From assembly GCA_945871425.1 (NCBI GenBank), contig CAMBVS010000010.1, positions 6,543-70,542 on the forward strand: a DNA stretch of 64,000 nt, given 5' to 3'. How positions within the stretch are numbered: the first letter of the stretch is position 1; every line of letters starts with the position of its first letter. The stretch is from Rhizobium sp. Q54. Lineage in GTDB: Bacteria > Pseudomonadota > Alphaproteobacteria > SHVZ01. The notes beneath the pieces were generated by a model, which worked only from the letters and a program-made list of their open reading frames with translations, did no database searches and was not told the DNA's origin. The position numbers and the translations under genes are program-made. This document shows positions 1-64,000 of the stretch, one piece after another.

Positions 1-1183
1 CAGCCTCGGCTTCGCCCGGGTGCTGGCGCCCGTCAGCGTCGCGCATTTCTGCAGCCACTTCTTTCAGTTCATCCTGCCGCCGCTGTTCCCGGCGATGAAG
101 GCGCATTACGGCGTCAGCTTCACCGAACTCGGATTGCTGGTCGCGATCTTCTACGGCTTCTCCGGCGTCTCTCAGGCGGTGGTCGGCGTCGTGGTCGACC
201 GTTACGGCGCGGCCCGCGTGCTTTCCGGCGGCCTGGCGCTGCTGGCCGTCAGCTTCGCCGGCGTGGCCCTGGCGCCGAGCTATAGCTGGCTCTTGCCGCT
301 GATGGCGCTGGCCGGGCTCGGCAACAGCATCTTCCATCCTTGCGACTATTCGATCATGTCGGCCCGCATCGAGCCGAACCGGGTCGGCCGCGCCTTCTCC
401 TTCCATGCGCTGGCCGGGACCGCAGGCTATGCCGCAGCCCCGCTGACCATGCTGGCGCTGGCCACCGTGATGCCGTGGAATGTGGCGATCCTGGCCCCTG
501 TGCTGCTCGCCGCGTTGACCGCGCTCTATATCGCCGTCCGCCGCGGCGACTTCGTCACGCCGACCTCGTCAGGCAAGCCGGCGGCGCAGGGTGAGCGCAC
601 CGGACTCGGCGTGCTTCTCCATACCCCGGTGATCGCCGCCTTCGTCTTTTTTGCATTGGGCGCGCTGCCGGCGATCGGCCTGACCGCCTTCCTTCCGTCG
701 GCGCTGTTGGCCCAGTTCGAAACGCCACTGACGGTCACCGCCGCGGCGATCACCGCGCAGATGACCTGCAACGCCGTCGGCGTGCTGCTCGGCGGCTGGC
801 TCGCCGATCGCGCCGGACGCCACGACCAAGTGGTGATCGTCGGATTCTTGATCGCCGGCGCCCTGATCTATGCGGTGACGACGCAGCCGGTGCCGGCGGT
901 GCTGCTGCCGATCGCCTTCGGCATCGCGGGCTTCGTCACCGGCCTCACTGGCCCGTCGCGCGACATGATCATCCGCGCGATCGCGACGCCTGAGACCCGC
1001 GGCCGCATCTTCGGCTTCGTCTATTCAGGATACGATCTGGGCTCGGCGCTGGTGCCGCTGGTTCTGGCCGCGATCCTTGACCGCGGCAATGCCGGCTGGA
1101 TCGCGCCCATGATCGCCGCGAGCTATCTTGCGATGATCGCCGTCGTGATGGCCGTCCGCTACGGCAGCGTCAGCAAACCTTAG
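1..1183 (+). CDS. MFS transporter, 5'-partial (frame open to window edge)
   Basis: ORF 20..1183 is a hydrophobic multi-TM protein with an MFS-like loop motif (GVVVDRYGAARVL). The frame stays open upstream to nt 2, so the true start is probably outside the window. Confidence 0.8.
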   Translation, partial: SLGFARVLAPVSVAHFCSHFFQFILPPLFPAMKAHYGVSFTELGLLVAIFYGFSGVSQAVVGVVVDRYGAARVLSGGLALLAVSFAGVALAPSYSWLLPLMALAGLGNSIFHPCDYSIMSARIEPNRVGRAFSFHALAGTAGYAAAPLTMLALATVMPWNVAILAPVLLAALTALYIAVRRGDFVTPTSSGKPAAQGERTGLGVLLHTPVIAAFVFFALGALPAIGLTAFLPSALLAQFETPLTVTAAAITAQMTCNAVGVLLGGWLADRAGRHDQVVIVGFLIAGALIYAVTTQPVPAVLLPIAFGIAGFVTGLTGPSRDMIIRAIATPETRGRIFGFVYSGYDLGSALVPLVLAAILDRGNAGWIAPMIAASYLAMIAVVMAVRYGSVSKP

Positions 1184-2220
1184 GCCGCGGTCGTCGTCCG
1201 CTGCGCGTTGCGCCGGTCGAGGGAGTCCAGCAGCGCCTGGGCGCGCGCGCGCTTCTCGGGATTGGCGTCGCGCTGGACCACGCGCAGCAGCGTGTCGCGC
1301 GCCAGAACGTCGCCGGCTTCGGCTCGCTCGAAGGCGATGACGTCGCGCTTCTCGTAGTAGCTGGTGTCGAAGGGCACGACCTTGGCGCCTGCGCGCTGCC
1401 AGTAGTACTTCAGGTCGTCGCTCTTCCAGTCGGCATAGGCCGCCTCCCAGGTCATGATGCCGGCATAGGGCTGGACGGCGACCTCGGCGACGGGATCGGA
1501 GAGCCGCTGGTAGCGGGCGTCGAAGGACTGGCGCAGCTCGCCGCTGGTGTTGGGCAGCGCCTTGTGGACGGTGGTGTCGGAGAAGACGACGACGTCGCCG
1601 GCGGCGAAGTCGGCGCCGACCCATTGCCCCTCGAACTTCTCGGTGACCTCGAGGCCGCCGGCGCCCGGCGCCAGCTCGAAGTCGAGCACGCCGCGCTTGT
1701 GCGAGCCCTCGGCCATGATCAGGCCGCCCTTGGACTGCGGGCAGTCGCCGATCGGCATCCAACAGGCGAAGCTCTGGCCGCCGCCGATATGGATCTTGTC
1801 CTGGTGCGAGCCGGTGGTGAAGTCGAAGGACCTGGTCTGCGGGAAGATGTTACGGAGCACGAACATCGGGTGCGCCAGCACCGGCTCGCCGAAGATGCGC
1901 TCGAACAGCGAGATGATGTTCGGGTGCTGCTTCATCCGGTGCAGCGATTCCAGCTTCCACATCGGCCGGAAGAACTCGAGATAGCCCGGCTCCGGATCCT
2001 TGCAGGCCTTGGCGAGATCGGCGACGCCGCTCTCCAGCGGCTGATCCGCACGGAGCCAGCCGCCCCTGGCGGCGAGGCCGAGAAGCTGGCGGCGGATCGC
2101 CATGATCTCGTCCCGGGGCAGAAGGCCGCGGAGGAAGAGATAGCCGTCGCGATCGAGACGCGCCGCCAGCGCCGCGCCATCTCGGATGACATCGGTCGAA
2201 TCGACGAAGGGCTTGATCAT
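1180..2220 (-). CDS. Phytanoyl-CoA dioxygenase (PhyH) family Fe(II)/2OG oxygenase
   Basis: 346 aa. The N-terminus (DGYLFLRGLLP) and the HQD motif (TGSHQDKIHIGG) are typical of the PhyH family. The stop overlaps the MFS stop by 4 nt (convergent). Confidence 0.7.
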   Translation of the reverse strand: MIKPFVDSTDVIRDGAALAARLDRDGYLFLRGLLPRDEIMAIRRQLLGLAARGGWLRADQPLESGVADLAKACKDPEPGYLEFFRPMWKLESLHRMKQHPNIISLFERIFGEPVLAHPMFVLRNIFPQTRSFDFTTGSHQDKIHIGGGQSFACWMPIGDCPQSKGGLIMAEGSHKRGVLDFELAPGAGGLEVTEKFEGQWVGADFAAGDVVVFSDTTVHKALPNTSGELRQSFDARYQRLSDPVAEVAVQPYAGIMTWEAAYADWKSDDLKYYWQRAGAKVVPFDTSYYEKRDVIAFERAEAGDVLARDTLLRVVQRDANPEKRARAQALLDSLDRRNAQRTTTAA

Positions 2221-2276
2221 GCCGGGACGCTAGAAAGCGCGGACAAGGTTGTCAACGTCGGCCGTCTGGCGACGAC

Positions 2277-3905
2277 TCATCCCTCTCCCAGCCGGTCGTA
2301 GCGGACCTCGCCGCCGAGGATCGTCAGGTCGACCCTGGCTTCCAGCAGCTCGGCCGGATCGACGGCGAAGAGATCGCGGTCGATGACGGCGATATCGGCG
2401 AGCATTCCGGCCTCCAGCGTGCCGCGCTCGGCCTCGGCGAAGGCCGAGTAAGCGCCGTTGGCGGTGAAGGTGTGCAACGCTTCCGCCAGCGGCAAAGTTT
2501 CCGACGATCCCAGCACACGGCCGCGATCGGTCTTGCGGGTGACCATGACGTGGAGGCCGATCAGCGGGTTGTCGGAGGAGACCGGCGCGTCGGAGCCGGC
2601 GGCGGGACGAAGCCCCCGATCGTGCCAGCGCCGCATCGGATAGGACGCCTCCGACCGCGCCTCGCCCAGCACGTCGACATAGAGATCGCCGAACTCGTGG
2701 ATGAACACCGGCTGAGGCGAGGGGATGATGCCGAGCCGCCTCATCTCGCCGATCTGGCGGTCGGTGACGAAGCCGCAATGCTCGATCCGCGGCCGCGCGT
2801 CGGCCTTGGGTTGGGCCTTCAGCGCCTTCTCGATGGCGACGATCGCCTGCTCGATCGCGGCGTCGCCGATGGCGTGGATGGCGATCTGCCAGCCGGCGGC
2901 ATGGACGTCGCCGACCATCGCCTCCATCTCGCGATCCTCGAAGCAGAGCATGCCCTTCTCGCTGCCGCAGCAGCGATAGGGCTCGCTCATCGCCGCGGTG
3001 CGTCCGCCGGCGGAGCCGTCGGCCCAGAACTTGACCGGGCCGATCCGCATCATCTCGTCGCCGAAACCGGTGACGAGGCCGGCCGCCCTGGCGTCGGCGA
3101 GCGCGCCGTCCGGCCCGCCGGTGAAGCTGAGATACGACCTGACCGGCAGGCGGCCGGTCTGCCGCGCCTCGCGGTAGGCGAACCACTCCTCGAACTTGGC
3201 CCGCAGGCCGACCCCGGCATCGACGACGCTGGTGAGGCCTTGGGAGAGGCAATGGCGGCCGCCCCGCTCGATCGCCTCGACCAGGCGGGCGCGGTCGGGT
3301 TTCGGCATCACCCGATAGACGACCTCCTGGGCGCGCTCCTGGACCAGGCCGGTGAGGCGCCCGTCCCGGCGCTCGAAGGCGCCGCCAGGCGGGTCGTTCA
3401 CGCCCTCGGGGATGCCGGCGGCGGCGAGCGCGCGGGAATTGGCGACGCCCATATGGCCGCAGGTGCGGCGGATGTAGACGGGATTGTCGGGTGCCGCCCG
3501 GTCCAGCTCGTCGCGGAGCGGATGGCGCTTCACGTCCAGGTGGAAGTGGTCGTAGCCGCGGCCGATGATCCAGGCGCCCGGCCCCAGCCGCCTCGCCTCG
3601 GCCGCCACGGCATCGACGATCTGGGCGATGGCCGTCGCCCGCGGCGGCTTGAAGTCGAGCTCGACCAGGCCGAGCCCGATCGGGATCAAATGCTCGTGCG
3701 CATCGCAGAAGCCCGGCACCGCCAGCCGGCCGCGGAGGTCGACCACCCCCGTCGCCGGCCCGACGAGGCCGGAGAGCTCCGATTCGGTCCCGGCCGCCAG
3801 CACCCGGCCCTTCCACAGCGCCAGGGCTGAGGCCTCGGGAAGCCCGAGGCCGCGCCAGATGCGGCCGCCCTTGAGCAGCGTGTCGGCCTTGGGGAGCGCG
3901 TTCAT
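2277..3905 (-). CDS. Amidohydrolase family protein (YtcJ / amidohydrolase_3-like metal-dependent hydrolase)
   Basis: Real start is [17 protein letters not shown] (ATG at 3905). It has the HxH metal motif [12 protein letters not shown]. The upstream 439 codons of the 981-aa track ORF run antisense to hemA and are rejected. Confidence 0.8.
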
Positions 3906-4088
3906 CGAGCGGTTCCGCGGGGCCAATCCGCCGCATTGCGGTGGGCCGCCCGGGGCGCTACCAGTGGACCTGCCATTCGAGTCGTCCTCTTGCGGGCGCG
4001 TGGGACCGGCACGGTGACGCGAGGCCGGTCGGACGGTCAAGCCGGGCCGGCAGGCGCGGCCGGAGAGGAAAACAGGGGCCGGGGAAAC

Positions 4089-5321
4089 GTGACTTACGAT
4101 GCTGTCTTTGCCGAGGCCGTGGACCGGCTCAGGTCCGAGCGGCGCTATCGCGTCTTCACCGAACTCGAGCGGCGCGCCGGCAATTTCCCGCGCGCCTTCA
4201 ACCACTCGCTGCCGGACGCGCCGGAGGTCACCGTCTGGTGCTCCAACGACTATCTCGGCATGGGCCAGCATCCGGGCGTGCTGGGGGCGATGAAGGAAGC
4301 CCTCGACCGCTACGGCGCCGGCGCCGGCGGCACCCGCAACATCTCCGGCAACAGTCACCCGATCGCGATCCTGGAACGCACGCTGGCCGAGCTGCACGAG
4401 AAGGAGGCGGCGCTCGCCTTCACCTCCGGCTTCGTCGCCAACGACGCCGCGCTGTCGGCGATCGGCCAGATCCTCAAGGGCTGCGTCATCCTTTCCGATG
4501 CCGACAACCACGCCTCGATGATCGCCGGCATCCGCCATTCGGGTGCCGACAGGAAGATCTTCCGCCACAATGACGTCGAGCATCTGGAGTCGCTGCTGAA
4601 GGCCGAGCCCTCCGACCGGCCCAAGGTGATCGCCTTCGAATCCGTCTACTCCATGGACGGCGACGTGGGGCCGGTGGCCGAGATCTGCGACCTGGCCGAA
4701 CGCTACGGCGCGCTCACCTTTCTCGACGAGGTGCACGCCGTCGGCCTCTATGGCGCCCGCGGTGCGGGGGTGGCCGAGCGCGACGGGGTCATGTCCCGGA
4801 TCGACGTGATCTCCGGCACACTGGGCAAGGCCTTCGGCGTCATGGGCGGCTACATCGCCGGGTCGGGCGCTCTGGTCGACGCCGTCCGCAGCTACGCCAG
4901 CGGGTTCATCTTCACCACCGCCCTGCCGCCGGCGGTCGCGGCCGGCGCCACCGCCTCGATTCGCCATCTGATGGCCAGCACGGCCGAGCGCGAGCGCCAC
5001 CAGGAGCGGGTCGAGGCGTGCAAGCACCGCCTGAGGGAGGCCGGGTTCCCCGTCCTCAACTCGACCAGCCACATCGTGCCGTTGATGGTCCGCGACGCCG
5101 GCCGGTGCAAGGCAGCGAGCGACCGCCTGCTGGCCCAGCATCGCATCTATATTCAGCCGATCAACTACCCGACCGTCCCAAGGGGTAGCGAGCGCCTGCG
5201 GATCACGCCGACGCCCTTCCATGACGATGCCGCGATGTCGGCGCTGGTGGAGGCGTTGGTGGAGGTGTGGGACGCGCTGGAACTGACGCGCGAAAAACGC
5301 GCTTTTGTCCAGGTTAAGTGA
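4089..5321 (+). CDS. hemA: 5-aminolevulinate synthase
   Basis: Strong family match: [39 protein letters not shown], and [10 protein letters not shown] around the PLP region. GTG at 4089 gives about 410 aa, the typical length; the start codon choice is uncertain. Confidence 0.93.
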
Positions 5322-5425
5322 CGTTTAGGTGGTTCCGCGCCAGGGATTGAATTGACCGCTCTGTGACCTGCGCGTAACACTGCGCACGCACGGGGGGGGA
5401 ACTTTGTGACGGGGGGACTTGACCC

Positions 5426-5923
5426 ATGATTGGTGTTCGAACCAGGCGCGCTGCTGCGGCGGCGGCTCTCGCCGTGTGGCTGAGCGGCCCTGCGCTGGCC
5501 CAGACCAAGCAGGTTGCGGCAACCCCGGCCTGTCCGAGTCCGGTGGTCGAAGCCATGCATGTACGCCTCCTGCAGACCGAGCTTATCGTCGCAGCGCTGC
5601 AGTGCCGGGCGGCACCGGGGTATGACTTCTCGTCCAAGTACAACGCCTTCGTCATGAAGTTCAGCTCTCCGCTGACCCAGAACGCCAACACGCTCAAGGA
5701 CCATTTCCGCAAGAGCTTCGGCGCCAACCACATGACCCAGCTCGACCGCTACATGACGCGGATCGCCAACGACGCGGGCCAGCGCGGCTTGGGTGCCGGC
5801 TATTGCCAGAACATGGCGCCGATCTTCGAGGACGTGCTTGCCCTCAAGGGCAACAGCGATCTCACCAAGTTCTCGAACCAGAACCCGCTGGCGCTCGCCA
5901 TCAGCAGCCGCGACGGCTGCTGA
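5426..5923 (+). CDS. Secreted hypothetical protein (signal peptide, Cys-containing)
   Basis: 165 aa. The N-terminal signal peptide ends in ALA-QT (AAALAVWLSGPALAQT). GC3 is high in this frame. I recognise no family. Confidence 0.55.
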   Translation: MIGVRTRRAAAAAALAVWLSGPALAQTKQVAATPACPSPVVEAMHVRLLQTELIVAALQCRAAPGYDFSSKYNAFVMKFSSPLTQNANTLKDHFRKSFGANHMTQLDRYMTRIANDAGQRGLGAGYCQNMAPIFEDVLALKGNSDLTKFSNQNPLALAISSRDGC

Positions 5924-5950
5924 TCGGCACGCTATCGTCGCCTCCGCCTG

Positions 5951-7975
5951 ATGGCGGAGGTGCCGGTGCGGGGAGTTCGTCCATTTCTTGATCTGGTCAG
6001 CCCGGCGCGGGCCGAGGAGCCGTCTTCGGCCGGCGCCGCCCAGCTGATCGCGGGCATGCGCGGCCACGCCGGGGACCTGGTCCAACGTCTCGGCGCGATC
6101 CGCGAGGCGCTCGCGGACCTTCCGGGCTACGCCCAGCACGCGCTCGATCTCCTGACCGATCTCGAAGGGTTGCCGTCCCTGGGCGCAGCACTCCTTGCCC
6201 TGATCGCCGTCGCTGCGCTGGGCGGAATTGCTCAATGGCTGTTCAGCCGGACGATGCGGCGGCTCCGCGAGCGGATGGCGGCGACGCCGGGGACGCTGAT
6301 GCATGCCGGCGCGCTGCTCGCGAGCCTGCTCCTCGACGCCATCGGTATCATCATCTTCCTGGCCGTCGCCAACGGCGCCACCTTCCTCTTCCTCGACCGC
6401 TTCGATCCGCGCCGCGAGCTGGTGGTCGCGATTCTGCTCGCCATTTCGGCAGCCCAGCTGGCCGGCGCCGTCTCGCGCGCCATCCTGTCGCCGTCCACCC
6501 CACGGCTTCGTCTGATCAGCCTCGACGACTTGACCGCCCGCGGCCTGCAGCGCTGGGCCGTCGGCCTCGCCGCGATCGCGGGCTTCGCCTATTTCGGCGG
6601 CGGACTGCTCGGTATCCTGGCGGTGCCGCCGGAGCTGAGAACGCTCTGGGACATCGCCTTCGCCCTGCTGCTAGCGCTGCTGCTGGCGGCCTGGATCTGG
6701 CTCAACCGTCGGTCGGTCGCCGATGCCTTCGGCAGCGAGGGCTTCGCCCAATCCTGGCATGCCGCGGCCACCGTCTACGTCGCCATGGTCTGGCTGGTCT
6801 GGTCCTACAAGCGCCTGCTCGACCGGCCGGACGGCACCAGGACCGTGCTGTTGAGCGCGCTGGTGGTGCTCGCGGTTCCGCTCGCCGATCGCCTGGTGCG
6901 ACGCCTGCTCGACCGGCTGTTCCGGCCCTGGCCGGGGCAGGAGGCGGAGACCGCGCTGCGCCTCGCCCGCGCGTCCCGCGTCATCCTCGGCGCGTTCCGG
7001 GTGATGATCGCGGTCGCCGCCATCGCGATCCTGATCGAGGCATGGGGCGGGCCGGTCATCGCCACGCTCAGGAACGACATGGGCCGGTCGATCCTCCGCG
7101 CCGTCTTCAACATCGCCGTCGCCGTGGTCCTCGGCTACGGCGCCTGGGAAGGCAGCAAGATCCTGATCGAGCGCCATGTCGGCCGGCCGCAGCCGGGCGA
7201 GGAGCTGCAGCCGGGGACCCGCGCCCACACGCTGCTGCCGGTGCTCCGCCACTTCGCGCTCGGCGCCCTCTCCGTCGTCATCGGCCTGATTGTGCTGTCC
7301 TCGCTCGGCGTCGACATCGCTCCGCTCTTGGCCGGCGCCGGGATCGTCGGCCTCGCCATCGGCTTCGGCGCCCAGGCCCTGGTCCGCGACATCGTCGCGG
7401 GGTTCTTCTTCCTGCTCGACGACGCGTTTCGCATCGGCGAGTACGTCGATGTCGGGCGGGTGAAGGGCACGGTCGAGGGCATCACCATCCGCTCGCTTCA
7501 GCTTCGCCACCACCGCGGCGCGCTCCACACCATCCCCTATGGGCAGATCCAGGCGATCAGCAACCACCACCGCGACTGGGTGATCGAGAAGCTGGAGTTC
7601 GGTCTGCCGTACGGCACGGACATCGAGAAGGTTCGGAAGATCCTGAAGAAGATCGGCGAGCAGTTGATGGAAAACCCCGAGATCGCAGCGGTGATGCTGG
7701 AGCCGCTGAAGAGCCAGGGCGTCACGCGCCTCGCAGACTCCGCCATGATCTTCCGGGCCAAGTTCAAGACCAAGCCCGGCGAGCAGTTCGTGGTGCGGCG
7801 GGAGGCCTACAGGCGCATACAGGCGGCCTTTGCGGAGAATGGCATCGAGTTCGCCTTCCCGACGGTCCGGATCGCCGACAATGCCGGCGACGCCGATATC
7901 GCTGCCGCCGCCCAACGGGCGATCGCAGCGAACGCCCCGAAGTCCCCCGAAAAATCTTCTACATCAGGGAGTTAA
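5951..7975 (+). CDS. Mechanosensitive ion channel, MscS family (large multi-TM form)
   Basis: 674 aa with multiple TM helices, followed by the MscS pore and beta-domain signature GIVGLAIGFGAQALVRDIVAGFFFLLDDAFRIGEYVDVGRVKGTVEGITIRS. Confidence 0.85.
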   Translation: MAEVPVRGVRPFLDLVSPARAEEPSSAGAAQLIAGMRGHAGDLVQRLGAIREALADLPGYAQHALDLLTDLEGLPSLGAALLALIAVAALGGIAQWLFSRTMRRLRERMAATPGTLMHAGALLASLLLDAIGIIIFLAVANGATFLFLDRFDPRRELVVAILLAISAAQLAGAVSRAILSPSTPRLRLISLDDLTARGLQRWAVGLAAIAGFAYFGGGLLGILAVPPELRTLWDIAFALLLALLLAAWIWLNRRSVADAFGSEGFAQSWHAAATVYVAMVWLVWSYKRLLDRPDGTRTVLLSALVVLAVPLADRLVRRLLDRLFRPWPGQEAETALRLARASRVILGAFRVMIAVAAIAILIEAWGGPVIATLRNDMGRSILRAVFNIAVAVVLGYGAWEGSKILIERHVGRPQPGEELQPGTRAHTLLPVLRHFALGALSVVIGLIVLSSLGVDIAPLLAGAGIVGLAIGFGAQALVRDIVAGFFFLLDDAFRIGEYVDVGRVKGTVEGITIRSLQLRHHRGALHTIPYGQIQAISNHHRDWVIEKLEFGLPYGTDIEKVRKILKKIGEQLMENPEIAAVMLEPLKSQGVTRLADSAMIFRAKFKTKPGEQFVVRREAYRRIQAAFAENGIEFAFPTVRIADNAGDADIAAAAQRAIAANAPKSPEKSSTSGS

Positions 7976-8062
7976 AAATTTAGTCTCGATTCGGAACTAA
8001 TTCCATCAAGAGCGGGGGAATTTCGATTATCGACTGCCATCAACCGGCGGCCACAGGAAAAG

Positions 8063-8083
8063 TAAGGCATAATTACTGCCTTA
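8063..8083. promoter_or_regulatory. Inverted repeat TAAGGCA-N7-TGCCTTA in the AT-rich region upstream of gltD
   Basis: Read directly: taaggca taattac tgcctta, about 105 nt upstream of the gltD ATG in a locally AT-rich 214-nt intergenic region. Confidence 0.25.
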
Positions 8084-8189
8084 TCTGTCATTTTGCGGTG
8101 GCGCCAAGGAAATAGGGCGGTCATTCTGACCTTCTTTCCGGCCCCTCCCGGCCACCCCGACGGCGCCTGCCTAGTAAGGACCCGAACCG

Positions 8190-9635
8190 ATGGCGACCAG
8201 CCAGCGCATGCTCAGCTTCGTCTCCGTCGACAAGCAGATGCCCGACAAGCGCGCGGCTGCGACTCGCACATCCGACTTCCAGGAGATCTTCGCCGAGTTC
8301 GATGCAGCACGGGCGGCCGAGCAGGCCGGACGCTGTTCGCAATGCGGCGTGCCGTTCTGCCAGGTTCATTGCCCGCTCCACAACAACATCCCGGACTGGC
8401 TGATGCTGACCGCCCAGGGGCGGCTGGAGGAAGCCTACGAGGTCGCCGCGGCGACCAACACCTTCCCCGAGATCTGCGGGCGCATCTGCCCGCAGGACCG
8501 GCTCTGCGAGGGCAACTGCGTCATCGAGAAGGGCTTCGAGTCCGTCACCATCGGCACGGTCGAGAAGTACATCACCGACCAGGCCTTCCAGAACGGCTGG
8601 GTCAAGGCGATCCGCCCGCCGCGCGAGCTCGGCCAGTCGGTCGGCATCGTCGGCGCCGGTCCGGGCGGGCTCGCCGCCGCCGAAGTGCTCCGCCGCAAGG
8701 GCTACCAGGTCACCGTCTACGATCGCCACGACCGGGTCGGCGGCCTGATGATCTACGGCATTCCCAACTTCAAGCTGGAGAAGCCGGTGGTCGAGCGCCG
8801 CACCGGGTGGCTGATCGACGGCGGCGTCAAGTTCGTGCTGAACGTCGAGGTCGGCCGCGAGATCACGCTGGCCGAGCTTCGCCGGCGCCACGACGCCGTG
8901 CTGATCGCGACCGGCGTCTACCGCGCCCGCGATATCCAGGCCCCCGGCGTCGGCCAGGACGGGATTGCTCCCGCCCTCGACTACCTGATCGCGTCCAACC
9001 GCAAAGGCCTCGGCGACGACGTCCCGGCCTTCGACGACGGCACGCTGAACGCCGAGGGCAAGCACGTCGTCGTCATCGGCGGCGGCGACACGGCGATGGA
9101 CTGCGTGCGCACCGCCGTCCGCCAGGGCGCCAAGTCGGTCAAATGCCTCTATCGCCGCGACCGCGCCAACATGCCGGGCTCCCAGCGCGAGGTGTTCCAC
9201 GCCGAGGAGGAAGGGGTCGAGTTCGTCTGGCTCGCCCAGCCGGAGGCCTTCCTCGGCGACGGCCGCGTCACCGGCGTGCGTGCCCAGCGCGTCCATCTCG
9301 GCATGCCCGACGCCACCGGGCGCCAGGTGCCGCAGCCGATCGGCGACTCGCACTTCACGGTCGAAGCCGATCTCGTCCTCAAGGCGCTGGGATTCGATCC
9401 CGAGGATCTGCCCGTCCTATTCGGCGCGCCCGAACTCGAGGTGACCAAGTGGGGCACGATCAAGATCAACCAGCGGACGATGGAGACCAACCTGCCGGGC
9501 GTCTACGCCGCCGGCGACATCGTCCGCGGTGCCTCGCTGGTCGTCTGGGCGATCCGCGACGGCCGCGACGCCGCCCAATCCATCCATCGCACCCTGAGCC
9601 AGCCGCAATCGGCCGCGCTCAAGCTCGCCTCTTGA
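8190..9635 (+). CDS. gltD: Glutamate synthase (NADPH) small subunit
   Basis: 481 aa. It has the N-terminal Fe-S Cys motifs (RCSQCGVPFCQVHCP, GRICPQDRLCEGNC) and two Rossmann GxGxxG motifs (VGIVGAGPGGLAAA, VVVIGGGDTAMDC). Confidence 0.95.
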   Translation: MATSQRMLSFVSVDKQMPDKRAAATRTSDFQEIFAEFDAARAAEQAGRCSQCGVPFCQVHCPLHNNIPDWLMLTAQGRLEEAYEVAAATNTFPEICGRICPQDRLCEGNCVIEKGFESVTIGTVEKYITDQAFQNGWVKAIRPPRELGQSVGIVGAGPGGLAAAEVLRRKGYQVTVYDRHDRVGGLMIYGIPNFKLEKPVVERRTGWLIDGGVKFVLNVEVGREITLAELRRRHDAVLIATGVYRARDIQAPGVGQDGIAPALDYLIASNRKGLGDDVPAFDDGTLNAEGKHVVVIGGGDTAMDCVRTAVRQGAKSVKCLYRRDRANMPGSQREVFHAEEEGVEFVWLAQPEAFLGDGRVTGVRAQRVHLGMPDATGRQVPQPIGDSHFTVEADLVLKALGFDPEDLPVLFGAPELEVTKWGTIKINQRTMETNLPGVYAAGDIVRGASLVVWAIRDGRDAAQSIHRTLSQPQSAALKLAS

Positions 9636-9698
9636 GGGAAAACAGGCGATGATTTGGCTCACTGAGCCCTGCGCCGCCAAGCGGTCCGGAGACTCGTC

Positions 9699-10819
9699 AT
9701 GAGCACGGTCAAGCGTGCAGTCGACGACGGTGTGCGTCGACGCCTTCGCATAGAAAGCAAAGCGACCTTCGCCGACGCGATCGCTTGGTTTGGCGTCTAT
9801 GTCGGCCCGCGCTCCCGATTGAGGTCGGAAGTCAAGGATCAGGAAGAGGAATACTGCGCGCGTCGCTGGTTGATCGCGATGACCTACGTTGACCGGCTTC
9901 GCCTTCCGGTCGATGTGGAGATGTCGAGCAAGCTAGGACAGGAAAGGCTGCGGCTACCCGACATGGTCCTCCGCTGGGACGATGGCGAGGCGCTCGGCGT
10001 GGAGATCCGGCAGGCAACAACGCAGCGCGACCAAGAATATCGGACTAGGGCCGCCAAGAGCGACGAACCTCCGGAACCTCTCCCGAACGGCGCGAGTTTC
10101 GATGCCCACAAGAATGCCGTCATTTCCAATATTTGCGAGGCGATCACGGAGAAGGCGAAGAAGGGCTACGGCGGCGTCTCGCCACGCGACCTCCTGCTGT
10201 ACGTGGGTTCGGAAAGCGGAGCAGCGCTTCTGTACGGCGGTGATGTGCCGGCGCTAATGTCCGAGGTCTTGCAGGCGGTCCGTGAAAGGGCGCGATCGGC
10301 ACAAGGCTTCCGTCTATTGCACGTCCTTTGGGGTGAAGCGGTGTTCCTCGACGTGTTCGGCAACACGTTCGCCCAAGTCGACCTCTCCGCCAACTACGCG
10401 AACGACTGGTGGGCGTGGCTTCGCGCTCAAGCCGATCATCTCCGCGCCCGTCGCCTTAAAGACATCGACTACGACAATCTGGCCGAGGAGCTCGAAGGGT
10501 TGGGACGCTCGGACAAGAGGGCTCTGACGAGCCATCTCCGGAATCTGCTTGTGCATCTGCTCAAGTGGCGATTCCAGCCGGAAATGCGCACGCCAAGCTG
10601 GAGACTGTCGATCCAGAATGCGCGAGACGAGATTGAAGAGGCGGTGGCGGAGAGCCCGAGCTTCGAGCCGACCTTGGATGAGCTGACCGTGAAGCAGTAT
10701 CCGAAAGCGCGAGAAGACGCAGCCAACGAGATGGACATCGATGCCGACGCCCTTCCCCAAGCGTGTCCCTTTGAGCTGGACCAGATTCTGGACCGCAAGT
10801 TCTTTCCGGATGCCAACCC

Positions 10820-10823
<4 letters not shown>
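9699..10823 (+). CDS. Fusion protein: unassigned N-terminal domain (about 230 aa, possible PD-(D/E)xK-like core) plus C-terminal DUF29 domain
   Basis: The C-terminal ~140 aa (nt about 10404-10820: DWWAWLRAQADHLRARRLKDIDYDNLAEELEGLGRSDKRALTSHLRNLLVHLLKWRFQPE...FELDQILDRKFFP) matches my memory of the DUF29 signature. The N-terminal part contains EEEY...LPDMVL...GVEIRQ spacing. GC is lower than in the flanking glt genes. The TGA stop overlaps the gltB ATG (ATGA). Confidence 0.75.
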
Positions 10824-15373
<4,550 letters not shown>

Positions 15374-15374
15374 G

Positions 15375-16574
15375 TCAGGGGACGAGCGGGGCCGGCCGGG
15401 CCGTATCGATCGGCTGATTCGACCACAGGCTCGCCGTTCCCATGGCCCGATGCGGCGGGTCGGTCTCTTCGATCACGCCGCCGAAGGGCAGGATGCCGCC
15501 AAGGATCCTCTTCACGTCGCGATCGACGGCGCGGACCATGTCGTTCTGCTCGTAGAGCAGGCCCTGGTCGCCGAGCGCCGCGCGGGCGAGCTCGCCATAG
15601 TGCCCGACCTGCGCATCCGACATCTCCTGCATCGAGCGGAAGTTCAGGATGAGGTCGACCGGCCGGAGCTCCCCCAGCACGCGCTCGGCCAGGTGGGTGA
15701 CGACGAAGACGCCGGCGAAGGAGTCCGGAAGCTTCGCCGACAGATGTCCCGTCTCGGTCGACACGTATCCCTCCGGTGTCGCCACGTAGGTCGGCTGGCC
15801 CGCCCACAGCAGGGAAAGATAGATCGCGGCGAACAGGAGCGAGTCGGGCAGGTCGATGGCGACGAACCGCTGGCGTCCCGGCGACAAGGCTTGCCCGAGC
15901 TGATACCCCAGCCCGCCGAAGCCCGAGCCGATGTCGACCACGGTCACCGGACGGCCGCGCCCCGCCGTCTCGCGCAGCCGTCCGAGCACCCCCGATCCAT
16001 AGAGCCCGTTCATCTGCGTCTGCAGGCTCCAGGCATCGTAGCTGGCCACCACGCCGTCGCAGATCGGGCCGGCCTCGCCGAGAAACGCCGGGAGTCGTAC
16101 CCGCGCATGGTCCGGCAGCCGCCGCTGGGCGAGCAGAAGCTCCATCATCGCGATGCTGACATTGGTGTGGCGCTGCAAAAGCGCGTCGATGTCGGCGGGT
16201 ATGACGGCGGGAACCGGGCCGCCAAGCGTGTTGCCGATAGGATCGAAGCCGGTGAAGGGCTGGCAGAGCAGGCGGAGATGCTCGAACTGCCGCCTCTCCT
16301 TCAGGAAAAGCGAGTGCCAGCCGCCGGCCATCTCGCCGGACCAGGCGTTGTCTCCGGCCGAAATGTCCCGTGTTGGCGTCGACGCCTCGGGAGATGCGGC
16401 CGGCCTCCTCAGGCCGCCGATGAGATCCGCAAGAGCGGAGGCCGTGCGGTACTCGGCATCGGTCAGTCGTCTGTTGCCGGCCGGGGTCAGGTGCCCGGCA
16501 TAACGGAAGGTCAGAGGCTCGCCACGGAAGTTCACCGTGACGGGGGTTTCCTCGGATTCGGCAGGACTCGACAT
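15375..16574 (-). CDS. Class I SAM-dependent methyltransferase-like protein with a long unassigned N-terminal region
   Basis: 399 aa from MSSPAESEE (ATG at 16574). Motif I is VTVVDIGSGFGGLGYQLG, followed by an acidic motif II (FVAIDLPD). The longer 784-aa track ORF runs antisense into phoR and is rejected. Confidence 0.6.
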   Translation of the reverse strand: MSSPAESEETPVTVNFRGEPLTFRYAGHLTPAGNRRLTDAEYRTASALADLIGGLRRPAASPEASTPTRDISAGDNAWSGEMAGGWHSLFLKERRQFEHLRLLCQPFTGFDPIGNTLGGPVPAVIPADIDALLQRHTNVSIAMMELLLAQRRLPDHARVRLPAFLGEAGPICDGVVASYDAWSLQTQMNGLYGSGVLGRLRETAGRGRPVTVVDIGSGFGGLGYQLGQALSPGRQRFVAIDLPDSLLFAAIYLSLLWAGQPTYVATPEGYVSTETGHLSAKLPDSFAGVFVVTHLAERVLGELRPVDLILNFRSMQEMSDAQVGHYGELARAALGDQGLLYEQNDMVRAVDRDVKRILGGILPFGGVIEETDPPHRAMGTASLWSNQPIDTARPAPLVP

Positions 16575-16725
16575 GTCTCGGCTCACCTCGTTCCCTCGCC
16601 AGCCCATCCTAGGAGATTTCGAACGACGGCGGTGCGGGCATGGCGGTAGACGCCAAAGGCGAAGCAGGGCAAAGCTAGCGACGGGGCGGCGGCAATCCGA
16701 CCCGAACGCGGTGCCGCTGCCACAC

Positions 16726-18018
16726 ATGTCACCATTGCAGGCGCACATGCCGTTGGCCGTTTCCCCTCGCAGCCTGGTGATCGGCGCAACGACCGCGCTG
16801 CCGGCCCTGATTGCGCTGGGCGCGCTGGCCGGCGGCTGGATCGGCGTTGCCGCGTTCGCAGCGGCGGCGGCGGCGATCGGCGGCACCGTTGCGGCGGTCC
16901 GAGTCGCGCGCGCCGAGCGTGGCCCGGCCGCGGCAAGCGCAGCCGGCCCGGAATCCGGCCCGGGCGATCTCGCCCGGCTGACCGAGGGGCAGCTCCGGCT
17001 CTTCGACAACATCCCCGATCCCCTGCTCCACGTCGGCGCCGACCGGACGGTCCTCGCCGCCAACCGAGCCGCCCGCGCGCTGTTCGGGCCGGCCATCGAG
17101 GACCGAGACCTGGCACATGTGCTCCGCCAGCCCGACGTCCTGGAGGCGGCCGAGGCGGTGCTGGCCGGTGGCCCCGGCCGTGAGGTCCAGATCGAGCTGG
17201 CGGGGTCGGCGGAGCGCCATTTCGCCGTCCGGATCGAGCCGCTGGCGCAGGCGAGCGCGCTGCTGCTGCTCCACGACACCACGCAGATCGCCAAGCTCGA
17301 GCAGATGCGCGCCGACTTCGTCGCCAATGCCAGCCACGAGATCCGGACGCCGCTGGCTTCGCTCATGGGGTTCATCGAGACGCTGCAAGGCGCGGCGAAG
17401 GACGATGCCCAGGCGCGGACGACCTTCCTCGGCATCATGCACGACCAGGCGCGGCGCATGGCACGCCTGGTCGACGACCTGCTCTCGCTGTCGCGCATCG
17501 AACTGAAGGAGCATACGCCGCCGACCGCCTCGGTCGATCTCGCCATGACGATCGGCGCGCTCAAGACGACGCTCGACTGCCAGGCCGAGGTCCGCCGCAT
17601 GCCCATCGTCCTCGACCTTGCCGCCGGCCTGCCCAAGGTCGTCGGCGACGCCGACGAGCTGACCCAAGTGTTCCAGAACCTGATCGACAATGCGCTCAAA
17701 TACGGGAAACCCGGGACCGAGATCCGCATTGCCGCCGGAGAGGCCGCGCAGACCCCGCCCTCCTTCCCGGATCCGAGGCGGCGCGCCGTGGCCGTGTCCG
17801 TGACCGATCAGGGCGAGGGTATCGCCCGCGCGCATCTGAGCCGGCTGACCGAGCGCTTCTATCGCGTGGACGTCGGGCGGTCGCGCGACCTCGGCGGCAC
17901 CGGCCTCGGCCTAGCGATCGTCAAGCACATCGTCAGCCGCCATCGCGGCGCTCTGGCCGTCGATTCCGAGGTCGGCCGCGGCAGCACCTTCACCGTCTTC
18001 CTGCCCGTCGCCGAGTGA
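16726..18018 (+). CDS. phoR: Phosphate regulon sensor histidine kinase
   Basis: H-box FVANASHEIRTPLASLMGFIETL, plus N and G boxes (QVFQNLIDNALKYG, DLGGTGLGLAIVKHIV). Context is phoU and phoB. Start taken at MSPLQ (16726), with an alternative at 16747. Confidence 0.85.
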   Translation: MSPLQAHMPLAVSPRSLVIGATTALPALIALGALAGGWIGVAAFAAAAAAIGGTVAAVRVARAERGPAAASAAGPESGPGDLARLTEGQLRLFDNIPDPLLHVGADRTVLAANRAARALFGPAIEDRDLAHVLRQPDVLEAAEAVLAGGPGREVQIELAGSAERHFAVRIEPLAQASALLLLHDTTQIAKLEQMRADFVANASHEIRTPLASLMGFIETLQGAAKDDAQARTTFLGIMHDQARRMARLVDDLLSLSRIELKEHTPPTASVDLAMTIGALKTTLDCQAEVRRMPIVLDLAAGLPKVVGDADELTQVFQNLIDNALKYGKPGTEIRIAAGEAAQTPPSFPDPRRRAVAVSVTDQGEGIARAHLSRLTERFYRVDVGRSRDLGGTGLGLAIVKHIVSRHRGALAVDSEVGRGSTFTVFLPVAE

Positions 18019-18821
18019 TCGCGCTCCGCCTTCTCGTCGCGACGGCGATTGTCCAGGCCGCACCGGCCTCGGCACGCGACGCCCCCTGGCTGATCGCCCC
18101 GCCGGCGCTGGTCGAGGTCGCCCGCGGTCTCGGCGGCCCCGCCGCGCGCATCCAGGCGCGGGAGGAAGAGGAAGCGGTCACGGCCTATTGCCAGGGGCTC
18201 GGCGCCCAGACGGCCGACGCGCTGGTCCTGCCTCGCCGCCTGCTCGACCGCGAGCGGCGATCCTGCGAGGCCGAGGCGATCCCGGGCGAACCCGAACGCC
18301 TGCTGGGCCTGATCGGCCTCGTCCTCGAGGGGCCGGTCGCCGAGCTGACCCGCCGGCACATGTGGCAGGCCTTCGCGCGCGAAGTCTCCGAAGACGGCAA
18401 GCTCGCTGCCAACAAGGCGGGAAGCTGGCGCCAGATCGACCCCGCCCTGCCCGATCGCCCGATCGCGCTCCGCCTCGAAGCGCCGGCGCCGCTCGCCGAT
18501 GCGCTGATCCTCGCCATCGGCTGCCTCGGCGCGACCGGATACGCCAAGCTCGACCGCACACGTCTCTGCCATGGCGTGCGGGCCGACCTTCCGCAGGGAC
18601 CGGATCCGGTCGTCATCCGCAGGCTCGGGCCGGGCGGCCAGGGCCAGGCGATCGAGGGCGTCGCGCCGACCGCGCCCGATCTCACCACCGGCCGCTATCC
18701 CCTGGCGAGACGCGTCTATCTGTATCTGAAGCGGGCGCACCTGCCGGGAATTCCCGGTCTCCCCAGCCTGTTGCAGGCGGAGGCGCCGGGCCTGGTGCCG
18801 GTTCCGCCGACGGCGCCCTGA
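18015..18821 (+). CDS. Periplasmic protein with weak PstS/PBP-like C-terminal motif; function uncertain
   Basis: 268 aa with signal peptide MIALRLLVATAIVQAAPASA. GC3 is very high in this frame, so it is real coding. RYPLARRVYLYLK resembles the YPLSRPLY motif of PstS-family binding proteins. The GTGA overlap with the phoR stop suggests coupling. Confidence 0.5.
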   Translation: MIALRLLVATAIVQAAPASARDAPWLIAPPALVEVARGLGGPAARIQAREEEEAVTAYCQGLGAQTADALVLPRRLLDRERRSCEAEAIPGEPERLLGLIGLVLEGPVAELTRRHMWQAFAREVSEDGKLAANKAGSWRQIDPALPDRPIALRLEAPAPLADALILAIGCLGATGYAKLDRTRLCHGVRADLPQGPDPVVIRRLGPGGQGQAIEGVAPTAPDLTTGRYPLARRVYLYLKRAHLPGIPGLPSLLQAEAPGLVPVPPTAP

Positions 18822-18831
18822 ATTCATCAAT

Positions 18832-18853
18832 CTGTCATATGATAGTCATATGA
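18832..18853 (+). promoter_or_regulatory. Pho box (PhoB binding site) upstream of phoU-phoB
   Basis: CTGTCAT-ATGA-TAGTCAT, also readable as GTCATATGA repeated with 11-bp periodicity. A TATAGA -10-like hexamer lies at 18871-18876, about 20 nt downstream, and the phoU ATG is at 18904. Confidence 0.6.
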
Positions 18854-18903
18854 CCTTAGCGTGACCGGGCTATAGACTGGCTCGGGAACTTCAAGGAAAC
18901 GTC

Positions 18904-19626
18904 ATGGTCTCCGAGCACATCGTCCACGCCTATGACGATCAGCTGAAGCGGCTGAAAGCCGAGATCAGCGAGATGGGCGGGCTCGTCGAGGCTCAGCTCG
19001 GCCAGGCCATCCAGGCGGTCGGCAGCCGCGATGCCGAGCTCGGCCAGCGCTGCGTCGCGTCCGATGCAAGGGTCGACGCGCTCGAACGCCAGATCGATGA
19101 ATCGGTGGTGAAGATGCTGGCGCTCCGCCAGCCGATGGCGAGCGACCTCCGAACCATCCTCTCGGCCCTCAAGATCGCCGCCGACCTCGAGCGGATCGGC
19201 GACTATGCCGCTAATGCCGGCAAGCGCGTGCAGGCGCTGAACCAGTTCCCGCCGGTGCCGAGCGTCGGCGGCGTGGTGCGCTTGGGACAGCTCGCCCGCC
19301 ATGTCGTCAAGGACGTGCTCGACGCCTTCGCTTCCTCCGATACCGCGCGTGCGATCCAGGTCTGGCAGCGGGACGAGGAGGTGGACGCCATGTACACCAG
19401 CCTCTTCCGCGAGCTCCTGACCTACATGATGGAGGACCCGCGCAATATCACGCCCTGCACGCATCTCCTGTTCATCGCCAAGAACCTGGAGCGCATCGGC
19501 GACCATGCGACGAACATCGCCGAGACCATCCACTTCCAGGTCGTCGGCCGCACCATCGCCGAGGCGCGGCCGAAGGGCGACGAAACCAGCTTCGCCGTAG
19601 TCGAGCCCGATGCCCGCCGGTCCTGA
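18904..19626 (+). CDS. phoU: Phosphate signaling complex protein PhoU
   Basis: 240 aa with duplicated PhoU repeats carrying DLERIGDYAANAGK and NLERIGDHATNIAE. Confidence 0.93.
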   Translation: MVSEHIVHAYDDQLKRLKAEISEMGGLVEAQLGQAIQAVGSRDAELGQRCVASDARVDALERQIDESVVKMLALRQPMASDLRTILSALKIAADLERIGDYAANAGKRVQALNQFPPVPSVGGVVRLGQLARHVVKDVLDAFASSDTARAIQVWQRDEEVDAMYTSLFRELLTYMMEDPRNITPCTHLLFIAKNLERIGDHATNIAETIHFQVVGRTIAEARPKGDETSFAVVEPDARRS

Positions 19627-19627
19627 G

Positions 19628-20338
19628 ATGATGAGCCCGCTGGTCCTGGTGGTCGAGGACGAAGGCGCCCTCGTCACCCTCCTTCGCTACAACCTCGAGC
19701 GCGAAGGCTTCCGCGTCGCCGAGGCGCGCGACGGCGAGGAGGCGATCCTGCAGGCGGCCGAGCTCAAGCCCGACCTGATCCTGCTCGACTGGATGATCCC
19801 GCATGTCTCGGGCCTCGAGGTCTGCCGGCGGCTCCGGCGGCGGCCGGACACACGCTCGACACCGATCATCATGCTGACCGCCCGCGCCGAGGAGAGCGAC
19901 AAGATCCGCGGCCTCGATGGCGGCGCCGACGACTACGTGACCAAGCCGTTCAGCCCGACCGAGCTGGTGAGCCGGGTGCGAGCGCTGCTGCGCCGCTCGC
20001 GACCGGCGATGGCGGCCGAGCGGCTGGAATTCGCCGACCTGGTGATGGACCTGGCCGCGCATCGGGTCCGCCGCGGCGGCCGCGACATCCATCTCGGGCC
20101 GACCGAGTTCCGGCTTCTGCGCCACCTGCTCGAGCATCCGGGCCGGGTCTTCTCGCGCGAGCAGCTCCTGAACGCGGTCTGGGGCAGCGAGGTCTATGTC
20201 GAGCCCAGGACGGTCGACGTCCATATCCGGCGCCTCAGGCTCGCGGTCAATGCGCCCGACGAGGCGGACCTGATCCGCACCGTCCGCTCCGTCGGCTACG
20301 CCCTCGACCGGCCGACCAACGGTCACGACGGAGGCTAG
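19628..20338 (+). CDS. phoB: Phosphate regulon response regulator PhoB
   Basis: Receiver domain (LVVEDEGAL...LILLDWMIP...DDYVTKPF) plus an OmpR-type winged helix (TVDVHIRRLR...IRTVRSVGYAL). The ATG at 19628 follows the phoU stop; alternative start at 19610. Confidence 0.93.
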   Translation: MMSPLVLVVEDEGALVTLLRYNLEREGFRVAEARDGEEAILQAAELKPDLILLDWMIPHVSGLEVCRRLRRRPDTRSTPIIMLTARAEESDKIRGLDGGADDYVTKPFSPTELVSRVRALLRRSRPAMAAERLEFADLVMDLAAHRVRRGGRDIHLGPTEFRLLRHLLEHPGRVFSREQLLNAVWGSEVYVEPRTVDVHIRRLRLAVNAPDEADLIRTVRSVGYALDRPTNGHDGG

Positions 20339-21360
20339 GTCGTCGGCGCAGCCTTCGGCGATTGCCCGGCAAGGCGAGCCTGGTCCACGGCCACCGCGAC
20401 GCACTCCAGAAGCCGCTGTTTGACCTCGCCGTCGGGCAGCAGCGGCATCGCTTCGAGAATGCATGCGACATGGTCCAGCTCCAGGACTCCATAGTGCATG
20501 GCGCGCGCGATGTTGGGGATGATGAAGTCGGCCATCGTTCCGGTAAGCCAGGGGTCGTGTTCCCGAGTCTCGAACAGGGACCGGAACGGGATCAGGCCCT
20601 GGCGATGGAGGTGGAGGAAGGTCTGTATCCAGCCGATCGATCCCCCGATGGGACCGTTCATGATTCCGGGCCTGAGCTCCGTCGCCGGTCGGTCGCCGTT
20701 GAATTGACGCTGGCGGAGGGCGGCCTGAGGCACGACGGCGCAACGCGCCTCGTGAAAGGCACGGAGGTAGATCTCGATCTGGGGGTAGGGAAACCCGATC
20801 TGGAGGCTGTAGCTGCTGGGCGCCGCCATCGCCGGAATCCGGCGGAACAGGACGGCGGAGATGAACGCCAGGTTGGAAGCGAGTCCGTGGGCTCGCGCCA
20901 GATCCATGATTCCGCCATAGACGAGACCGCTCTCGATCGCCATCAAACGCTCGAGAATGCACTCCGACATGTCGCGGTTCCAGATCGACCGGTTGAACAG
21001 GAGCAGGTCGGGATCGAGGCTGTCGATGACGGCGATCGCCAGATCGAGGAAGTAGTCCTCGTAGATGTCGTCATCGCCGGCTACGCAGACGAATTTCCCC
21101 CGGGCGAGACGGAAGGCCAGCCAGTAGTTGGAAACGACTCCGTAGTTTCTCTCGTTCCGGCGATAGCGGATCCCGCCGAGCTCGTGGGACAGGCTCCGGA
21201 CCACCTCCTCCGTCCTGTCGGTCGAGGCGTTGTCGCTGATGACGACCTCGACCCGTCCGGGGTGGCGTCGCGTCTGCGGGGCGAGCGAACGAAGCATCTC
21301 CTCCAGGTATTTGTCCCGGTCGAAAGTCGGGATGGCGATCGAAATGAGCGGCTGATCCAT
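20335..21360 (-). CDS. Family 2 glycosyltransferase
   Basis: 341 aa from MDQPLISIAIPTFDRDKYLEEMLRSL. It has the GT-A motifs VVISDNASTD and GDDD. The stop overlaps the phoB stop (CTAG). GC is lower than in neighbouring genes. Confidence 0.85.
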   Translation of the reverse strand: MDQPLISIAIPTFDRDKYLEEMLRSLAPQTRRHPGRVEVVISDNASTDRTEEVVRSLSHELGGIRYRRNERNYGVVSNYWLAFRLARGKFVCVAGDDDIYEDYFLDLAIAVIDSLDPDLLLFNRSIWNRDMSECILERLMAIESGLVYGGIMDLARAHGLASNLAFISAVLFRRIPAMAAPSSYSLQIGFPYPQIEIYLRAFHEARCAVVPQAALRQRQFNGDRPATELRPGIMNGPIGGSIGWIQTFLHLHRQGLIPFRSLFETREHDPWLTGTMADFIIPNIARAMHYGVLELDHVACILEAMPLLPDGEVKQRLLECVAVAVDQARLAGQSPKAAPTT

Positions 21361-21464
21361 CAATCTCGTCCCAGGGAAATGAAGCCGGGGGCACCGTATG
21401 GAAGACGTTTCCTGCATGCAAGGTTGCACATCGAATCGGCGTAGTCGCCGCGGCGTCCTGGTCT

Positions 21465-22424
21465 ATGATCCGGCTCATGTCGGCGCATCCCGGTTCCGAA
21501 TTCCATGGACGTCGCGCGCTGGTCACCGGCGCGACGGGCTATCTCGGCGTCGCCGTGACGCGCCGGCTCGCATCCGCAGGATGGGAGGTCCATGCACTCG
21601 TTCGGCCCGAGTCTTCGCGCGTACGCCTGACCGCCGTCCTTCCTTCCGATCGGTTCCACCCGGTCGGTGTCGAAGCCGGTGCGATCTCGGCCATCGTGGA
21701 TCGTCTGCGGCCGGACGCCATCTTCCATCTGGCCGCGGCCGGCCGTATCGACCATCGCATCGCCGACATCGCGCCGATGATCGAGGCCAACTTCGCGCTG
21801 GGTGCCGTCGTCGCCGAGGCGGCAGCGTCGGCGTCCGCCGCGCTTCTCGTCGCGGGGAGCTACTGGGAGTACGGCGAGGCGGGGACGGGCGGGCCGAACA
21901 GCCTCTACGCCGCGACCAAGCGCTCGCTCGATCCCGTGCTCGCCTACTACGCCGACCGGCGCAGTCTTAAATGGACGAAGCTGGTCCTCCACGACATCTA
22001 CGGGCCGGCCGACTGGCGCCGGCGGCTCGTCACCCAGTTGATCGAAGCTGCCGAGTCAGGCGCGCCGATCGAGCTGACGGAGGGACTGCAGGAGATCGAG
22101 CCCATACATGCGGACGACGCCGCCGGCGCCTTCCTCCGCGCGGCGGAGATGTTGTTGGAAGTCCGGACAGTCACCAATGTCGCCGGCATCGGCGGAGGAG
22201 AGCGGGTGACGTTGCGAGCGCTGGCGGGGCTGATCGAGGATACGACCGGGCGCAGGATCGATGCCCGCTGGGGAAGCCGTCCCTATCCCGAGGGCCAGAT
22301 CTTCCGGCCGGCGGAGCTAACCCGCCTGCCATCCTGGCAACCACGAAAGACGTTGAAGGGCGGCCTCGAGACGGTGGTCGCGAGTCTGCGCCAAGCTCAG
22401 CGCGGCGCCCGGCAGAAGGCGTGA
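21465..22424 (+). CDS. Extended SDR NAD(P)-dependent epimerase/reductase (candidate CDP-3,6-dideoxyhexose 4-keto reductase)
   Basis: GATGYLG Rossmann motif and catalytic YAATK (YxxxK). The specific role is inferred only from ddhABC-like neighbours. Confidence 0.7.
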
Positions 22425-23719
22425 AGCCGTTCGATCACGAAGTCGATCATGGCCTCCGTCAGGCCGGGATAGACCCCTAGCCAGAACAGGCGCTCGGCGA
22501 CGATGTCGGTATTCGTGAGACGACCGACGACCCGATGCGGAATCCCGACATAGGCCGGTTGCCGCAGCAGGTTTCCGCCGAACAGCAGCCGCGTGCCGAT
22601 GTTCTGCTCGTTGAGCCAGCGCATCAGGTCCTCGCGCGGGAACGGCGCATCGGCGCGCAGCAGCAGCGGGAATCCGAACCAGCTGGGATCGCTCCTCGCC
22701 GTCGCTTCCGGCATCTCGAAGATGTCGGCGAGATCCTTCACGCCTTCGCGCAGGCGATGGAAGTTGCGCCGACGCGCGGCGATGAAGTCCGGAAGCTTCT
22801 CAAGCTGAGCCAATCCGATCGCAGCCTGCAGATCGGTCGCCTTCAGGTTATAGCCGATATGAGAATAGATATACTTGTGGTCATACCCATAAGGCAGATC
22901 GCCGAGCTGCCAGGCAAAGCGCTTGCCGCAGGTATTGTCCTTACCGGGCGCACAGTAGCAGTCACGCCCCCAGTCCCTCAGCGACTCGACCGCCCGCATC
23001 ACCCGCGTGTTCGCGGACAGCACCGCGCCGCCCTCGCCCATGGTGATGTGGTGCGCGGGGTAGAAGCTCACCGTCGCCACGTCGCCGAAGGTGCCGACGG
23101 CGCGCCCGTCATAGGTGGCACCGAGTGCGTCGCAGCAGTCCTCGACCAGCCAGAGGTCGCGCTTCTTCGCGATCTCCGCCACCTCGGCGACGGCGAAGGG
23201 ATTGCCGAGCGGATGCGCGATCATGATGGCGCGCGTGCGCGGGCCGATCGCTTCCTCGAGCGCCGCCAGGTCGACGCAGTGGGCCGGCAGCGTCACGTCG
23301 ACGAAGACCGGCACCAGGCCGTTCTGCAGGATCGGATTGACCGTCGTCGGGAATCCGGCCGCGACGGTGACGACCTCGTCGCCCGGAACCAGGCGCCGCT
23401 CGCCGACCAGCGGCGAGGTGAGCGCGGTGAGCGCCAGCAGGTTCGCAGAAGAGCCGGAGTTGCAGAGACGACAGCGGCGGCCGCCGAACCACTTGCCGAG
23501 TTCGTCCTCGAAGGAATCGGCGAAGTGCCCATGGGTCAGCCAGAACTCGAGCGATGCCTCGACCAGGCGCTTGACCTCGTCCGCATCGAAGTGCCGGCCT
23601 GCCACCGGCACGTGGGTCGTGCCGGGTACGAACGGCTTCGCCGGGAACGCCTCGGCGACATACTCCTCGACCAGGGACAGGATTTGCGCCTGCAGCTCGC
23701 GGGCACGGCCGGAACTCAC
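22397..23719 (-). CDS. ddhC: CDP-6-deoxy-L-threo-D-glycero-4-hexulose-3-dehydrase (E1, RfbH/DdhC-like)
   Basis: Near-colinear with my memory of Salmonella RfbH: [42 protein letters not shown] (His in place of the PLP Lys) and [19 protein letters not shown] (Fe-S Cys). The GTG at 23719 overlaps the upstream stop (GTGA) and gives 440 aa. Confidence 0.9.
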
Positions 23720-24690
23720 GCGAGATACTCGCGATACCACCGAACGGTGCGTTCGACGCCGCCGACGAGATCGTGCCGCTCAGACCAGCCAAGCTCGTCG
23801 CGCATCCGCCTGGCCGAGAGGTGCTGGTGGCGGATCTCCAACTTGGCGGTACCGCGGACATCGGGTGCGAGGTCGACGCCCGCCGCCTTCGCCAGGGCCG
23901 TGACGATCTCCAGCACCGTCCGCGTCTCCTCGGTCGAGACGTTGAAGGCGCTGCCGCGGCGCGACGGATCGCCGGCGAGCCACTCCGCGAGCCGGACATA
24001 GGCATCGGCCGCGTCCTCGACATAGAGGTAGTCCCGGGTCAGGGTCCCGTCCGAGCGGATCACCGGCCGCTCGCCCCGGAGAAGCGAGCGGATCGTGCCG
24101 GGAATGAGCCGGTTCCAGTTGAGGTCGCCGCCGCCGTAGAGATTGGCGCAGCGGGTGACGAGGGCGGGCAGGCCGAAGGACGTGACGTAGCTCTGCGCCA
24201 CGGTCTCGGCCGCGACCTTGCTTGCATCGTAGGGATGGCGCCCGAGAAGCGGCATGTCCTCGGTGTAGGGAAGGACCGGCTGGTCGCCATAGGCCTTGTC
24301 GGACGAGGCGAGGACGATCGCGCGCAGACCACCGATCTGCCGGCAGGCCTCGAACAGCGTCCAGGTCCCGCCGACGTTCACATCGAAGGTCTCCGAGGGG
24401 TTGCCGGCAGCGACGCCGACTACGGTCTGCGCCGCCAGATGCATCACCACGTCGCATTCGTATTCGCCGAGCGCACGCTTTAACAGTTCCCCGTCGCGGA
24501 CATCGCCGTGGACGACCACGCAGCGGTCCATCAGGGTGCCGAAATGCGTCCGCGCCGCCGGGAGACCGTCGCGCACCAGGCAGACCGGCCGCGCGCCATC
24601 GGCGAGGAGCCGTGCAACGACCCAGCCGCCGAGGAGGCCGGTCGCGCCGGTCACCAGCACCGGCCGGTCGCGCCAAAAGGGCGTCACCAT
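23716..24690 (-). CDS. ddhB: CDP-glucose 4,6-dehydratase-like SDR (RfbG/DdhB-like)
   Basis: [20 protein letters not shown]-terminus and catalytic YDASK. Positioned between ddhA-like and ddhC-like genes. The start (24690, 24687 or 24699) overlaps the ddhA stop. Confidence 0.72.
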
Positions 24691-25460
24691 GTCCTCCACG
24701 GCGCCCGGCCCTCGGACCAGAGGGCGTTCAGCGCGAGATAGTCGCGATAGGTGTCGAGCGTGTGGAAGAAGCCCTCGTGGCGATAGACCATCAGCTGCCC
24801 GTCGCGGGCCAGCCGCTCCAGCGGCTCGCGCTCGAGCACACAGGACGGATCGGCGGAAAGATAGTCCAGAACGCCACGTTCGAAGACGAGGAAGCCGGCG
24901 TTCACCAGGCCGTCGATCCGCGGCTTCTCCCGGAACCGCATCGCCCGATCCTCGCCGTCGACCTCGATCACCCCGAAGCGCGACTCCGGGTGGATGGCCG
25001 TCATCGTCGCGAGACGGCCATGCGACTTGTGAAAGCGAAGGAGGGCTGAGACGTCGACATCGGAGACGCCGTCACCGTAAGTCACCATGAACGGGCCTGC
25101 GGGCAGATAGCGCTCGACCCGCTTGATCCGCGATCCGGTCATGCTCATCGGTCCAGTCTCGGCGAGGGTGACCTTGATGTCGTCCTCTGCGAGCGGGCTA
25201 TGGAATGTCAATTCGTCGGGACGCCCCAGCGACAGCGTGAAGTCCCGGGACATGGCTCGATAGTCGAGGACATAGCTCTTGATCTGCTCGCCCTTGTAGC
25301 CGAGGCACAGCACGAAGTTGGTGAGACCGTGCACTTGGAAATGCTTCATGATGTGCCAGAGGATCGGGTGCTCGCCGATCTGCACCAGAGGCTTGGGGAT
25401 CGACTCCGTGTGCTCACGCAACCGCGTGCCCTGGCCGCCGCAAAGAATCACCACGGCCAT
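24684..25460 (-). CDS. ddhA: Glucose-1-phosphate cytidylyltransferase (RfbF/DdhA-like)
   Basis: From [14 protein letters not shown] it gives 258 aa. Strong similarity to RfbF throughout ([33 protein letters not shown]...NAGF, TLDTYRD...LW..G.APW.TW). An upstream ATG at 25514 would add 18 aa. Confidence 0.9.
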
Positions 25461-25550
25461 CTCGTGTTGCGCCACCGCCTCGCCCCCTCTTCCGGCCCGA
25501 CCTTCGTGCTTCATTAGTACAGACGACGCCGGATTGCACCGACTAGAAAG

Positions 25551-27704
25551 CTAGACGACGATCGGCCCGAACAAGGCAGCCGCTGGCTTCTCTCCGGCGA
25601 CCGGGCCGACTCCCGCCATCGGCGCTCCATCGGCATAGTCGACGCTGCGATGCGTCTTCTTGATCGGGATGCGCGAGAAGACCTTGCCCAACGCCTGGCG
25701 GCTGCGGCCGTGCCGGTTCAGCTGGTCCTGGAAGAACTTCTTCTGCCAGGGCTGGTGGAAGAAGCGGATCCGCGTCGGCCGGATCTCCGTCGGCGCCTCT
25801 TCGAAGGCGGCGTGATCGAGCGCGACGAAGTCGTAGTCGAAATCGGCGACCGTCTCGCTGTCGAGATCGACGAAGGAGCGCTTCTTCAGAAGCGAAAAAC
25901 GCTTGAGGTCGGCGAAGTAGGCAGAGTCCAGAAGATCCCTCCGCCCGGTCCGCTCGCTGACGAAATCGGCGAACAGGTCGAAGGCGACGTCGTGCAGGTC
26001 CTCCATGCAGGTGAGGTAGACCTGCGCCTGGGTGTTGAACAGGACGTTGTTGCCGCGCTCGCCGGCAAGGTAGCTCTCCAGCACCGAGCGATCGGACTTG
26101 ATGCCGTCGGCCAGCGCCTCGTAGGTCGGCGCCAGCTCGCCTTCGGTCGCAGCGAGAAAGCTCCCATACATCGATGCGAGCGGGCCCGGGAAATCGCCGC
26201 GACGGGCGTGCATGTAGAGCAGCCAGTCGGAGATCTTGAATCCGAGCCCACGGATGAAGCGGGTGAGCTCGAGAAAGATGTTGTCGTTGTAGAACAGCGT
26301 GACCGTGAGCGCGAAGCTGCGGCATTCGAGGTAGTCCTCGAAGGGAAGCGTCGCGTTCTCGACGCACACTTCCTCGATCTCGACGCAATGCAGCGTCTCG
26401 CCGGCAAAGGGATAGAAGCCGAACGACCGCGGCACCACCCGGTAGCGCGTCTTCATCTGGAAGCGCTCGCGCTCGCGCTGGGTCGCGAGCTCGGAACCGT
26501 CGAGGATCATCAGCGTGAACAGACGGATCTGGTTGAAGTCGGCGTCGATCAGGCGGCACACGGTGTCGATGTGCTTCTTCCGCGAATCCCCGGGTAGCGC
26601 CAGGATGACCTCCGAGTAGGTGTTGGCGTCGGTCGGGCTCAGGCGACTGGAGACGGCGATGATCTGCTCGTAGGAGATGTTGCTGCGCTTGATGTTCTTC
26701 AGCACCTCGTCGTCGAGCGACTGCACCGAGGCCGAGAAGCGGAGCGATCCCTCCAGGAGATCGGAGCACTCGATGATACGAGCCTGCTGGTTCTTCCCGG
26801 TCGAGACCTGAAGGTGATGCGGGTAATCGTATTTGACCTTGGTGTCGGCGATCACCCGGCAGAACTCGACATCCTCCTTGAACATGCCGAAATTGGTGTC
26901 GGCGAGGGTCAGGTACTTCCCGGAATAACGCTCGGCGATGTAGGTCAGCTCCGAGCGGAGCCGCCCGACGCTCGCCTTGTTGACCTTGCTCCGCGCGCCG
27001 ATGCCGTCGACGCAGAAAGCGCAGGTGAACGGGCAGCCGCGATTGCTCTCCATCAGGGGTACGAGCGAAGCATCGGCGAGGAAGTCGTCGAGGTAGCCCT
27101 TAAGATAGGGCGACGGCGTCGCGTCGAGGTCTGCGATGCGGGGCGAGTCGTCGAAGCCGTCGCGGCGGACGCCGTTGGTCTTGACCAGCTCGCCGTCGAC
27201 CAGGGCATGGACGCCGTTGATGCCCGCCCGCTTCACCGCCTCGATCGAGCGGCTCTCGATCCAGGCCTCGCCGACCTCGAGGAACGGCCGCTCCCCCTCG
27301 CCCACCAGGTAAACGTCGACGGCAGGATGGTCGCGGAGCCAAGCTTCCTGGCGCGGCGACTCGAGCGGGTAGTTCGGGCCGCCGAAGACGACCAGGGTTT
27401 CGGGCGCGTGGCGCTTGATGGCAGCGGCGATCGTGTAGGAGAGGTCGAGGTTCCACATGTAGTTGGAGAACCCGACGATCGCCGGCCGCCGCGCCTGGAA
27501 GGCGGCATCGAGCGTATGCGGGTACTTGAAGAGCTCGATCTCGACCGGCCGCTCGGAATGAGCAAGGAAATAGCTCTTGATGCAGCCGACCGGATAGGGA
27601 ACCAGCTCGGCGTTCACGCCCTGTGCGGTATGCGTAAGATCGCAGAGGTAGATCAGATCCATTGGCGTTCCGGTAGGTGACAGGCGCTCGGTAGCTCCGT
27701 CCAT
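25551..27704 (-). CDS. B12-binding-domain radical SAM protein (class B-like), 717 aa
   Basis: N-terminal Rossmann-like cobalamin-binding region (VGFSNYMWNLDLSYTIAAAIKRHAPETLVVFGGPNYP), then the CX3CX2C cluster motif SNRGCPFTCAFCVDG. A long (~300 aa) unassigned C-terminal region follows. Alternative start at 27662. Confidence 0.85.
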   Translation of the reverse strand: MDGATERLSPTGTPMDLIYLCDLTHTAQGVNAELVPYPVGCIKSYFLAHSERPVEIELFKYPHTLDAAFQARRPAIVGFSNYMWNLDLSYTIAAAIKRHAPETLVVFGGPNYPLESPRQEAWLRDHPAVDVYLVGEGERPFLEVGEAWIESRSIEAVKRAGINGVHALVDGELVKTNGVRRDGFDDSPRIADLDATPSPYLKGYLDDFLADASLVPLMESNRGCPFTCAFCVDGIGARSKVNKASVGRLRSELTYIAERYSGKYLTLADTNFGMFKEDVEFCRVIADTKVKYDYPHHLQVSTGKNQQARIIECSDLLEGSLRFSASVQSLDDEVLKNIKRSNISYEQIIAVSSRLSPTDANTYSEVILALPGDSRKKHIDTVCRLIDADFNQIRLFTLMILDGSELATQRERERFQMKTRYRVVPRSFGFYPFAGETLHCVEIEEVCVENATLPFEDYLECRSFALTVTLFYNDNIFLELTRFIRGLGFKISDWLLYMHARRGDFPGPLASMYGSFLAATEGELAPTYEALADGIKSDRSVLESYLAGERGNNVLFNTQAQVYLTCMEDLHDVAFDLFADFVSERTGRRDLLDSAYFADLKRFSLLKKRSFVDLDSETVADFDYDFVALDHAAFEEAPTEIRPTRIRFFHQPWQKKFFQDQLNRHGRSRQALGKVFSRIPIKKTHRSVDYADGAPMAGVGPVAGEKPAAALFGPIVV

Positions 27705-27800
27705 TTTAGCATGGCAAGCGAGTCGCGAGGAGGCTCGAACGCTTCAGCCCGCGGGTGCCGCGCTTTCAGTCCCCGCGCCTCATCCAGTCTATAGGCAGTG

Positions 27801-28517
27801 TTACTTGGCGTCGTGAAAGATGATCCCGAGAGCGAATCTCAAGCCCCGGCGGATGCGGCTGACGCCGTGACGGAGCATGACCCGGTGTACGGCCCGGCTC
27901 CCCTGCCGCGGACGATCGCGGACGGCGAAGATCACCGCCTCCCCTTGGCGCAGCCGCACCACCTCCGCCCGCGACTGCTGGCGCGGGCGCTGCTCGACCA
28001 GCACGAACTCCCCGCCCTCGAAGTCCCTCTCCGGATCGCTGAGCAGGATGGTCGCCTGGAGCGGGAAGACGAGGTCGCCGTAGAGATCCTGGTGCAGGCA
28101 GTTGTAGCCCTCGGCCTGGTAGCGGAGCAGCAGCGGCGTCGGCCGCGTCTGTCCCGCCAGATGACAGCGTCCAAGGTAGTCCTCGAGAGCGCCCGGATAC
28201 GAGATCGTGCTGCCCAGAGACTCGGCCCAGGCGTTCGCCACCGGCGCGAGGCGCCGGTACAGTAACCCCCTGAGCTGGGCGATCTCCTCCGGCAGAGGGT
28301 AGGCGAAGTACTGGTATTCGCCTCGGCCGTAGGCGTGGCGCTCCATGACCACGCGGCTGCGGAAGCGCTCCTCCTGGTCGTACCAGTCGGCGATGCGCAG
28401 GCAGGCCTCGGCGTCGAGCAGAGGCCCGGTGGTCGCATGACCGCGGGCCGAAAGCTGGTTGGCAATCTCCTGCCAACCGAGATCGGAGATACGTCTGGCG
28501 AGCTTGGAGGCGGTCAT
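27801..28517 (-). CDS. 2OG-Fe(II) oxygenase (proline-hydroxylase-like; resembles the family Pfam calls Oxygenase-NA, from memory)
   Basis: 238 aa. HxD (CLHQDLYG), distal His (MLRHGVS) and Arg (RIRRG) are arranged as in 2OG oxygenases. Confidence 0.65.
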   Translation of the reverse strand: MTASKLARRISDLGWQEIANQLSARGHATTGPLLDAEACLRIADWYDQEERFRSRVVMERHAYGRGEYQYFAYPLPEEIAQLRGLLYRRLAPVANAWAESLGSTISYPGALEDYLGRCHLAGQTRPTPLLLRYQAEGYNCLHQDLYGDLVFPLQATILLSDPERDFEGGEFVLVEQRPRQQSRAEVVRLRQGEAVIFAVRDRPRQGSRAVHRVMLRHGVSRIRRGLRFALGIIFHDAK

Positions 28518-28571
28518 GGGTCATGCTCGGCGATCGGCTTGGCGGCGCCTATCCGGATCGTGCGCCGATGC

Positions 28572-29240
28572 TCAGAAATCCAGGTCGGCGTAGTGCTTGG
28601 GCGGCGGCGCGCCCGGGATGTGGTCGGCGAGGATCGGGCGGAAGGAGGGCCGCGACTTCATCCGCGCATACCATTCCTTCGCTTCCGGATGATCCTCCCA
28701 GGGAACGTCGCCGGTGTAGTCGAGGGCAGAGAGATGCGCCGCCGCCGCGACGTCCGCCAGCGTCAGGCGATCGCCGGCGAGCCAGGTCCGCCGCTCGGCG
28801 AGGAAGGCCATGTAGTCGAGATGGACGTGGAGCGCCTTCATGCCGTCGCGGATCGCCTGGCTGTTTGGCGTGCCGAGACCGAGGAAGCGCTTCATCATCT
28901 TCTCCTCGATGAGCGCGCGCGAAACCTCTCGGTCGAACTTGTCGTCGAACCAGGCGACCAGCCGGCGCACCTCGGCGCGCTCGGTGGCGTCGCCCAGGAT
29001 CAGCGGGCGCTCGGGATAGACCTCCTCAAGATACTCGCAGATCGGTCCGGCATGGACGATCCGGGCGCCCGAGTCCTCGACCAGCACCGGGACCTCGCCG
29101 GCCGGGTTCATGTCCATGAACTCGGGCCGACGTTCCCAGGTCTTCTCGACCTTCATCTCGAACGGGAGGTTCTTCTCGGCGAGCGCGAGGCGGACCTTGC
29201 GCGACCCGGCCGAGAGCCAGAGATGGTAGAGCGTGCGCAT
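28572..29240 (-). CDS. Glutathione S-transferase
   Basis: 222 aa with the thioredoxin-like N-domain (LYHLWLSAGSRKVRLALAEK...NPAGEVPVL) and a helical C-domain. Confidence 0.85.
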   Translation of the reverse strand: MRTLYHLWLSAGSRKVRLALAEKNLPFEMKVEKTWERRPEFMDMNPAGEVPVLVEDSGARIVHAGPICEYLEEVYPERPLILGDATERAEVRRLVAWFDDKFDREVSRALIEEKMMKRFLGLGTPNSQAIRDGMKALHVHLDYMAFLAERRTWLAGDRLTLADVAAAAHLSALDYTGDVPWEDHPEAKEWYARMKSRPSFRPILADHIPGAPPPKHYADLDF

Positions 29241-29301
29241 CGAGGCCGCACTCTATACGCAAGCGGCGCGGGAGTCGCAAAGCCTCCCGCGAACGACGGA
29301 T

Positions 29302-29938
29302 TTAGCCGCGGAGCAGCGAGAAGGCGAAGTCGCGGCCGAGGCCCTGGTTGAGCGCCAGATGGATCCACAGCATGGCGTAGGGCTCGAGGAGACGTGAGAT
29401 GCGCAGCGGCCCGGCATCCACCGCTTCGAACCCGAGTTCGGTCATCAGGCTGAGCACGGTCAACTTCCGTCCGGCGTCGTCGCCGGCGACGAGCATCGCA
29501 GCGAAGCCGTCCGGGAACTTGGCGTCCGCCATCGCCACGGAGCCCACCTGGTTGAGGGCCTTGAAGACGTGCGCCTCAGGCGCCCAGGCGGCGACCTGCT
29601 CGCCGCCGGAGGTATCAAAGCCGATCGCGAGGCCGAGCCGGTCGCCGGTGTGGTCAGCGGGTCGGTGCAATCGAACACCGTTTTCCGGCAAGCCCGCCTG
29701 CCGCGGCGACGGCTGTCTCGGTCTGCTCCCAGGGTGTCTCCAGCACCACGACCTCCGCCGGACCCGCCGACTCGCCTACGGTTGTGAGGACGACCCCGCG
29801 TTCGACGGCGTTCGCCGCCGCCGTCGCATCGCCGAGTTTGGATCCCTGACCCCCGAAGACGATGTCGTGCCCGGCCCTCGAACAACTGACGCCAAGCGCG
29901 GTGCCGACGCTGCCGGCGCCGATGATCGCGATCTTCAT
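29302..29938 (-). pseudogene. NADPH-dependent F420 reductase-like / NAD(P)-binding oxidoreductase, disrupted by two 1-nt frameshifts
   Basis: MKIAIIGAGSVGTALG...AAAGGLAGK is in one frame. The conserved continuation TVFDCTDPLTTP is in a second frame, across a GGAAAACGG A-run. GDRLGLAIGFDTSGGEQVAAW...LLEPYAMLWIHLALNQGLGRDFAFSLLRG is in a third frame. Confidence 0.65.
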
Positions 29939-30009
29939 GCACGTCCCCGAAACATCCCCGCGCCCAGGATGGGGCAAACCGGGCACCGTCCAAGAGGCGA
30001 GTCGCGACC

Positions 30010-30600
30010 TTAGATTGTTTTTTCGTCAACGGCCGACCGGATCACGGCCTCGATGCCCGTTTGCGGGAGCGTTCTCCGCAGCGCCTCGGCGATGGCGCGG
30101 GCGTCGCCGACGCCGTCATGAGCACGGCCGGCAGACACGAACCCGAACACCGATGGAAGGTCGGAGGAGACGACGTGACGCTCGCGGGCTGCCGCTCGTC
30201 TGAAGTGCGGGCTCAGGCTGCCGAAAACCGCAGCGGCGAGCGGATCTGCGGTACCTGCCAACCGCGCATTCTGTCGAAGCCAGGCGTCATCTCTGCCGTT
30301 GCAAAGGAGGACGCGGGCACCGCCGGCAAATCCCGCGAGGCGCGCCAGCGCCTCGGCGATGTCGACGCCTTCGCGATCGACCCGCTCCTGGGTGATCCCG
30401 GTCAGGCCGATGATGAAGTCGCTGAGGGTCGGGTTGAGCCGGGGTTTCACCGCGAGGTCGAGGGTCCCGGTCTCGCGCAGATCCGCATCGAGACGGACGG
30501 CCCCGATCTGGATGATCTCCGGATACTCGCCCGGGCCGGTCCAGCCGCGCGCCGCCGACCCCGGCCAGGCGGTCAGCTCCAGATCGAAGATGACAAACAT
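30010..30600 (-). CDS. DEDDh 3'-5' exonuclease (DnaQ/KapD-like)
   Basis: MFVIFDLELTAW (Exo I DxE), and HDGVGDARAIAEAL (Exo III H-x4-D). A GTG at 30621 is an alternative start. Confidence 0.72.
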   Translation of the reverse strand: MFVIFDLELTAWPGSAARGWTGPGEYPEIIQIGAVRLDADLRETGTLDLAVKPRLNPTLSDFIIGLTGITQERVDREGVDIAEALARLAGFAGGARVLLCNGRDDAWLRQNARLAGTADPLAAAVFGSLSPHFRRAAARERHVVSSDLPSVFGFVSAGRAHDGVGDARAIAEALRRTLPQTGIEAVIRSAVDEKTI

Positions 30601-30693
30601 GCCCGACAATAGAATGCCCACCCGTCCGGGGGAACGGGAGGGCGGGGTGCGGGGCGATCGGCCGGAGGAACGGTCGGCGTTAGCCCCGCGATC

Positions 30694-31707
30694 TCAGGGC
30701 CAGCCGACGCGGTCGAAGATGCGGACCGCTTCCGGGTTGTGCTTGGCGAGCGCGGCCAGCGACACGGTCTCGGCCTTGAACGGACCGAAAGAGGCGACGG
30801 CGGCCGAGCGTGCGACGCCGGCCTTGACCGGGAACTCGCCGACCACCTCGGCATAGATCTTCTGCGCTTCGTCGGAGAGCAGGAACTCGATCAGAGCCAC
30901 CGCCTGGGGGATGTTCCTGGCGCTCTTGGTGACGCCGATGCCCGAGATGTTGACGTGGGCACCGCGGTCGGACTGGTTCGGCCAGAACACCTTGACCTTG
31001 GCGGCGGCGGCCTGGTCGGCCGGATCCTTGGAGGCCAGCATGCCGGCGAGGTAGTAGGTGTTGACCAGCGCCACATCGCATTCGCCGGCGGCGACAGCCT
31101 TGATCTGGTCGCGGTCCCCGCCCTGGGGCTTCCGCGCCAGGTTGGCGGCGAAGCCCTTGGCCCAGGCCTCGGTCTTGGCCGGGCCGACCGCCTCGAGCAT
31201 CGCCGAGACCATCGACTGGTTGTAGATGTGCGAGGACGAGCGGACGCAGATCTTGCCCTTCCACATTTCGTTCGCCAGGTCCTCGTAGGTCGAGAGGTCG
31301 GCCGGCTTCACCCGGTCGACCGCGTACATGATCGGCCGGGCCCGCATCGAGAGCGCCGTCCACATGCCCTCCGGATCGCGCAGCGCCGGCGGAACCACCT
31401 CGTCGATCGCCGGCGACTTGACCGGCTGGAACAGGCCCGCCTCCTTGGCCCTGACCAGTCGGCCGGCATCGACCGTCATCAACAGATCGGCCGGGCTCGC
31501 CGCGCCCTCCGCCTTCAGCCGCTCGATCAGCGCATCCTCGCCGCCCGAGACCAGGTTGACCTTGATCTTGGTCTTCTGGGTGAAGGCATCGAGGAGCGGC
31601 TTGATCAGCCCTTCCTGCCGATAGGAGTAGAGGTTGACCTCCTGGGCCATCGCCGGAACCTGCAACAGGCAGATGGCGAGGGCGACGACCGGGGCGAGCT
31701 TGCGCAT
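30694..31707 (-). CDS. Fe(3+) ABC transporter substrate-binding protein (FbpA/AfuA-like), orphan
   Basis: From MRKLAPVVALAICLLQVPAMAQ (signal peptide; AGAGGAA RBS upstream). EVNLYSYRQEGLIKPLLDAF and GEGDVALVNTYY-type motifs are typical of the ferric binding protein family. No permease or ATPase is adjacent. Confidence 0.78.
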   Translation of the reverse strand: MRKLAPVVALAICLLQVPAMAQEVNLYSYRQEGLIKPLLDAFTQKTKIKVNLVSGGEDALIERLKAEGAASPADLLMTVDAGRLVRAKEAGLFQPVKSPAIDEVVPPALRDPEGMWTALSMRARPIMYAVDRVKPADLSTYEDLANEMWKGKICVRSSSHIYNQSMVSAMLEAVGPAKTEAWAKGFAANLARKPQGGDRDQIKAVAAGECDVALVNTYYLAGMLASKDPADQAAAAKVKVFWPNQSDRGAHVNISGIGVTKSARNIPQAVALIEFLLSDEAQKIYAEVVGEFPVKAGVARSAAVASFGPFKAETVSLAALAKHNPEAVRIFDRVGWP

Positions 31708-31728
31708 GGCAATTCCTCTGGGGTCGCA

Positions 31729-31757
31729 GTTATTGATAATCAGTCGCAAGAAATTGC
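31729..31757. promoter_or_regulatory. Fur-box-like AT-rich palindrome (TGATAATCA core) plus GCAA-N4-TTGC, upstream of the Fe(3+)-binding protein gene
   Basis: Read directly: gttatTGATAATCAgtcGCAAgaaaTTGC, 22-50 nt upstream of the start codon at 31707, in the divergent intergenic region. Confidence 0.3.
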
Positions 31758-31818
31758 CCGATGTTCAAGCATGATCTTGTCGCACCCCGTGTCGCAGCCA
31801 CCCGGTCCCCGATCGCCG

Positions 31819-33339
31819 ATGAACCTTGCTGACTCCCTGCTGCGGGCAGCGCGCGCCCATGGCGACCGCCCGGCGCTCGCCTTCGGCACCGAGGACCGCC
31901 TCGATTTTGCCGGCTTCGCCCGGCGGGCCGGCGCGCTCGGCGAGGGCCTGCGGCGGCGGTTCCGCCTCTCCCCGGGCGATCGTGTCGCGCTCGCGATGAA
32001 GAACCACCTGGACTACCTGCCGCTGCTCTACGGCGCCTGGTGGGCCGGCCTCGCCGCGGTTCCCGTCAACGCCAAGCTGCACGCCAAGGAGATCGCCTAC
32101 ATCCTCGCCGACTCGGGCGCCCGCCTGGTGCTGGCGACCGACGACATGGCGGAGACCGTCGCGGCGGCCGCGACCGAAGCCGGAACCCGGCCGGCCGTGC
32201 TCCTGGTCGGCTCAGCCGAGCTGGAACGGCTGGCGGCCGAGGCGCCCGCGGCGCCGGTCGAGCAGGCGGGCGCCGATCTCGCCTGGATCTTCTATACCTC
32301 CGGCACCACCGGACGGCCCAAGGGCGCCATGCTGAGCCACGCCAACCTGCTGGCCATGACGCTCTGCTACTTCGCTGACGTCGACACCGTTTCCCCGGGC
32401 GACGCCATGCTGCACGCCGCGCCGCTGTCGCATGGCTCTGGCCTCTACGCGCTGCCCAATGTGGCGGCAGCAGCCAAGCAGGTGATCCCGGCCTCCGGCG
32501 GCTTCGACTGCACCGAGATCGCCGAGCTTCTCGGCCATCACCGCGGCGTCGCCATGTTCGCGGCACCGACCATGGTTGCACGGCTGGTCTCCCATCCGGC
32601 GGTCACCGCCAGTGGCGTTCCAGGCCTCAAGACCATCATCTACGGCGGCGGGCCGATGTACGTCGCCGACCTCAAGCGGGCGCTCGACGTCCTGGGGCCG
32701 CGCCTCGCCCAGATCTACGGCCAGGGCGAGAGCCCGATGTGCATCACCTCGCTGCCGAAGGCGATCATCGCCGACCGCGACCACCCGCGGTGGGAAGCCC
32801 GCATCGCCTCGGCCGGCATCCGCCAGTCGACGGCCGAGATCCGGATCGCCGATGACGACGACCGGGCGCTGCCGACCGGCGAGATCGGCGAGATCCTGGT
32901 GCGGGGGCCCCAGGTGATGGCGGGCTACTGGAACCGGCCGGAGGCGAACGCGCAGGCGCTCAAGGGCGGCTGGCTCCATACCGGCGATGTCGGCGTGCTG
33001 GATGAGGACGGCTTCCTCACCCTCAAGGACCGGTCCAAGGACCTGATCATCTCCGGCGGGTCCAATGTCTATCCGCGCGAGGTCGAGGAGGTGCTGCTCC
33101 GCCACCCGGACGTGGTCGAGGCGGCAGTGGTCGGCCGGCCACATCCGGATTGGGGCGAGGAGGTGGTCGCCTTCGTCGTCACCCGCCCCGGCTCCGCCGT
33201 CGAGGAGGCCGCTCTGGACCGCTTGTGCCTTGATGAAATTGCCAGATTCAAGCGGCCTAAAGCCTATCGGTTCGTTCGGGAACTTCCCAAGAACAATTAC
33301 GGGAAAGTGGTCAAATCCACGTTACGAGCACAGTTTTAA
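31819..33339 (+). CDS. AMP-dependent acyl-CoA ligase (long-chain-fatty-acid-CoA ligase-like)
   Basis: 506 aa from MNLADSLLRAA. It has the AMP-binding motif IFYTSGTTGRPKGAM, plus GEI...TGD and the C-terminal KNNYGKV lysine motif. The 866-aa track ORF is an antisense extension. Confidence 0.85.
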   Translation: MNLADSLLRAARAHGDRPALAFGTEDRLDFAGFARRAGALGEGLRRRFRLSPGDRVALAMKNHLDYLPLLYGAWWAGLAAVPVNAKLHAKEIAYILADSGARLVLATDDMAETVAAAATEAGTRPAVLLVGSAELERLAAEAPAAPVEQAGADLAWIFYTSGTTGRPKGAMLSHANLLAMTLCYFADVDTVSPGDAMLHAAPLSHGSGLYALPNVAAAAKQVIPASGGFDCTEIAELLGHHRGVAMFAAPTMVARLVSHPAVTASGVPGLKTIIYGGGPMYVADLKRALDVLGPRLAQIYGQGESPMCITSLPKAIIADRDHPRWEARIASAGIRQSTAEIRIADDDDRALPTGEIGEILVRGPQVMAGYWNRPEANAQALKGGWLHTGDVGVLDEDGFLTLKDRSKDLIISGGSNVYPREVEEVLLRHPDVVEAAVVGRPHPDWGEEVVAFVVTRPGSAVEEAALDRLCLDEIARFKRPKAYRFVRELPKNNYGKVVKSTLRAQF

Positions 33340-33374
33340 TTGGTTGTTCATAAAATGTGAGATAAGCGACGTCG

Positions 33375-33875
33375 ATGGTCGAGTTCGTCAAGCCACCCCG
33401 TTCTCTCGTCGACAAGACCGGCCGCGGTACGCCCGGCGCCGGCGACCGCCTGATCAAGAAGGCCGATCAGGCCGTCAAGGAGCACCAGGGCCGAGTCGAC
33501 TATAAGAAGATCGCCGGCGCCTCGCTCGACAAGCTGCACCAGCTCATGCGCGACTTCCTCGCCGATCCTCGCGCGGAGAGCGACATCGGTCGCCAGATCT
33601 ACGAACTCTGCCACGACCTCAAGGGCGAGGGGGCCAGCTTCGGCTATCCCGCCGTCTCCCGCATCGCCGACCTCATCTGCCGGGTGATCGACTGCAAGGC
33701 CCAGCGCGATCCCCGCTTCCTCGAGATCGTCAAGATCGAGGTCGACTCGATCCGCGCCATGATCCGCTACGACGTCAAAGGCAATCCGCGCGGGCTTGCG
33801 ATGGAGATCATCGACGCGCTCGAGTTCCTGGTCGACAATTACCTCGACAAGCTGAAGGCGACGCAGGCCGCCTGA
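33375..33875 (+). CDS. Single-domain Hpt (histidine phosphotransfer)-like protein
   Basis: 166 aa. CHDLKGEGASFGYPAVSRIADLI fits the HxxKG...G...L Hpt motif within a predicted helical protein. Confidence 0.55.
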   Translation: MVEFVKPPRSLVDKTGRGTPGAGDRLIKKADQAVKEHQGRVDYKKIAGASLDKLHQLMRDFLADPRAESDIGRQIYELCHDLKGEGASFGYPAVSRIADLICRVIDCKAQRDPRFLEIVKIEVDSIRAMIRYDVKGNPRGLAMEIIDALEFLVDNYLDKLKATQAA

Positions 33876-33918
33876 TCCAGGCGTTGCGCGCCGCGGCGAA
33901 GCCGGCCACGCTCCGCCG

Positions 33919-34659
33919 GTGATCGACCCCCTCCTCGTCGTCATCCTCCTCACCTTCCTTCTCGCCGGCCTGGTCAAGGGCGTCATCGGGCTCGGGCTGC
34001 CGGCCATCGCCGTCGGCCTCTTGAGCCTGGCGATGACGCCGGCGGAGGCCGCGGCGCTGCTGGTCGTCCCTTCGCTCGTCACCAACATATGGCAGCTCGC
34101 CGCCGGGCCGAGCTTTACAGCGCTGGCCCGCCGCCTCTGGCCGATGATGCTCGGGGTCTGCCTCGGCACCTGGGCCGGAAGCGGCCTCCTGACCGGCTCG
34201 GGCGCGGCCGAGGCGTCGATCGCGCTCGGCGTCTCACTGCTGGTCTATGCGGGGCTCGGCCTGACCACGCTCCGCCTCTCCGTCCCGCCTGCCTGGGAAC
34301 GGCCGCTGGCGCCGGTCATCGGCGCGGCGACCGGTCTCGTCACTGCCGCGACCGGCGTCTTCGTCATCCCGGCCGTCCCCTATCTGCAGGCGCTCGGTCT
34401 CGGCAAGGACGACCTGGTCCAGGCGCTCGGCCTCTCCTTCACCGTCTCGACCGTCGCGATGGCGGCCAGCCTCGCCCACGAGGGCGCCTTCGGCGGCGCC
34501 GACGCCACGCTGTCGCTGCTGGCCCTGCTGCCGGCGCTGGGCGGCATGGGGCTCGGGCAATGGCTGCGTGGCCGGATCAGTCCGGAGATGTTCCGCCGCT
34601 GCTTCTTTCTCGGCCTTCTCGCCCTCGGCGCGCACCTGGTGCTCAGGGCCGTGATCTAG
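33919..34659 (+). CDS. TauE/SafE family sulfite/anion exporter
   Basis: 246 aa multi-TM protein with N-terminal LLAGLVKGVIGLGLPAIAVGLL and a repeated half-domain. GTG start. Confidence 0.82.
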   Translation: MIDPLLVVILLTFLLAGLVKGVIGLGLPAIAVGLLSLAMTPAEAAALLVVPSLVTNIWQLAAGPSFTALARRLWPMMLGVCLGTWAGSGLLTGSGAAEASIALGVSLLVYAGLGLTTLRLSVPPAWERPLAPVIGAATGLVTAATGVFVIPAVPYLQALGLGKDDLVQALGLSFTVSTVAMAASLAHEGAFGGADATLSLLALLPALGGMGLGQWLRGRISPEMFRRCFFLGLLALGAHLVLRAVI

Positions 34660-36277
34660 CTTTCGCTGCCTCGCGGGCGCGGAGCTCGCGGCGCATGATC
34701 TTGCCGGTGGTGGTCATCGGCAACGAGTCCGCGAATTCGACCGCGCGAGGATATTCATGCGCGGCGAGCTTGGTCTTGACGAACTCCTGGACGTCGCGCG
34801 CCAGCGCTGCGTCGCCGACGCGACCGGGCTTCAACACCAGGAACGCCTTGATGCTCTCGGTCCGGATCGGATCGGGCACGCCGATGACGGCGGCCAGCGC
34901 GACGGCCGGATGCTTCAGCAGGCATTCCTCGATCTCGGCCGGGCCGACGCGGTAGCCCGCCGTGGTGATCAGGTCGTCGCTGCGGCCGACGAACCATATG
35001 TAGCCGTCGTCGTCCTGGCGGGCGAGATCGCCGGTCAGCAGGAAATCGCCGACATACTTGGCCTCGGTCGCGTTCGGGTTGTTCCAGTAGCCTAAGAACA
35101 TCACCGGATCGCCGCGGCGGACGCCGACCTGGCCCACCTCGCCCCGCGGCTTCTCCCGGCCGGCATCGTCGACGATGCGGACGTCATGGCCGGGGATCGG
35201 CCGGCCCATGGCGCCCGGCCTGACCGGCACCATCCCGGCGCAATTGCCGACGACCAGGTTGCACTCGGTCTGGCCGTAGAACTCGTTGATGGTGAGGTCG
35301 AAGGTCGCCCGGCCCCAGTCCAGCAGCTCGGCGCCCAGGCTCTCGCCGCCGGAGCCGATGCTGCGCAGCTTGAAGCCGTGGCGCCGGGGACTTTCCACCT
35401 GCCGCATCAGCTTGAGCGCGGTCGGCGGCAGGAAGGCGTTCCTGACCTCATGCCGCGCCATGAAGGCGAAGGCCTCGTCCGGGTCGAACTTGGCGAAGCG
35501 GCGAGAGACCACCGGCACGCCGTGATGCCAGGACGGCAGCAGCACGTCGATGAGACCGCCGATCCACGCCCAGTCGGCCGGCGTCCAGAAGCGGTCGCCC
35601 GGTTGCGGAAAGAACTCGTGCGGATACTCGACGCCCGGGAGATGGCCGAGCAGCACGCGATGGGCATGCAGCGCGCCCTTCGGGTTCCCGGTGGTGCCCG
35701 ATGTGTAGATGATCAGCGCCGGATCTTCGGCCGCAGTTTCGACGGTGACGAAATTGTCCGACGCCTTGGTCAATGCCGGCGCCAGCGCGGCGAAGCCCGC
35801 GCCGTCCTTCGTCTCGTCGACCACCAGCATCAGCCCGAGATCCGGCAGGCGGTCGCGGATCGGCCGGAGCTTGGCGAAGCTCGCGGCATCGGTGATCACC
35901 GCCCTGGCGCCCGCGTCGCCGAGCCGGAACGCGAGCGCGTCCTCGCCGAACAGCGTGAACAGCGGAATGGCGACCAGCCCGGCCTTGTAGCAGGCGATGT
36001 GGGCGAACGCGGTTTCCGGTCTCTGGGGTAGCAAAATACCGACGCGGTCGCCGCGAGCGAGCCCATGCGCCATAAGCAGGTTGGCCAGCCGGTTCGCCTG
36101 GCGCCGGATCTCGCCGAAACGCCAGCGTTCGACCTCACCGTCCTCGCGCTCATGAATCAGCGCCAGAGCCTCGTCGCCGTGCTTGTCGCAGAGGTCGTGG
36201 CCGAGGTTGTAGCGGGCCGGGATGTTCCAGCGGAACCCGCCGGCCAGCGCCTCGTAGCTGGACGCCCGGCTCAGCAC
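34643..36277 (-). CDS. AMP-forming acyl-CoA synthetase
   Basis: 544 aa from the GTG at 36277, which overlaps the upstream stop. Motifs include IIYTSGTTGNPKGALHAH, YGQTE, TGDLARQDDDGYIWFVGRSDD and TTTGKIMRREL. Confidence 0.85.
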   Translation of the reverse strand: MLSRASSYEALAGGFRWNIPARYNLGHDLCDKHGDEALALIHEREDGEVERWRFGEIRRQANRLANLLMAHGLARGDRVGILLPQRPETAFAHIACYKAGLVAIPLFTLFGEDALAFRLGDAGARAVITDAASFAKLRPIRDRLPDLGLMLVVDETKDGAGFAALAPALTKASDNFVTVETAAEDPALIIYTSGTTGNPKGALHAHRVLLGHLPGVEYPHEFFPQPGDRFWTPADWAWIGGLIDVLLPSWHHGVPVVSRRFAKFDPDEAFAFMARHEVRNAFLPPTALKLMRQVESPRRHGFKLRSIGSGGESLGAELLDWGRATFDLTINEFYGQTECNLVVGNCAGMVPVRPGAMGRPIPGHDVRIVDDAGREKPRGEVGQVGVRRGDPVMFLGYWNNPNATEAKYVGDFLLTGDLARQDDDGYIWFVGRSDDLITTAGYRVGPAEIEECLLKHPAVALAAVIGVPDPIRTESIKAFLVLKPGRVGDAALARDVQEFVKTKLAAHEYPRAVEFADSLPMTTTGKIMRRELRAREAAKARSRP

Positions 36278-37389
36278 CTCAGCAGCTCGACCACATGGTC
36301 GGCGATGGCGAGCGAGGCGGTGAGGCCGGGCGACTCGATGCCGTAGAGGTTCACGAGGCCGGGGATGCCGGTCTCCCTCGGCCCCTGCACCAGGAAGTCG
36401 CGGGCGGGCTCGCCCGGCTTCTGCAGCTTCGGGCGCATCCCGGCATAGCCCGGCGCCAGGGCGCCGTCGGGGAGGCCGGGCCAGTAGGTACGGATCGCCG
36501 CATAGAAGCTGTCGGCCCGGCGGGGATCGACGTCGTAGTCGACCTCGTCCACCCATTCGACGTCCGGGCCGAAGCGCATCTGCCCGGCGAGGTCGAGGGT
36601 GACGTGGATGCCGAGGCCGGCCTGCTCCGGTGCCGGGTAGATCAGGCGCGAGAACGGCGGCTTCACCCCGGTGAGCACGTAGTAGTTGCCCTTGGCGAGA
36701 TAGGCCGGCGGCACCGTCTCCGGGTTCAGCCCCTCGAGCCCGCGAGACAGCTTCTGAGCGTGCAGGCCCGCCGAGTTCACCAGCGCCCGGCAGCGGAGCC
36801 GCATCGGCTCGGCGCCGCCGACCTCGATCTCGATCGAGTTGTGCCCGACATGCCCCCTGAGCACAGGCGAGAGAAACGCCAGCATGGCGCCGTGGTCCTC
36901 GGCCTCGCCCTGGAGCGCCAGCATGAAGGCATGGCTGTCGATGATGCCGGTCAAGGGAGAGTGCAGCGCGCCGATGCAGGCGAGCTGCGGCTCCATCGCC
37001 TTCGCCTCGGCTGCCGAAAGCCAGGCGAGGTCGCCGGCGCCGTTCTTCGCCGCGATGGCCTTCAGCTTCTCCATTCCCGGCCGCTGCGACTCGTCGGTGG
37101 CGACGATCAGCTTGCCCGAGCGCCGGTGCGGCACGCCATGCCCGGCGGCGAAGCGGTAGAGCAGGTCTCGGCCGGCGACGCAGAACTTCGCCTTGAGGCT
37201 GCCGGTCGGGTAGTAGATCCCGGCATGGATGACTTCCGAGTTGCGGGACGAGGTCTCGGTCCCGATCGAGTCGGCCGCTTCCAGCACGATCACCTCGCGG
37301 CCGGCGAGCGCCAGCGCGCGCGCGATCGCCAGCCCCACCACCCCGGCCCCGACCACCACCGCATCAACCGTTTCCGTCATGGCCGGCAC
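36271..37389 (-). CDS. FAD-dependent oxidoreductase (L-2-hydroxyglutarate oxidase/dehydrogenase-like)
   Basis: DAVVVGAGVVGLAIARALA dinucleotide fold, then SSRNSEVIHAGIYY and a C-terminal IESPGLTASLAIA, as in the LhgO/DAO family. Confidence 0.78.
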   Translation of the reverse strand: MPAMTETVDAVVVGAGVVGLAIARALALAGREVIVLEAADSIGTETSSRNSEVIHAGIYYPTGSLKAKFCVAGRDLLYRFAAGHGVPHRRSGKLIVATDESQRPGMEKLKAIAAKNGAGDLAWLSAAEAKAMEPQLACIGALHSPLTGIIDSHAFMLALQGEAEDHGAMLAFLSPVLRGHVGHNSIEIEVGGAEPMRLRCRALVNSAGLHAQKLSRGLEGLNPETVPPAYLAKGNYYVLTGVKPPFSRLIYPAPEQAGLGIHVTLDLAGQMRFGPDVEWVDEVDYDVDPRRADSFYAAIRTYWPGLPDGALAPGYAGMRPKLQKPGEPARDFLVQGPRETGIPGLVNLYGIESPGLTASLAIADHVVELLRC

Positions 37390-37468
37390 TCTTGGCCGCG
37401 ACCGGAAAAAGGGTCAAGCGGAAGCCGCCAGACCCGGCTTCGGCTGTCAATTCGGCGAGGACGCCGCT

Positions 37469-39562
37469 ATGCTGGAGTCTGTTCCCAATCCGGCCCGTTT
37501 TTCGACCATGCCCCTCGACATCGTCCCGTCGGTCTGCCCGCATGACTGTCCGAGCACCTGTGCGCTCGAGGTCGAGAGGCTGGATGCGCGTACCATCGGC
37601 CGGGTCCGTGGTGCCGGGGAGAATCCCTATACGGCCGGCGTCGTCTGCGCCAAGACCGCCCGCTATGCCGAGCGTGTCCACCACAAGGACCGCCTTCGCG
37701 TCCCGATGTTGCGGACGGGGCCGAAGGGCTCCGGCCAGTTCCGCGAGATCGGCTGGGACGAGGCACTCGATCGGACCGCCGAAGCCTTCCTTAAGGCGAC
37801 CGCCAGGCACGGCAGCGAGACGGTGTGGCCTTACTATTACGCCGGCACCATGGGGCTGGTGCAGCGGGACGGCATCAACCGGCTCCGCCACGTCATGCGG
37901 TATTCGGGCATGGGCAAGACCATCTGCACGGCGCTCTGCGACGCCGGGTGGAACGCCGGGCATGGCGCCAAGCGCGGCGTCGATCCGCGCGAGATGGCCG
38001 AGTCCGATCTGATCGTGATGTGGGGCGGCAATCCGGTCGCCACCCAGGTCAACGTCATGACCCATGTCAGCCGGGCCCGGAAGGAACGCGGCGCCAAGCT
38101 GGTCCATATCGACGTCTACCGGAACGGCACCGCCGAGGCCGCCGACATCTTCCTGATGGTCAGGCCGGGAACTGACGGCGCGCTCGCGGCCTCGGTCGCC
38201 CATGTGCTGCTGAAGGAAGGCTACGCCGACCACGAGTATCTCGCCCGCTACACCGACTTCTCTCCGGAGGTCGAGGCCCACTACGCCGACAAGACACCGG
38301 AATGGGCGGAAGCGATCTGCGGTGTGCCGGCGGCCGAGATCGTCGCCTTCGCCCGGCTCTATGGACGGACGAAAACGAGCTTCCTTCGCGTCGGCTACGG
38401 CTTCAGCCGGTCCCGGAACGGCGCTGCGCAGGTCCATGCCGCGACCTGCCTGCCGGCGCTCACCGGGGCCTGGCAGCATCGCGGCGGCGGCGCGCTCTAT
38501 TCCAACTCCGCGATCTATCCGTGGAACAAGACGATGATCGAGGGGCTGGACCGGATCGATCCTCAGGTCCGCTCACTCGACATGAGCCGCATCGGCGCGG
38601 TGCTGGTCGGTGAGGCGGACGCGCTGCGGGGCGGGCCGCCGGTCACCGCCATGCTGGTGCAGAACACCAACCCCGCGGTGGTGGCGCCGGAGCAGGCGAA
38701 GGTCATCGCCGGCCTGATGCGCGACGACCTGTTCTTCTGCGTGCACGAGCAGCTGCCGACCGACACGGTGAAGTACGCCGACATCGTGCTGCCGGCGACC
38801 ACCTTCCTCGAGCATGACGACATCTACCAGGGCGGCGGCCACAGCTTCGTCATGATGGGCGCCAAGGCGATCGAGCCGCATGGCGAGAGCCGGTCGAACC
38901 ACGAGGTGCTGCAAGGGCTGGCGAAGCGCCTCGGGGCCGAGCACCCGGCCTTCGAAATGACCTCGTGGGAGCTCTGCGACTGGACGCTGAAGGCCTCGGG
39001 CCTGCCGGACGCCGCGACCTTGAAGGAGACGCGCTGGCACGACTGCGCTCTTCCCTTCGAGACCGCCCATTGTCTCGACGGTTTCGCCACCACCGACAGG
39101 CGCTTCCACTTCATGCCGGACTGGAAGGCGATCGGCCCCGACGTCGCCCACATGCCGCGCCTGCCCGGCCATCTCGACACCATCGAGAAGGCGACCGACG
39201 AGCATCCGTTCCGGATGACCACCTCGCCGGCGCGCCAGTTCCTGAATTCGAGCTTCACCGAGATGCCGACCTCGATCGCCCGCGAGGTCCGCCCGAGCCT
39301 GATGATCCATCCGGACGATGCCGCCCGCCTCGGCATCGCCGCCGGCGACGTGGTGCGGGTCGGCAACCGGCGGGGCGACGTCGCCCTCCATGCGCGCATC
39401 TTCGACGGGCTCCGCCCGGGTGTGGTGGTCGCCGAGGGCATCTGGCCGAACGCAGCTCACATCGAAGGCAAGGGGATCAACGTGCTGGTCGGGGCCGATG
39501 CCGCCCCGCCGGCGGGGGGTGCGGTGTTCCACGACATCGCCGTCTGGGTCCGGTCCGCATGA
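37469..39562 (+). CDS. Molybdopterin (bis-MGD) oxidoreductase family protein
   Basis: N-terminal 4Fe-4S motif CPHDCPSTCALEV...GVVCAK, followed by MopB and C-terminal molybdopterin-binding beta-barrel regions (IHPDDAARLGIAAGDVVRVGNRRG). The start at 37469 has a GAGGA RBS; alternative at 37508. Confidence 0.85.
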   Translation: MLESVPNPARFSTMPLDIVPSVCPHDCPSTCALEVERLDARTIGRVRGAGENPYTAGVVCAKTARYAERVHHKDRLRVPMLRTGPKGSGQFREIGWDEALDRTAEAFLKATARHGSETVWPYYYAGTMGLVQRDGINRLRHVMRYSGMGKTICTALCDAGWNAGHGAKRGVDPREMAESDLIVMWGGNPVATQVNVMTHVSRARKERGAKLVHIDVYRNGTAEAADIFLMVRPGTDGALAASVAHVLLKEGYADHEYLARYTDFSPEVEAHYADKTPEWAEAICGVPAAEIVAFARLYGRTKTSFLRVGYGFSRSRNGAAQVHAATCLPALTGAWQHRGGGALYSNSAIYPWNKTMIEGLDRIDPQVRSLDMSRIGAVLVGEADALRGGPPVTAMLVQNTNPAVVAPEQAKVIAGLMRDDLFFCVHEQLPTDTVKYADIVLPATTFLEHDDIYQGGGHSFVMMGAKAIEPHGESRSNHEVLQGLAKRLGAEHPAFEMTSWELCDWTLKASGLPDAATLKETRWHDCALPFETAHCLDGFATTDRRFHFMPDWKAIGPDVAHMPRLPGHLDTIEKATDEHPFRMTTSPARQFLNSSFTEMPTSIAREVRPSLMIHPDDAARLGIAAGDVVRVGNRRGDVALHARIFDGLRPGVVVAEGIWPNAAHIEGKGINVLVGADAAPPAGGAVFHDIAVWVRSA

Positions 39563-40389
39563 CCCGCGCCCATGTCATCGTCGTCGGCAACGAGAAGGGC
39601 GGCTCCGGCAAGTCGACCACCGCCATGCACCTGGTCGTGGCTCTGCTGCGCCAGGGCTACCGCGTCGGCTCGATGGACCTCGACGCGCGCCAGGGCACGC
39701 TGACCCGCTACGCCGCCAATCGCTCGGCCCGCGCCATCATCGTCGGCGCCGACCGCCTGCCGCTGCCGACCCATGTGCCGGTCGCGCGCTCGGAGATGGC
39801 CGACCAGGCCGAGGCGGCGATCGACGAACGCCGGCGCTTCGAGGCGGCGCTCGACGAGCTCGTCGCCACTCAGAACTACGTGGTCATCGACTGCGGCGGA
39901 TCCGACAATTTCCTCGGCCGCCTCGGCCACGCCCATGCCGACACGCTGGTGACGCCGCTCAACGACAGCTTCGTCGACCTCGACATGCTGGCGCTGGTCG
40001 ACAGCGAGACCCTGGCGATCCAGCGACCCGGCGTCTATTCCGAGCTGGTATGGGAAAGCCGCAAGCAGCGCGCCATCCGCGACCGCGGCTCGATCGACTG
40101 GATCGTCATGCGCAACCGGCTCTCGGCGCTGGATGCCCGCAACAAGCGCGACATGGGGCATGTGCTGGAGAAGCTGTCGAAGCGCATCGGCTTCCGCTTC
40201 GTCCAGGGCTTCTCCGAGCGGGTGATCTTCCGCGAACTGTTCCTGAAGGGCCTGACCCTGCTCGACATGGTCGAGGCCGACCCCGACCAGCAGCTCAAGC
40301 TGAGCCATGTAGCCGCGCGCCAGGAGGTGCGGATGCTTCTGGACGCCCTCAAGCTGCCGCAACCCCAGGCCCTGGCCTCGGCGAGCTAA
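39559..40389 (+). CDS. mipZ: Division-plane positioning ParA-like ATPase MipZ
   Basis: HVIVVGNEKGGSGKSTTAMHL deviant Walker A. It is colinear with my memory of Caulobacter MipZ (LVTPLNDSFVDLDML, WVVMRNRL...ARNK, ERVIFRELF). ATGA overlap with the upstream stop. Confidence 0.85.
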   Translation: MTRAHVIVVGNEKGGSGKSTTAMHLVVALLRQGYRVGSMDLDARQGTLTRYAANRSARAIIVGADRLPLPTHVPVARSEMADQAEAAIDERRRFEAALDELVATQNYVVIDCGGSDNFLGRLGHAHADTLVTPLNDSFVDLDMLALVDSETLAIQRPGVYSELVWESRKQRAIRDRGSIDWIVMRNRLSALDARNKRDMGHVLEKLSKRIGFRFVQGFSERVIFRELFLKGLTLLDMVEADPDQQLKLSHVAARQEVRMLLDALKLPQPQALASAS

Positions 40390-40419
40390 CCACCCCGGCG
40401 CTTCCTATATAGTGGGGCG

Positions 40420-41118
40420 ATGAGCGGCTCCAAGCTTCCGACCACGGGCCAGGCGGCCGTCGACGCATTCCTGGCGAAGGTGCGGGCGGCACCGCGCCCG
40501 GTGCCTGCCTCCCATCGCGGCCGGCTGATCTTCGCGCTCGATGCGACCTTGAGCCGCCAGCCGACCTGGGACGAGGCGGCACGGGTGCAGGCGGAAATGT
40601 TCCGCGAGACCCAGGCGCTGGGCGGGCTCGACCTGCAGCTGGTTTACTACCGTGGGTTTCAGGACTTCTTCGCGAGCCCGTGGCTGGCCGAGTCCGGCGC
40701 GCTGCTGAGCCATATGTCCGGCGTCGACTGCCAGGGCGGCCAGACCCAGATCGAACGCGTGCTGGCCCATGCGGTCGAGGAAGCGAAGGCGCGGCGGGTC
40801 GCAGCCCTGGTCTTCGTCGGCGACGCCTTCGAGGAGAACGCCGACCGGGTCTGCCGCAAGGCGGGCGAGCTCGGGCTTCTCGGCGTTCCGGTCTTCGTCT
40901 TCCACGAAGGCGGCGGCGAAGGGCCGGCCCGCGTGTTCAAAGAGATCGCGCGCCTTTCCAAGGGCGCCTATTGCCCCTTCGATGCCGGCTCGGCCAGGCA
41001 GCTCCGCGAGCTGCTCTCCGCGGTCGCGGTCTTCGCGGCCGGCGGCCGCGCCGCGCTGGAAAACCACGCCCGCAAGGCCGGCGGCTCCGCTCGCCTCCTG
41101 ACGCATCGGCTCGGCTGA
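40420..41118 (+). CDS. VWA-domain protein
   Basis: 232 aa. LIFALDATLS (DxTxS MIDAS-like) is followed by alternating beta/alpha segments (ALVFVGDAFEE, VPVFVFHEG). Confidence 0.6.
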   Translation: MSGSKLPTTGQAAVDAFLAKVRAAPRPVPASHRGRLIFALDATLSRQPTWDEAARVQAEMFRETQALGGLDLQLVYYRGFQDFFASPWLAESGALLSHMSGVDCQGGQTQIERVLAHAVEEAKARRVAALVFVGDAFEENADRVCRKAGELGLLGVPVFVFHEGGGEGPARVFKEIARLSKGAYCPFDAGSARQLRELLSAVAVFAAGGRAALENHARKAGGSARLLTHRLG

Positions 41119-41124
41119 CGCCCG

Positions 41125-41829
41125 ATGGTCTATATCCTGATCGGGATCGTCGTCCTCGCCGCCCTCTGGCTGATGGCACGCGCCTTCGTCGCCGCCGATC
41201 CGAAGAAGCTGGCGGTCGGGGTGAAGTGGGTCGGCGGCGCCGGGCTCGGCGCGCTCGCCCTCCTCATGCTCGTCCGTGGCAATTTCCAGGTGATGGGTGC
41301 TGCGCTCGGCATGATCCTGCCGCTGCTGGTCCGCTGGCGGCGGCTTTGGCAGATGCTGTTCGGGGGACGCAGCGCGCCGTCCTCGGGGACCGGCTCCACC
41401 GCCGGCTCGTCGCTCGACACCCTCTTCCTCCGGGTCGCGCTCGACCACGCAACCGGCCGGATGACCGGCGAGGTGATCGCCGGGCGGCTCCAGGGCCGCC
41501 GGCTTGAGGACCTCTCGATGGCCGAGGCCGTCGCCTTGATGGCGGAGGCCGAGGCCGATCCGGCGACCGTCCAGGTCGTGGAAAGCTTCCTCGACCGCGA
41601 GCACCCGGCCTGGCGCGAGACCGCCGGGCCGCCCCCGGCCTCGGGCGGGGGCAGCGGCTCTATGTCGCGGGAGGAAGCACTCAAGGTGCTCGATCTCGCG
41701 GAGGGAGCGAGCCCCGAGGAAATCCGGGACGCCCATCGGCGGCTGATGAGGACGAACCACCCCGATCGCGGCGGCTCGACCTACATCGCCGCCCAGATCA
41801 ACCGGGCCAAGGACGTGCTGCTCGGCTGA
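41125..41829 (+). CDS. Membrane-anchored J-domain (DnaJ-like) protein
   Basis: N-terminal TM helices and a C-terminal J domain carrying the HPD motif (EEIRDAHRRLMRTNHPDRGGSTYIAAQINRAKDVL). Confidence 0.75.
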   Translation: MVYILIGIVVLAALWLMARAFVAADPKKLAVGVKWVGGAGLGALALLMLVRGNFQVMGAALGMILPLLVRWRRLWQMLFGGRSAPSSGTGSTAGSSLDTLFLRVALDHATGRMTGEVIAGRLQGRRLEDLSMAEAVALMAEAEADPATVQVVESFLDREHPAWRETAGPPPASGGGSGSMSREEALKVLDLAEGASPEEIRDAHRRLMRTNHPDRGGSTYIAAQINRAKDVLLG

Positions 41830-41982
41830 TCCCCGGACGTGCCGCCCAAGAGAGACCGCGGCCCCGCCCCAGCGCCGCCGCAATCACCGGGGATAGTGGC
41901 CGCCTTGCGGGGGCAGACCGGCTATGGCAATAAGCGCCGCGGCGCGGGGGGCCCCGCCTAACAGACTCCCCATGGAGCGGGT

Positions 41983-42852
41983 ATGACGAAGCGGGTGCGC
42001 AAAGCGATCTTCCCGGTCGGCGGGCTGGGCACGCGCTTCCTGCCGGCGACCAAGGCTTTGCCTAAGGAAATGCTGCCGGTCGTCGACAAGCCGATCATCC
42101 AGTATGCGGTCGAGGAGGCGCGGGCCGCCGGCATCGAGGAGTTCATCTTCGTCACCGGCCGCGGCAAGAGCGCCATCGAGGACCACTTCGACCACTCCTA
42201 CGAGCTGTCCGAGACGCTGCACAAGCGGGCCAAGTACCAGGAGCTGGCCGACATCACTTCCAACATGCTGAAGCCGGGTCAGGTTGCCTACACCCGCCAG
42301 CAGGACCCGCTCGGCCTCGGCCACGCGGTCTGGTGCGCTCGCAACCTGGTCGGCGACGAGCCGGTGGCGATCCTGCTCGCCGACGACGTCATCCTTTCCG
42401 ACACGCCCTGCCTCAAGCAGATGATGGCGCATTACGACGACGCCGGCGGCAATCTGGTCGCGGTGATGGAAGTCGATCGCCAGGCGATCAAGAGCTACGG
42501 CGTGGTCGCCCCCGGCAAGGCCGCCGACCGGCTGATCGAGGTCAAGGGCCTGGTCGAGAAGCCGGAGCCCGAGAAGGCGCCTTCGAACCTGGCAGTCATC
42601 GGCCGCTACATCCTGCAGCCCGAGGTCTTCCGCCATCTCGAACGCTTCGAGCGCGGCGCCGGCGGCGAGATCCAGCTCACCGACGCCATGGCCAAGCTGA
42701 TCGGCGTCCAGCCCTTCCACGGCGTGCGATTCGAAGGCACCCGCTTCGACTGCGGCACCCGCGTCGGCTTCATCGACGCCAACATCGCCTTCGCGCTGAA
42801 GCGGCCGGACATGGTCGATCGCATGCGCGACATCCTCAAGCGCTACCAGTAG
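41983..42852 (+). CDS. galU: UTP-glucose-1-phosphate uridylyltransferase
   Basis: KAIFPVGGLGTRFLPATKALPKEMLPVVDKPIIQY is the canonical GalU N-terminus. 289 aa. Confidence 0.93.
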   Translation: MTKRVRKAIFPVGGLGTRFLPATKALPKEMLPVVDKPIIQYAVEEARAAGIEEFIFVTGRGKSAIEDHFDHSYELSETLHKRAKYQELADITSNMLKPGQVAYTRQQDPLGLGHAVWCARNLVGDEPVAILLADDVILSDTPCLKQMMAHYDDAGGNLVAVMEVDRQAIKSYGVVAPGKAADRLIEVKGLVEKPEPEKAPSNLAVIGRYILQPEVFRHLERFERGAGGEIQLTDAMAKLIGVQPFHGVRFEGTRFDCGTRVGFIDANIAFALKRPDMVDRMRDILKRYQ

Positions 42853-42883
42853 CCCCCTTTCCTCACGTCAACGGACGTTCGCC

Positions 42884-44215
42884 ATGCGCATCGCCATGAT
42901 CGGCACCGGCTACGTCGGCCTGGTTTCCGGCGCCTGCTTCTCGGAGTTCGGCATCACCGTCGCCTGCGTCGACAAGGACGTCTCCAAGATCGAGCGCCTG
43001 AAGCAGGGCATCATGCCGATCTACGAGCCGGGCCTGGATCAGCTGGTCGAGGCCAACGTCAAGGCCGGCCGGCTCTCCTTCACCACCGATCTCAAGCCGG
43101 CGGTGGCCGCGGCCGATGCCGTGTTCATCGCCGTCGGCACGCCGAGCCGACGCGGCGACGGCCATGCCGACCTCTCCTACGTCTATGGAGCAGCCAAGGA
43201 GATCGCCGAGGCGCTGACCCACTACACGGTGGTGGTGACCAAGTCGACGGTACCCGTCGGCACCGGCCGCGAGGTCGCCCGCATCATCCGCGAGACCCGG
43301 GCCGACGCCGACTTCGACGTCGTCTCCAACCCGGAGTTCCTGCGCGAGGGGGCCGCCATAGGCGACTTCATGAGTCCTGACCGCGTGGTGATCGGGACGT
43401 CGGGCCCGCGGGCTCGCGAGGTGATGGGCCGCCTCTACCGGCCGCTCGAGCAGGACGGCAAGAAGATCGTCTACACCACGCTCGAAAGCTCCGAGCTGAT
43501 CAAGTACGCCGCAAACACCTTCCTCGCCGCCAAGATCACCTTCATCAACGAGATCGCCGATCTCTGCGAGAAGGTCGGCGCCGACGTCCACGACGTCGCC
43601 GAAGGCATCGGCCTCGATTCCCGCATCGGGCGCAAGTTCCTGCAGCCGGGGCCCGGCTACGGCGGATCGTGCTTTCCCAAGGACACGCTGGCGCTGGTCA
43701 AGACCGCTCAGGACTACGGCTCGCCGCTCCGCATCATCGAGACCGTGGTCGACGTCAACGACGCCCGCAAGCGTGCCATGGCCAAGCGGGTCATCGACGC
43801 GCTGGGCGGCGACGCCAAGGGCAAGACCGTCGCCGTGCTCGGCCTCACCTTCAAGGCCGACACCGACGACATGCGCGACAGCCCCAGCCTCGACATCGTG
43901 CCGGAGCTGGTGAAGGCCGGCGCCGTCGTCCGCGCCTATGATCCGGCCGGCATGGAAGAGGCGAAGAAGATGCTGAGCGGCGTCACCTTCTGCGAACGCG
44001 CCTACGACGCCATGACCGGTGCCGACGCGGCGACGATCCTGACCGAATGGAACGAGTTCCGTTCCCTCGACCTGGCCCGGGTCAAGCAGCTGATGCGGAA
44101 GCCGATGGTCATCGACCTTCGCAACCTCTACGACCCCGACCAGATGGCCGAGGCCGGCATCGACTATCGCTGCGTCGGCCGGCGCCCGAAGAACGGCGCC
44201 GCAAAGACCGCCTAG
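42884..44215 (+). CDS. ugd: UDP-glucose 6-dehydrogenase
   Basis: MRIAMIGTGYVGLVSGACF and the catalytic GYGGSCFPKD motif. 443 aa. Confidence 0.93.
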   Translation: MRIAMIGTGYVGLVSGACFSEFGITVACVDKDVSKIERLKQGIMPIYEPGLDQLVEANVKAGRLSFTTDLKPAVAAADAVFIAVGTPSRRGDGHADLSYVYGAAKEIAEALTHYTVVVTKSTVPVGTGREVARIIRETRADADFDVVSNPEFLREGAAIGDFMSPDRVVIGTSGPRAREVMGRLYRPLEQDGKKIVYTTLESSELIKYAANTFLAAKITFINEIADLCEKVGADVHDVAEGIGLDSRIGRKFLQPGPGYGGSCFPKDTLALVKTAQDYGSPLRIIETVVDVNDARKRAMAKRVIDALGGDAKGKTVAVLGLTFKADTDDMRDSPSLDIVPELVKAGAVVRAYDPAGMEEAKKMLSGVTFCERAYDAMTGADAATILTEWNEFRSLDLARVKQLMRKPMVIDLRNLYDPDQMAEAGIDYRCVGRRPKNGAAKTA

Positions 44216-44223
44216 AGGATCCC

Positions 44224-45621
44224 ATGCGTCACGCCTTCGACCCCACCGTCCTTCGCGAATACGACATCCGCGGCCGCGTCGGCGAAACCCTGTCGGCCGC
44301 CGATGCCCGCGCCGTCGGCCGTTCCTTCGGCACCGTGGTGCGCGAAGCCGGCGGGCGGCGGGTCAGCCTCGGGCGCGACGGCAGGCTCTCCTCGCCCGAG
44401 ATGCGGGTGGCGATGATCGAGGGCCTGACCGCGTCCGGCGTCGACGTCATCGACATCGGCCAGGTCTCGACCCCGACCCTCTACTTCTCGGTCTTCGAGC
44501 TCGGCACCGACGGCGGGGTGATGATCACCGGCTCGCACAACCCGCCGGCCTATAACGGCTTCAAGATGATGCTGGGGCGGAAGGCCTTCTACGGCGAGTC
44601 GATCCAGCGCTTAGGCCGCATCGCCGCCGAAGGCCGCTACGCCGAAGGCCAGGGCACGGTCGAGGAGCGGAACATCCGCGACGTCTATGCCGACCGCGTG
44701 ATGCGCGATATCAGGCTTGACCGGCAGCTCACCATCGTCTGGGACACCGGCAACGGCGCCGCCGGTCCCTCGGTCAACGACGCCTCGATGCGGCTCGAAT
44801 CCCGCCACTTCCTCCTCAACGTCGAGGTCGACGGCACCTTCCCCAACCACCACCCGGACCCGACCGTCGCCGAGAACCTGGAGCAGCTGATCGCCAAGGT
44901 GAAGGAGACGGGCGCCGACCTCGGCATCGGCTTCGACGGTGACGGCGATCGCATCGGCGTCGTCGACAATCTCGGCCGCGTGCTCTGGGGGGATCAGCTT
45001 CTCGCCATCCTCGCCGAGGACGTGCTGAAGCGTCACAAAGGCGCGCCGATCATCGCCGACGTAAAGGCGTCGAAGGGTCTCTACGACTGGATCGCCAAGT
45101 GCGGCGGCAAGCCGGTGATGTGGAAGTCGGGCCATTCTCTGGTCAAGGCGAAGATGGCCGAGATGCAGGCGCCGCTCGCCGGCGAAATGAGCGGCCACAT
45201 CTTCTTCGGCGACGGCTGGTACGGCTTCGACGACGCGCTCTTCGCCGGCGTCCGCCTGATCCAGATCCTGGCCAACGGCCAGATGACGCTGGCGGAGCTG
45301 AAGGACCGGCTGCCGCAGGCGGTGAACACGCCGGAGCTCCGCTTCTCCTGCTCGGAGGAGCGGAAGTTCAAGGTGATCGACGAGGTCAAGGACTGGCTCA
45401 AGGCGAAGACCGATGGCCGCTCGGTCATCGATATCGACGGCGTGCGCGTCACCACGGCCGACGGCTGGTGGCTGCTGCGTGCCTCCAACACGCAGGCGGC
45501 GCTCACCGCACGCTGCGAGTCCGAGACCGAGGCGGGCCTCGGCCGGCTGAAGGGCGACCTCCGCGCCGCGCTCGGCGCGTCGGGGGTCGAGCTGGTCGAG
45601 AGCACCAGCGCGGCGCACTAG
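44224..45621 (+). CDS. Phosphomannomutase/phosphoglucomutase
   Basis: Active-site TGSHNPPAYNGFK, the metal loop GFDGDGDRIG and the sugar-binding GEMSGH motif. 465 aa from ATG 44224. Confidence 0.9.
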   Translation: MRHAFDPTVLREYDIRGRVGETLSAADARAVGRSFGTVVREAGGRRVSLGRDGRLSSPEMRVAMIEGLTASGVDVIDIGQVSTPTLYFSVFELGTDGGVMITGSHNPPAYNGFKMMLGRKAFYGESIQRLGRIAAEGRYAEGQGTVEERNIRDVYADRVMRDIRLDRQLTIVWDTGNGAAGPSVNDASMRLESRHFLLNVEVDGTFPNHHPDPTVAENLEQLIAKVKETGADLGIGFDGDGDRIGVVDNLGRVLWGDQLLAILAEDVLKRHKGAPIIADVKASKGLYDWIAKCGGKPVMWKSGHSLVKAKMAEMQAPLAGEMSGHIFFGDGWYGFDDALFAGVRLIQILANGQMTLAELKDRLPQAVNTPELRFSCSEERKFKVIDEVKDWLKAKTDGRSVIDIDGVRVTTADGWWLLRASNTQAALTARCESETEAGLGRLKGDLRAALGASGVELVESTSAAH

Positions 45622-45624
45622 CTC

Positions 45625-46086
45625 ATGATCGGCCGCGTCCTCGACTTCCTGACCGGCCGCGCCGCGCCGACGACGGCCCACGGCGCCGACGAGTTCGAGT
45701 TGGCGGTGGCGGCGCTCCTGATCGAGGCCGAGCGCATGGACGATCGCTTCGATGCCGACGAACGGGCGGTGATCGAGCGCGTGCTCGCCGCCAGGTTCTC
45801 GCTTTCGCCCGCGGCCGTCGCCGACCTGATCGAGGCGGCCGAGACCACGGTCCGCCAGTCGACCCAGCTCTTCCCCTTCACCCAGAGGATCTGCAAGGCG
45901 ATGGCGCCCGAGGACCGGATGCAGATCCTCGAGCTGATGTGGAAGGTCGCCTATGCCGACGGCGTCCTCGATCCGCATGAGGACATGTTGCTCAGGCGCA
46001 TCGCCGGCCTGCTGCACATTCCGGACCGGCAGCGGGCAGCGGCCCGCCAGAGTGCCATCGAGAAGCTTAAGACGCTGAAGCAGTAG
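45625..46086 (+). CDS. TerB-family (tellurite-resistance-like) protein
   Basis: 153 aa. MWKVAYADGVLDPHEDMLLRRIAGLL is typical of TerB-like co-chaperone-fold proteins. Confidence 0.65.
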   Translation: MIGRVLDFLTGRAAPTTAHGADEFELAVAALLIEAERMDDRFDADERAVIERVLAARFSLSPAAVADLIEAAETTVRQSTQLFPFTQRICKAMAPEDRMQILELMWKVAYADGVLDPHEDMLLRRIAGLLHIPDRQRAAARQSAIEKLKTLKQ

Positions 46087-46091
46087 TACAA

Positions 46092-46116
46092 CCCCCTCCC
46101 ACCGGGAGAGGGTTTT
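46092..46116. terminator. Imperfect GC hairpin plus T-run between convergent genes (candidate bidirectional terminator)
   Basis: ccccctccc-accg-ggagaggg followed by TTTT, located between the TerB stop (46086) and the permease stop (46121). Confidence 0.45.
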
Positions 46117-46120
46117 CGAT

Positions 46121-46912
46121 TTAGCGGCCGAGCGCGCGCATGACGCCGACGCTGCGCTCGACCACGAGTACGGCGGAGGCGGTGGCGAGGATCAGCACGG
46201 TCGAGAGCGCGGCAACCATCGGGTCGGTGCGGCCCTCGACATAGCGGAACAACTCGACCGGGAGCGTCGAGAGCCGGGGGCCGACGACGAAGAGCGAAAT
46301 CACCACCTCGTCGAAGGAGAGGATGAAGGCGAGCGCTGCCGCCGCGATCACGCCGGGCAGCATCAGCGGCAGCGTGATCCGCCGGAACACCGTCGCCGGC
46401 GACGCGCCCAGGGTCGCCGCCGCGTCCTCGATGTCCCCGGGCAAGGTCGAGAGCGCGGTCGCGACGATGCGAACGACGAAGGGCAGCGTCACCACCATGT
46501 GGGCGGCGACCAGGCCGGGATATGTGGCGGCGAGCTTCAGCGGATAGAAGACCAGGAGGATGGCGAGACCGAGCACGATGGTGGGGAGCAGCAGCGGCGC
46601 GGTGAGGAAGGCCAGGAGCGCGTCGCGGCCGGGAAACCTGAGCCGCGCGATGGCATAGGCCGCCGGCACACCGATCAGGAGGTCGAGCGCGACGACGATC
46701 GAGGCCAGCGTGAGGCTGACGCGGAAGCCGCCGGCGAAGCCTTCGTGGGCGAGCAGCGCCCGGTACCAGCGCAACCCCCAGCTCTGCGGCGGAAAGGCGA
46801 TGAAATTGTCGCCGCTGAAGGAAATCGCGATCACCAGCACGATCGGCGCCAGCACGAAGGCGTAGAGCAGCGTCACGCCGGCCCGGACGGCGATGGGTCC
46901 GATCTTCTTCAC
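46121..46912 (-). CDS. ABC transporter permease (PotC/PotI-like)
   Basis: 263 aa, 6-TM, with the EAA-loop region (EDAAATLGASPATVFRRITLP). Confidence 0.85.
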   Translation of the reverse strand: MKKIGPIAVRAGVTLLYAFVLAPIVLVIAISFSGDNFIAFPPQSWGLRWYRALLAHEGFAGGFRVSLTLASIVVALDLLIGVPAAYAIARLRFPGRDALLAFLTAPLLLPTIVLGLAILLVFYPLKLAATYPGLVAAHMVVTLPFVVRIVATALSTLPGDIEDAAATLGASPATVFRRITLPLMLPGVIAAAALAFILSFDEVVISLFVVGPRLSTLPVELFRYVEGRTDPMVAALSTVLILATASAVLVVERSVGVMRALGR

Positions 46913-47766
46913 TCCGCCACCCGCCGCTGCAGGCGCCCGGAGGCGACGAGCACGAGGGTGAACATCGCCAGGATGGCGACGGCCAGCGCGGCGGCGAGCG
47001 GCCAGTTGAGGGTGAGCAGCGCCTGCTCGTAGATCTCGGTCGCCAGCAGGAACACCCGGCCGCCGCCCAAGAGCCGCGGGGTGACGAAGGCGCTGATCGC
47101 CAGCATGAAGCAGATGGTGCAGCCGAGCACGACGGCGGGCAGGCTCAATGGCAGCGTGACGCGAAGGAATGTCCGGAGCGGCGAGGCGCCGAGGGTGCGC
47201 GCCGCCTCCTCCAGGCCACGGTCGAGCCGGCCGAGCCCCGCCAGCAGCGACAGCGTCATGTAGGGAAGCAGGCTCTCGGTAAGGCCGATGGCGACGCCGA
47301 TGTGGTTGTTGACCAGGCGGATCGGCCGGTCGATCAGGCCCGCGCCACGCAGCATCGAGTTGATCCAGCCGGCATCGCCGAGGATGACGATCCAGCCATA
47401 GGCGCGGACGACGCCGGAGACCAGCAGGGGGCAGATCGCGAGCAGGACCAGCAGCGTCTTCCAGCGCGATTCCAACCGAAAGAGAAACAGCGCGATCGGA
47501 TAGCCGACGAGAAGGGCGCCCAGGGTCGAGACGGCCGACATCTGGAGCGAGCCAAGTGCCAGCTCACCGTAGAAAGAGTCGGTAAGCAGCTCGGCATAGT
47601 GATGGAGCGTCCAGCCCTCGCGCAGCGCGCCGTCGGGATCGCTCGGATTGAACGACATGCGGGCAAGCCAGAGGACCGGCAGGAGGAAGCCGAGGCCGAT
47701 CGCCGCCGCCGCCGGCAGCGAGAGCCCCGCCGCCAGCGCCGGCCGCCGCCGGCGGTCATCGGCCAT
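46909..47766 (-). CDS. ABC transporter permease (PotB/PotH-like)
   Basis: 285 aa with EAA loop EEAARTLGASPLRTFLRVTLP. 4-nt overlap with the downstream permease. Confidence 0.85.
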   Translation of the reverse strand: MADDRRRRPALAAGLSLPAAAAIGLGFLLPVLWLARMSFNPSDPDGALREGWTLHHYAELLTDSFYGELALGSLQMSAVSTLGALLVGYPIALFLFRLESRWKTLLVLLAICPLLVSGVVRAYGWIVILGDAGWINSMLRGAGLIDRPIRLVNNHIGVAIGLTESLLPYMTLSLLAGLGRLDRGLEEAARTLGASPLRTFLRVTLPLSLPAVVLGCTICFMLAISAFVTPRLLGGGRVFLLATEIYEQALLTLNWPLAAALAVAILAMFTLVLVASGRLQRRVAE

Positions 47767-48826
47767 CGGCGGTCTCCGGGAAGACCCGGGCGGAGTCGGG
47801 CGGCCAGCCGACGCTCACCGCCTGTCCTGCGGCGAGGCCGCGCCAGGATGGGTCGGCGGTGCCGCGCTCGGCCGTCAGTGCGAAGCCGTCGCCCGCGACT
47901 GCGATCTGCACGACGTCGCCGATATAGGTGACGCCGGTGACATGACCGGAGAGAGTTCCGCCGGAGGAGCCGAGCTGGATGTGCTGGGGGCGGACCATGA
48001 CCGTCGCCCTCGCTCCCGGCGGCGCGGGCTCCCGGACGGAGAGGAGCGCGCCGCCGATGCGGAGCCGACCGTCCGCTCCGGCCTCGGCCGCGAGCGCGTT
48101 GACGCGGCCGACGAAGCGGGCGACGAAGGGCGTCGCCGGACGCTCGTAGATCTCCTCGGGCGAGCCCAGCTGGGCGAGGCGCCCGCGCTCCATCACCGCG
48201 ATGCGGTCGGCGAGCGCGAGCGCCTCGGCCTGGTCGTGGGTGACGAAGACGGTGGTGATGCCGAGCCGGCGCTGGATCTCGCGGATCTCGCCCCGCATCT
48301 CCTCGCGAAGCTTGGCATCGAGATTGGAGAGCGGCTCGTCCAGCAGCAGGAGGTCGGGTCGGATCACCAGCGCACGGGCGAGGGCGACGCGCTGCTGCTG
48401 GCCGCCGGAGAGCGCCTTCGGCCGCCGGGCCTCGAGCCCGCCCAGCCTGACCAGGCCGAGCGCCTCGGCGACGCGGCTGCGCGCTTCGGCCTTGGCGATG
48501 CCGCGCATCTCCAGGCCGAAGGCGACATTGTCGGCGACGCTCATATGCGGGAAAAGCGCGTAGTTCTGGAACACCATGCCGATGTTGCGGCGATGGGTCG
48601 GCTTCGCCGTCAGGTCGTCGCCGTCCAGCAGGATGCGGCCGGCGGTCGGCTCGACCAGGCCCGCGATCATCCTGAGCGTCGTCGTCTTGCCGCAGCCGGA
48701 CGGGCCCAGCAGCGCCACGAACTCGCCCCGGCCGATCTCGAGATCGAGCCGGTCGACCGCCGGATCGCCGACGCCGTAGTCCTTGCAGAGACCCGCGAGC
48801 GCGAGGTGGCCGCCCCCCGGCGCCAT
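47756..48826 (-). CDS. ABC transporter ATP-binding protein (PotA-like, with C-terminal TOBE-like domain)
   Basis: Walker A GPSGCGKTT, signature LSGGQQQRVALARAL and Walker B LLLLDEPLS. Confidence 0.9.
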   Translation of the reverse strand: MAPGGGHLALAGLCKDYGVGDPAVDRLDLEIGRGEFVALLGPSGCGKTTTLRMIAGLVEPTAGRILLDGDDLTAKPTHRRNIGMVFQNYALFPHMSVADNVAFGLEMRGIAKAEARSRVAEALGLVRLGGLEARRPKALSGGQQQRVALARALVIRPDLLLLDEPLSNLDAKLREEMRGEIREIQRRLGITTVFVTHDQAEALALADRIAVMERGRLAQLGSPEEIYERPATPFVARFVGRVNALAAEAGADGRLRIGGALLSVREPAPPGARATVMVRPQHIQLGSSGGTLSGHVTGVTYIGDVVQIAVAGDGFALTAERGTADPSWRGLAAGQAVSVGWPPDSARVFPETADGR

Positions 48827-48829
48827 CGG

Positions 48830-49873
48830 TCAGCGGCCCGCGATCACCTCGCGCCGCCAGCGGTTGTTCCAGGCGTCGCGGATCGTGGTGACCCAGCCCC
48901 AGTCGAGCGGGATCATCTTCGCCATGTTCTCGGGCGAGGCTGCGGTGCGGGCGATCGCGGCCGGCGCAATGTCGGCCTTGGCGTTGACCGGGGCGTAGAA
49001 CATCGACTCGGTGAAGCGCTTCTGGGCGTCGCGGCCGAGCGCGTGCTCGATGAAGGCGGTCGCCGCCTCCGGGTTCTTCGAGCCGGCGACCAGGTTGATG
49101 GTGTTGATCTGGAAGACGCTGCCTTCCTTCGGGAAGACGACGCCGAGCCGGCCCTTCGACTCATCGTGGTAGAGCTGGGCACGGGCGTTCCAGCCCGAGG
49201 CCACGGTGAGCGTGTTGCCGAGGATCATGGTGTAGCCGTCCGGCTGCGGATCGAAGGTCTGGACCGACGGCCCCAGCTCCTTCAGCCGCTTCATCGCTCC
49301 GTCGATGGTGACCTTGAAGTCCTCCCCGGCGATCTTGGAGGTGAGCACGGTGGCGGCGATGCCCTGGATGTTGGGCATAGCCGAGAGCCCGATCTGGCCT
49401 TTGAAGCGCGAATCCCAGAGGTCGGCCAGCGCGGTCGGCGCCGGCTTCACCTTGCCGGTGTCGTAGACCAGCACCCAGTGGTCGAAGGTGACGGCGGGGC
49501 CGAAGCCGTCCGGCACCATCGCCAGCGCGTGCAGCTCCTTCAGGCTCGGCACCTTGGCCGGATCGAGGCGGGCGAAGACGCCCTCCTTGTTGCCGACGTT
49601 GGAGACCGAGGCGTCCAGGATCGCCACGTCGATCTGGGGGCTCGAGCGCTGGGCGCGCAGCGTCCCCAGCATCTGGGCGGAGTTGCCGGAGGTGAAGTAG
49701 TTGACCTTCACCTGCGGAAACTTCTGGGTGAAGGGCTGGATCACCGCGGCCTTGTACTTGTCCTCGAAGATGCCGGCATAGGCCATGACGGTGATCTCGC
49801 CGGCGGGCTGCGCCTGGGCGGTCGAGGCGGCGGCGATCAGCGCGGCGGCGGCGAGCGCGAGACGGGCGAGCAT
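48830..49873 (-). CDS. ABC transporter periplasmic substrate-binding protein (polyamine/PotD-like family 1 SBP)
   Basis: 347 aa from MLARLALAAAALIAAASTAQAQ (signal peptide; GGGAGG RBS). The substrate is not determinable from sequence alone. Confidence 0.8.
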   Translation of the reverse strand: MLARLALAAAALIAAASTAQAQPAGEITVMAYAGIFEDKYKAAVIQPFTQKFPQVKVNYFTSGNSAQMLGTLRAQRSSPQIDVAILDASVSNVGNKEGVFARLDPAKVPSLKELHALAMVPDGFGPAVTFDHWVLVYDTGKVKPAPTALADLWDSRFKGQIGLSAMPNIQGIAATVLTSKIAGEDFKVTIDGAMKRLKELGPSVQTFDPQPDGYTMILGNTLTVASGWNARAQLYHDESKGRLGVVFPKEGSVFQINTINLVAGSKNPEAATAFIEHALGRDAQKRFTESMFYAPVNAKADIAPAAIARTAASPENMAKMIPLDWGWVTTIRDAWNNRWRREVIAGR

Positions 49874-49921
49874 CGAAGGACCTCCCGGACGTGACGGTCC
49901 CAGACGATAGCCGACCGGCTG

Positions 49922-49960
49922 CCGACAAAGAAAGCCTCCGGGGCCGTTAGACCCCGGAGG
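49922..49960 (-). terminator. Rho-independent terminator after the DD-carboxypeptidase gene
   Basis: Perfect 10-bp stem gcctccgggg / ccccggaggc with an 8-nt loop. On the minus strand it is followed by CTTTCTTTGT. Confidence 0.7.
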
Positions 49961-49997
49961 CAGTTTGGAACAGGGGACCGTGACGCAGGCTGGAAGG

Positions 49998-51323
49998 CTA
50001 GTTGGTGCGCGTGGTGCGGCCGGAGGCATCCGCGAGGGTCGCTTTGCCGGCCAGCGGCTGTATCGGCTGGCAAGCCTGCTTCTGGCGCTTCAGCTCCTCG
50101 CAGAGCGACCTGGCCTGGGCGGGCGACAGATTCTGCAAGCGGGCACGATAGCGCTTGCCGTCGGCGGTCTTCACCGCCGCGATGTCGCTGGCCGCCGTCG
50201 AGGTCGACCTGGGTGCCAGGCGGAAGGCATCGGCGACGGCACGCTCGGCCTGGACCTGGGTCTTGAAGATACCGACCTGGGCCGACCACGGCCGGCCGCC
50301 GGCCGCCTCGATCGCCTGGCGCTCCAGCTCGTCGGCCGAAGGGCCGGGCTTCGCCTTGGTCTTGGCGGAGGTGGCGGCCTTGGACAGGGCGTCGGTCTTG
50401 GTCGGCTTCTTCTGCTGATCGGCGACGCGGATCAGCGGCGCATCGGCGTCAGGCTGGCGCGGACCGCGGATGCCGAGGGTGCCGAAGCCGTCGTCCAGCA
50501 GCGACACCATATGTGCATCGCGGGCGCGGCCGCTGGAGCCGCCGAAGACCACACCGATCACGCGGCGGCCGTCGCGCTGGGCCGAGGCCACCAGGTTGAA
50601 GCCGGAGGAATTGATGAAGCCGGTCTTGATGCCGTCGACGCCGTCGTAGGCGCCAAGCAGGCGATTGTGATTGTGATGGACCTGGCCGCGGAAGACGAAC
50701 TCTGCGGTCGAGAAGTAGCGATATTGGCGCGGATGGTCGCGAAGCATGGCCAGCGCCAGCACCGCCATGTCGCGGGCGCTGGTCACCTGGCGCGGGTTGG
50801 GCAGGCCCGAGGCGTTGACGAAGGTGGTCTGGGCCATGCCGAGCGAACGGGCCCGCTGGGTCATGCGCTGGCCGAAGGCCTCCTCGCTTTCCGCCATCGC
50901 CTCGGCCAGTACCACGGCCGCGTCGTTGGCTGACTTGGTGACGAGGGCGAGGATCGCCTGCTCGACGGTGAGCGCGTCGCCGGGCCTGAGACCAAGCTTC
51001 GAGGGGGTCATCGCGGCGGCGTGGGCGGACGCCCTGATCGGCTGCTGCAGGTTCAGCTGACCCCGCTTCAGCGCGTCGAACGTCATGTAGAGCGTCATAA
51101 TCTTGGTCAGCGACGCGGGATGCAGCACCTGATCCGCATTGCTCGCCGCCAGAACCCGGCCCGACTCGGCATCGACCACGATCGAGGCGTAGCGTTCATC
51201 GGCGGTAAAGGCGGGCATGATCGCTGCCGAGGCCGCGGATGCCATCAGCAGGAGCGCTGCAAGGCTCAGGGTCCAGATTTTGAGACGCCTTATCCCGTCC
51301 GACCTCATCGCCGTCTCCAGCAA
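49998..51323 (-). CDS. D-alanyl-D-alanine carboxypeptidase (S11, PBP5/6-like) with C-terminal SPOR domain
   Basis: Motifs SLTKIMT (SxxK), SANDAA (SxN) and KTGF (KTG). The C-terminus WSAQVGIFKTQVQAERA...YRARLQNLSPAQARSLCEEL is SPOR-like. Alternative start at 51308. Confidence 0.85.
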   Translation of the reverse strand: MLETAMRSDGIRRLKIWTLSLAALLLMASAASAAIMPAFTADERYASIVVDAESGRVLAASNADQVLHPASLTKIMTLYMTFDALKRGQLNLQQPIRASAHAAAMTPSKLGLRPGDALTVEQAILALVTKSANDAAVVLAEAMAESEEAFGQRMTQRARSLGMAQTTFVNASGLPNPRQVTSARDMAVLALAMLRDHPRQYRYFSTAEFVFRGQVHHNHNRLLGAYDGVDGIKTGFINSSGFNLVASAQRDGRRVIGVVFGGSSGRARDAHMVSLLDDGFGTLGIRGPRQPDADAPLIRVADQQKKPTKTDALSKAATSAKTKAKPGPSADELERQAIEAAGGRPWSAQVGIFKTQVQAERAVADAFRLAPRSTSTAASDIAAVKTADGKRYRARLQNLSPAQARSLCEELKRQKQACQPIQPLAGKATLADASGRTTRTN

Positions 51324-51513
51324 AATTCTCTTGGATGGTCACTATTGTGCTACAGCATTGGTGTCGACGTTAGAAAAATCTTGCAAGTATTTGTTTTTAA
51401 ATGATTTATCAGCAGCCGCTGATGTGAATTATGGCGAATCTGAGGCGAATCAAGAGGTTAGGGATGAGACGTCGCGGACGGGAAAGGTGACCAAGAAATC
51501 CGTCGCAGATGCG

Positions 51514-51584
51514 ATATTGCACTGCACAATATCCCTTGACACTCCCCGGAGATCGCCTATTTAAGGCGCATGCTGCAGTGCAGC
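51514..51584 (+). promoter_or_regulatory. Candidate sigma70 promoter of the phasin gene, flanked by two TGC-rich palindromic operators (PhaR-type)
   Basis: TTGACA (51536-41), 16 nt, TATTTA (51558-63). Upstream is the near-palindrome ATATTGCACTGCACAATAT (51514-32). Downstream is the perfect palindrome GCTGCAgTGCAGC (51572-84), which contains CTGC-N3-GCAG. Confidence 0.45.
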
Positions 51585-51635
51585 ACAAAACAACCCGCGC
51601 CGGCCGCCGCCGGCCATCCCGTGAAGGAGACTCCC

Positions 51636-52166
51636 ATGAACCAGAAGACCCAGAAGTCGGCGCCTTCCGCGAAAGACGCGTTCCAGGCCGCCGAGACCGT
51701 CAAGGAGACCGTCGAGACCGTCGTCAAGGCCGGCACCGCCGCCGCCAAGGCCTCCTACGAGCAGGCCATGGAGATGACCAAGAGCAACGTCGAGAAGGCC
51801 TCGCAGAACTTCTTCAAGGGCTATGGAGAGCTCGCCAATCTCGGCAAGCAGAACCTCGAGGCGTTCGTCCAGTCCTCGACCGTCGTGGTCAAGGGCGCGG
51901 AGACCTTCGGCAAGGAGTGGATGGGCTTCGCCCAGGCCGCCGTCGAGCAGAACGTCGCCGCCATCCAGAGCCTGGTCGCCGCCAAGACCCTGAAGGAGGT
52001 CGTCGACCTCCAGAACGACTGGGCGAAGAAGACCTTCGACACCGCCGTCGCCGAGAGCGCCAAGCTCTCCGAGATGGGCGTCAAGACCGCCAACGACGCC
52101 TTCGAGCCGATCAAGGCTCGCGTGAACGTGAGCGTCGAGAAGCTGTTCAAGCCGGCCGCTGCGTAA
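51636..52166 (+). CDS. Phasin (PHA granule-associated protein)
   Basis: 176 aa from MNQKTQK (GAAGGAGA RBS). It is Ala/Lys/Glu-rich and helical, with NLEAFVQSSTVVVKGAETFGKEWMGFAQ..VEQNVAA...AKTLKEVVDLQNDW typical of the alphaproteobacterial phasin_2 family. Confidence 0.82.
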   Translation: MNQKTQKSAPSAKDAFQAAETVKETVETVVKAGTAAAKASYEQAMEMTKSNVEKASQNFFKGYGELANLGKQNLEAFVQSSTVVVKGAETFGKEWMGFAQAAVEQNVAAIQSLVAAKTLKEVVDLQNDWAKKTFDTAVAESAKLSEMGVKTANDAFEPIKARVNVSVEKLFKPAAA

Positions 52167-52199
52167 CGCCTTCGCTTCAAGCGAATCGTGCCGATCGAC

Positions 52200-52236
52200 G
52201 GCCCGGCAGGGGATCCTGCCGGGCCGTTTGCTTTTT
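52200..52236 (+). terminator. Rho-independent terminator after the phasin gene
   Basis: Perfect 11-bp stem ggcccggcagg / cctgccgggcc with a 4-nt loop, followed by TTTGCTTTTT. Confidence 0.8.
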
Positions 52237-52381
52237 CAGGGTCGCGTTCCCATCTGAGTAGGCCTCTGCCGCATCCGGGTTTTCGCCATGTTCGCCGACG
52301 AGACTCGGTCCAACCCTTCCCCTCGTGGTTCCGCGACCCTATGATTTCATCCGACCTGATCGTCCCTAGGATTCGCGTATC

Positions 52382-52720
52382 GTGAGCGACCCGACCATCG
52401 GCAACGGCAAGGGAACGAACGGCGGTCCACAGACCGGCGTTGTGGTCAAGGCCAAGCCCAAGACCAAGAAGCCGTCGATGTACAAGGTGCTGATGCTGAA
52501 CGACGACTACACGCCGATGGAGTTCGTCGTCCATGTGATCGAGCGCTTCTTTTCGAAGACGCGCGAAGAGGCGACGCGGATCATGCTTCATGTACATCAT
52601 CGCGGCGTCGGCATCTGCGGCGTCTTTACCTACGAGGTGGCCGAGACCAAAGTCACCCAGGTCATGGACTTCGCCCGTCAGCACCAGCACCCGCTGCAGT
52701 GCACGCTCGAGAAGGACTAG
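52382..52720 (+). CDS. clpS: ATP-dependent Clp protease adaptor ClpS
   Basis: [25 protein letters not shown]...[20 protein letters not shown] is the canonical ClpS core. GTG start. Confidence 0.95.
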
Positions 52721-52736
52721 GAGGGCTTACGTGGGC

Positions 52737-55037
52737 ATGCTGTCGCGCAACCTCGAGAAGTCGCTCCACCGCGCGCTTGCGCTCGCAAACGAGCGCCGGC
52801 ACGAATACGCCACTCTCGAACATCTGCTGTTGTCGCTGACCGAAGACCAGGACGCGATCGCCGTGCTGCGCGCCTGCGGGGTCGAGGTCGAGAAGCTTCG
52901 CCGTGATCTCGCGGGCTACATCGAGAACGAGCTCCAGGCGCTGGTCTCCAAGCGTGGCGAGGAGGCAAAGCCGACGGCCGGATTCCAGCGCGTAGTCCAG
53001 CGTGCGGTGATCCACGTGCAATCCTCGGGACGGAGCGAGGTAACCGGCGCCAACGTGCTGGTGGCGCTGTTCTCCGAGCGGGAGAGCCACGCCGTCTATT
53101 TTCTGCAAGAGCAGGACATGTCTCGCTTCGATGCGGTCAACTACATCTCCCACGGCATCGCCAAGGTCGCCGGCCGCACCGAGCAGAAGACGGTGCGCGG
53201 CGCCGACGAGGATCAGCCGGCCCAGGAGAAGCCGAACAAGAAGGGCTCCGACGCGCTCGATTCCTATTGCGTCAACCTCAACCGCAAGGCCGCCGCCGGC
53301 AAGATCGACCCCCTGATCGGCCGCACCGACGAGGTCGAGCGCACCATCCAGATCCTCTGCCGTCGCACCAAGAACAACCCGCTCTATGTCGGCGATCCCG
53401 GCGTCGGCAAGACCGCGATCGCCGAAGGCCTGGCGCGCCGCATCGTCCAGGGCGAGGTTCCCGAGGTCCTCAAGGACGCCACCATCTTCGCCCTCGACAT
53501 GGGCGCGCTCCTGGCCGGCACGCGCTATCGCGGCGATTTCGAAGAGCGCCTCAAGGCGGTGATCACCGAGCTCGAGGCTCACGACAAGGCCATCCTCTTC
53601 ATCGATGAGATCCATACCGTGATCGGCGCCGGCGCCACCTCGGGCGGCGCCATGGATGCCTCGAACCTGCTGAAGCCGGCGCTGGCCTCCGGCACGCTCA
53701 GGTGCATCGGGTCCACCACCTACAAGGAATACCGGAACTACTTCGAGAAGGACCGGGCGCTGGTCCGCCGCTTCCAGAAGATCGACATCAACGAGCCCTC
53801 GGTCGAGGACTCGATCAAGATCCTCCAGGGGCTCCGCCCCTACTACGAGGAGCACCACAAAGTCCGCTACACCGCCGAGGCGATCAAGTCGGCAGTCGAG
53901 CTGGCGGCCCGCTACATCAACGACCGCAAGCTGCCCGACAAGGCGATCGACGTCATCGACGAGGTCGGCGCCGCCCAGATGCTGCAGCCGCCGTCGAAGC
54001 GCCGGAAGACCATCGGGGTGAAGGAGGTCGAGGCGATCGTCGCCAAGATCGCCCGCATCCCGCCGAAGAGCGTCTCGGCCGACGACAAGGCGGTGTTGAA
54101 GGATCTCGAGCGCGACCTGCGCACGGTGGTCTTCGGCCAGGACAAGGCGATCGAGGCATTGTCGGCGGCGATCAAGCTGTCGCGGGCGGGGCTCCGCGAG
54201 CCCGAGAAGCCGATCGGCTGCTACCTCTTCTCAGGGCCGACCGGCGTCGGCAAGACCGAGGTCGCCCGCCAGCTCGCCAAGGTGCTGGGGATCGAGCTCA
54301 CGCGCTTCGACATGTCGGAATACATGGAGCGCCACTCGGTCAGCCGGCTGATCGGCGCGCCGCCCGGCTATGTCGGCTTCGACCAGGGCGGGCTGCTGAC
54401 CGACGCGATCGACCAGCATCCGCACTGCGTGCTGCTGCTGGACGAGATCGAGAAGGCGCATCAGGATCTGTTCAACATCCTGCTGCAGGTGATGGATCAC
54501 GGGAAGCTGACCGACCACAACGGCAAGTCGGTCGACTTCCGCAACGTCATCCTGATCATGACCACGAACGCGGGCGCCGCCGACCTGATCAAGCCGCCGA
54601 TCGGCTTCGAGCGCTCGACGCGCGTCGGCGAGGACACCGAGGCGATCAACCGGCTGTTCACGCCCGAGTTCAGAAACCGGCTGGATGCCATCATCGGCTT
54701 CGCTGCACTCACCGCCGAGACCGTCAGCAAGGTGGTCGACAAGTTCGTCGCGCAGCTCGAAGCCCAGCTCGGCGAGCGCAACGTCGAGATCGAGCTGAGC
54801 GAGGCGGCGAAGCGCTGGCTTGCCGAAAAGGGCTACGACCCGCAATTCGGTGCCCGGCCGCTCGGCCGCATCATCCAGGAGCACGTGAAGAAGGCGCTGG
54901 CCGAGGAGCTGCTGTTCGGCAAGCTTTCGAACGGCGGGCGCGTCCGCGTCGACTTCGACGGCGAGAAGCTGGTGTTCAACTACCCCGCCCCGCCGGCGCC
55001 GCGCGAGGAGCCGAAGGTTCCCGCGCTGGTCGAATAG
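52737..55037 (+). CDS. clpA: ATP-dependent Clp protease ATP-binding subunit ClpA
   Basis: Clp N-domain ([27 protein letters not shown]) and two AAA+ modules ([32 protein letters not shown]). Alternative GTG start at 52731. Confidence 0.97.
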
Positions 55038-55069
55038 GCATCGCGGGCTCTTAAGTCGCAGAAACGAAG

Positions 55070-55095
55070 CGGCCCGCTCCGGAAGGAGCGGGCCG
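55070..55095. terminator. GC hairpin between convergent clpA and the XRE regulator gene
   Basis: Perfect 11-bp stem cggcccgctcc / ggagcgggccg with loop GGAA. A T-rich tail (CTTCGTTTCT) is present only on the minus strand. Confidence 0.5.
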
Positions 55096-55124
55096 TAGTC
55101 GCGACTGGAGACGACGTCGAAGTA

Positions 55125-55604
55125 TCAGGCGGCCTGATCGGTCTCGTCGTCGAGATCGGCCTCGGCGGCTCCGGCGATCTGACGGATCAGGTCGCAGAGC
55201 CGGCGACGGACGGCGACGTCCTGGATCCGGTAGTAGGCGCGGACGAGTTCGAGGGTCTCGCGCTTGTTGAGAGGATCGGCGCTCGCCTTCATCGACTCCG
55301 GCATCTCGCGCACCGGCACCGGCTGGGTATCGGGCTCGAGGCCCTCGAAGAAATAGGTGATCGGCACGCCGAGCACGCGCGACAGCTCCCACAGCCGGCT
55401 GGCGCCGACCCGGTTGAAGCCACGCTCGTATTTCTGGACCTGCTGGAAGGTGAGGCCGAGGGCCTCGCCGAGCTGGGTCTGGCTCATCCCGAGCAGGGTG
55501 CGCCGCTGGCGGACCCGAAGGCCGACATGAGCGTCGACCGAACTGGCGCCGCGGGGGTTGTGGTTTTCGCTCTTTGCCGACTTCGCGGCAGCTTTCCTCG
55601 GCAT
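55125..55604 (-). CDS. XRE-family HTH transcriptional regulator (PhrR/PraR-like)
   Basis: 159 aa from MPRKAAAK (AGGAG RBS). VGLRVRQRRTLLGMSQTQLGEALGLTFQQVQKYERGFNRVGASRLWELSRVLGVPITYFFEG closely resembles rhizobial PhrR/PraR as I remember them. Confidence 0.8.
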   Translation of the reverse strand: MPRKAAAKSAKSENHNPRGASSVDAHVGLRVRQRRTLLGMSQTQLGEALGLTFQQVQKYERGFNRVGASRLWELSRVLGVPITYFFEGLEPDTQPVPVREMPESMKASADPLNKRETLELVRAYYRIQDVAVRRRLCDLIRQIAGAAEADLDDETDQAA

Positions 55605-55618
55605 AGCGAGACTCCTGG

Positions 55619-55637
55619 TTTCACGTGTTTTCACGTG
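55619..55637. promoter_or_regulatory. Tandem TTTCACGTG repeat (two CACGTG palindromes, 10-bp spacing) just upstream of the XRE regulator gene
   Basis: Read directly: tttcacgtg-t-tttcacgtg, 15-33 nt upstream of the start codon at 55604. Confidence 0.3.
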
Positions 55638-55878
55638 GGTTTTTTGGAGGTTTCTACCTCTTCTTGTCACAATTTGGGGCCGTGCGCGACCCGAAACAAT
55701 GCCAGCATCGGTCTTTTCCAAACAATTTTCAATAATTTTAGAGCAAACCCTAAACGCAACGTATGCCATGCAATCTCAACTACCCAGGGCGTTAACTCTC
55801 TACAGGATTGAAAGTAACGCCCATAAATCAACCGGCACTGCGGCAGGCGCCTCAAACACCCGCCTCACATTCTCGTGA

Positions 55879-56988
55879 TCACCGACGCCGTTCGGGGCTC
55901 AGCTCCTGCTCGAGATACTGACTGTATTTCGACATGGTGAAGCAAAAGACGAAGTAGACGGCCGCGGCGAAGAAATATGCTTCGGTCGAGAAGCCGAGCC
56001 AAAGCGGATCGGCCAGCGGTGCCCGGACCGAGAACAGGAAGTCGAAGAGGCCGACGATGATGATCAGCGTCGTGTCCTTGAAGAACCCGATGAATGTGCC
56101 GACCAGCGGTGGAATGACCATCTTCAGCGCCTGCGGCAGCACGATCAGGCGCATCGACTGCCAATAGGTGAGGCCGAGCGAGTCGGAAGCCTCGTACTGG
56201 CCGCGCGGGATGCCCTGGAGGCCAGCGCGCACCACCTCCGCCAGATATGCCGCGGCGAACAGGATGACCGCGACCTGCGCCCGGAGCAGCTTGTCCATGG
56301 TGGTCCCGGCCGGCAGGAACAGCGGCAGGATCACCGAGGCCATGAACAGGAGCGAGATCAGCGGCACGCCGCGGATGAGCTCGATGTAGCAGACCGACAG
56401 CATGCGGATCAGCGGCATCGTCGACCGCCGGCCGAGCGCCAGCACGATCGCCAGCGGGAAGGCCAGCACCAGGCCGAACAGGGAGAGCAGCAGGGTGACC
56501 GGGAGCCCGCTCCAGCGGTTGGTCGGCACCGCGGGGAGACCGAAGATGCCGCCGGCCATCAGGATCAGAAGCACGGGCACCGTCACCGCCCAGGCGTAGA
56601 GCAGCTCCTTCCGCCACAGGCTCTTGAACATCGAGGCGACGACCATGAAGATGAACAGGCCCATCACCAGGGTCGGCCGCCACAGCTCCTCGGCCGGGTA
56701 GACGCCGAAGATCATCACCCGCCATTTCTCGCCGAGGAACGCCCAGCAGGCGCCGGCCGACTTCCGGCAGTCCTGCGCGGTGCCTGAGAACGTCGCGTCG
56801 ATGATCAGCCAGTTGATGGTCTTCGGAATGAACCAGGCGAGGGCGAGAATACAGGCAATCGAGATCGCGCCATTCAGCGGGGTGCCGAAGAGGGCGCGCC
56901 AGGTTCTGAGCGCCAGACCACCCTTCTGCGAGGGCGGCGGGCCGACCAGATTCTTCGCCGAGGTGAAGTCGGTGGCGAGCTGGGACAT
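55879..56988 (-). CDS. aapM: General L-amino acid ABC transporter permease (AapM-like)
   Basis: 369 aa polar-amino-acid permease with a long N-terminal extension and EAA loop (QYEASDSLGLTYWQSMRLIVLPQAL). Gene order is J-Q-M. Confidence 0.8.
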   Translation of the reverse strand: MSQLATDFTSAKNLVGPPPSQKGGLALRTWRALFGTPLNGAISIACILALAWFIPKTINWLIIDATFSGTAQDCRKSAGACWAFLGEKWRVMIFGVYPAEELWRPTLVMGLFIFMVVASMFKSLWRKELLYAWAVTVPVLLILMAGGIFGLPAVPTNRWSGLPVTLLLSLFGLVLAFPLAIVLALGRRSTMPLIRMLSVCYIELIRGVPLISLLFMASVILPLFLPAGTTMDKLLRAQVAVILFAAAYLAEVVRAGLQGIPRGQYEASDSLGLTYWQSMRLIVLPQALKMVIPPLVGTFIGFFKDTTLIIIVGLFDFLFSVRAPLADPLWLGFSTEAYFFAAAVYFVFCFTMSKYSQYLEQELSPERRR

Positions 56989-57010
56989 GGGTCTCTGGCC
57001 TCCGCCTCGA

Positions 57011-58231
57011 TCACCGCTCCAGGAGCGCGATCTTTTTGTTGTACCAGTTCATGAAGGCCGAGATGAGCAGGCTCAGCGTCAGATAGACCGACATGAAGAT
57101 GGCGATCGCCTCGATCGGCTGTCCGGTCTGGTTCATCGTCGTGTTGGCGACGCTGACGAGGTCGGGATATCCCACCGCGATCGCAAGCGAGGAATTCTTG
57201 GTGTAGTTGAGGTAGGTCGACGTCATCGGCGGCACGATGATGCGCAGCGCCTGCGGCAGCACGATCAGCGTCAGGATCTTCGGGCGCTTCAGGCCGAGCG
57301 ACGACGCCGCTTCCCACTGACCGTGACTGACCGACTGGATTCCGGCGCGGACGATCTCCGCGACGAAGGCCGAGGTGTAGACGGTGAGGCCGATCAGGAG
57401 CGCCGCGAATTCCGGTGACAGCGTCATGCCACCCGAAAAGTTGAAGCCCTTCAGCTCGGGCATGTCGAGTTCGATCTTGGCGCCGGCGAGAAAGCCGACG
57501 ACGAGGGGCAATCCCAGGATCAGGCCGATCGCCGCGGGCAGCACCCGCGTCCGTTCGCCGGTCGCTTCCTGCTTGCGCCTGGCCCGCCGCACCAGCCAGA
57601 CCGTGCCGGCGATGCCGAGAGCGAGAGCGCCGGCTACCCACCAATGGCTCTCGTCGAGCACGAGGCCCGGCACCTTGATGCCGCGATTGGAGAGGAAGAC
57701 GCCCTCGATCGGATTCGCGGCCTGCCGCGGCTGCGGCAGCGAGATCACCATCGCGTACCAGAAGAACAGCTGAAGCAGCAGCGGGATGTTGCGGATGACC
57801 TCGATGTACGCGCTGATCAGCCGCGCCAGCAGCGGGTTCTTGGTCAGCCTGAGGACGCCGAGGAAGGTTCCGAGGAACGTCGTCAGGATGCAGCCGACGA
57901 CCGCCACCTTGATCGTGTTGAGGAAGCCGACCAAGAGCGCGCGACCGTAGGTATCGGCCGGGGAGTAGTCGATAACGCTCTCGCCGATGCCGAAGCTGGC
58001 CTCGCGGCCGAGGAATCCGAAGCCGGTGGCGATGCCGGCCTTGGAGAGGTTGGTGATGGCGTTGGAAGCGAACCACCCGGCGATGGCGAGGACGGCGAGG
58101 ACGACCGCGACCTGATAGAGGAGGGAGCGGACGTGCTGGTCGTTCCACCAAGCTCCGCCTCGCCTGAGACGCTGGCCTACCTGGTCGGCATAGGCGGCGG
58201 CCCCCGGGCGGGGCGCGTCGATCTGGCTCAT
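57011..58231 (-). CDS. aapQ: General L-amino acid ABC transporter permease (AapQ-like)
   Basis: 406 aa with EAA loop QWEAASSLGLKRPKILTLIVLPQALR. Size and order match AapQ. Confidence 0.8.
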   Translation of the reverse strand: MSQIDAPRPGAAAYADQVGQRLRRGGAWWNDQHVRSLLYQVAVVLAVLAIAGWFASNAITNLSKAGIATGFGFLGREASFGIGESVIDYSPADTYGRALLVGFLNTIKVAVVGCILTTFLGTFLGVLRLTKNPLLARLISAYIEVIRNIPLLLQLFFWYAMVISLPQPRQAANPIEGVFLSNRGIKVPGLVLDESHWWVAGALALGIAGTVWLVRRARRKQEATGERTRVLPAAIGLILGLPLVVGFLAGAKIELDMPELKGFNFSGGMTLSPEFAALLIGLTVYTSAFVAEIVRAGIQSVSHGQWEAASSLGLKRPKILTLIVLPQALRIIVPPMTSTYLNYTKNSSLAIAVGYPDLVSVANTTMNQTGQPIEAIAIFMSVYLTLSLLISAFMNWYNKKIALLER

Positions 58232-58272
58232 GTCCTGGTCCTCCCGCTCACGCGGAGCGCGGGGATGAAGAT

Positions 58273-58322
58273 CGAACCGCCCCGCGCGCCCTGGTGAGGG
58301 GCCGGGGGCGCGAGGCGGTTCG
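58273..58322. repeat. Long imperfect inverted repeat (19-nt arms, 2 mismatches) in the aapJ-aapQ intercistronic region
   Basis: cgaaccgccccgcgcgccc - 12 nt - gggggcgcgaggcggttcg. It lies 27 nt downstream of the aapJ stop on the transcribed (minus) strand. Confidence 0.55.
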
Positions 58323-58348
58323 AAGGCCTCAGCGGGCTCTCGTCTGGA

Positions 58349-59377
58349 TCAGCGCGCCGGCGGCGCGTACATCAAACCGCCGCGCGTCCACAGGTCGTTG
58401 ACGCCGCGCTCGAGCTGCAGCGGGGTCTTCGGCCCGAGATGGCGATCGTAGATCTCGCCGAAATTGCCGCTCGCCTTGACGACGTTGTAGGCCCACTTCT
58501 CGTCGAGGCCGAGGGCGGCGCCGTTGCCAGGCGTCACGCCGAGGAAGCGCTGGATGCGCGGGTCCTTGTTCTCCGCCACCATCTTGTCGATGTTGGCCTT
58601 GGTGATGCCGTATTCCTCGGCCTCGAGAAGGGCATAGACCGACCACTTGACGATGTCGAACCACTGGTCGTCGCCGTGCTTGACCACCGGCGCCAGGGGC
58701 TCCTTCGAGATGACGTCGGGCAGCACCACGTGGTCGGCCGGATTCGGCGCCAGCGAGCGGATGGCCGCCAGCGACGAGCGGTCGTTGGTCATCACATCGC
58801 AACGGCCTTCGAAGTAGGCGCGGCGGATCTCGTCGGCGTTCTCGATCACAACCGGCTTGAAGCTCATCCGGTTGGCGCGGAAGTAGTCGGCGAGGTTGAG
58901 CTCGGTGGTCGTGCCCGGAAGCACGCAGACGGTGGCGCCGTCGAGCTTGAGCGCGCTGGTGACGCCAAGCTTCTTCGGGATCAGGAAGCCCTGGCCGTCA
59001 TAGAAGACGGTCGGAGCGAAATTGAATCCCAGCTGGCTGTCGCGCGCGAGGGTCCAGGTGGTGTTGTTCGACAGCACGTCGACTTCGCCCGACTGCAGCG
59101 CCGGGAAACGGCTCTGCGAGGTGACGACGACGTACTCGACCTTCGTCGGGTTGCCGAACATCGCCGCGGCGATCGCCTTGCAGACGTCGATGTTGAAGCC
59201 TTGCCAGGCGCCGGAAGAGTCGGTGTAGCCCCAGCCCGGTGTCGGCTGCGCCGTGCCGCATTTGAAGGACCCGCGCGCTTTGATCGCGTCGAGGATGGTG
59301 CCGGCCTCGGCCGGTGTGCCGGCAACGGCCGTGAATGCCACAGCCGCCGCAGCGGCGAATAGCCTAGTGAACCGCAT
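58349..59377 (-). CDS. aapJ: General L-amino acid ABC transporter substrate-binding protein (AapJ-like)
   Basis: 342 aa with a signal peptide. ILDAIKARGSFKCGT...GFNIDVCKAIAAAMFGNPTKVEYV resembles AapJ/BztA. Confidence 0.82.
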   Translation of the reverse strand: MRFTRLFAAAAAVAFTAVAGTPAEAGTILDAIKARGSFKCGTAQPTPGWGYTDSSGAWQGFNIDVCKAIAAAMFGNPTKVEYVVVTSQSRFPALQSGEVDVLSNNTTWTLARDSQLGFNFAPTVFYDGQGFLIPKKLGVTSALKLDGATVCVLPGTTTELNLADYFRANRMSFKPVVIENADEIRRAYFEGRCDVMTNDRSSLAAIRSLAPNPADHVVLPDVISKEPLAPVVKHGDDQWFDIVKWSVYALLEAEEYGITKANIDKMVAENKDPRIQRFLGVTPGNGAALGLDEKWAYNVVKASGNFGEIYDRHLGPKTPLQLERGVNDLWTRGGLMYAPPAR

Positions 59378-59484
59378 GTAAAGCCTCCTGGTTGTAGCGT
59401 TGCCCTTAGAGCAGAGCTTCTTGCTTCAATTGTCAAAATTTAGCGGCATTTCACCGCTGGCGCTACTGCTCGCTCAGACTGGCG

Positions 59485-59520
59485 AACAAAAGAAGACGGC
59501 GGCCCTTGGGAGGGCCGCCG
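59485..59520 (-). terminator. Rho-independent terminator after the flagellin gene
   Basis: 9-bp stem cggcggccc / gggccgccg with a 6-nt loop. On the minus strand it is followed by TCTTCTTTTGTTC. Confidence 0.7.
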
Positions 59521-59567
59521 CGAAGACTGCGATCAGAGGCTGCGAAAGTAGGACGCGTCGCCAAGGA

Positions 59568-60386
59568 TCAGCGGAAGAGGCCGAGGATCGACTGCGGCTG
59601 GCGGTTGGCGATGTTGAGGGTCAGATTCGAAAGCTGCCCGCGCGCGGCTTCGGCCTGGCTGCGGACGGCGGTCTGGCCGAGATCGGCGTCGACGATAGCG
59701 CCTAGCCCTTCGGCCGTCGCGTCGTTCAGGATCGACAGGAACTGCGACTGGTTGTTCAGCGTGCGGGTGTCGGCGCCGACGTTGCCGAGCACGCTGGCGA
59801 GGCCGGCCTGGGTCTGCTGGAGCGCCGAGAAGGCCTGCGCCGCCGCCGCCGGGGTCGCCAGCGACTGGGCGCCGAGATTGGCCGTCTGGGTCGCGAATCC
59901 GGAGGCTGACTGCACCGTCAGCGTCGTGCCGTCGATGTTGGCCAGGACGTTGAGCGAGGTCGATCCGGCCGAGAGCAGGTTGCGGCCGTTGAAGCTGGCG
60001 TTCTGGATGGTCTGGTTGAGCTGGGCGACCTGGGCCTGGAAGTCGGCGTTGATGATCGCCTGCTGCTCGGATGTATTGCCGGGGTTCTGCCCGGCGATCA
60101 CCGTCGCGTTCAGGTTGGCGAGCTGCTCGGAGGCCGCGGTCGCCGCCGCATTGGTGACGGCCAGCACGCCGCGGGCGTTGTCGATGCCCTGCTCGACCGC
60201 GCCGAACGACTTGAGGTCGCCCTGCAGGATCTGGCCGATGGTGAAGGCGGAGGCATTGTCGACCGCGTTGTTGACGCGCTTGCCGGTCGCCTGCTGGCGG
60301 CCGAGCACGTCGCGATTGCGTTCGATCGCGTTGGCGTTTTGAAGGGCGGTCGCGGCGCCGGAATTGGTGAGGATCGAGTTGGCCAT
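59568..60386 (-). CDS. Flagellin (short, 272 aa alphaproteobacterial type)
   Basis: From MANSILTNSGAATALQNANAI. It has a conserved N-terminal D0/D1 (GKRVNNAVDNASAFTIGQ) and a C-terminus (AEAARGQLSNLTLNIANRQPQSILGLFR). The 33-codon upstream extension in the track ORF is rejected. Confidence 0.9.
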   Translation of the reverse strand: MANSILTNSGAATALQNANAIERNRDVLGRQQATGKRVNNAVDNASAFTIGQILQGDLKSFGAVEQGIDNARGVLAVTNAAATAASEQLANLNATVIAGQNPGNTSEQQAIINADFQAQVAQLNQTIQNASFNGRNLLSAGSTSLNVLANIDGTTLTVQSASGFATQTANLGAQSLATPAAAAQAFSALQQTQAGLASVLGNVGADTRTLNNQSQFLSILNDATAEGLGAIVDADLGQTAVRSQAEAARGQLSNLTLNIANRQPQSILGLFR

Positions 60387-60532
60387 GATGGGAATCCCAT
60401 TTTTCCGTTTCTCGGGGGATAAATAAAAAGATAGCACCGAATGCCCGCCCCGGCAACGACTATTACGCCGGCTTTTCGCGTACAACTCTCTGAGATCTCA
60501 AAAGAATTCGACTCTGACGGAAGCGTGTGAAG

Positions 60533-60548
60533 TTAAGCATCCATTAAC
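60533..60548. promoter_or_regulatory. CtrA-box-like motif TTAA-N7-TTAAC upstream of the flagellin gene
   Basis: Read directly: TTAAgcatccaTTAAC, about 150 nt upstream of the flagellin ATG, in the 168-nt intergenic region. Confidence 0.4.
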
Positions 60549-60554
60549 CGTCCA

Positions 60555-61028
60555 TCACAGTGGAAAGACAAGACAAGTCGCGGTGCCGTGGGCAAGAAGC
60601 CGGCCCTGGGCGTCGGTCAGGCGGCCCTCGGAGGTTCCGATCCGCTTCCCGGCGCTGATGATCCGACCTTCTGCCCGAACCGGCCCGGTCTTGTCTGTGA
60701 CGGCGCGCACGAAGTTCACCTTTATCTCGACCGTGGTGTAGCCGAAGCCGGCGGGGATAGTCGTCTGAACGGCGCAGCTCATCGCCGAGTCCAGCAGGGT
60801 GGCGATGTAGCCGCCATGGACCGAGCCGATCGGGTTGTAGACCTTGAAGTCGGGCGTGCCGACGAAGAGCGCCCGCCCCTCCTCGACCTCGGTGAGCGTG
60901 AATCCCAGATGGTGGGCGATCGGCGGCGGCGGCAGCCGCCCCCCCATGATCCCCTTCAAGAACTCGAGGCCGGTGAGGCGCTTAACCTCCTCGATCGGCG
61001 TCAGGCCGGGAAGGAGCGGCTCGGTCAT
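60555..61028 (-). CDS. PaaI-family hotdog-fold thioesterase
   Basis: 157 aa. NPIGSVHGGYIATLLDSAMSCAV is the PaaI/4HBT motif. It starts 2 nt after the prfB stop, so it is likely co-transcribed. Confidence 0.85.
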   Translation of the reverse strand: MTEPLLPGLTPIEEVKRLTGLEFLKGIMGGRLPPPPIAHHLGFTLTEVEEGRALFVGTPDFKVYNPIGSVHGGYIATLLDSAMSCAVQTTIPAGFGYTTVEIKVNFVRAVTDKTGPVRAEGRIISAGKRIGTSEGRLTDAQGRLLAHGTATCLVFPL

Positions 61029-61030
61029 GC

Positions 61031-62149
61031 TCAGGCCGCCGCGCCGGCTTTGCCGACAAGACGCTGGGCCAGCGACGCCTCGAGGAAGCGGTCGATGTCG
61101 CCGTCCAGCACGGCGCCGGAATTGCCCGTCTCGACCCCGGTCCTCAAGTCCTTCACCATCTGATAGGGCTGCAGCACGTAGGAGCGGATCTGGTGGCCCC
61201 AGCCGATGTCCGACTTCGACTCGGCTTCCTTCGCCGCCACCGCTTCGCGCTTTTGCAGCTCGGCCTCGTAGAGCCGCGCCTTCAACATCTCCATCGCCAT
61301 CGCGCGGTTCCTGTGCTGGGAGCGGTCGGTCTGGCAGGCGACCACGATGCCGGTCGGGATGTGGGTGATGCGGATGGCGCTCTCGGTCTTGTTGACATGC
61401 TGCCCGCCCGCACCCGAGGCCCGATAGGTGTCGACCCGGAGATCCTTGTCCACGACCTCGACCTCGATCGTGTCGTCGATCACCGGGTAGACCCAGGCCG
61501 AGGCGAAGCTGGTGTGCCGGCGCGCCTGTGAATCGAAGGGCGAGATGCGGACGAGACGGTGGACGCCGGACTCCGTCTTGAGCCAGCCATAGGCGTTCGG
61601 GCCGATGACCTTGATCGTCGCCGACTTGATGCCGGCCTCTTCACCGGGGCTCTCCTCGACGAACTCGGTCTTGTAGCCCTTGGCCGAGGCCCAGCGCGTG
61701 TACATGCGGAGCAGCATCAAGGCCCAGTCCTGGGCCTCGGTACCGCCGGTGCCGGCATGGATCTCGAGGTAGCAGTCGTTGGCGTCGGCCTCGCCCGAGA
61801 GCAGGCTTTCCAGCTGCTTCTTGGCGGCCATGGCCGCGACCTTGGTGAGCTCCGCCTCGGCCTCGGCCAAGGTCGCCTGGTCGTTCTCGGCCTCGGCCAG
61901 CTCGATCAGGCCGACCGCGTCCTCGAGCCCCTGCTCGATCTGGCGGATGTCGCCCAGCGCCTTCTCAAGCTGGGTGCGCTCGCGCATCAACGCCTGGGCC
62001 TTGGCGGCGTCGTTCCAGAGCGCCGGGTCCTCGGCGCCGCGATTCAGCTCGTCGAGACGCCTGCTCGCCTTGTCCCAGTCAAAGAGACCTCCTCAGCAGT
62101 TCCAGCGACTGCTTGATCTCGGCGACGGTCTGCTCGGTCTCGGCACGCA
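61031..62149 (-). CDS. prfB: Peptide chain release factor 2, with programmed +1 frameshift site (plus an apparent extra 1-nt deletion, see findings)
   Basis: The body carries SPF and GGQ ([31 protein letters not shown]). The leader from GTG 62149 reads [23 protein letters not shown], then AGGAGG-TCT-CTT-TGA-C (TGA at 62080-62078). Confidence 0.9.
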
Positions 62150-62220
62150 CGACGGCTCTCCTTCTTCGCGGCGCCGGAACCTGCCGCGCGCCGCCTACGA
62201 ACACAAGGACGAAGTCGGCG

Positions 62221-62838
62221 TCAGGTCAGCGGCAGCGCCACGTGCCGGGCATAGGCCGGCCTCGCCTTCAGCCGCTCGTAGTAGCCGGCGAGGTTCGGCA
62301 GGTTGCCGCGCTCGATCGGGAACTGGTGCCAGCGATGGACGAAGACGCCGAGCCCAATGTCGCCGATCGAGAAGTTCTTGCCGGCGATGTAGGGCTGGCT
62401 GGCGAGCTGGTTGTCGACGATGGTCCACAGCTCGATCGCCTTGACCCTAGCGGCCTCGAGCGCGGCGGGATCGCGCTTGTCCGGCGGTGTGCGGACATAA
62501 CCCCAGAACAGCGGGCCGTTGGGACCGCCGAGGGTGAAGCCCCAGTCCATCCACTTCTCGGCCAGCGCCCGCTTGCCCGGATTCTCGATCCACAGCGTCG
62601 ACTTGCCGTACTTGACGGCGAGGTAGCGCACGATCGTGTTCGATTCCCACAGCACCAGGTCGCCGTCCTCGATGGTCGGCACCAGGGCGTTCGGGTTCAT
62701 CGCCAGGTATTTCGGCTCCTTGACCACGCCGAAGGCGCCGCCGGCGTCGATCCGCTCATATTTCGCCCCGACCTCGTCGGCCGCCCACAACACCTTCTGG
62801 ACGTTCGACGAATTGGTTCGACCCCAGATCCGGACCAC
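62221..62838 (-). CDS. Glutathione S-transferase
   Basis: 205 aa. N-domain RIWGRTNSSNVQKVLWAADEVG...NPNALVPTIEDGDLVLWESNTIVRYL, followed by a helical C-domain. Confidence 0.85.
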   Translation of the reverse strand: MVRIWGRTNSSNVQKVLWAADEVGAKYERIDAGGAFGVVKEPKYLAMNPNALVPTIEDGDLVLWESNTIVRYLAVKYGKSTLWIENPGKRALAEKWMDWGFTLGGPNGPLFWGYVRTPPDKRDPAALEAARVKAIELWTIVDNQLASQPYIAGKNFSIGDIGLGVFVHRWHQFPIERGNLPNLAGYYERLKARPAYARHVALPLT

Positions 62839-63026
62839 CGTTTCCTCCCTCGAGCCTGCTCAGTCGTAAAGCCCTACACGCTACGGTCGCGCGTCCGCAA
62901 GCCCCACGGCCTTGACGGCGACCCCGGGAATGCTAGGTTTCATGCGACATCCTATCGTCACGGGAGCAGGCCATCCTGAGCGCCGGACGCGGAGTAGAGG
63001 CGCCTCGAAGGGTATCCGGGAAAACC

Positions 63027-64000
63027 TTGGCCAAGAAGCTGTTCGTCCGCACCTATGGCTGTCAGATGAACGTCTACGACTCCGCCCGCATGGCGGATGT
63101 CCTGGCGCCGCTCGGCTATGCCCCGGCCGAGAGGCCCGAAGCCGCCGACATGGTCATCCTCAACACCTGCCACATCCGCGAGAAGGCCGCCGAGAAGACC
63201 TTCTCCGAGCTCGGCCGCCTGAACCTGGTGAAGCAGGAGAGGCAGGCTCGGGGGCAGGATATGACCATCGCCGTCGCCGGCTGCGTCGCCCAGGCCGAGG
63301 GCGGCGAGATCCTGAGGCGCGCGCCCTATGTCGACATCGTCGTCGGCCCGCAGAGCTACCACCAGCTGCCGGAGCTGGTCGCGCGCGTGGCGCGCGCCGG
63401 CGGCCAGGCGCTGGCGACCGACTTCCCGGCGGAGCCGAAGTTCGACCACCTGCCGGACGACGGCGCCGCCCGGGGGCCGCAGGCCTTCCTCTCGGTCCAG
63501 GAGGGCTGCGACAAGTTCTGCACCTTCTGCGTCGTGCCCTACACGCGGGGATCGGAGTATTCGCGCGGCGTCGCTGCCATCCTCGCCGAGGCGGAGCGGT
63601 TGGCCCGCCAGGGCGCGGTCGAGATCACGCTCCTCGGCCAGAACGTCAATGCCTTCCATGGCGAGGGGCCGGGCGGCGGCATCTGGGGCCTCGGCCGGCT
63701 TCTCCGCCGGATCGCCGAGATCGACGGCGTTCGGAGGCTTCGCTACACCACCTCCCATCCGGGCGATCTCGACGACGAGCTGATCCGGACGCACCGCGAC
63801 GAAGCGAAGCTGATGCCGTTCCTGCACCTGCCGGTGCAGTCGGGGTCCGACCGCATCCTCCAGGCGATGAACCGCCGGCATACGGCTGCGGACTATCTCC
63901 GCCTGGTCGAGCGACTGCGAGCCGCCCGGCCGGACCTGGCGCTCTCCTCCGATTTCATCGTGGGTTTCCCCGGCGAGACCGAAGCTGACTTCGAGGCGAC
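63027..64000 (+). CDS. miaB: tRNA-i6A37 methylthiotransferase MiaB, 3'-partial
   Basis: (TTG)[21 protein letters not shown]0004 domain, radical SAM motif [18 protein letters not shown], and [12 protein letters not shown]. This frame has no stop before the window end, so it is absent from the ORF track; the overlapping track ORFs are shadows. Confidence 0.92.

Follow-up and report, generated by a model that had tools for sequence, protein, structure and literature searches.

The window analyzed here is a 64,000-nucleotide stretch of a contig (CAMBVS010000010.1) assigned to Rhizobium sp. Q54, and it carries the genes for both subunits of glutamate synthase on the forward strand. The conserved flanks of the locus are the small-subunit gene gltD upstream (8190-9635; Pfam Fer4_20 and Pyr_redox_2) and the large-subunit gene gltB downstream (10844-15373; Pfam GATase_2, Glu_syn_central, Glu_synthase and GXGXG). 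The two genes are separated, as the initial annotation had reported, by a 374-codon ORF on the same strand (9699-10823), which we refer to as X. Its product has an N-terminal domain of an unnamed family (N-domain; amino acids 1-231, 9699-10391), predicted to be alpha/beta with a PD-(D/E)xK-like topology, followed by a DUF29 domain modeled as a helical bundle (amino acids 233-369, 10395-10805). A small upstream reading frame (uORF) of 17 codons, MIWLTEPCAAKRSGDSS, lies between gltD and X at 9649-9702. It starts 13 nt past the gltD stop, which is the position at which gltB starts in sites that have no X, and its TGA shares an ATGA (9699-9702) with the start codon of X. An equivalent uORF of 13 codons with the same ATGA overlap was observed at loci L001 and L002, and the uORF is missing from other loci because X there begins 5-19 nt past gltD. 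The 17-codon uORF may have a role at this locus.

No terminator-like site was found between gltD, X and gltB, and X should therefore be expressed from the operon as its middle cistron. At the downstream end, the stop of X overlaps the first in-frame ATG of gltB as had been described (ATGA at 10820-10823, with 10820 in the gltB frame). The translational coupling of X to gltB that had been proposed from this overlap is uncertain, however, as a second candidate start, the ATG at 10844, is preceded by a GGAG (10834-10837) with a 6-nt spacer. The ATG at 10844 matches the M-T-D/Q start in four of five relatives whose sites are empty (ATGACC start), and in L001, where the sequence is identical, the gene caller took the equivalent ATG, 21 nt past the X stop. 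The long GltB N-terminus of L010 is compatible with a start at 10820. Based on the sequence, gltB may therefore use either the ATG at 10844, which has a GGAG of its own, or the one in the ATGA at 10820. In Ntn-type glutamate synthases the N-terminal propeptide of GltB is removed, so the mature enzyme would be unaffected by the choice of start.

The absence of an integrase, IS or flanking repeats noted initially was upheld by our inspection of the ORFs adjoining X and by a repeat search around it. The only direct or inverted repeats flanking X were imperfect ones no longer than 21 nt, as expected by chance, and no transposase or integrase, terminal inverted repeats, target-site duplication or attC-like site was found at X. 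An IS, a transposon and an integron cassette were rejected on the strength of this absence of machinery and repeats. A riboswitch or leader RNA in the spacer was likewise rejected, as Rfam gave no match over 7800-11200.

Comparison of base composition set X apart from its flanks. X has a GC content of 0.609 and a GC3 of 0.727, in agreement with the lower GC noted earlier, versus 0.692 and 0.921 for gltD and 0.679 and 0.939 for gltB. The GC3 of 36 likely genes in the window averaged 0.877 +/- 0.038, with a minimum of 0.791, and X falls within the lowest 1% of 1122-nt windows. The start of gltB, which had been estimated by hand at about 75% GC, measured about 0.69. Other low-GC patches of the window were considered as related elements and rejected, as ordinary genes are encoded there. 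A deficit of this kind is not confined to the window: at every X-bearing locus, the GC3 of X was 0.11-0.29 below that of both flanks.

The distribution of X was both patchy and faithful to a single site. Empty sites were observed in the five closest reference genomes (L010, L011, L013, L014 and L015), whose gltD is 87-89% identical to that of the window and whose gltD-gltB gap is 6-48 bp, and neither domain of X was found within 8 kb on either side of glt in any of 80 reference loci. Its foreign composition and its absence from the closest relatives make X an accessory, acquired gene, as the initial annotation had thought probable. A strain-specific insertion, on the other hand, is not what we found. 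X occupied the same gltD-X-gltB slot in the same orientation at each of the 11 X-bearing loci that show a flank (the window, L001/2, L003, L005, L006, L008, L009, L090, L091, L092 and L093; both flanks visible in nine). A scan of metagenome and viral contigs with a tighter alignment contributed three loci. This is a slot-dedicated family, because relatives only 33-42% identical share the slot and orientation at every locus where a flank can be seen. X begins 5-19 nt past the gltD stop, or 56-63 nt past it with a coupled uORF between, and gltB restarts anywhere from an 8-nt overlap to 28 nt past the X stop, except in L003, where the distance is 163 nt. The initial annotation had looked to Hyphomicrobiales for relatives, which was not supported: the closest gltD sequences (87-94% identity) come from unclassified Alphaproteobacteria or Rhodospirillaceae-type MAGs, beside Thalassobaculum and its relatives. 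On the gltD tree, loci with X are interspersed among sisters that lack it. In other lineages the gltD-gltB spacer holds unrelated cargo, including DUF2442 and other small genes, which indicates that the slot is permissive in its own right. Overall, the fusion family is rare, compositionally foreign and found only at the gltD-gltB slot in scattered Alphaproteobacteria.

The C-terminal 137 amino acids of X are a bona fide member of DUF29, as had been recognized at the outset. PF01724 matched amino acids 233-369 with E = 1.5e-43 (148.8 bits versus a cut-off of 22.5), covering profile positions 2-138 of 138. The DUF29 structure 3fcn from Rhodospirillum rubrum matched X by sequence (phmmer E = 8.6e-7) and was the top Foldseek match of the full-length model (probability 1.00; TM 0.57, target-normalised), which is all-helical over residues 237-345 and returned DUF29 matches only. 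In PHROGs, the DUF29 half matched phrog_11797, a PHROG of unknown function. A HEPN-like Rx4-6H motif was considered for DUF29 and rejected, as only H286 is conserved and the Arg is variable. Typical DUF29 proteins are stand-alone, about 145 amino acids long, and occur on plasmids, in filamentous phages and in cyanobacteria; stand-alone DUF29 genes are also present on 5-kb plasmids, paired with HTH genes. In contrast to these, the copy in X is fused to a 231-amino acid nuclease-like domain and is held in one chromosomal slot. P0020 and P0021, in which DUF29 follows short and different N-termini, were rejected as related cases: they have no glt context and fall outside the family. Tandem DUF29 genes were also seen between cobS and cobT. 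Literature searches on DUF29/PF01724, on ORFs between gltD and gltB in Azospirillum, and on a homing endonuclease at gltB returned nothing relevant.

The N-terminal region, left without an assignment at first, kept that status: residues 1-231 were unmatched in Pfam, NCBIfam, PADLOC, PHROGs and the PDB sequences. The N-domain family is widespread, with 1049 representatives at E < 1e-3 and roughly 60 representatives of the fusion, and full-length relatives of X number about 19 among 5.8 billion clusters. In 50 sequences with a mean identity of 23%, D88 and K152 were invariant and E50, P87, E102 and Y168 were at least 90% conserved, and X of the window retains all of E50, P87-D88, E102, K152 and Y168. 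The corresponding codons of the putative active site span 9846-10202 (E50, 9846-9848; P87-D88, 9957-9962; E102, 10002-10004; K152, 10152-10154; Y168, 10200-10202). An AF2 model of the N-domain (pLDDT 84.4, pTM 0.84) predicts a helix at 43-63 that bears E50, strands at 71-76, at 89-92 after P87-D88 and at 98-106 with E102, then helices, and a strand at 163-169 with Y168. As modeled, this would be an alpha-beta-beta-beta-alpha-beta core with the acidic residues placed as in PD-(D/E)xK enzymes, the geometry of the site itself being predicted.

A PD-(D/E)xK core was what the initial annotation had guessed from the motifs EEEY, LPDMVL, GVEIRQ, ICEAITEKAKK and DLLLYV, all of which are present and hold family-conserved residues. 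Its reservation, that Arg replaces the canonical Lys, turned out to be beside the point. Position 104 varies: it is R in X of the window, mostly T in the relatives, and V or A in others. The canonical (D/E)xK Lys, two residues past the second acidic residue, is absent. The invariant Lys is K152, on the ICEAITEKAKK helix, and relocation of the Lys is known in some members of the PD-(D/E)xK superfamily. Fold searches with the N-domain model against PDB and BFVD gave nothing significant (best E 0.02-0.06; TM 0.2-0.3), with EcoO109I at E = 0.06 and an Mrr-domain protein of BFVD at E = 0.027 (probability 0.75). These weak matches were enriched in PD-(D/E)xK nucleases such as EcoO109I, Exo5, the Mrr domain, RecU and ALK-EXO. 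The 50-sequence profile matched nothing among PDB sequences, and hhalign of the N-domain with a neighbouring DUF6035/CoiA-like protein gave a probability of 0.1. The PD-(D/E)xK guess is strengthened, because the residues flagged at the outset, on their modeled core, are those conserved across a family of only 23% identity, but it is unproven, because no fold or profile match was significant. We infer that the N-domain is a Mg-dependent PD-(D/E)xK-type DNA endonuclease with E50, D88 and E102 as catalytic residues and a helix-borne K152.

Comparison of X in the window with its counterpart in L001 revealed that the gene has not diverged uniformly. Nucleotide identity in the core of the N-domain (9900-10307) was 40-65%, mostly 40-57%. 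It was 77-100% across the DUF29 half and the junction of X with gltB, and 83-90% over the head of gltB. Correspondingly, the N-domain had a dS of 1.66, compared with 0.36 in the C-domain and 0.45 in gltB, with the N-domain core 4-5 times as high as the remainder of X, and dN/dS was 0.13-0.22, indicative of purifying selection. The two flanks of X in the window group with different relatives, in comparisons of only 92 and 200 nt. From these sequence comparisons, X of the window is evidently a recombination mosaic whose alleles recombine with one another. Some loci contain tandem arrays of X with conserved junction repeats and divergent cores. Copies within the arrays show complementary loss of N-domain or DUF29 residues, and include intact copies as well as nuclease-dead copies with an intact DUF29; L006, L008b and L008c are without the catalytic residue set. 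Array make-up and a hypervariable core of this kind are more typical of immunity and defence loci than of homing genes.

Members of the N-domain family also occur outside the fusion family. In the cultured Azospirillum halopraeferens DSM 3675, an N-domain gene that stands alone, with about 22% identity to that of the window, lies 13 nt past gltD, and the gltD stop marks the exact point at which GC drops from 0.70-0.75 to 0.43-0.45; GC3 is 0.44 versus 0.97. This member probably represents an independent arrival at the same slot. Another member lies 16 nt past a ribonucleotide reductase (RNR) gene that bears an intein/LAGLIDADG element. In plasmids and phages, a tblastn search with X returned the DUF29 half only, and P0094 had no match among plasmids.

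We propose, with a probability of roughly 0.38, that X is a horizontally moving selfish gene at the gltD-gltB junction that behaves like a homing endonuclease and is expressed within the operon. X lies in the sense orientation between gltD and gltB, begins at the usual gltB start and passes translation on to gltB within 0-28 nt at most loci (163 nt in L003). In this tentative scheme, its nuclease would cut glt alleles that lack X, within the conserved flanks or close to them, and repair from an occupied allele would copy X into the cut site. DUF29 would supply a separable, trans-acting function, either DNA targeting or neutralisation or regulation of the nuclease. A cycle of invasion, degeneration and re-invasion would follow, in which some copies would be expected to lose nuclease residues. 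We favor this reading because of the slot fidelity, patchiness and foreign composition of the family, the independent arrival in Azospirillum, the RNR-adjacent member, the active-site-like conservation, the lack of other insertion machinery, the degenerate copies, the dS mosaic and the discordant flanks. Homing into glt would account for distant members, one of them of 45% GC, at the same slot without integrase, transposase or repeats, and a foreign family confined to one exact slot points to a site-faithful selfish or conflict gene rather than to a one-off insertion or a helper of glutamate synthase. No candidate homing target site was identified at the glt locus. A broader version, in which the N-domain would be the founder of a new class of homing endonucleases that intercalate into chromosomal operons and target junctions between highly conserved enzyme-subunit genes (gltD/gltB, RNR), with DUF29 as a trans-acting partner for DNA targeting or for neutralising the nuclease, we regard as rather unlikely; if true, the partner role would explain the stand-alone DUF29 genes of tiny plasmids and filamentous phages and the tandem DUF29 genes at cobS-cobT.

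The closest parallel we considered is with the free-standing homing endonuclease genes of T-even phages, the Seg and Mob families, such as mobE between nrdA and nrdB. Like these, X is a single nuclease-type gene packed tightly between conserved co-oriented genes; it is sporadic among close relatives, with clean empty sites and degenerate copies; and it lacks integrase, transposase and repeats, with one family member beside a ribonucleotide reductase gene. Unlike these, X resides in a core metabolic operon of a bacterial chromosome, is predicted to be PD-(D/E)xK-like rather than GIY-YIG or HNH, is fused to DUF29, and forms tandem arrays with hypervariable cores. I-Ssp6803I, the PD-(D/E)xK homing endonuclease of a cyanobacterial group I intron, is a precedent for a restriction-endonuclease fold serving as a bacterial homing enzyme, although it is small and intron-encoded and no sequence or fold similarity to X was detected.

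A close rival, which we also hold as a tentative possibility, is that X works as a conflict module of a defence, abortive-infection or toxin-antitoxin-like kind, with the N-domain as effector or toxin and DUF29 as sensor, regulator or antidote. X would then not target the glt locus but stay there because its conserved flanks serve as homology arms for allele exchange, to which the dS mosaic would attest, and diversifying selection would keep the core hypervariable. O-antigen clusters, the hsd 'immigration control region' and orphan-immunity arrays are polymorphic loci exchanged through conserved flanks in this manner. X resembles them in its fixed place between conserved genes, its persistently low GC, its mosaic alleles, its varying presence among relatives and its arrays with partly inactivated paralogues, but those are multigene loci of known function and X is one small ORF between the subunits of one enzyme. 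The neighbourhoods of N-domain relatives on conjugative plasmids are in keeping with a defence role: on Shewanella pSBAL11702 a relative lies beside Abi-family and superinfection-exclusion (Sie) genes, and on Bradyrhizobium pNK6a one that is itself the second, overlapping gene of a pair lies beside caspase-domain, IS4 and HipA-like genes. Fusions to NTP_transf_2, or to a region that weakly matches AbiEii, were also seen among N-domain relatives. The occurrence of DUF29 alone on 5-kb plasmids, with HTH genes and on filamentous phages, the arrays with conserved junctions, divergent cores and complementary loss of domain residues, and the DUF2442 and other small cargo of the spacer point the same way. 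Against this, PADLOC gave no match for X to any catalogued defence or toxin-antitoxin model, and no such model in NCBIfam or Pfam matched the N-domain. Further, defence families usually turn up at many hotspots, but the fusion family was found at one slot only; recombination through the flanks would be very inefficient at the 22-32% gltD protein divergence between hosts; and a 45%-GC member at the same slot of an Azospirillum of roughly 70% GC is not easily explained.

We consider it improbable that X entered an alphaproteobacterial ancestor once, long ago, and has since been inherited vertically with many losses, with a function unrelated to its location and a low GC3 due to weak expression or weak codon selection rather than transfer. 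The X tree is partly congruent with host genes (an L005/L092/L093 clade and an L003/L090/L091 group), and within the L093+(L005,L092) clade of the gltD tree the X identities are 48-50%, so vertical descent explains part of the pattern. The similar dS of the DUF29 half and the gltB head (0.36 and 0.45) and the purifying selection are also in its favor. However, this history requires many independent, precise deletions that restored a 6-48-bp gltD-gltB junction, and it is at odds with the GC3 deficit in every host, the elevated dS of the N-domain core and the discordant flanks. The Azospirillum member, with its GC3 of 0.44 versus 0.97 and its sharp boundary, cannot be old. Least probable is that X is an accessory of glutamate synthase (an assembly, regulatory or protective factor) kept for co-expression, as its strictly operonic, sense-oriented position with tight or overlapping gltB junctions and no internal terminator-like site might suggest, because X is missing from the closest relatives and the 80 reference loci, all of which have normal gltDB operons, its composition is foreign, its copies can be tandem and partly degenerate, family members lie beside RNR and on plasmids without glt genes, and in other lineages the spacer is filled by unrelated genes.

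For annotation, these data mean that the gltD-gltB spacer should be treated as a recurrent cargo slot, and that the start of gltB should be called with care there. The N-domain is a large family without a Pfam entry: it has more than 1000 representatives, and its candidate active site is clear. That DUF29 works with or against a nuclease is suggested by its fusion in X, by the arrays with complementary losses and by the stand-alone copies on plasmids and phages, and this offers the first functional handle open to testing on a domain that is among the oldest unsolved DUFs of Pfam. If our homing-like interpretation is correct, X would represent a selfish nuclease gene that, in free-living Alphaproteobacteria, has colonised the junction between the subunit genes of an enzyme central to nitrogen assimilation, a lifestyle that, to our knowledge, has so far been documented mainly in phage genomes, introns and inteins.

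The C-terminal 137 residues encoded by X, a 374-codon gene (9699-10823, + strand) lying between gltD (8190-9635, + strand, from ORF call and Pfam) and gltB, are unambiguously DUF29 (Pfam PF01724, E=1.5e-43, full profile covered). The solved DUF29 structure 3fcn matched X by sequence and was the sole convincing fold match for the full-length model. Residues 1-231 (the N-domain) had no match in Pfam, NCBIfam, PADLOC, PHROGs, or PDB sequences, and this domain is covered by no curated family. X is also a compositional outlier in the window, with a GC content of 0.609 and a GC3 of 0.727, versus 0.692/0.921 in gltD, 0.679/0.939 in gltB, and a background GC3 of 0.877 ± 0.038 (minimum 0.791, 36 likely genes). 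The initial annotation was therefore correct in placing a DUF29-bearing ORF of lower GC between gltD and gltB. Its figure of ~75% GC for the start of gltB was too high (about 0.69 was measured), and its grouping of the host with the Hyphomicrobiales was not borne out, as the closest gltD genes were from unclassified Alphaproteobacteria or Rhodospirillaceae-like MAGs. Further low-GC patches (0.60-0.63) at 49998-52261 and 55125-55769 contain genes for a Peptidase_S11 with SPOR domain, a 250-aa ORF without assignment, and an HTH_3 protein; from these genes no relation to X was apparent. Upstream of gltD, a terminator-like hairpin (8062-8084) and a low-GC stretch (0.53-0.56) probably represent the end of an MscS-like gene (5951-7975) and the glt operon's promoter region.

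All three genes are on the + strand with no terminator-like or promoter-like site between them, no known RNA family was detected around X by an Rfam search, and no meaningful repeats were found flanking it. X is thereby placed for co-transcription and co-translation with gltD and gltB. A 17-codon ORF (9649-9702, + strand) starts where the ancestral gltB ATG lay and overlaps the X start in an ATGA; a 13-codon counterpart is present in the compared loci L001/L002. Downstream, ATGs at 10820, 10832, and 10844 are all in the gltB frame. The last is preceded 6 nt upstream by GGAG (10834-10837) and gives a product beginning M-T-D-G-E-R-F-V, which agrees with the M-T-(D/Q) starts of gltB in four of five relatives lacking X, and its equivalent was picked by the gene caller in L001, where the sequence is identical. 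The longer GltB N-terminus of L010, an X-free relative, is compatible with 10820 too. In the X-bearing loci L006 and L005 the X stop overlaps the conserved gltB start, so coupling of X and gltB is a trait of the family even if the window uses 10844. In Ntn amidotransferases the GltB propeptide is removed, exposing the catalytic Cys, and the choice of start therefore leaves the mature enzyme unchanged.

Full-length relatives of X were rare, numbering only about 19 among 5.8 billion protein clusters. Genomic context was recovered for P0002 (68% identical to the window X), P0006, P0011, P0017, P0018, P0013, P0009, and P0016, and for three loci from a metagenome scan. The order gltD-X-gltB, in sense orientation, was seen in 11/11 X-bearing loci with a visible flank (both flanks were visible in nine), and relatives at this same junction had X proteins only 33-42% and gltD proteins only 68-78% identical to those of the window. 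X began 5-19 nt past the gltD stop, the position taken by the gltB start when the operon is unoccupied, with longer distances in the window (63 nt) and L001 (56 nt). The gltB gene restarted between an 8-nt overlap with the X stop and 28 nt after it, or 163 nt in L003. X belongs to a family bound to a single slot and is not a strain-specific insert.

The window gltD was also scanned against 185,579 species, each represented by a single genome, and the best 80 loci were retained. In the five closest with a visible junction (L010, L011, L013, L014, and L015; gltD identity 87-89%) the gltD-gltB gap was 6-48 bp, and profile HMMs of the N-domain and DUF29 had no match within ±8 kb in the best 80 loci. 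X-bearing loci were dispersed on the gltD tree, each among X-free sisters, except for a clade of L093, L005, and L092, the X proteins of which likewise cluster (48-50% identity). The distribution of X is one of some vertical descent plus patchiness. Unrelated genes occupied the spacer in about 25 other lineages, and this makes it a permissive, recurrent cargo slot in Alphaproteobacteria. Spacers were about 920-1015 bp in L030, L032, L043, L051, L058, and L086, and about 530-610 bp in L021, L028, L033, L068, L078, L088, and L089; L019 and L074 also held other cargo. The cargo genes, all in sense orientation, included a GST-like 204-aa gene with a 67-aa tautomerase-like gene (Reyranella type), a secreted DUF2059-like ORF, a GNAT-like ORF, and a small DUF2442-like ORF.

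An exhaustive profile search returned 1049 representatives of the N-domain family at E<1e-3. About 60 were DUF29 fusions, many were stand-alone proteins of 200-250 aa, and a few were fused to a nucleotidyltransferase domain or a weak AbiEii match. In a 50-sequence alignment (23% mean identity), D88 and K152 were the sole invariant residues, and R38, E50, P70, P87, E102, A106, and Y168 were at least 90% conserved. In the AlphaFold model of the domain, which was confident (pLDDT 84.4, pTM 0.84), E50 lies on a long helix. P87-D88 open a strand, E102 is central in the strand that comes next, and, farther along, K152 is on a helix and Y168 on the strand succeeding it. The modelled topology and residue pattern are those of the restriction-endonuclease (PD-(D/E)xK) fold. 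The canonical Lys is absent; position +2 from E102 is R in the window, and most relatives have T there. Fold searches against PDB and BFVD gave no significant match (best EcoO109I, E=0.06, and a viral Mrr-domain protein, E=0.027), and the weak matches were visibly enriched in PD-(D/E)xK nucleases. On these grounds we infer, with good reason, that the N-domain is a putative DNA endonuclease. The window X keeps all conserved N-domain residues, and dN/dS against the 68% identical relative was 0.22 in the N-domain and 0.13 in DUF29, which indicates that the gene is under purifying selection.

Two metagenomic loci, L008 (24-3380) and L094 (85-2764), each carry a tandem array of three X paralogues, located upstream of gltB. 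The array repeat runs from the last ~150 nt of one copy through a 60-nt spacer into the first ~100-145 nt of the following copy and was 81-91% identical, and the interiors of the copies shared just 48-56% protein identity. In the first copies, L008a and L094a, the N-domain residue set is kept but W290 and R297, conserved in DUF29, are gone; in L008b and L008c the N-domain set is gone and all conserved DUF29 residues are kept. L006 has likewise lost the N-domain catalytic set with an intact DUF29. Because these losses are complementary, the two domain functions seem to be separable, and that of DUF29 can apparently be supplied in trans.

Comparison of the window with L001 in 60-column windows revealed a mosaic. 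Nucleotide identity was 87% in the gltD tail and the first 80 nt of X, mostly 40-57% (one window at 65%) in the N-domain core (9900-10307), 77-93% in the DUF29 half, 100% at the X/gltB junction, and 83-90% in the gltB head. The dS values were 1.66 for the N-domain, 0.36 for DUF29, and 0.45 for the gltB head, and since faster protein evolution is unable to raise dS, the core has a separate history. This points to a cassette-like replacement of the N-domain core. The window gltD tail was 91-92% identical to X-free relatives versus 83% to L001, and the gltB head 88% to L001 versus 80-84% to X-free relatives; these differing affinities agree with replacement, and with segments so short are only suggestive.

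The GC3 of X was 0.11-0.29 under that of both flanks in every locus examined. A more distant member, a stand-alone N-domain protein of the cultured organism Azospirillum halopraeferens (WP_156927257.1, about 22% identical to the window N-domain), is encoded 13 nt past the gltD stop, with a DUF2442 gene and gltB coming next in that order (L097 6989-8214, KE386927.1). GC content there drops from 0.70-0.75 to 0.43-0.45 precisely at the gltD stop and rises again about 775 bp on, and the gene has a GC3 of 0.44 versus 0.96-0.97 in the flanks. This copy appears to have entered the same slot recently, out of a low-GC source. The DUF2442 gene is about 63% GC, with a 167-nt spacer before gltB. In L098 (3506-7609), a class II ribonucleotide reductase gene, which already contains an intein with a LAGLIDADG domain, is followed after 16 nt by a stand-alone N-domain gene; ribonucleotide reductase-type genes are classic homing targets. 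A CcdA/CcdB pair is located about 5 kb upstream.

Both domains also occur on mobile elements. In the literature searched, one paper mentioned DUF29, and only in passing. Stand-alone DUF29 genes adjoin Rep on a 5-kb Rahnella plasmid, form the overlapping second gene behind an HTH gene on Acidiphilium pACMV2, and are found on Piscirickettsia plasmids and filamentous Ralstonia phages. In Methylobacterium bullatum (L099 4453-5549, NZ_LR743510.1), two tandem DUF29-only genes lie between CobS-like and CobT-like genes, another intercalation between conserved co-oriented genes; the pair overlap slightly, the CobS-like gene encodes an AAA ATPase, and the record carries no annotation for this region. 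On conjugative plasmids, relatives of the N-domain sit in conflict-system neighbourhoods: a DUF6035/unknown/N-domain/unknown/Abi/SieB (superinfection exclusion) cluster on Shewanella baltica pSBAL11702 (L103 2661-7968), and caspase-domain (two genes), IS4, and HipA-like genes near the relative on Bradyrhizobium pNK6a (L102 3763-5684). The latter is annotated as a "syntaxin-like protein" and overlaps an upstream 392-aa gene of unknown function.

X is faithful to one operon junction, accessory, compositionally foreign, and recombining. The leading mechanism, to which we give a probability of roughly 0.38, is homing-like drive by X, in which the N-domain enzyme would cut glt alleles that lack X, within the conserved flanks or close to them, and X would be copied in as the cut allele is repaired. 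This is because such drive best accounts for X keeping to one slot in hosts that diverge at order level, for the 45%-GC member found there too, for the absence of other insertion machinery, and for the ribonucleotide reductase-adjacent member and the degenerate copies. A close rival, almost as probable, is that X serves in defence or addiction, does not target glt DNA at all, and is exchanged merely via the conserved flanks; this would best account for the neighbourhoods of the plasmid relatives, the hypervariability of the core, and the nuclease-dead, DUF29-intact array copies. Flank recombination is hard to accept as the route for the A. halopraeferens copy, as the donor flanks must have differed greatly. 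Pure vertical descent with losses fits poorly and is improbable, a single ancient insertion being hard to reconcile with the recent low-GC arrival of so distant a member. An accessory role in glutamate synthase is also a poor fit, and very improbable.

Our literature searches returned no description of an N-domain-DUF29 gene between gltD and gltB. The anatomy and distribution of X are well supported and striking; its mechanism, nuclease activity and homing included, is what we infer. X resembles in its behaviour the free-standing homing endonuclease genes of phages, but unlike them it resides in bacterial chromosomes, within a core metabolic operon; its predicted catalytic fold is a different one, joined to DUF29, and its arrays and mosaics are features seen more typically at conflict loci.

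What the first reader, a model, noticed from the sequence alone, without database searches (positions are those of the whole stretch)
25551..27704. 717-aa B12-binding radical SAM enzyme as first gene of a CDP-3,6-dideoxyhexose operon
Seen: a large ORF with a cobalamin-binding-type N-domain and the CX3CX2C motif (SNRGCPFTCAFCVDG) lies immediately upstream of, and on the same strand as, ddhA-like (24684-25460), ddhB-like and ddhC-like genes. Those three have overlapping stop/start codons. Established: class B (B12-dependent) radical SAM enzymes typically methylate or rearrange unactivated carbons (for example GenK, Fom3, the hopanoid methylases). Branched or C-methyl deoxysugars are normally made by conventional SAM C-methyltransferases. 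Inference: the operon may produce a C-alkylated or otherwise radical-modified CDP-dideoxyhexose. I am not aware of such chemistry being described for the ddh pathway. The ~300-aa C-terminal region is also unassigned.
Basis: partly seen in the sequence, partly recalled or inferred. Interest (0 to 1): 0.7.

Follow-up and report, generated by a model that had tools for sequence, protein, structure and literature searches.

The report
B12 radical SAM enzyme in deoxysugar operon
A real, uncharacterised vitamin-B12-dependent radical enzyme, built like known carbon-methylating enzymes, leads a small operon for a rare cytidine-activated deoxysugar, so it probably makes a sugar modification not yet described in bacterial surface glycans.

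Summary
ORF 25551-27704 (-) is a genuine gene; its likely start is Met15 at 27662, giving 703 aa. It has a B12-binding domain and a CPFTCAFC cluster motif. It lies 90 nt upstream of translationally coupled ddhA, ddhB and ddhC.

The "unassigned" C-terminus is now assigned. An AlphaFold model (pLDDT 89.7) matches TokK and CysS over its full length (TM 0.71-0.76). Both are B12-dependent iterative C-methylases.

The protein defines a distinct ~700-aa family:
- 208 50%-identity clusters carry its C-terminal domain (E<=1e-10).
- It falls far below the KedN5 NCBIfam cut-off.
- It keeps TokK's lower-face Trp, but an invariant Asp/Glu replaces TokK's functionally important Trp215.

Orthologues at 49-94% identity sit next to ddhC-type genes in four or five separate lineages, with shuffled gene order. 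Other orthologues sit in different sugar clusters. A 33-38% identity clade sits in NeuB/CMP-sugar clusters.

No ddhD (E3) was found in the window by the motif scan and the partial Pfam annotation. No paper characterising the family was found.

Best reading: a new B12-radical SAM sugar C-methylase acting on the adjacent CDP-deoxyhexose pathway. The chemistry, the carbon attacked and the substrate stage are all inferred. This is a new variant of a known kind, of moderate-to-good interest.

The parts
25551..27662 (-). B12-dependent radical SAM enzyme, 703 aa from Met15. The longest ORF extends to 27704 and gives 717 aa.
27168..27662 (-). N-terminal Rossmann cobalamin-binding domain. It includes the lower-face motif GFSNYMWN at 27450-27473, the equivalent of TokK A70-x-S-x-Y-x-W76.
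   Evidence: PF02310; alignment to TokK; motif checked and conserved across the family; model secondary structure.
26463..27080 (-). Radical SAM core. It carries CPFTCAFC (27012-27035), followed by V-D-G where Asp233 replaces TokK Trp215. It also carries D269-T-N271 at the position of TokK's D-A-N ('GGE') motif.
25635..26453 (-). Family-specific C-terminal domain: a beta-hairpin region plus a helical cap. It is structurally equivalent to the TokK/CysS substrate-binding domain.
   Evidence: Full-length Foldseek match. The domain-only HMMER search finds it at about residues 435-680 in nearly all full-length hits, which are mostly 620-720 aa.
24684..25460 (-). ddhA-like glucose-1-phosphate cytidylyltransferase. 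The longest ORF starts at 25514.
   Evidence: TIGR02623 292.5 bits against a 300.25 cut-off; PF00483.
23716..24690 (-). ddhB-like NDP-hexose 4,6-dehydratase (extended SDR). Its start overlaps the ddhA stop (ATGGTGA).
   Evidence: The best NCBIfam hit is CDP-glucose 4,6-dehydratase, 184.5 bits and below the 278 cut-off. Junction. The sequence has SSDK and YDASK motifs.
22397..23719 (-). ddhC/rfbH, the E1-type PMP-dependent CDP-4-keto-6-deoxyglucose 3-dehydrase. Its GTG start overlaps the ddhB stop (GTGA).
   Evidence: NF011936 694.6 bits against 423. The sequence shows C-X57-C-X1-C-X7-C and His in the PLP-Lys position. Junction.
21465..22424 (+). Extended SDR, convergent with ddhC. It is the candidate C4-ketoreductase of the pathway.
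   Evidence: PF01370; no specific NCBIfam family; GATGYLG and YAATK motifs. It is conserved in the same position in L081 (76% id) and L091 (54% id).
20335..21429 (-). GT2 glycosyltransferase, the only transferase of the island. Met24 at 21360 is a possible alternative start (inference from the sequence).
   Evidence: PF00535. The close relative L081 has a different GT2 (33% id) placed upstream of the rSAM gene.

Best explanation
The gene encodes a cobalamin-dependent (class B) radical SAM enzyme with the three-domain TokK/CysS architecture. It is the first gene of a four-gene transcription unit, rSAM-ddhA-ddhB-ddhC.

That unit sits in a 7.4-kb sugar island that also holds an SDR and one GT2. 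The island lies among housekeeping genes of an uncultured alphaproteobacterium.

The most likely function is radical C-methylation, possibly repeated, of an unactivated carbon of the 6-deoxy or 3,6-dideoxyhexose made by the neighbouring enzymes. The expected steps are:
1. The reduced [4Fe-4S] cluster cleaves SAM to give a 5'-deoxyadenosyl radical.
2. That radical abstracts a hydrogen atom from the sugar.
3. The substrate radical takes a methyl group from methylcobalamin.
4. A second SAM re-methylates the cofactor.

The GT2 then transfers the modified sugar to a glycan.

Shown here: the fold, the cofactor motifs, the operon anatomy and the recurrent linkage to sugar-nucleotide genes.

Inferred: methyl transfer as the chemistry, the carbon attacked, and whether the substrate is the CDP-sugar or the transferred sugar.
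For: - Domains and motifs.
- Nearest curated family is the KedN5 methylcobalamin-dependent C-methyltransferases (5e-53). The next best family scores only 56.6 bits (1.6e-15).
- Profile search of PDB: TokK 1e-58 and CysS 7e-56.
- AF2 model with pLDDT 89.7 and pTM 0.89. It matches TokK (E 4e-36, TM 0.71/0.76 over 689 columns) and CysS (TM 0.67/0.75). The non-radical or non-methylating TsrM and OxsB reach only TM <=0.47 normalised to the query (TsrM up to 0.56 normalised to the target).
- TokK's lower-face Trp motif and its DxN motif are conserved.
- Operon anatomy: 90-nt gap, no terminator, coupled ddhABC.
- Linkage: 17 of 22 loci with >=42% id orthologues and >=4 kb of flank carry sugar-nucleotide markers, 11 a DdhA-like gene and 10 a DegT/DdhC-like gene.
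- ddhC-type genes at >=51% id lie beside orthologues of 94, 82, 61, 57 and 49% id, in different gene orders. These lineages are scattered over the family tree.
- Class B radical SAM enzymes already known to C-methylate sugars or a cytidylylated substrate: GenK, GenD1, MoeK5 and Fom3 (PMC9204698).
Against: - No biochemical data exist for any member, and none was found in the literature searches.
- The score is far below the KedN5 family cut-off (180 against 700), and identity to TokK and CysS is only about 20-23%.
- TokK Trp215 stacks between the cluster and cobalamin, and mutating it markedly reduces product formation (PMC9204698). Here it is an invariant Asp, and Asp/Glu in nearly all of the ~700-aa family sampled. 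TsrM, a non-radical methylase, has Glu at the analogous position.
- Several orthologues are not next to ddh genes.
- TokK and CysS both act on pantetheinylated substrates rather than nucleotide sugars (descriptions).
Confidence: 0.5

Rival explanations
1. The enzyme carries out radical chemistry on the sugar nucleotide other than methyl transfer. Candidates are epimerisation, dehydration or deoxygenation, ring contraction or C-C rearrangement. B12 would then play a different role, as it does in OxsB, BchE or HpnJ.
For: - The Cys-loop +2 position, a recognised hotspot for SAM-cobalamin communication, holds Asp/Glu instead of TokK's Trp.
- Class B enzymes include non-methylases (PMC9204698).
- The pathway lacks ddhD, so its redox or deoxygenation logic may be non-canonical.
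Against: - Sequence and fold are much closer to the methylases TokK, CysS and KedN5 than to OxsB (TM 0.46) or BchE (35 bits).
- The lower-face Trp, which keeps cobalamin penta-coordinate in TokK, is invariant.
Confidence: 0.17
2. It is a methylase, but it acts after glycosyl transfer or on a substituent rather than on the CDP-sugar. One example would be extending an O-methyl or acyl group on the glycan, as CysS and KedN5 extend a methoxy group.
For: - The closest relatives CysS and KedN5 elongate O-methyl groups, and MoeK5 acts on a lipid-linked sugar (own knowledge for KedN5 and MoeK5).
- Some orthologue loci hold only glycosyltransferases and methyltransferases, with no nucleotide-sugar pathway within 10 kb (L084).
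- A GT2 accompanies the gene in several loci.
Against: - The window island has no O-methyltransferase or acyltransferase.
- The tightest and most recurrent partners are the sugar-nucleotide enzymes, not the transferases. The GT2 is swapped between close relatives while rSAM-ddhABC-SDR stays together.
Confidence: 0.15
3. The adjacency is incidental and the enzyme works on a non-sugar substrate such as a lipid, cofactor or peptide.
For: One orthologue (L088, 54% id) has no sugar genes within 10 kb. Loci L111 and L115-117 show only weak or unclear sugar context.
Against: - 17 of 22 orthologue loci carry sugar-nucleotide markers.
- The linkage persists from 94% down to 49% identity, and in distant clades, despite gene-order shuffling.
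- There is no terminator before ddhA.
Confidence: 0.07
4. The radical SAM protein functionally replaces the missing DdhD/E3 reductase. It would deliver electrons, or a radical step, for the C-3 deoxygenation catalysed by DdhC.
For: - It occupies the position before ddhA that ddhD holds in the Salmonella rfb operon (own knowledge).
- No plant-type 2Fe-2S reductase motif occurs in the 64-kb window.
- No ferredoxin-reductase-type gene appears within 10 kb in the three ddhC-linked loci that have called genes with Pfam annotation (L081, the P0007 contig and L087).
- DdhC keeps its Fe-S motif.
Against: - Nothing in the TokK-type fold suggests a reductase role.
- Related 3-dehydrases such as SpnQ work with general cellular reductases (own knowledge).
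- The family also occurs where no ddhC is present.
Confidence: 0.03

Closest known systems
TokK / ThnK (carbapenem C6 side-chain B12-radical SAM methylases; PDB 7kdx, 7kdy)
   Same: Same three-domain architecture over the full length (TM 0.71/0.76). CX3CX2C, the lower-face (A/G)xSxYxW motif and DxN at the GGE position are all present.
   Different: Only about 22% identity. Trp215 is replaced by Asp. The C-terminal domain is not detectable by sequence. The genomic context is sugar-nucleotide genes rather than a beta-lactam cluster, and TokK's substrate is pantetheinylated.
CysS / KedN5 family (iterative methylation of a methoxy group; PDB 9n1b; NCBIfam NF033712)
   Same: Best curated family hit (180 bits, 5e-53). 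Profile E-value 7e-56 and fold TM 0.67/0.75.
   Different: Far below the family cut-off of 700 bits. CysS keeps the C-x-W motif. Its substrates are aromatic methoxy groups on carrier-bound acids.
GenK, GenD1, Fms7, MoeK5 (class B radical SAM C-methylases of aminoglycoside or moenomycin sugars)
   Same: They set the precedent that B12-radical SAM enzymes C-methylate sugar carbons (PMC9204698).
   Different: They belong to other clusters of the class B similarity network. They act on pseudo-oligosaccharides or lipid-linked sugars in antibiotic pathways, not in CDP-hexose or surface-glycan operons. They were not compared by sequence here.
Fom3 (fosfomycin)
   Same: A class B radical SAM methylase whose substrate is cytidylylated, cytidylyl-2-hydroxyethylphosphonate (reference list of PMC9204698). 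This parallels the cytidine-nucleotide context seen here (CDP-hexose and CMP-sugar clusters).
   Different: It acts on a phosphonate rather than a sugar, and it sits in a different network cluster.
Canonical ddh/asc CDP-3,6-dideoxyhexose pathway and its known C-branching route (YerE/YerF, yersiniose)
   Same: ddhA, ddhB and ddhC plus an SDR reductase are present. DdhC carries the E1 Fe-S motif and the active-site His.
   Different: There is no ddhD/E3. The known C-branching of 3,6-dideoxy-4-ketohexose uses a ThDP enzyme (own knowledge), and other branched sugars use conventional SAM C-methyltransferases, not a radical SAM enzyme.

Membership tests
Class B (cobalamin-dependent) radical SAM enzymes | N-terminal Rossmann-type B12-binding domain | tested here: met
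   PF02310 scores 33.9 bits against a 32.1 cut-off. The fold is confirmed by the AF2 model and Foldseek.
Class B (cobalamin-dependent) radical SAM enzymes | Radical SAM core with a CX3CX2C [4Fe-4S] motif | tested here: met
   PF04055 scores 32.9 against 29.5. C224-x3-C228-x2-C231 is invariant in 55 homologues.
Class B (cobalamin-dependent) radical SAM enzymes | Actually binds cobalamin and an Fe-S cluster and cleaves SAM | not testable with these tools
   This needs purified protein, UV-vis or EPR spectroscopy and activity assays.
TokK/ThnK/CysS/KedN5 iterative C-methylase clade | Full three-domain fold, including the C-terminal substrate cap | tested here: met
   Foldseek gives TokK E 4e-36 with TM 0.71/0.76 over 689 columns, and CysS TM 0.67/0.75.
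TokK/ThnK/CysS/KedN5 iterative C-methylase clade | Downstream Cbl motif A/G-x-S-x-Y-x-W, the Trp that occludes the lower axial face | tested here: met
   G78-F-S-N-Y-M-W84 aligns with TokK A70...W76. Trp is invariant.
TokK/ThnK/CysS/KedN5 iterative C-methylase clade | D-A-N at the 'GGE' position | tested here: met
   D269-T-N271 aligns to TokK D250-A-N252. D and N are invariant.
TokK/ThnK/CysS/KedN5 iterative C-methylase clade | Cys-X3-Cys-X2-Cys-X-Trp, the Trp215 stacked between the cluster and cobalamin | tested here: not met
   The sequence here is C-V-D-G. Across the ~700-aa family it is nearly always C-x-[D/E]-G, apart from one sub-group reading E-K-G, whereas shorter paralogues, TokK and CysS have C-x-W.
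TokK/ThnK/CysS/KedN5 iterative C-methylase clade | NCBIfam NF033712 (KedN5 family) trusted cut-off | tested here: not met
   180.3 bits against a 700 cut-off, and the match covers only residues 67-412.
CDP-3,6-dideoxyhexose (ddh/asc) pathway | Glucose-1-phosphate cytidylyltransferase (DdhA) | tested here: inconclusive
   TIGR02623 scores 292.5 bits, just under the 300.25 cut-off. The match is full-length.
CDP-3,6-dideoxyhexose (ddh/asc) pathway | CDP-glucose 4,6-dehydratase (DdhB) | tested here: inconclusive
   TIGR02622 is the best hit but scores 184.5 against 278, with dTDP-glucose dehydratase at 163.8. The S-D-K and YxxxK motifs are present (their significance is from own knowledge).
CDP-3,6-dideoxyhexose (ddh/asc) pathway | E1 3-dehydrase (DdhC/RfbH) with a [2Fe-2S] motif and active-site His | tested here: met
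   NF011936 scores 694.6 against 423. C-X57-C-X1-C-X7-C and SFYPAHH are in the sequence (motif definition from own knowledge).
CDP-3,6-dideoxyhexose (ddh/asc) pathway | E3 reductase (DdhD/AscD) encoded with the pathway | tested here: not met
   No C-x4-C-x2-C...C ferredoxin motif occurs in any frame of the window. No Fer2/FNR domains appear in the roughly 34 window ORFs that were scanned; about 20 more distant ORFs were not scanned. None appears in the Pfam-annotated neighbours of L081, P0007 or L087. It could still lie elsewhere in the genome.
CDP-3,6-dideoxyhexose (ddh/asc) pathway | C4-ketoreductase that gives the final CDP-dideoxyhexose | tested here: inconclusive
   An extended SDR with YxxxK lies at 21465-22424, but it matches no specific family.

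The most novel reading that the evidence does not exclude
The ~700-aa family is an uncharacterised clade of TokK-fold B12-radical SAM enzymes that alkylate cytidine-nucleotide-activated deoxysugars. Here the substrate would be a CDP-6-deoxy or CDP-3,6-dideoxyhexose. In the 33-38% identity marine clade it would be a precursor of a CMP-nonulosonic acid. The products would be C-methyl-branched or chain-extended sugars not yet described in bacterial surface glycans. The Asp/Glu that replaces TokK Trp215 would mark a different way of coupling the Fe-S cluster, SAM and cobalamin.
Probability: 0.3. Interest if true: 0.75.

Novelty: new variant of a known kind. Interest (0 to 1): 0.55.

Why it matters
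C-methyl and branched deoxysugars in glycans and antibiotics are known to arise from conventional SAM C-methyltransferases or ThDP enzymes acting on keto-sugar nucleotides. A B12-radical SAM enzyme wired into a primary CDP-hexose operon would add a new way of decorating nucleotide sugars at unactivated carbons.

It would also predict new sugar structures in environmental alphaproteobacteria, in marine bacteria and perhaps in Leptospira, where a 36% identity relative sits near ddhA and ddhC.

For enzymologists it offers a natural variant of the TokK scaffold in which the catalytically important Trp215 is an acidic residue. For genome annotators it would give a defined family, and a function, to proteins now labelled only 'B12-binding domain-containing radical SAM protein' or mislabelled YgiQ or MiaB.

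Tried and rejected
It returned only 26-38% identity relatives, so it did not give the orthologue neighbourhoods directly. The metagenome scan and exact-protein look-ups filled that gap.
- Seven accepted literature searches combined radical SAM or B12 with O-antigen, CDP-glucose, dideoxyhexose, nonulosonic acid, nucleotide sugar or branched-chain sugar. One further query was rejected for syntax. None found a paper on this family.
- A search for a ddhD/E3-type ferredoxin motif in all six frames found nothing.
- Promoter and terminator scans were uninformative, at or below shuffle expectation.
- Pfam annotation of the lower-GC region at 48.8-62 kb tested for a second glycan cluster. It holds only housekeeping genes.
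- I considered filing the protein as a KedN5/CysS family member and rejected it. The score is far below the cut-off and the C-x-W feature is absent.
- I considered that the C-terminal region might be a separate fused enzyme and rejected it. It matches the TokK/CysS cap and is found in this architecture in the full-length hits.
Mapping conserved Arg and Lys residues onto a putative nucleotide-binding pocket could therefore not be done.
Full report
**1. The observation**

ORF 25551-27704 on the minus strand is present and encodes 717 aa from the first ATG. Its third-position GC of 0.88 is typical of real genes in this 68% GC window. Pfam finds a B12-binding domain (33.9 bits, cut-off 32.1) and a Radical_SAM domain (32.9 bits, cut-off 29.5). 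The quoted motif is real, and CPFTCAFC lies at 27012-27035.

All 16 aligned homologues begin at or a few residues upstream of the position of Met15. The exact 703-aa product that starts at 27662 is the one held in public gene calls. The gene is therefore most likely 25551-27662.

Downstream on the same strand are three genes:
- a glucose-1-phosphate cytidylyltransferase (TIGR02623, 292.5 bits against 300.25);
- a 4,6-dehydratase-type SDR whose best family is CDP-glucose 4,6-dehydratase (184.5 against 278);
- a clear RfbH/DdhC (694.6 against 423).

The junctions read ATGGTGA and GTGA, so ddhA, ddhB and ddhC are translationally coupled. The radical SAM gene ends 90 nt before the ddhA ATG, and no terminator-like hairpin lies on that strand.

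**2. The island**

The sugar genes form a compact 7.4-kb block. It holds a GT2 (20335-21429, -), an extended SDR (21465-22424, +, convergent with ddhC), ddhC, ddhB, ddhA and the radical SAM gene.

On one side lie phoU-phoB. On the other lie a 2OG-oxygenase-like gene and fzlA. The block's GC content is 0.64-0.66, against 0.68-0.70 in the flanks. The other parts of the window that were annotated are housekeeping.

DdhC carries the C-X57-C-X1-C-X7-C spacing and a His in the position of the PLP lysine (sequence). By my knowledge of AscC/E1, these are the marks of the Fe-S-containing 3-dehydrase.

No DdhD/E3-type reductase is encoded nearby. No plant-type ferredoxin motif occurs in any frame of the window, and no Fer2/FNR domains appear among the ORFs that were scanned.

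**3. What the protein is**

NCBIfam places it nearest the KedN5 family of methylcobalamin-dependent radical SAM C-methyltransferases. The score is 180 bits (5e-53), far below the 700-bit cut-off, and the match covers only residues 67-412. Every other family scores 57 bits or less.

A profile of 17 homologues finds two solved structures: TokK (1e-58) and CysS (7e-56).

An AlphaFold2 model built from 55 homologues is confident (pLDDT 89.7, pTM 0.89). Foldseek aligns it over its full length:
- TokK: E 4e-36, TM 0.71/0.76, 689 columns.
- CysS: TM 0.67/0.75.
- TsrM, OxsB, MgmA and AprD4: only the N-terminal two domains match, with query-normalised TM <=0.47.

The "unassigned" C-terminal ~300 residues are therefore the counterpart of the TokK/CysS substrate-binding cap.

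By sequence, that domain is family-specific. A search of 1.84 billion representatives with residues 455-717 finds 407 clusters (208 at E<=1e-10). In nearly all full-length hits, mostly 620-720 aa, the domain sits at about residues 435-680.

**4. Motifs**

I compared the features highlighted for TokK in PMC9204698.
- Conserved: the lower-face motif (G78-F-S-N-Y-M-W84, against TokK A70-x-S-x-Y-x-W76).
- Conserved: D-x-N at the GGE position (D269-T-N271).
- Not conserved: TokK Trp215 (Cys-X3-Cys-X2-Cys-X-Trp). It is sandwiched between the cluster and cobalamin, and mutating it markedly affects product formation. Here it is Asp233.

A census of all fetched loci shows:
- Nearly all of the ~700-aa family has C-x-[D/E]-G, the exception being one sub-group that reads E-K-G.
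- Shorter paralogues with a different C-terminus keep C-D-W-G.

The review notes that TsrM has Glu at the analogous position, bridging SAM and cobalamin. This is a genuine family signature. It is also the main reason not to transfer TokK's mechanism without reservation.

**5. Genome neighbourhoods**

Full-length homologues are numerous. The best 120 90%-identity clusters are all >=43% identical over >=88% of the query. They come from Alphaproteobacteria, Legionellales, Dehalococcoidia and many marine samples, and none has an informative name.

Loci where a DdhC-type gene lies nearby:

| Locus | rSAM identity | Gene content and order |
|---|---|---|
| L081-83 | 94% | GT2-rSAM-ddhA-ddhB-ddhC, convergent SDR |
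| L091 | 82% | ddhA-ddhB-ddhC-rSAM |
| L093/L094 and the P0007 contig | 61-62% | GT2-ddhC-SDR-rSAM-ddhA-ddhB-RmlC-like-SDR |
| L087 | 57% | ddhA-SDR-SDR-Ugd-ddhC-rSAM |
| L105 | 49% | rSAM-GT2-ddhC-SDR-ddhA-ddhB-RmlC-like-SDR |
| L018, L043 (a Leptospira MAG) | 34-36% | DdhC at 52-57% identity nearby |

Loci where no DdhC-type gene was found:
- L085 and L096 have DdhA-like and 4,6-dehydratase genes.
- L084, L089/L101 and L086 lie in other glycan clusters. These hold glycosyltransferases, methyltransferases, ThDP E1/transketolase pairs, a GHMP kinase and NUDIX.
- L106 lies beside NeuB and a CBS-nucleotidyltransferase.
- L088 has no sugar genes within 10 kb.

Among loci with >=42% identity and >=4 kb of flank, 17 of 22 carry sugar-nucleotide markers. 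Eleven carry a DdhA-like gene and 10 a DegT/DdhC-like gene. These counts include some near-duplicate loci.

On a rough NJ tree, the ddh-linked lineages are interleaved with unlinked ones.

The 33-38% identity full-length clade is mostly marine. It sits instead beside adh_short, CTP_transf_3 cytidylyltransferases, SIS, NeuB and PhyH genes, which is the make-up of nonulosonic-acid-type clusters.

The family is therefore sugar-pathway-linked and recurrently ddh-linked, but not ddh-specific. Cytidine-nucleotide sugars and 4,6-dehydratase-derived deoxysugars are the recurring theme. I had no random-locus control, so the enrichment is judged against general expectation only.

**6. Mechanism**

The best-supported reading is a B12-dependent radical C-methylase that tailors the deoxysugar made by the adjacent enzymes. 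The expected cycle is:
1. reductive SAM cleavage;
2. hydrogen abstraction from an sp3 carbon of the sugar;
3. methyl transfer from methylcobalamin;
4. re-methylation of the cofactor by a second SAM.

The GT2 then transfers the sugar. Between the window and its 94% identity relative, the rSAM-ddhABC module stays at 92-95% identity and the SDR at 76%. The GT2, by contrast, is a different gene (33% id) in a different place. That pattern fits a module that makes an activated sugar plus a swappable transferase.

Precedents from PMC9204698:
- GenK, GenD1, Fms7 and MoeK5 methylate sugar carbons.
- Fom3 takes a cytidylylated substrate.

Which carbon is attacked is open. C3, the C6 methyl group or a carbinol carbon are all possible, as is repeated methylation as in TokK and CysS. 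Rival explanations are scored separately: non-methylating radical chemistry, action after transfer or on a substituent, incidental adjacency, and replacement of E3.

**7. Novelty and verdict**

No paper on this family or on radical SAM chemistry in the ddh pathway was found in the searchable library.

The protein is not a member of any curated family. It is a new, coherent family within the TokK/CysS-like branch of class B radical SAM enzymes. It has a new genomic context and a diagnostic active-site substitution. I rate it a new variant of a known kind.

Its interpretation is partly supported:
- The link to sugar biosynthesis and the methylase-like nature are backed by evidence.
- Exclusivity to ddh is not supported.
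- The chemistry remains untested.

Interest is 0.55.

Noticed in passing
L118-L169 (metagenome loci), e.g. L129:2547-3329, L136:3525-4238, L154:760-1647, L160:3887-4498: A 33-38% identity clade of the same ~700-aa family lies not with ddh genes but beside adh_short SDRs, two kinds of CTP_transf_3 cytidylyltransferase, SIS-domain, NeuB and PhyH-dioxygenase genes. This is the make-up of nonulosonic-acid (CMP-sugar) clusters. It suggests a family-wide link to cytidine-activated sugars.
   Followed up: partly
window 20335-21429 compared with L081:8832-9917: The island's GT2 is not conserved. The 94%-identical relative has a different GT2 (33% id over 120 aa) placed upstream of the rSAM gene, while rSAM-ddhABC stays at 92-95% identity and the SDR at 76%. 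The island is mosaic.
   Followed up: partly
window 1-64000; L081, L087, P0007 contig: No ddhD/E3-type [2Fe-2S]-flavin reductase is encoded in the window (motif scan plus partial annotation) or within 10 kb of the three ddhC-linked orthologue loci with Pfam-annotated genes. DdhC nevertheless keeps its Fe-S motif. The rSAM gene sits where ddhD sits in enterobacterial rfb operons.
   Followed up: partly
window 20335-27704: The sugar island has lower GC (0.64-0.66) than its flanks (0.68-0.70). It is wedged between phoU-phoB (18904-20338) and an Oxygenase-NA/2OG gene plus fzlA (27801-29240). This is consistent with horizontal acquisition.
   Followed up: no
L086:8259-10291; L089:4713-8523; L101:7606-8604; L065:5748-6866: Pairs of ThDP-dependent E1_dh and Transket_pyr genes, often with a GHMP kinase and NUDIX, recur beside family members (3 of the 22 >=42% identity loci with adequate flank, and 14 more distant loci). 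Such pairs are typical of two-carbon branching or chain extension of sugars.
   Followed up: no
P0007 contig (1850-3544 and 4302-6122 in locus coordinates); L014:13136-14767: A second, shorter B12-binding radical SAM gene (544-564 aa) co-occurs with the family in at least 14 loci. In one contig a LIC12162-family protein (PF27859) is also present.
   Followed up: no
window 59568-60485 (-): This is a flagellin-like gene (Flagellin_N) about 30 kb from the island. It was not examined for any link to glycosylation.
   Followed up: no
one search hit table: Public annotations of family members are uninformative or wrong: 'hypothetical protein', 'YgiQ (UPF0313 family)' and 'tRNA A37 methylthiotransferase MiaB'.
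   Followed up: no
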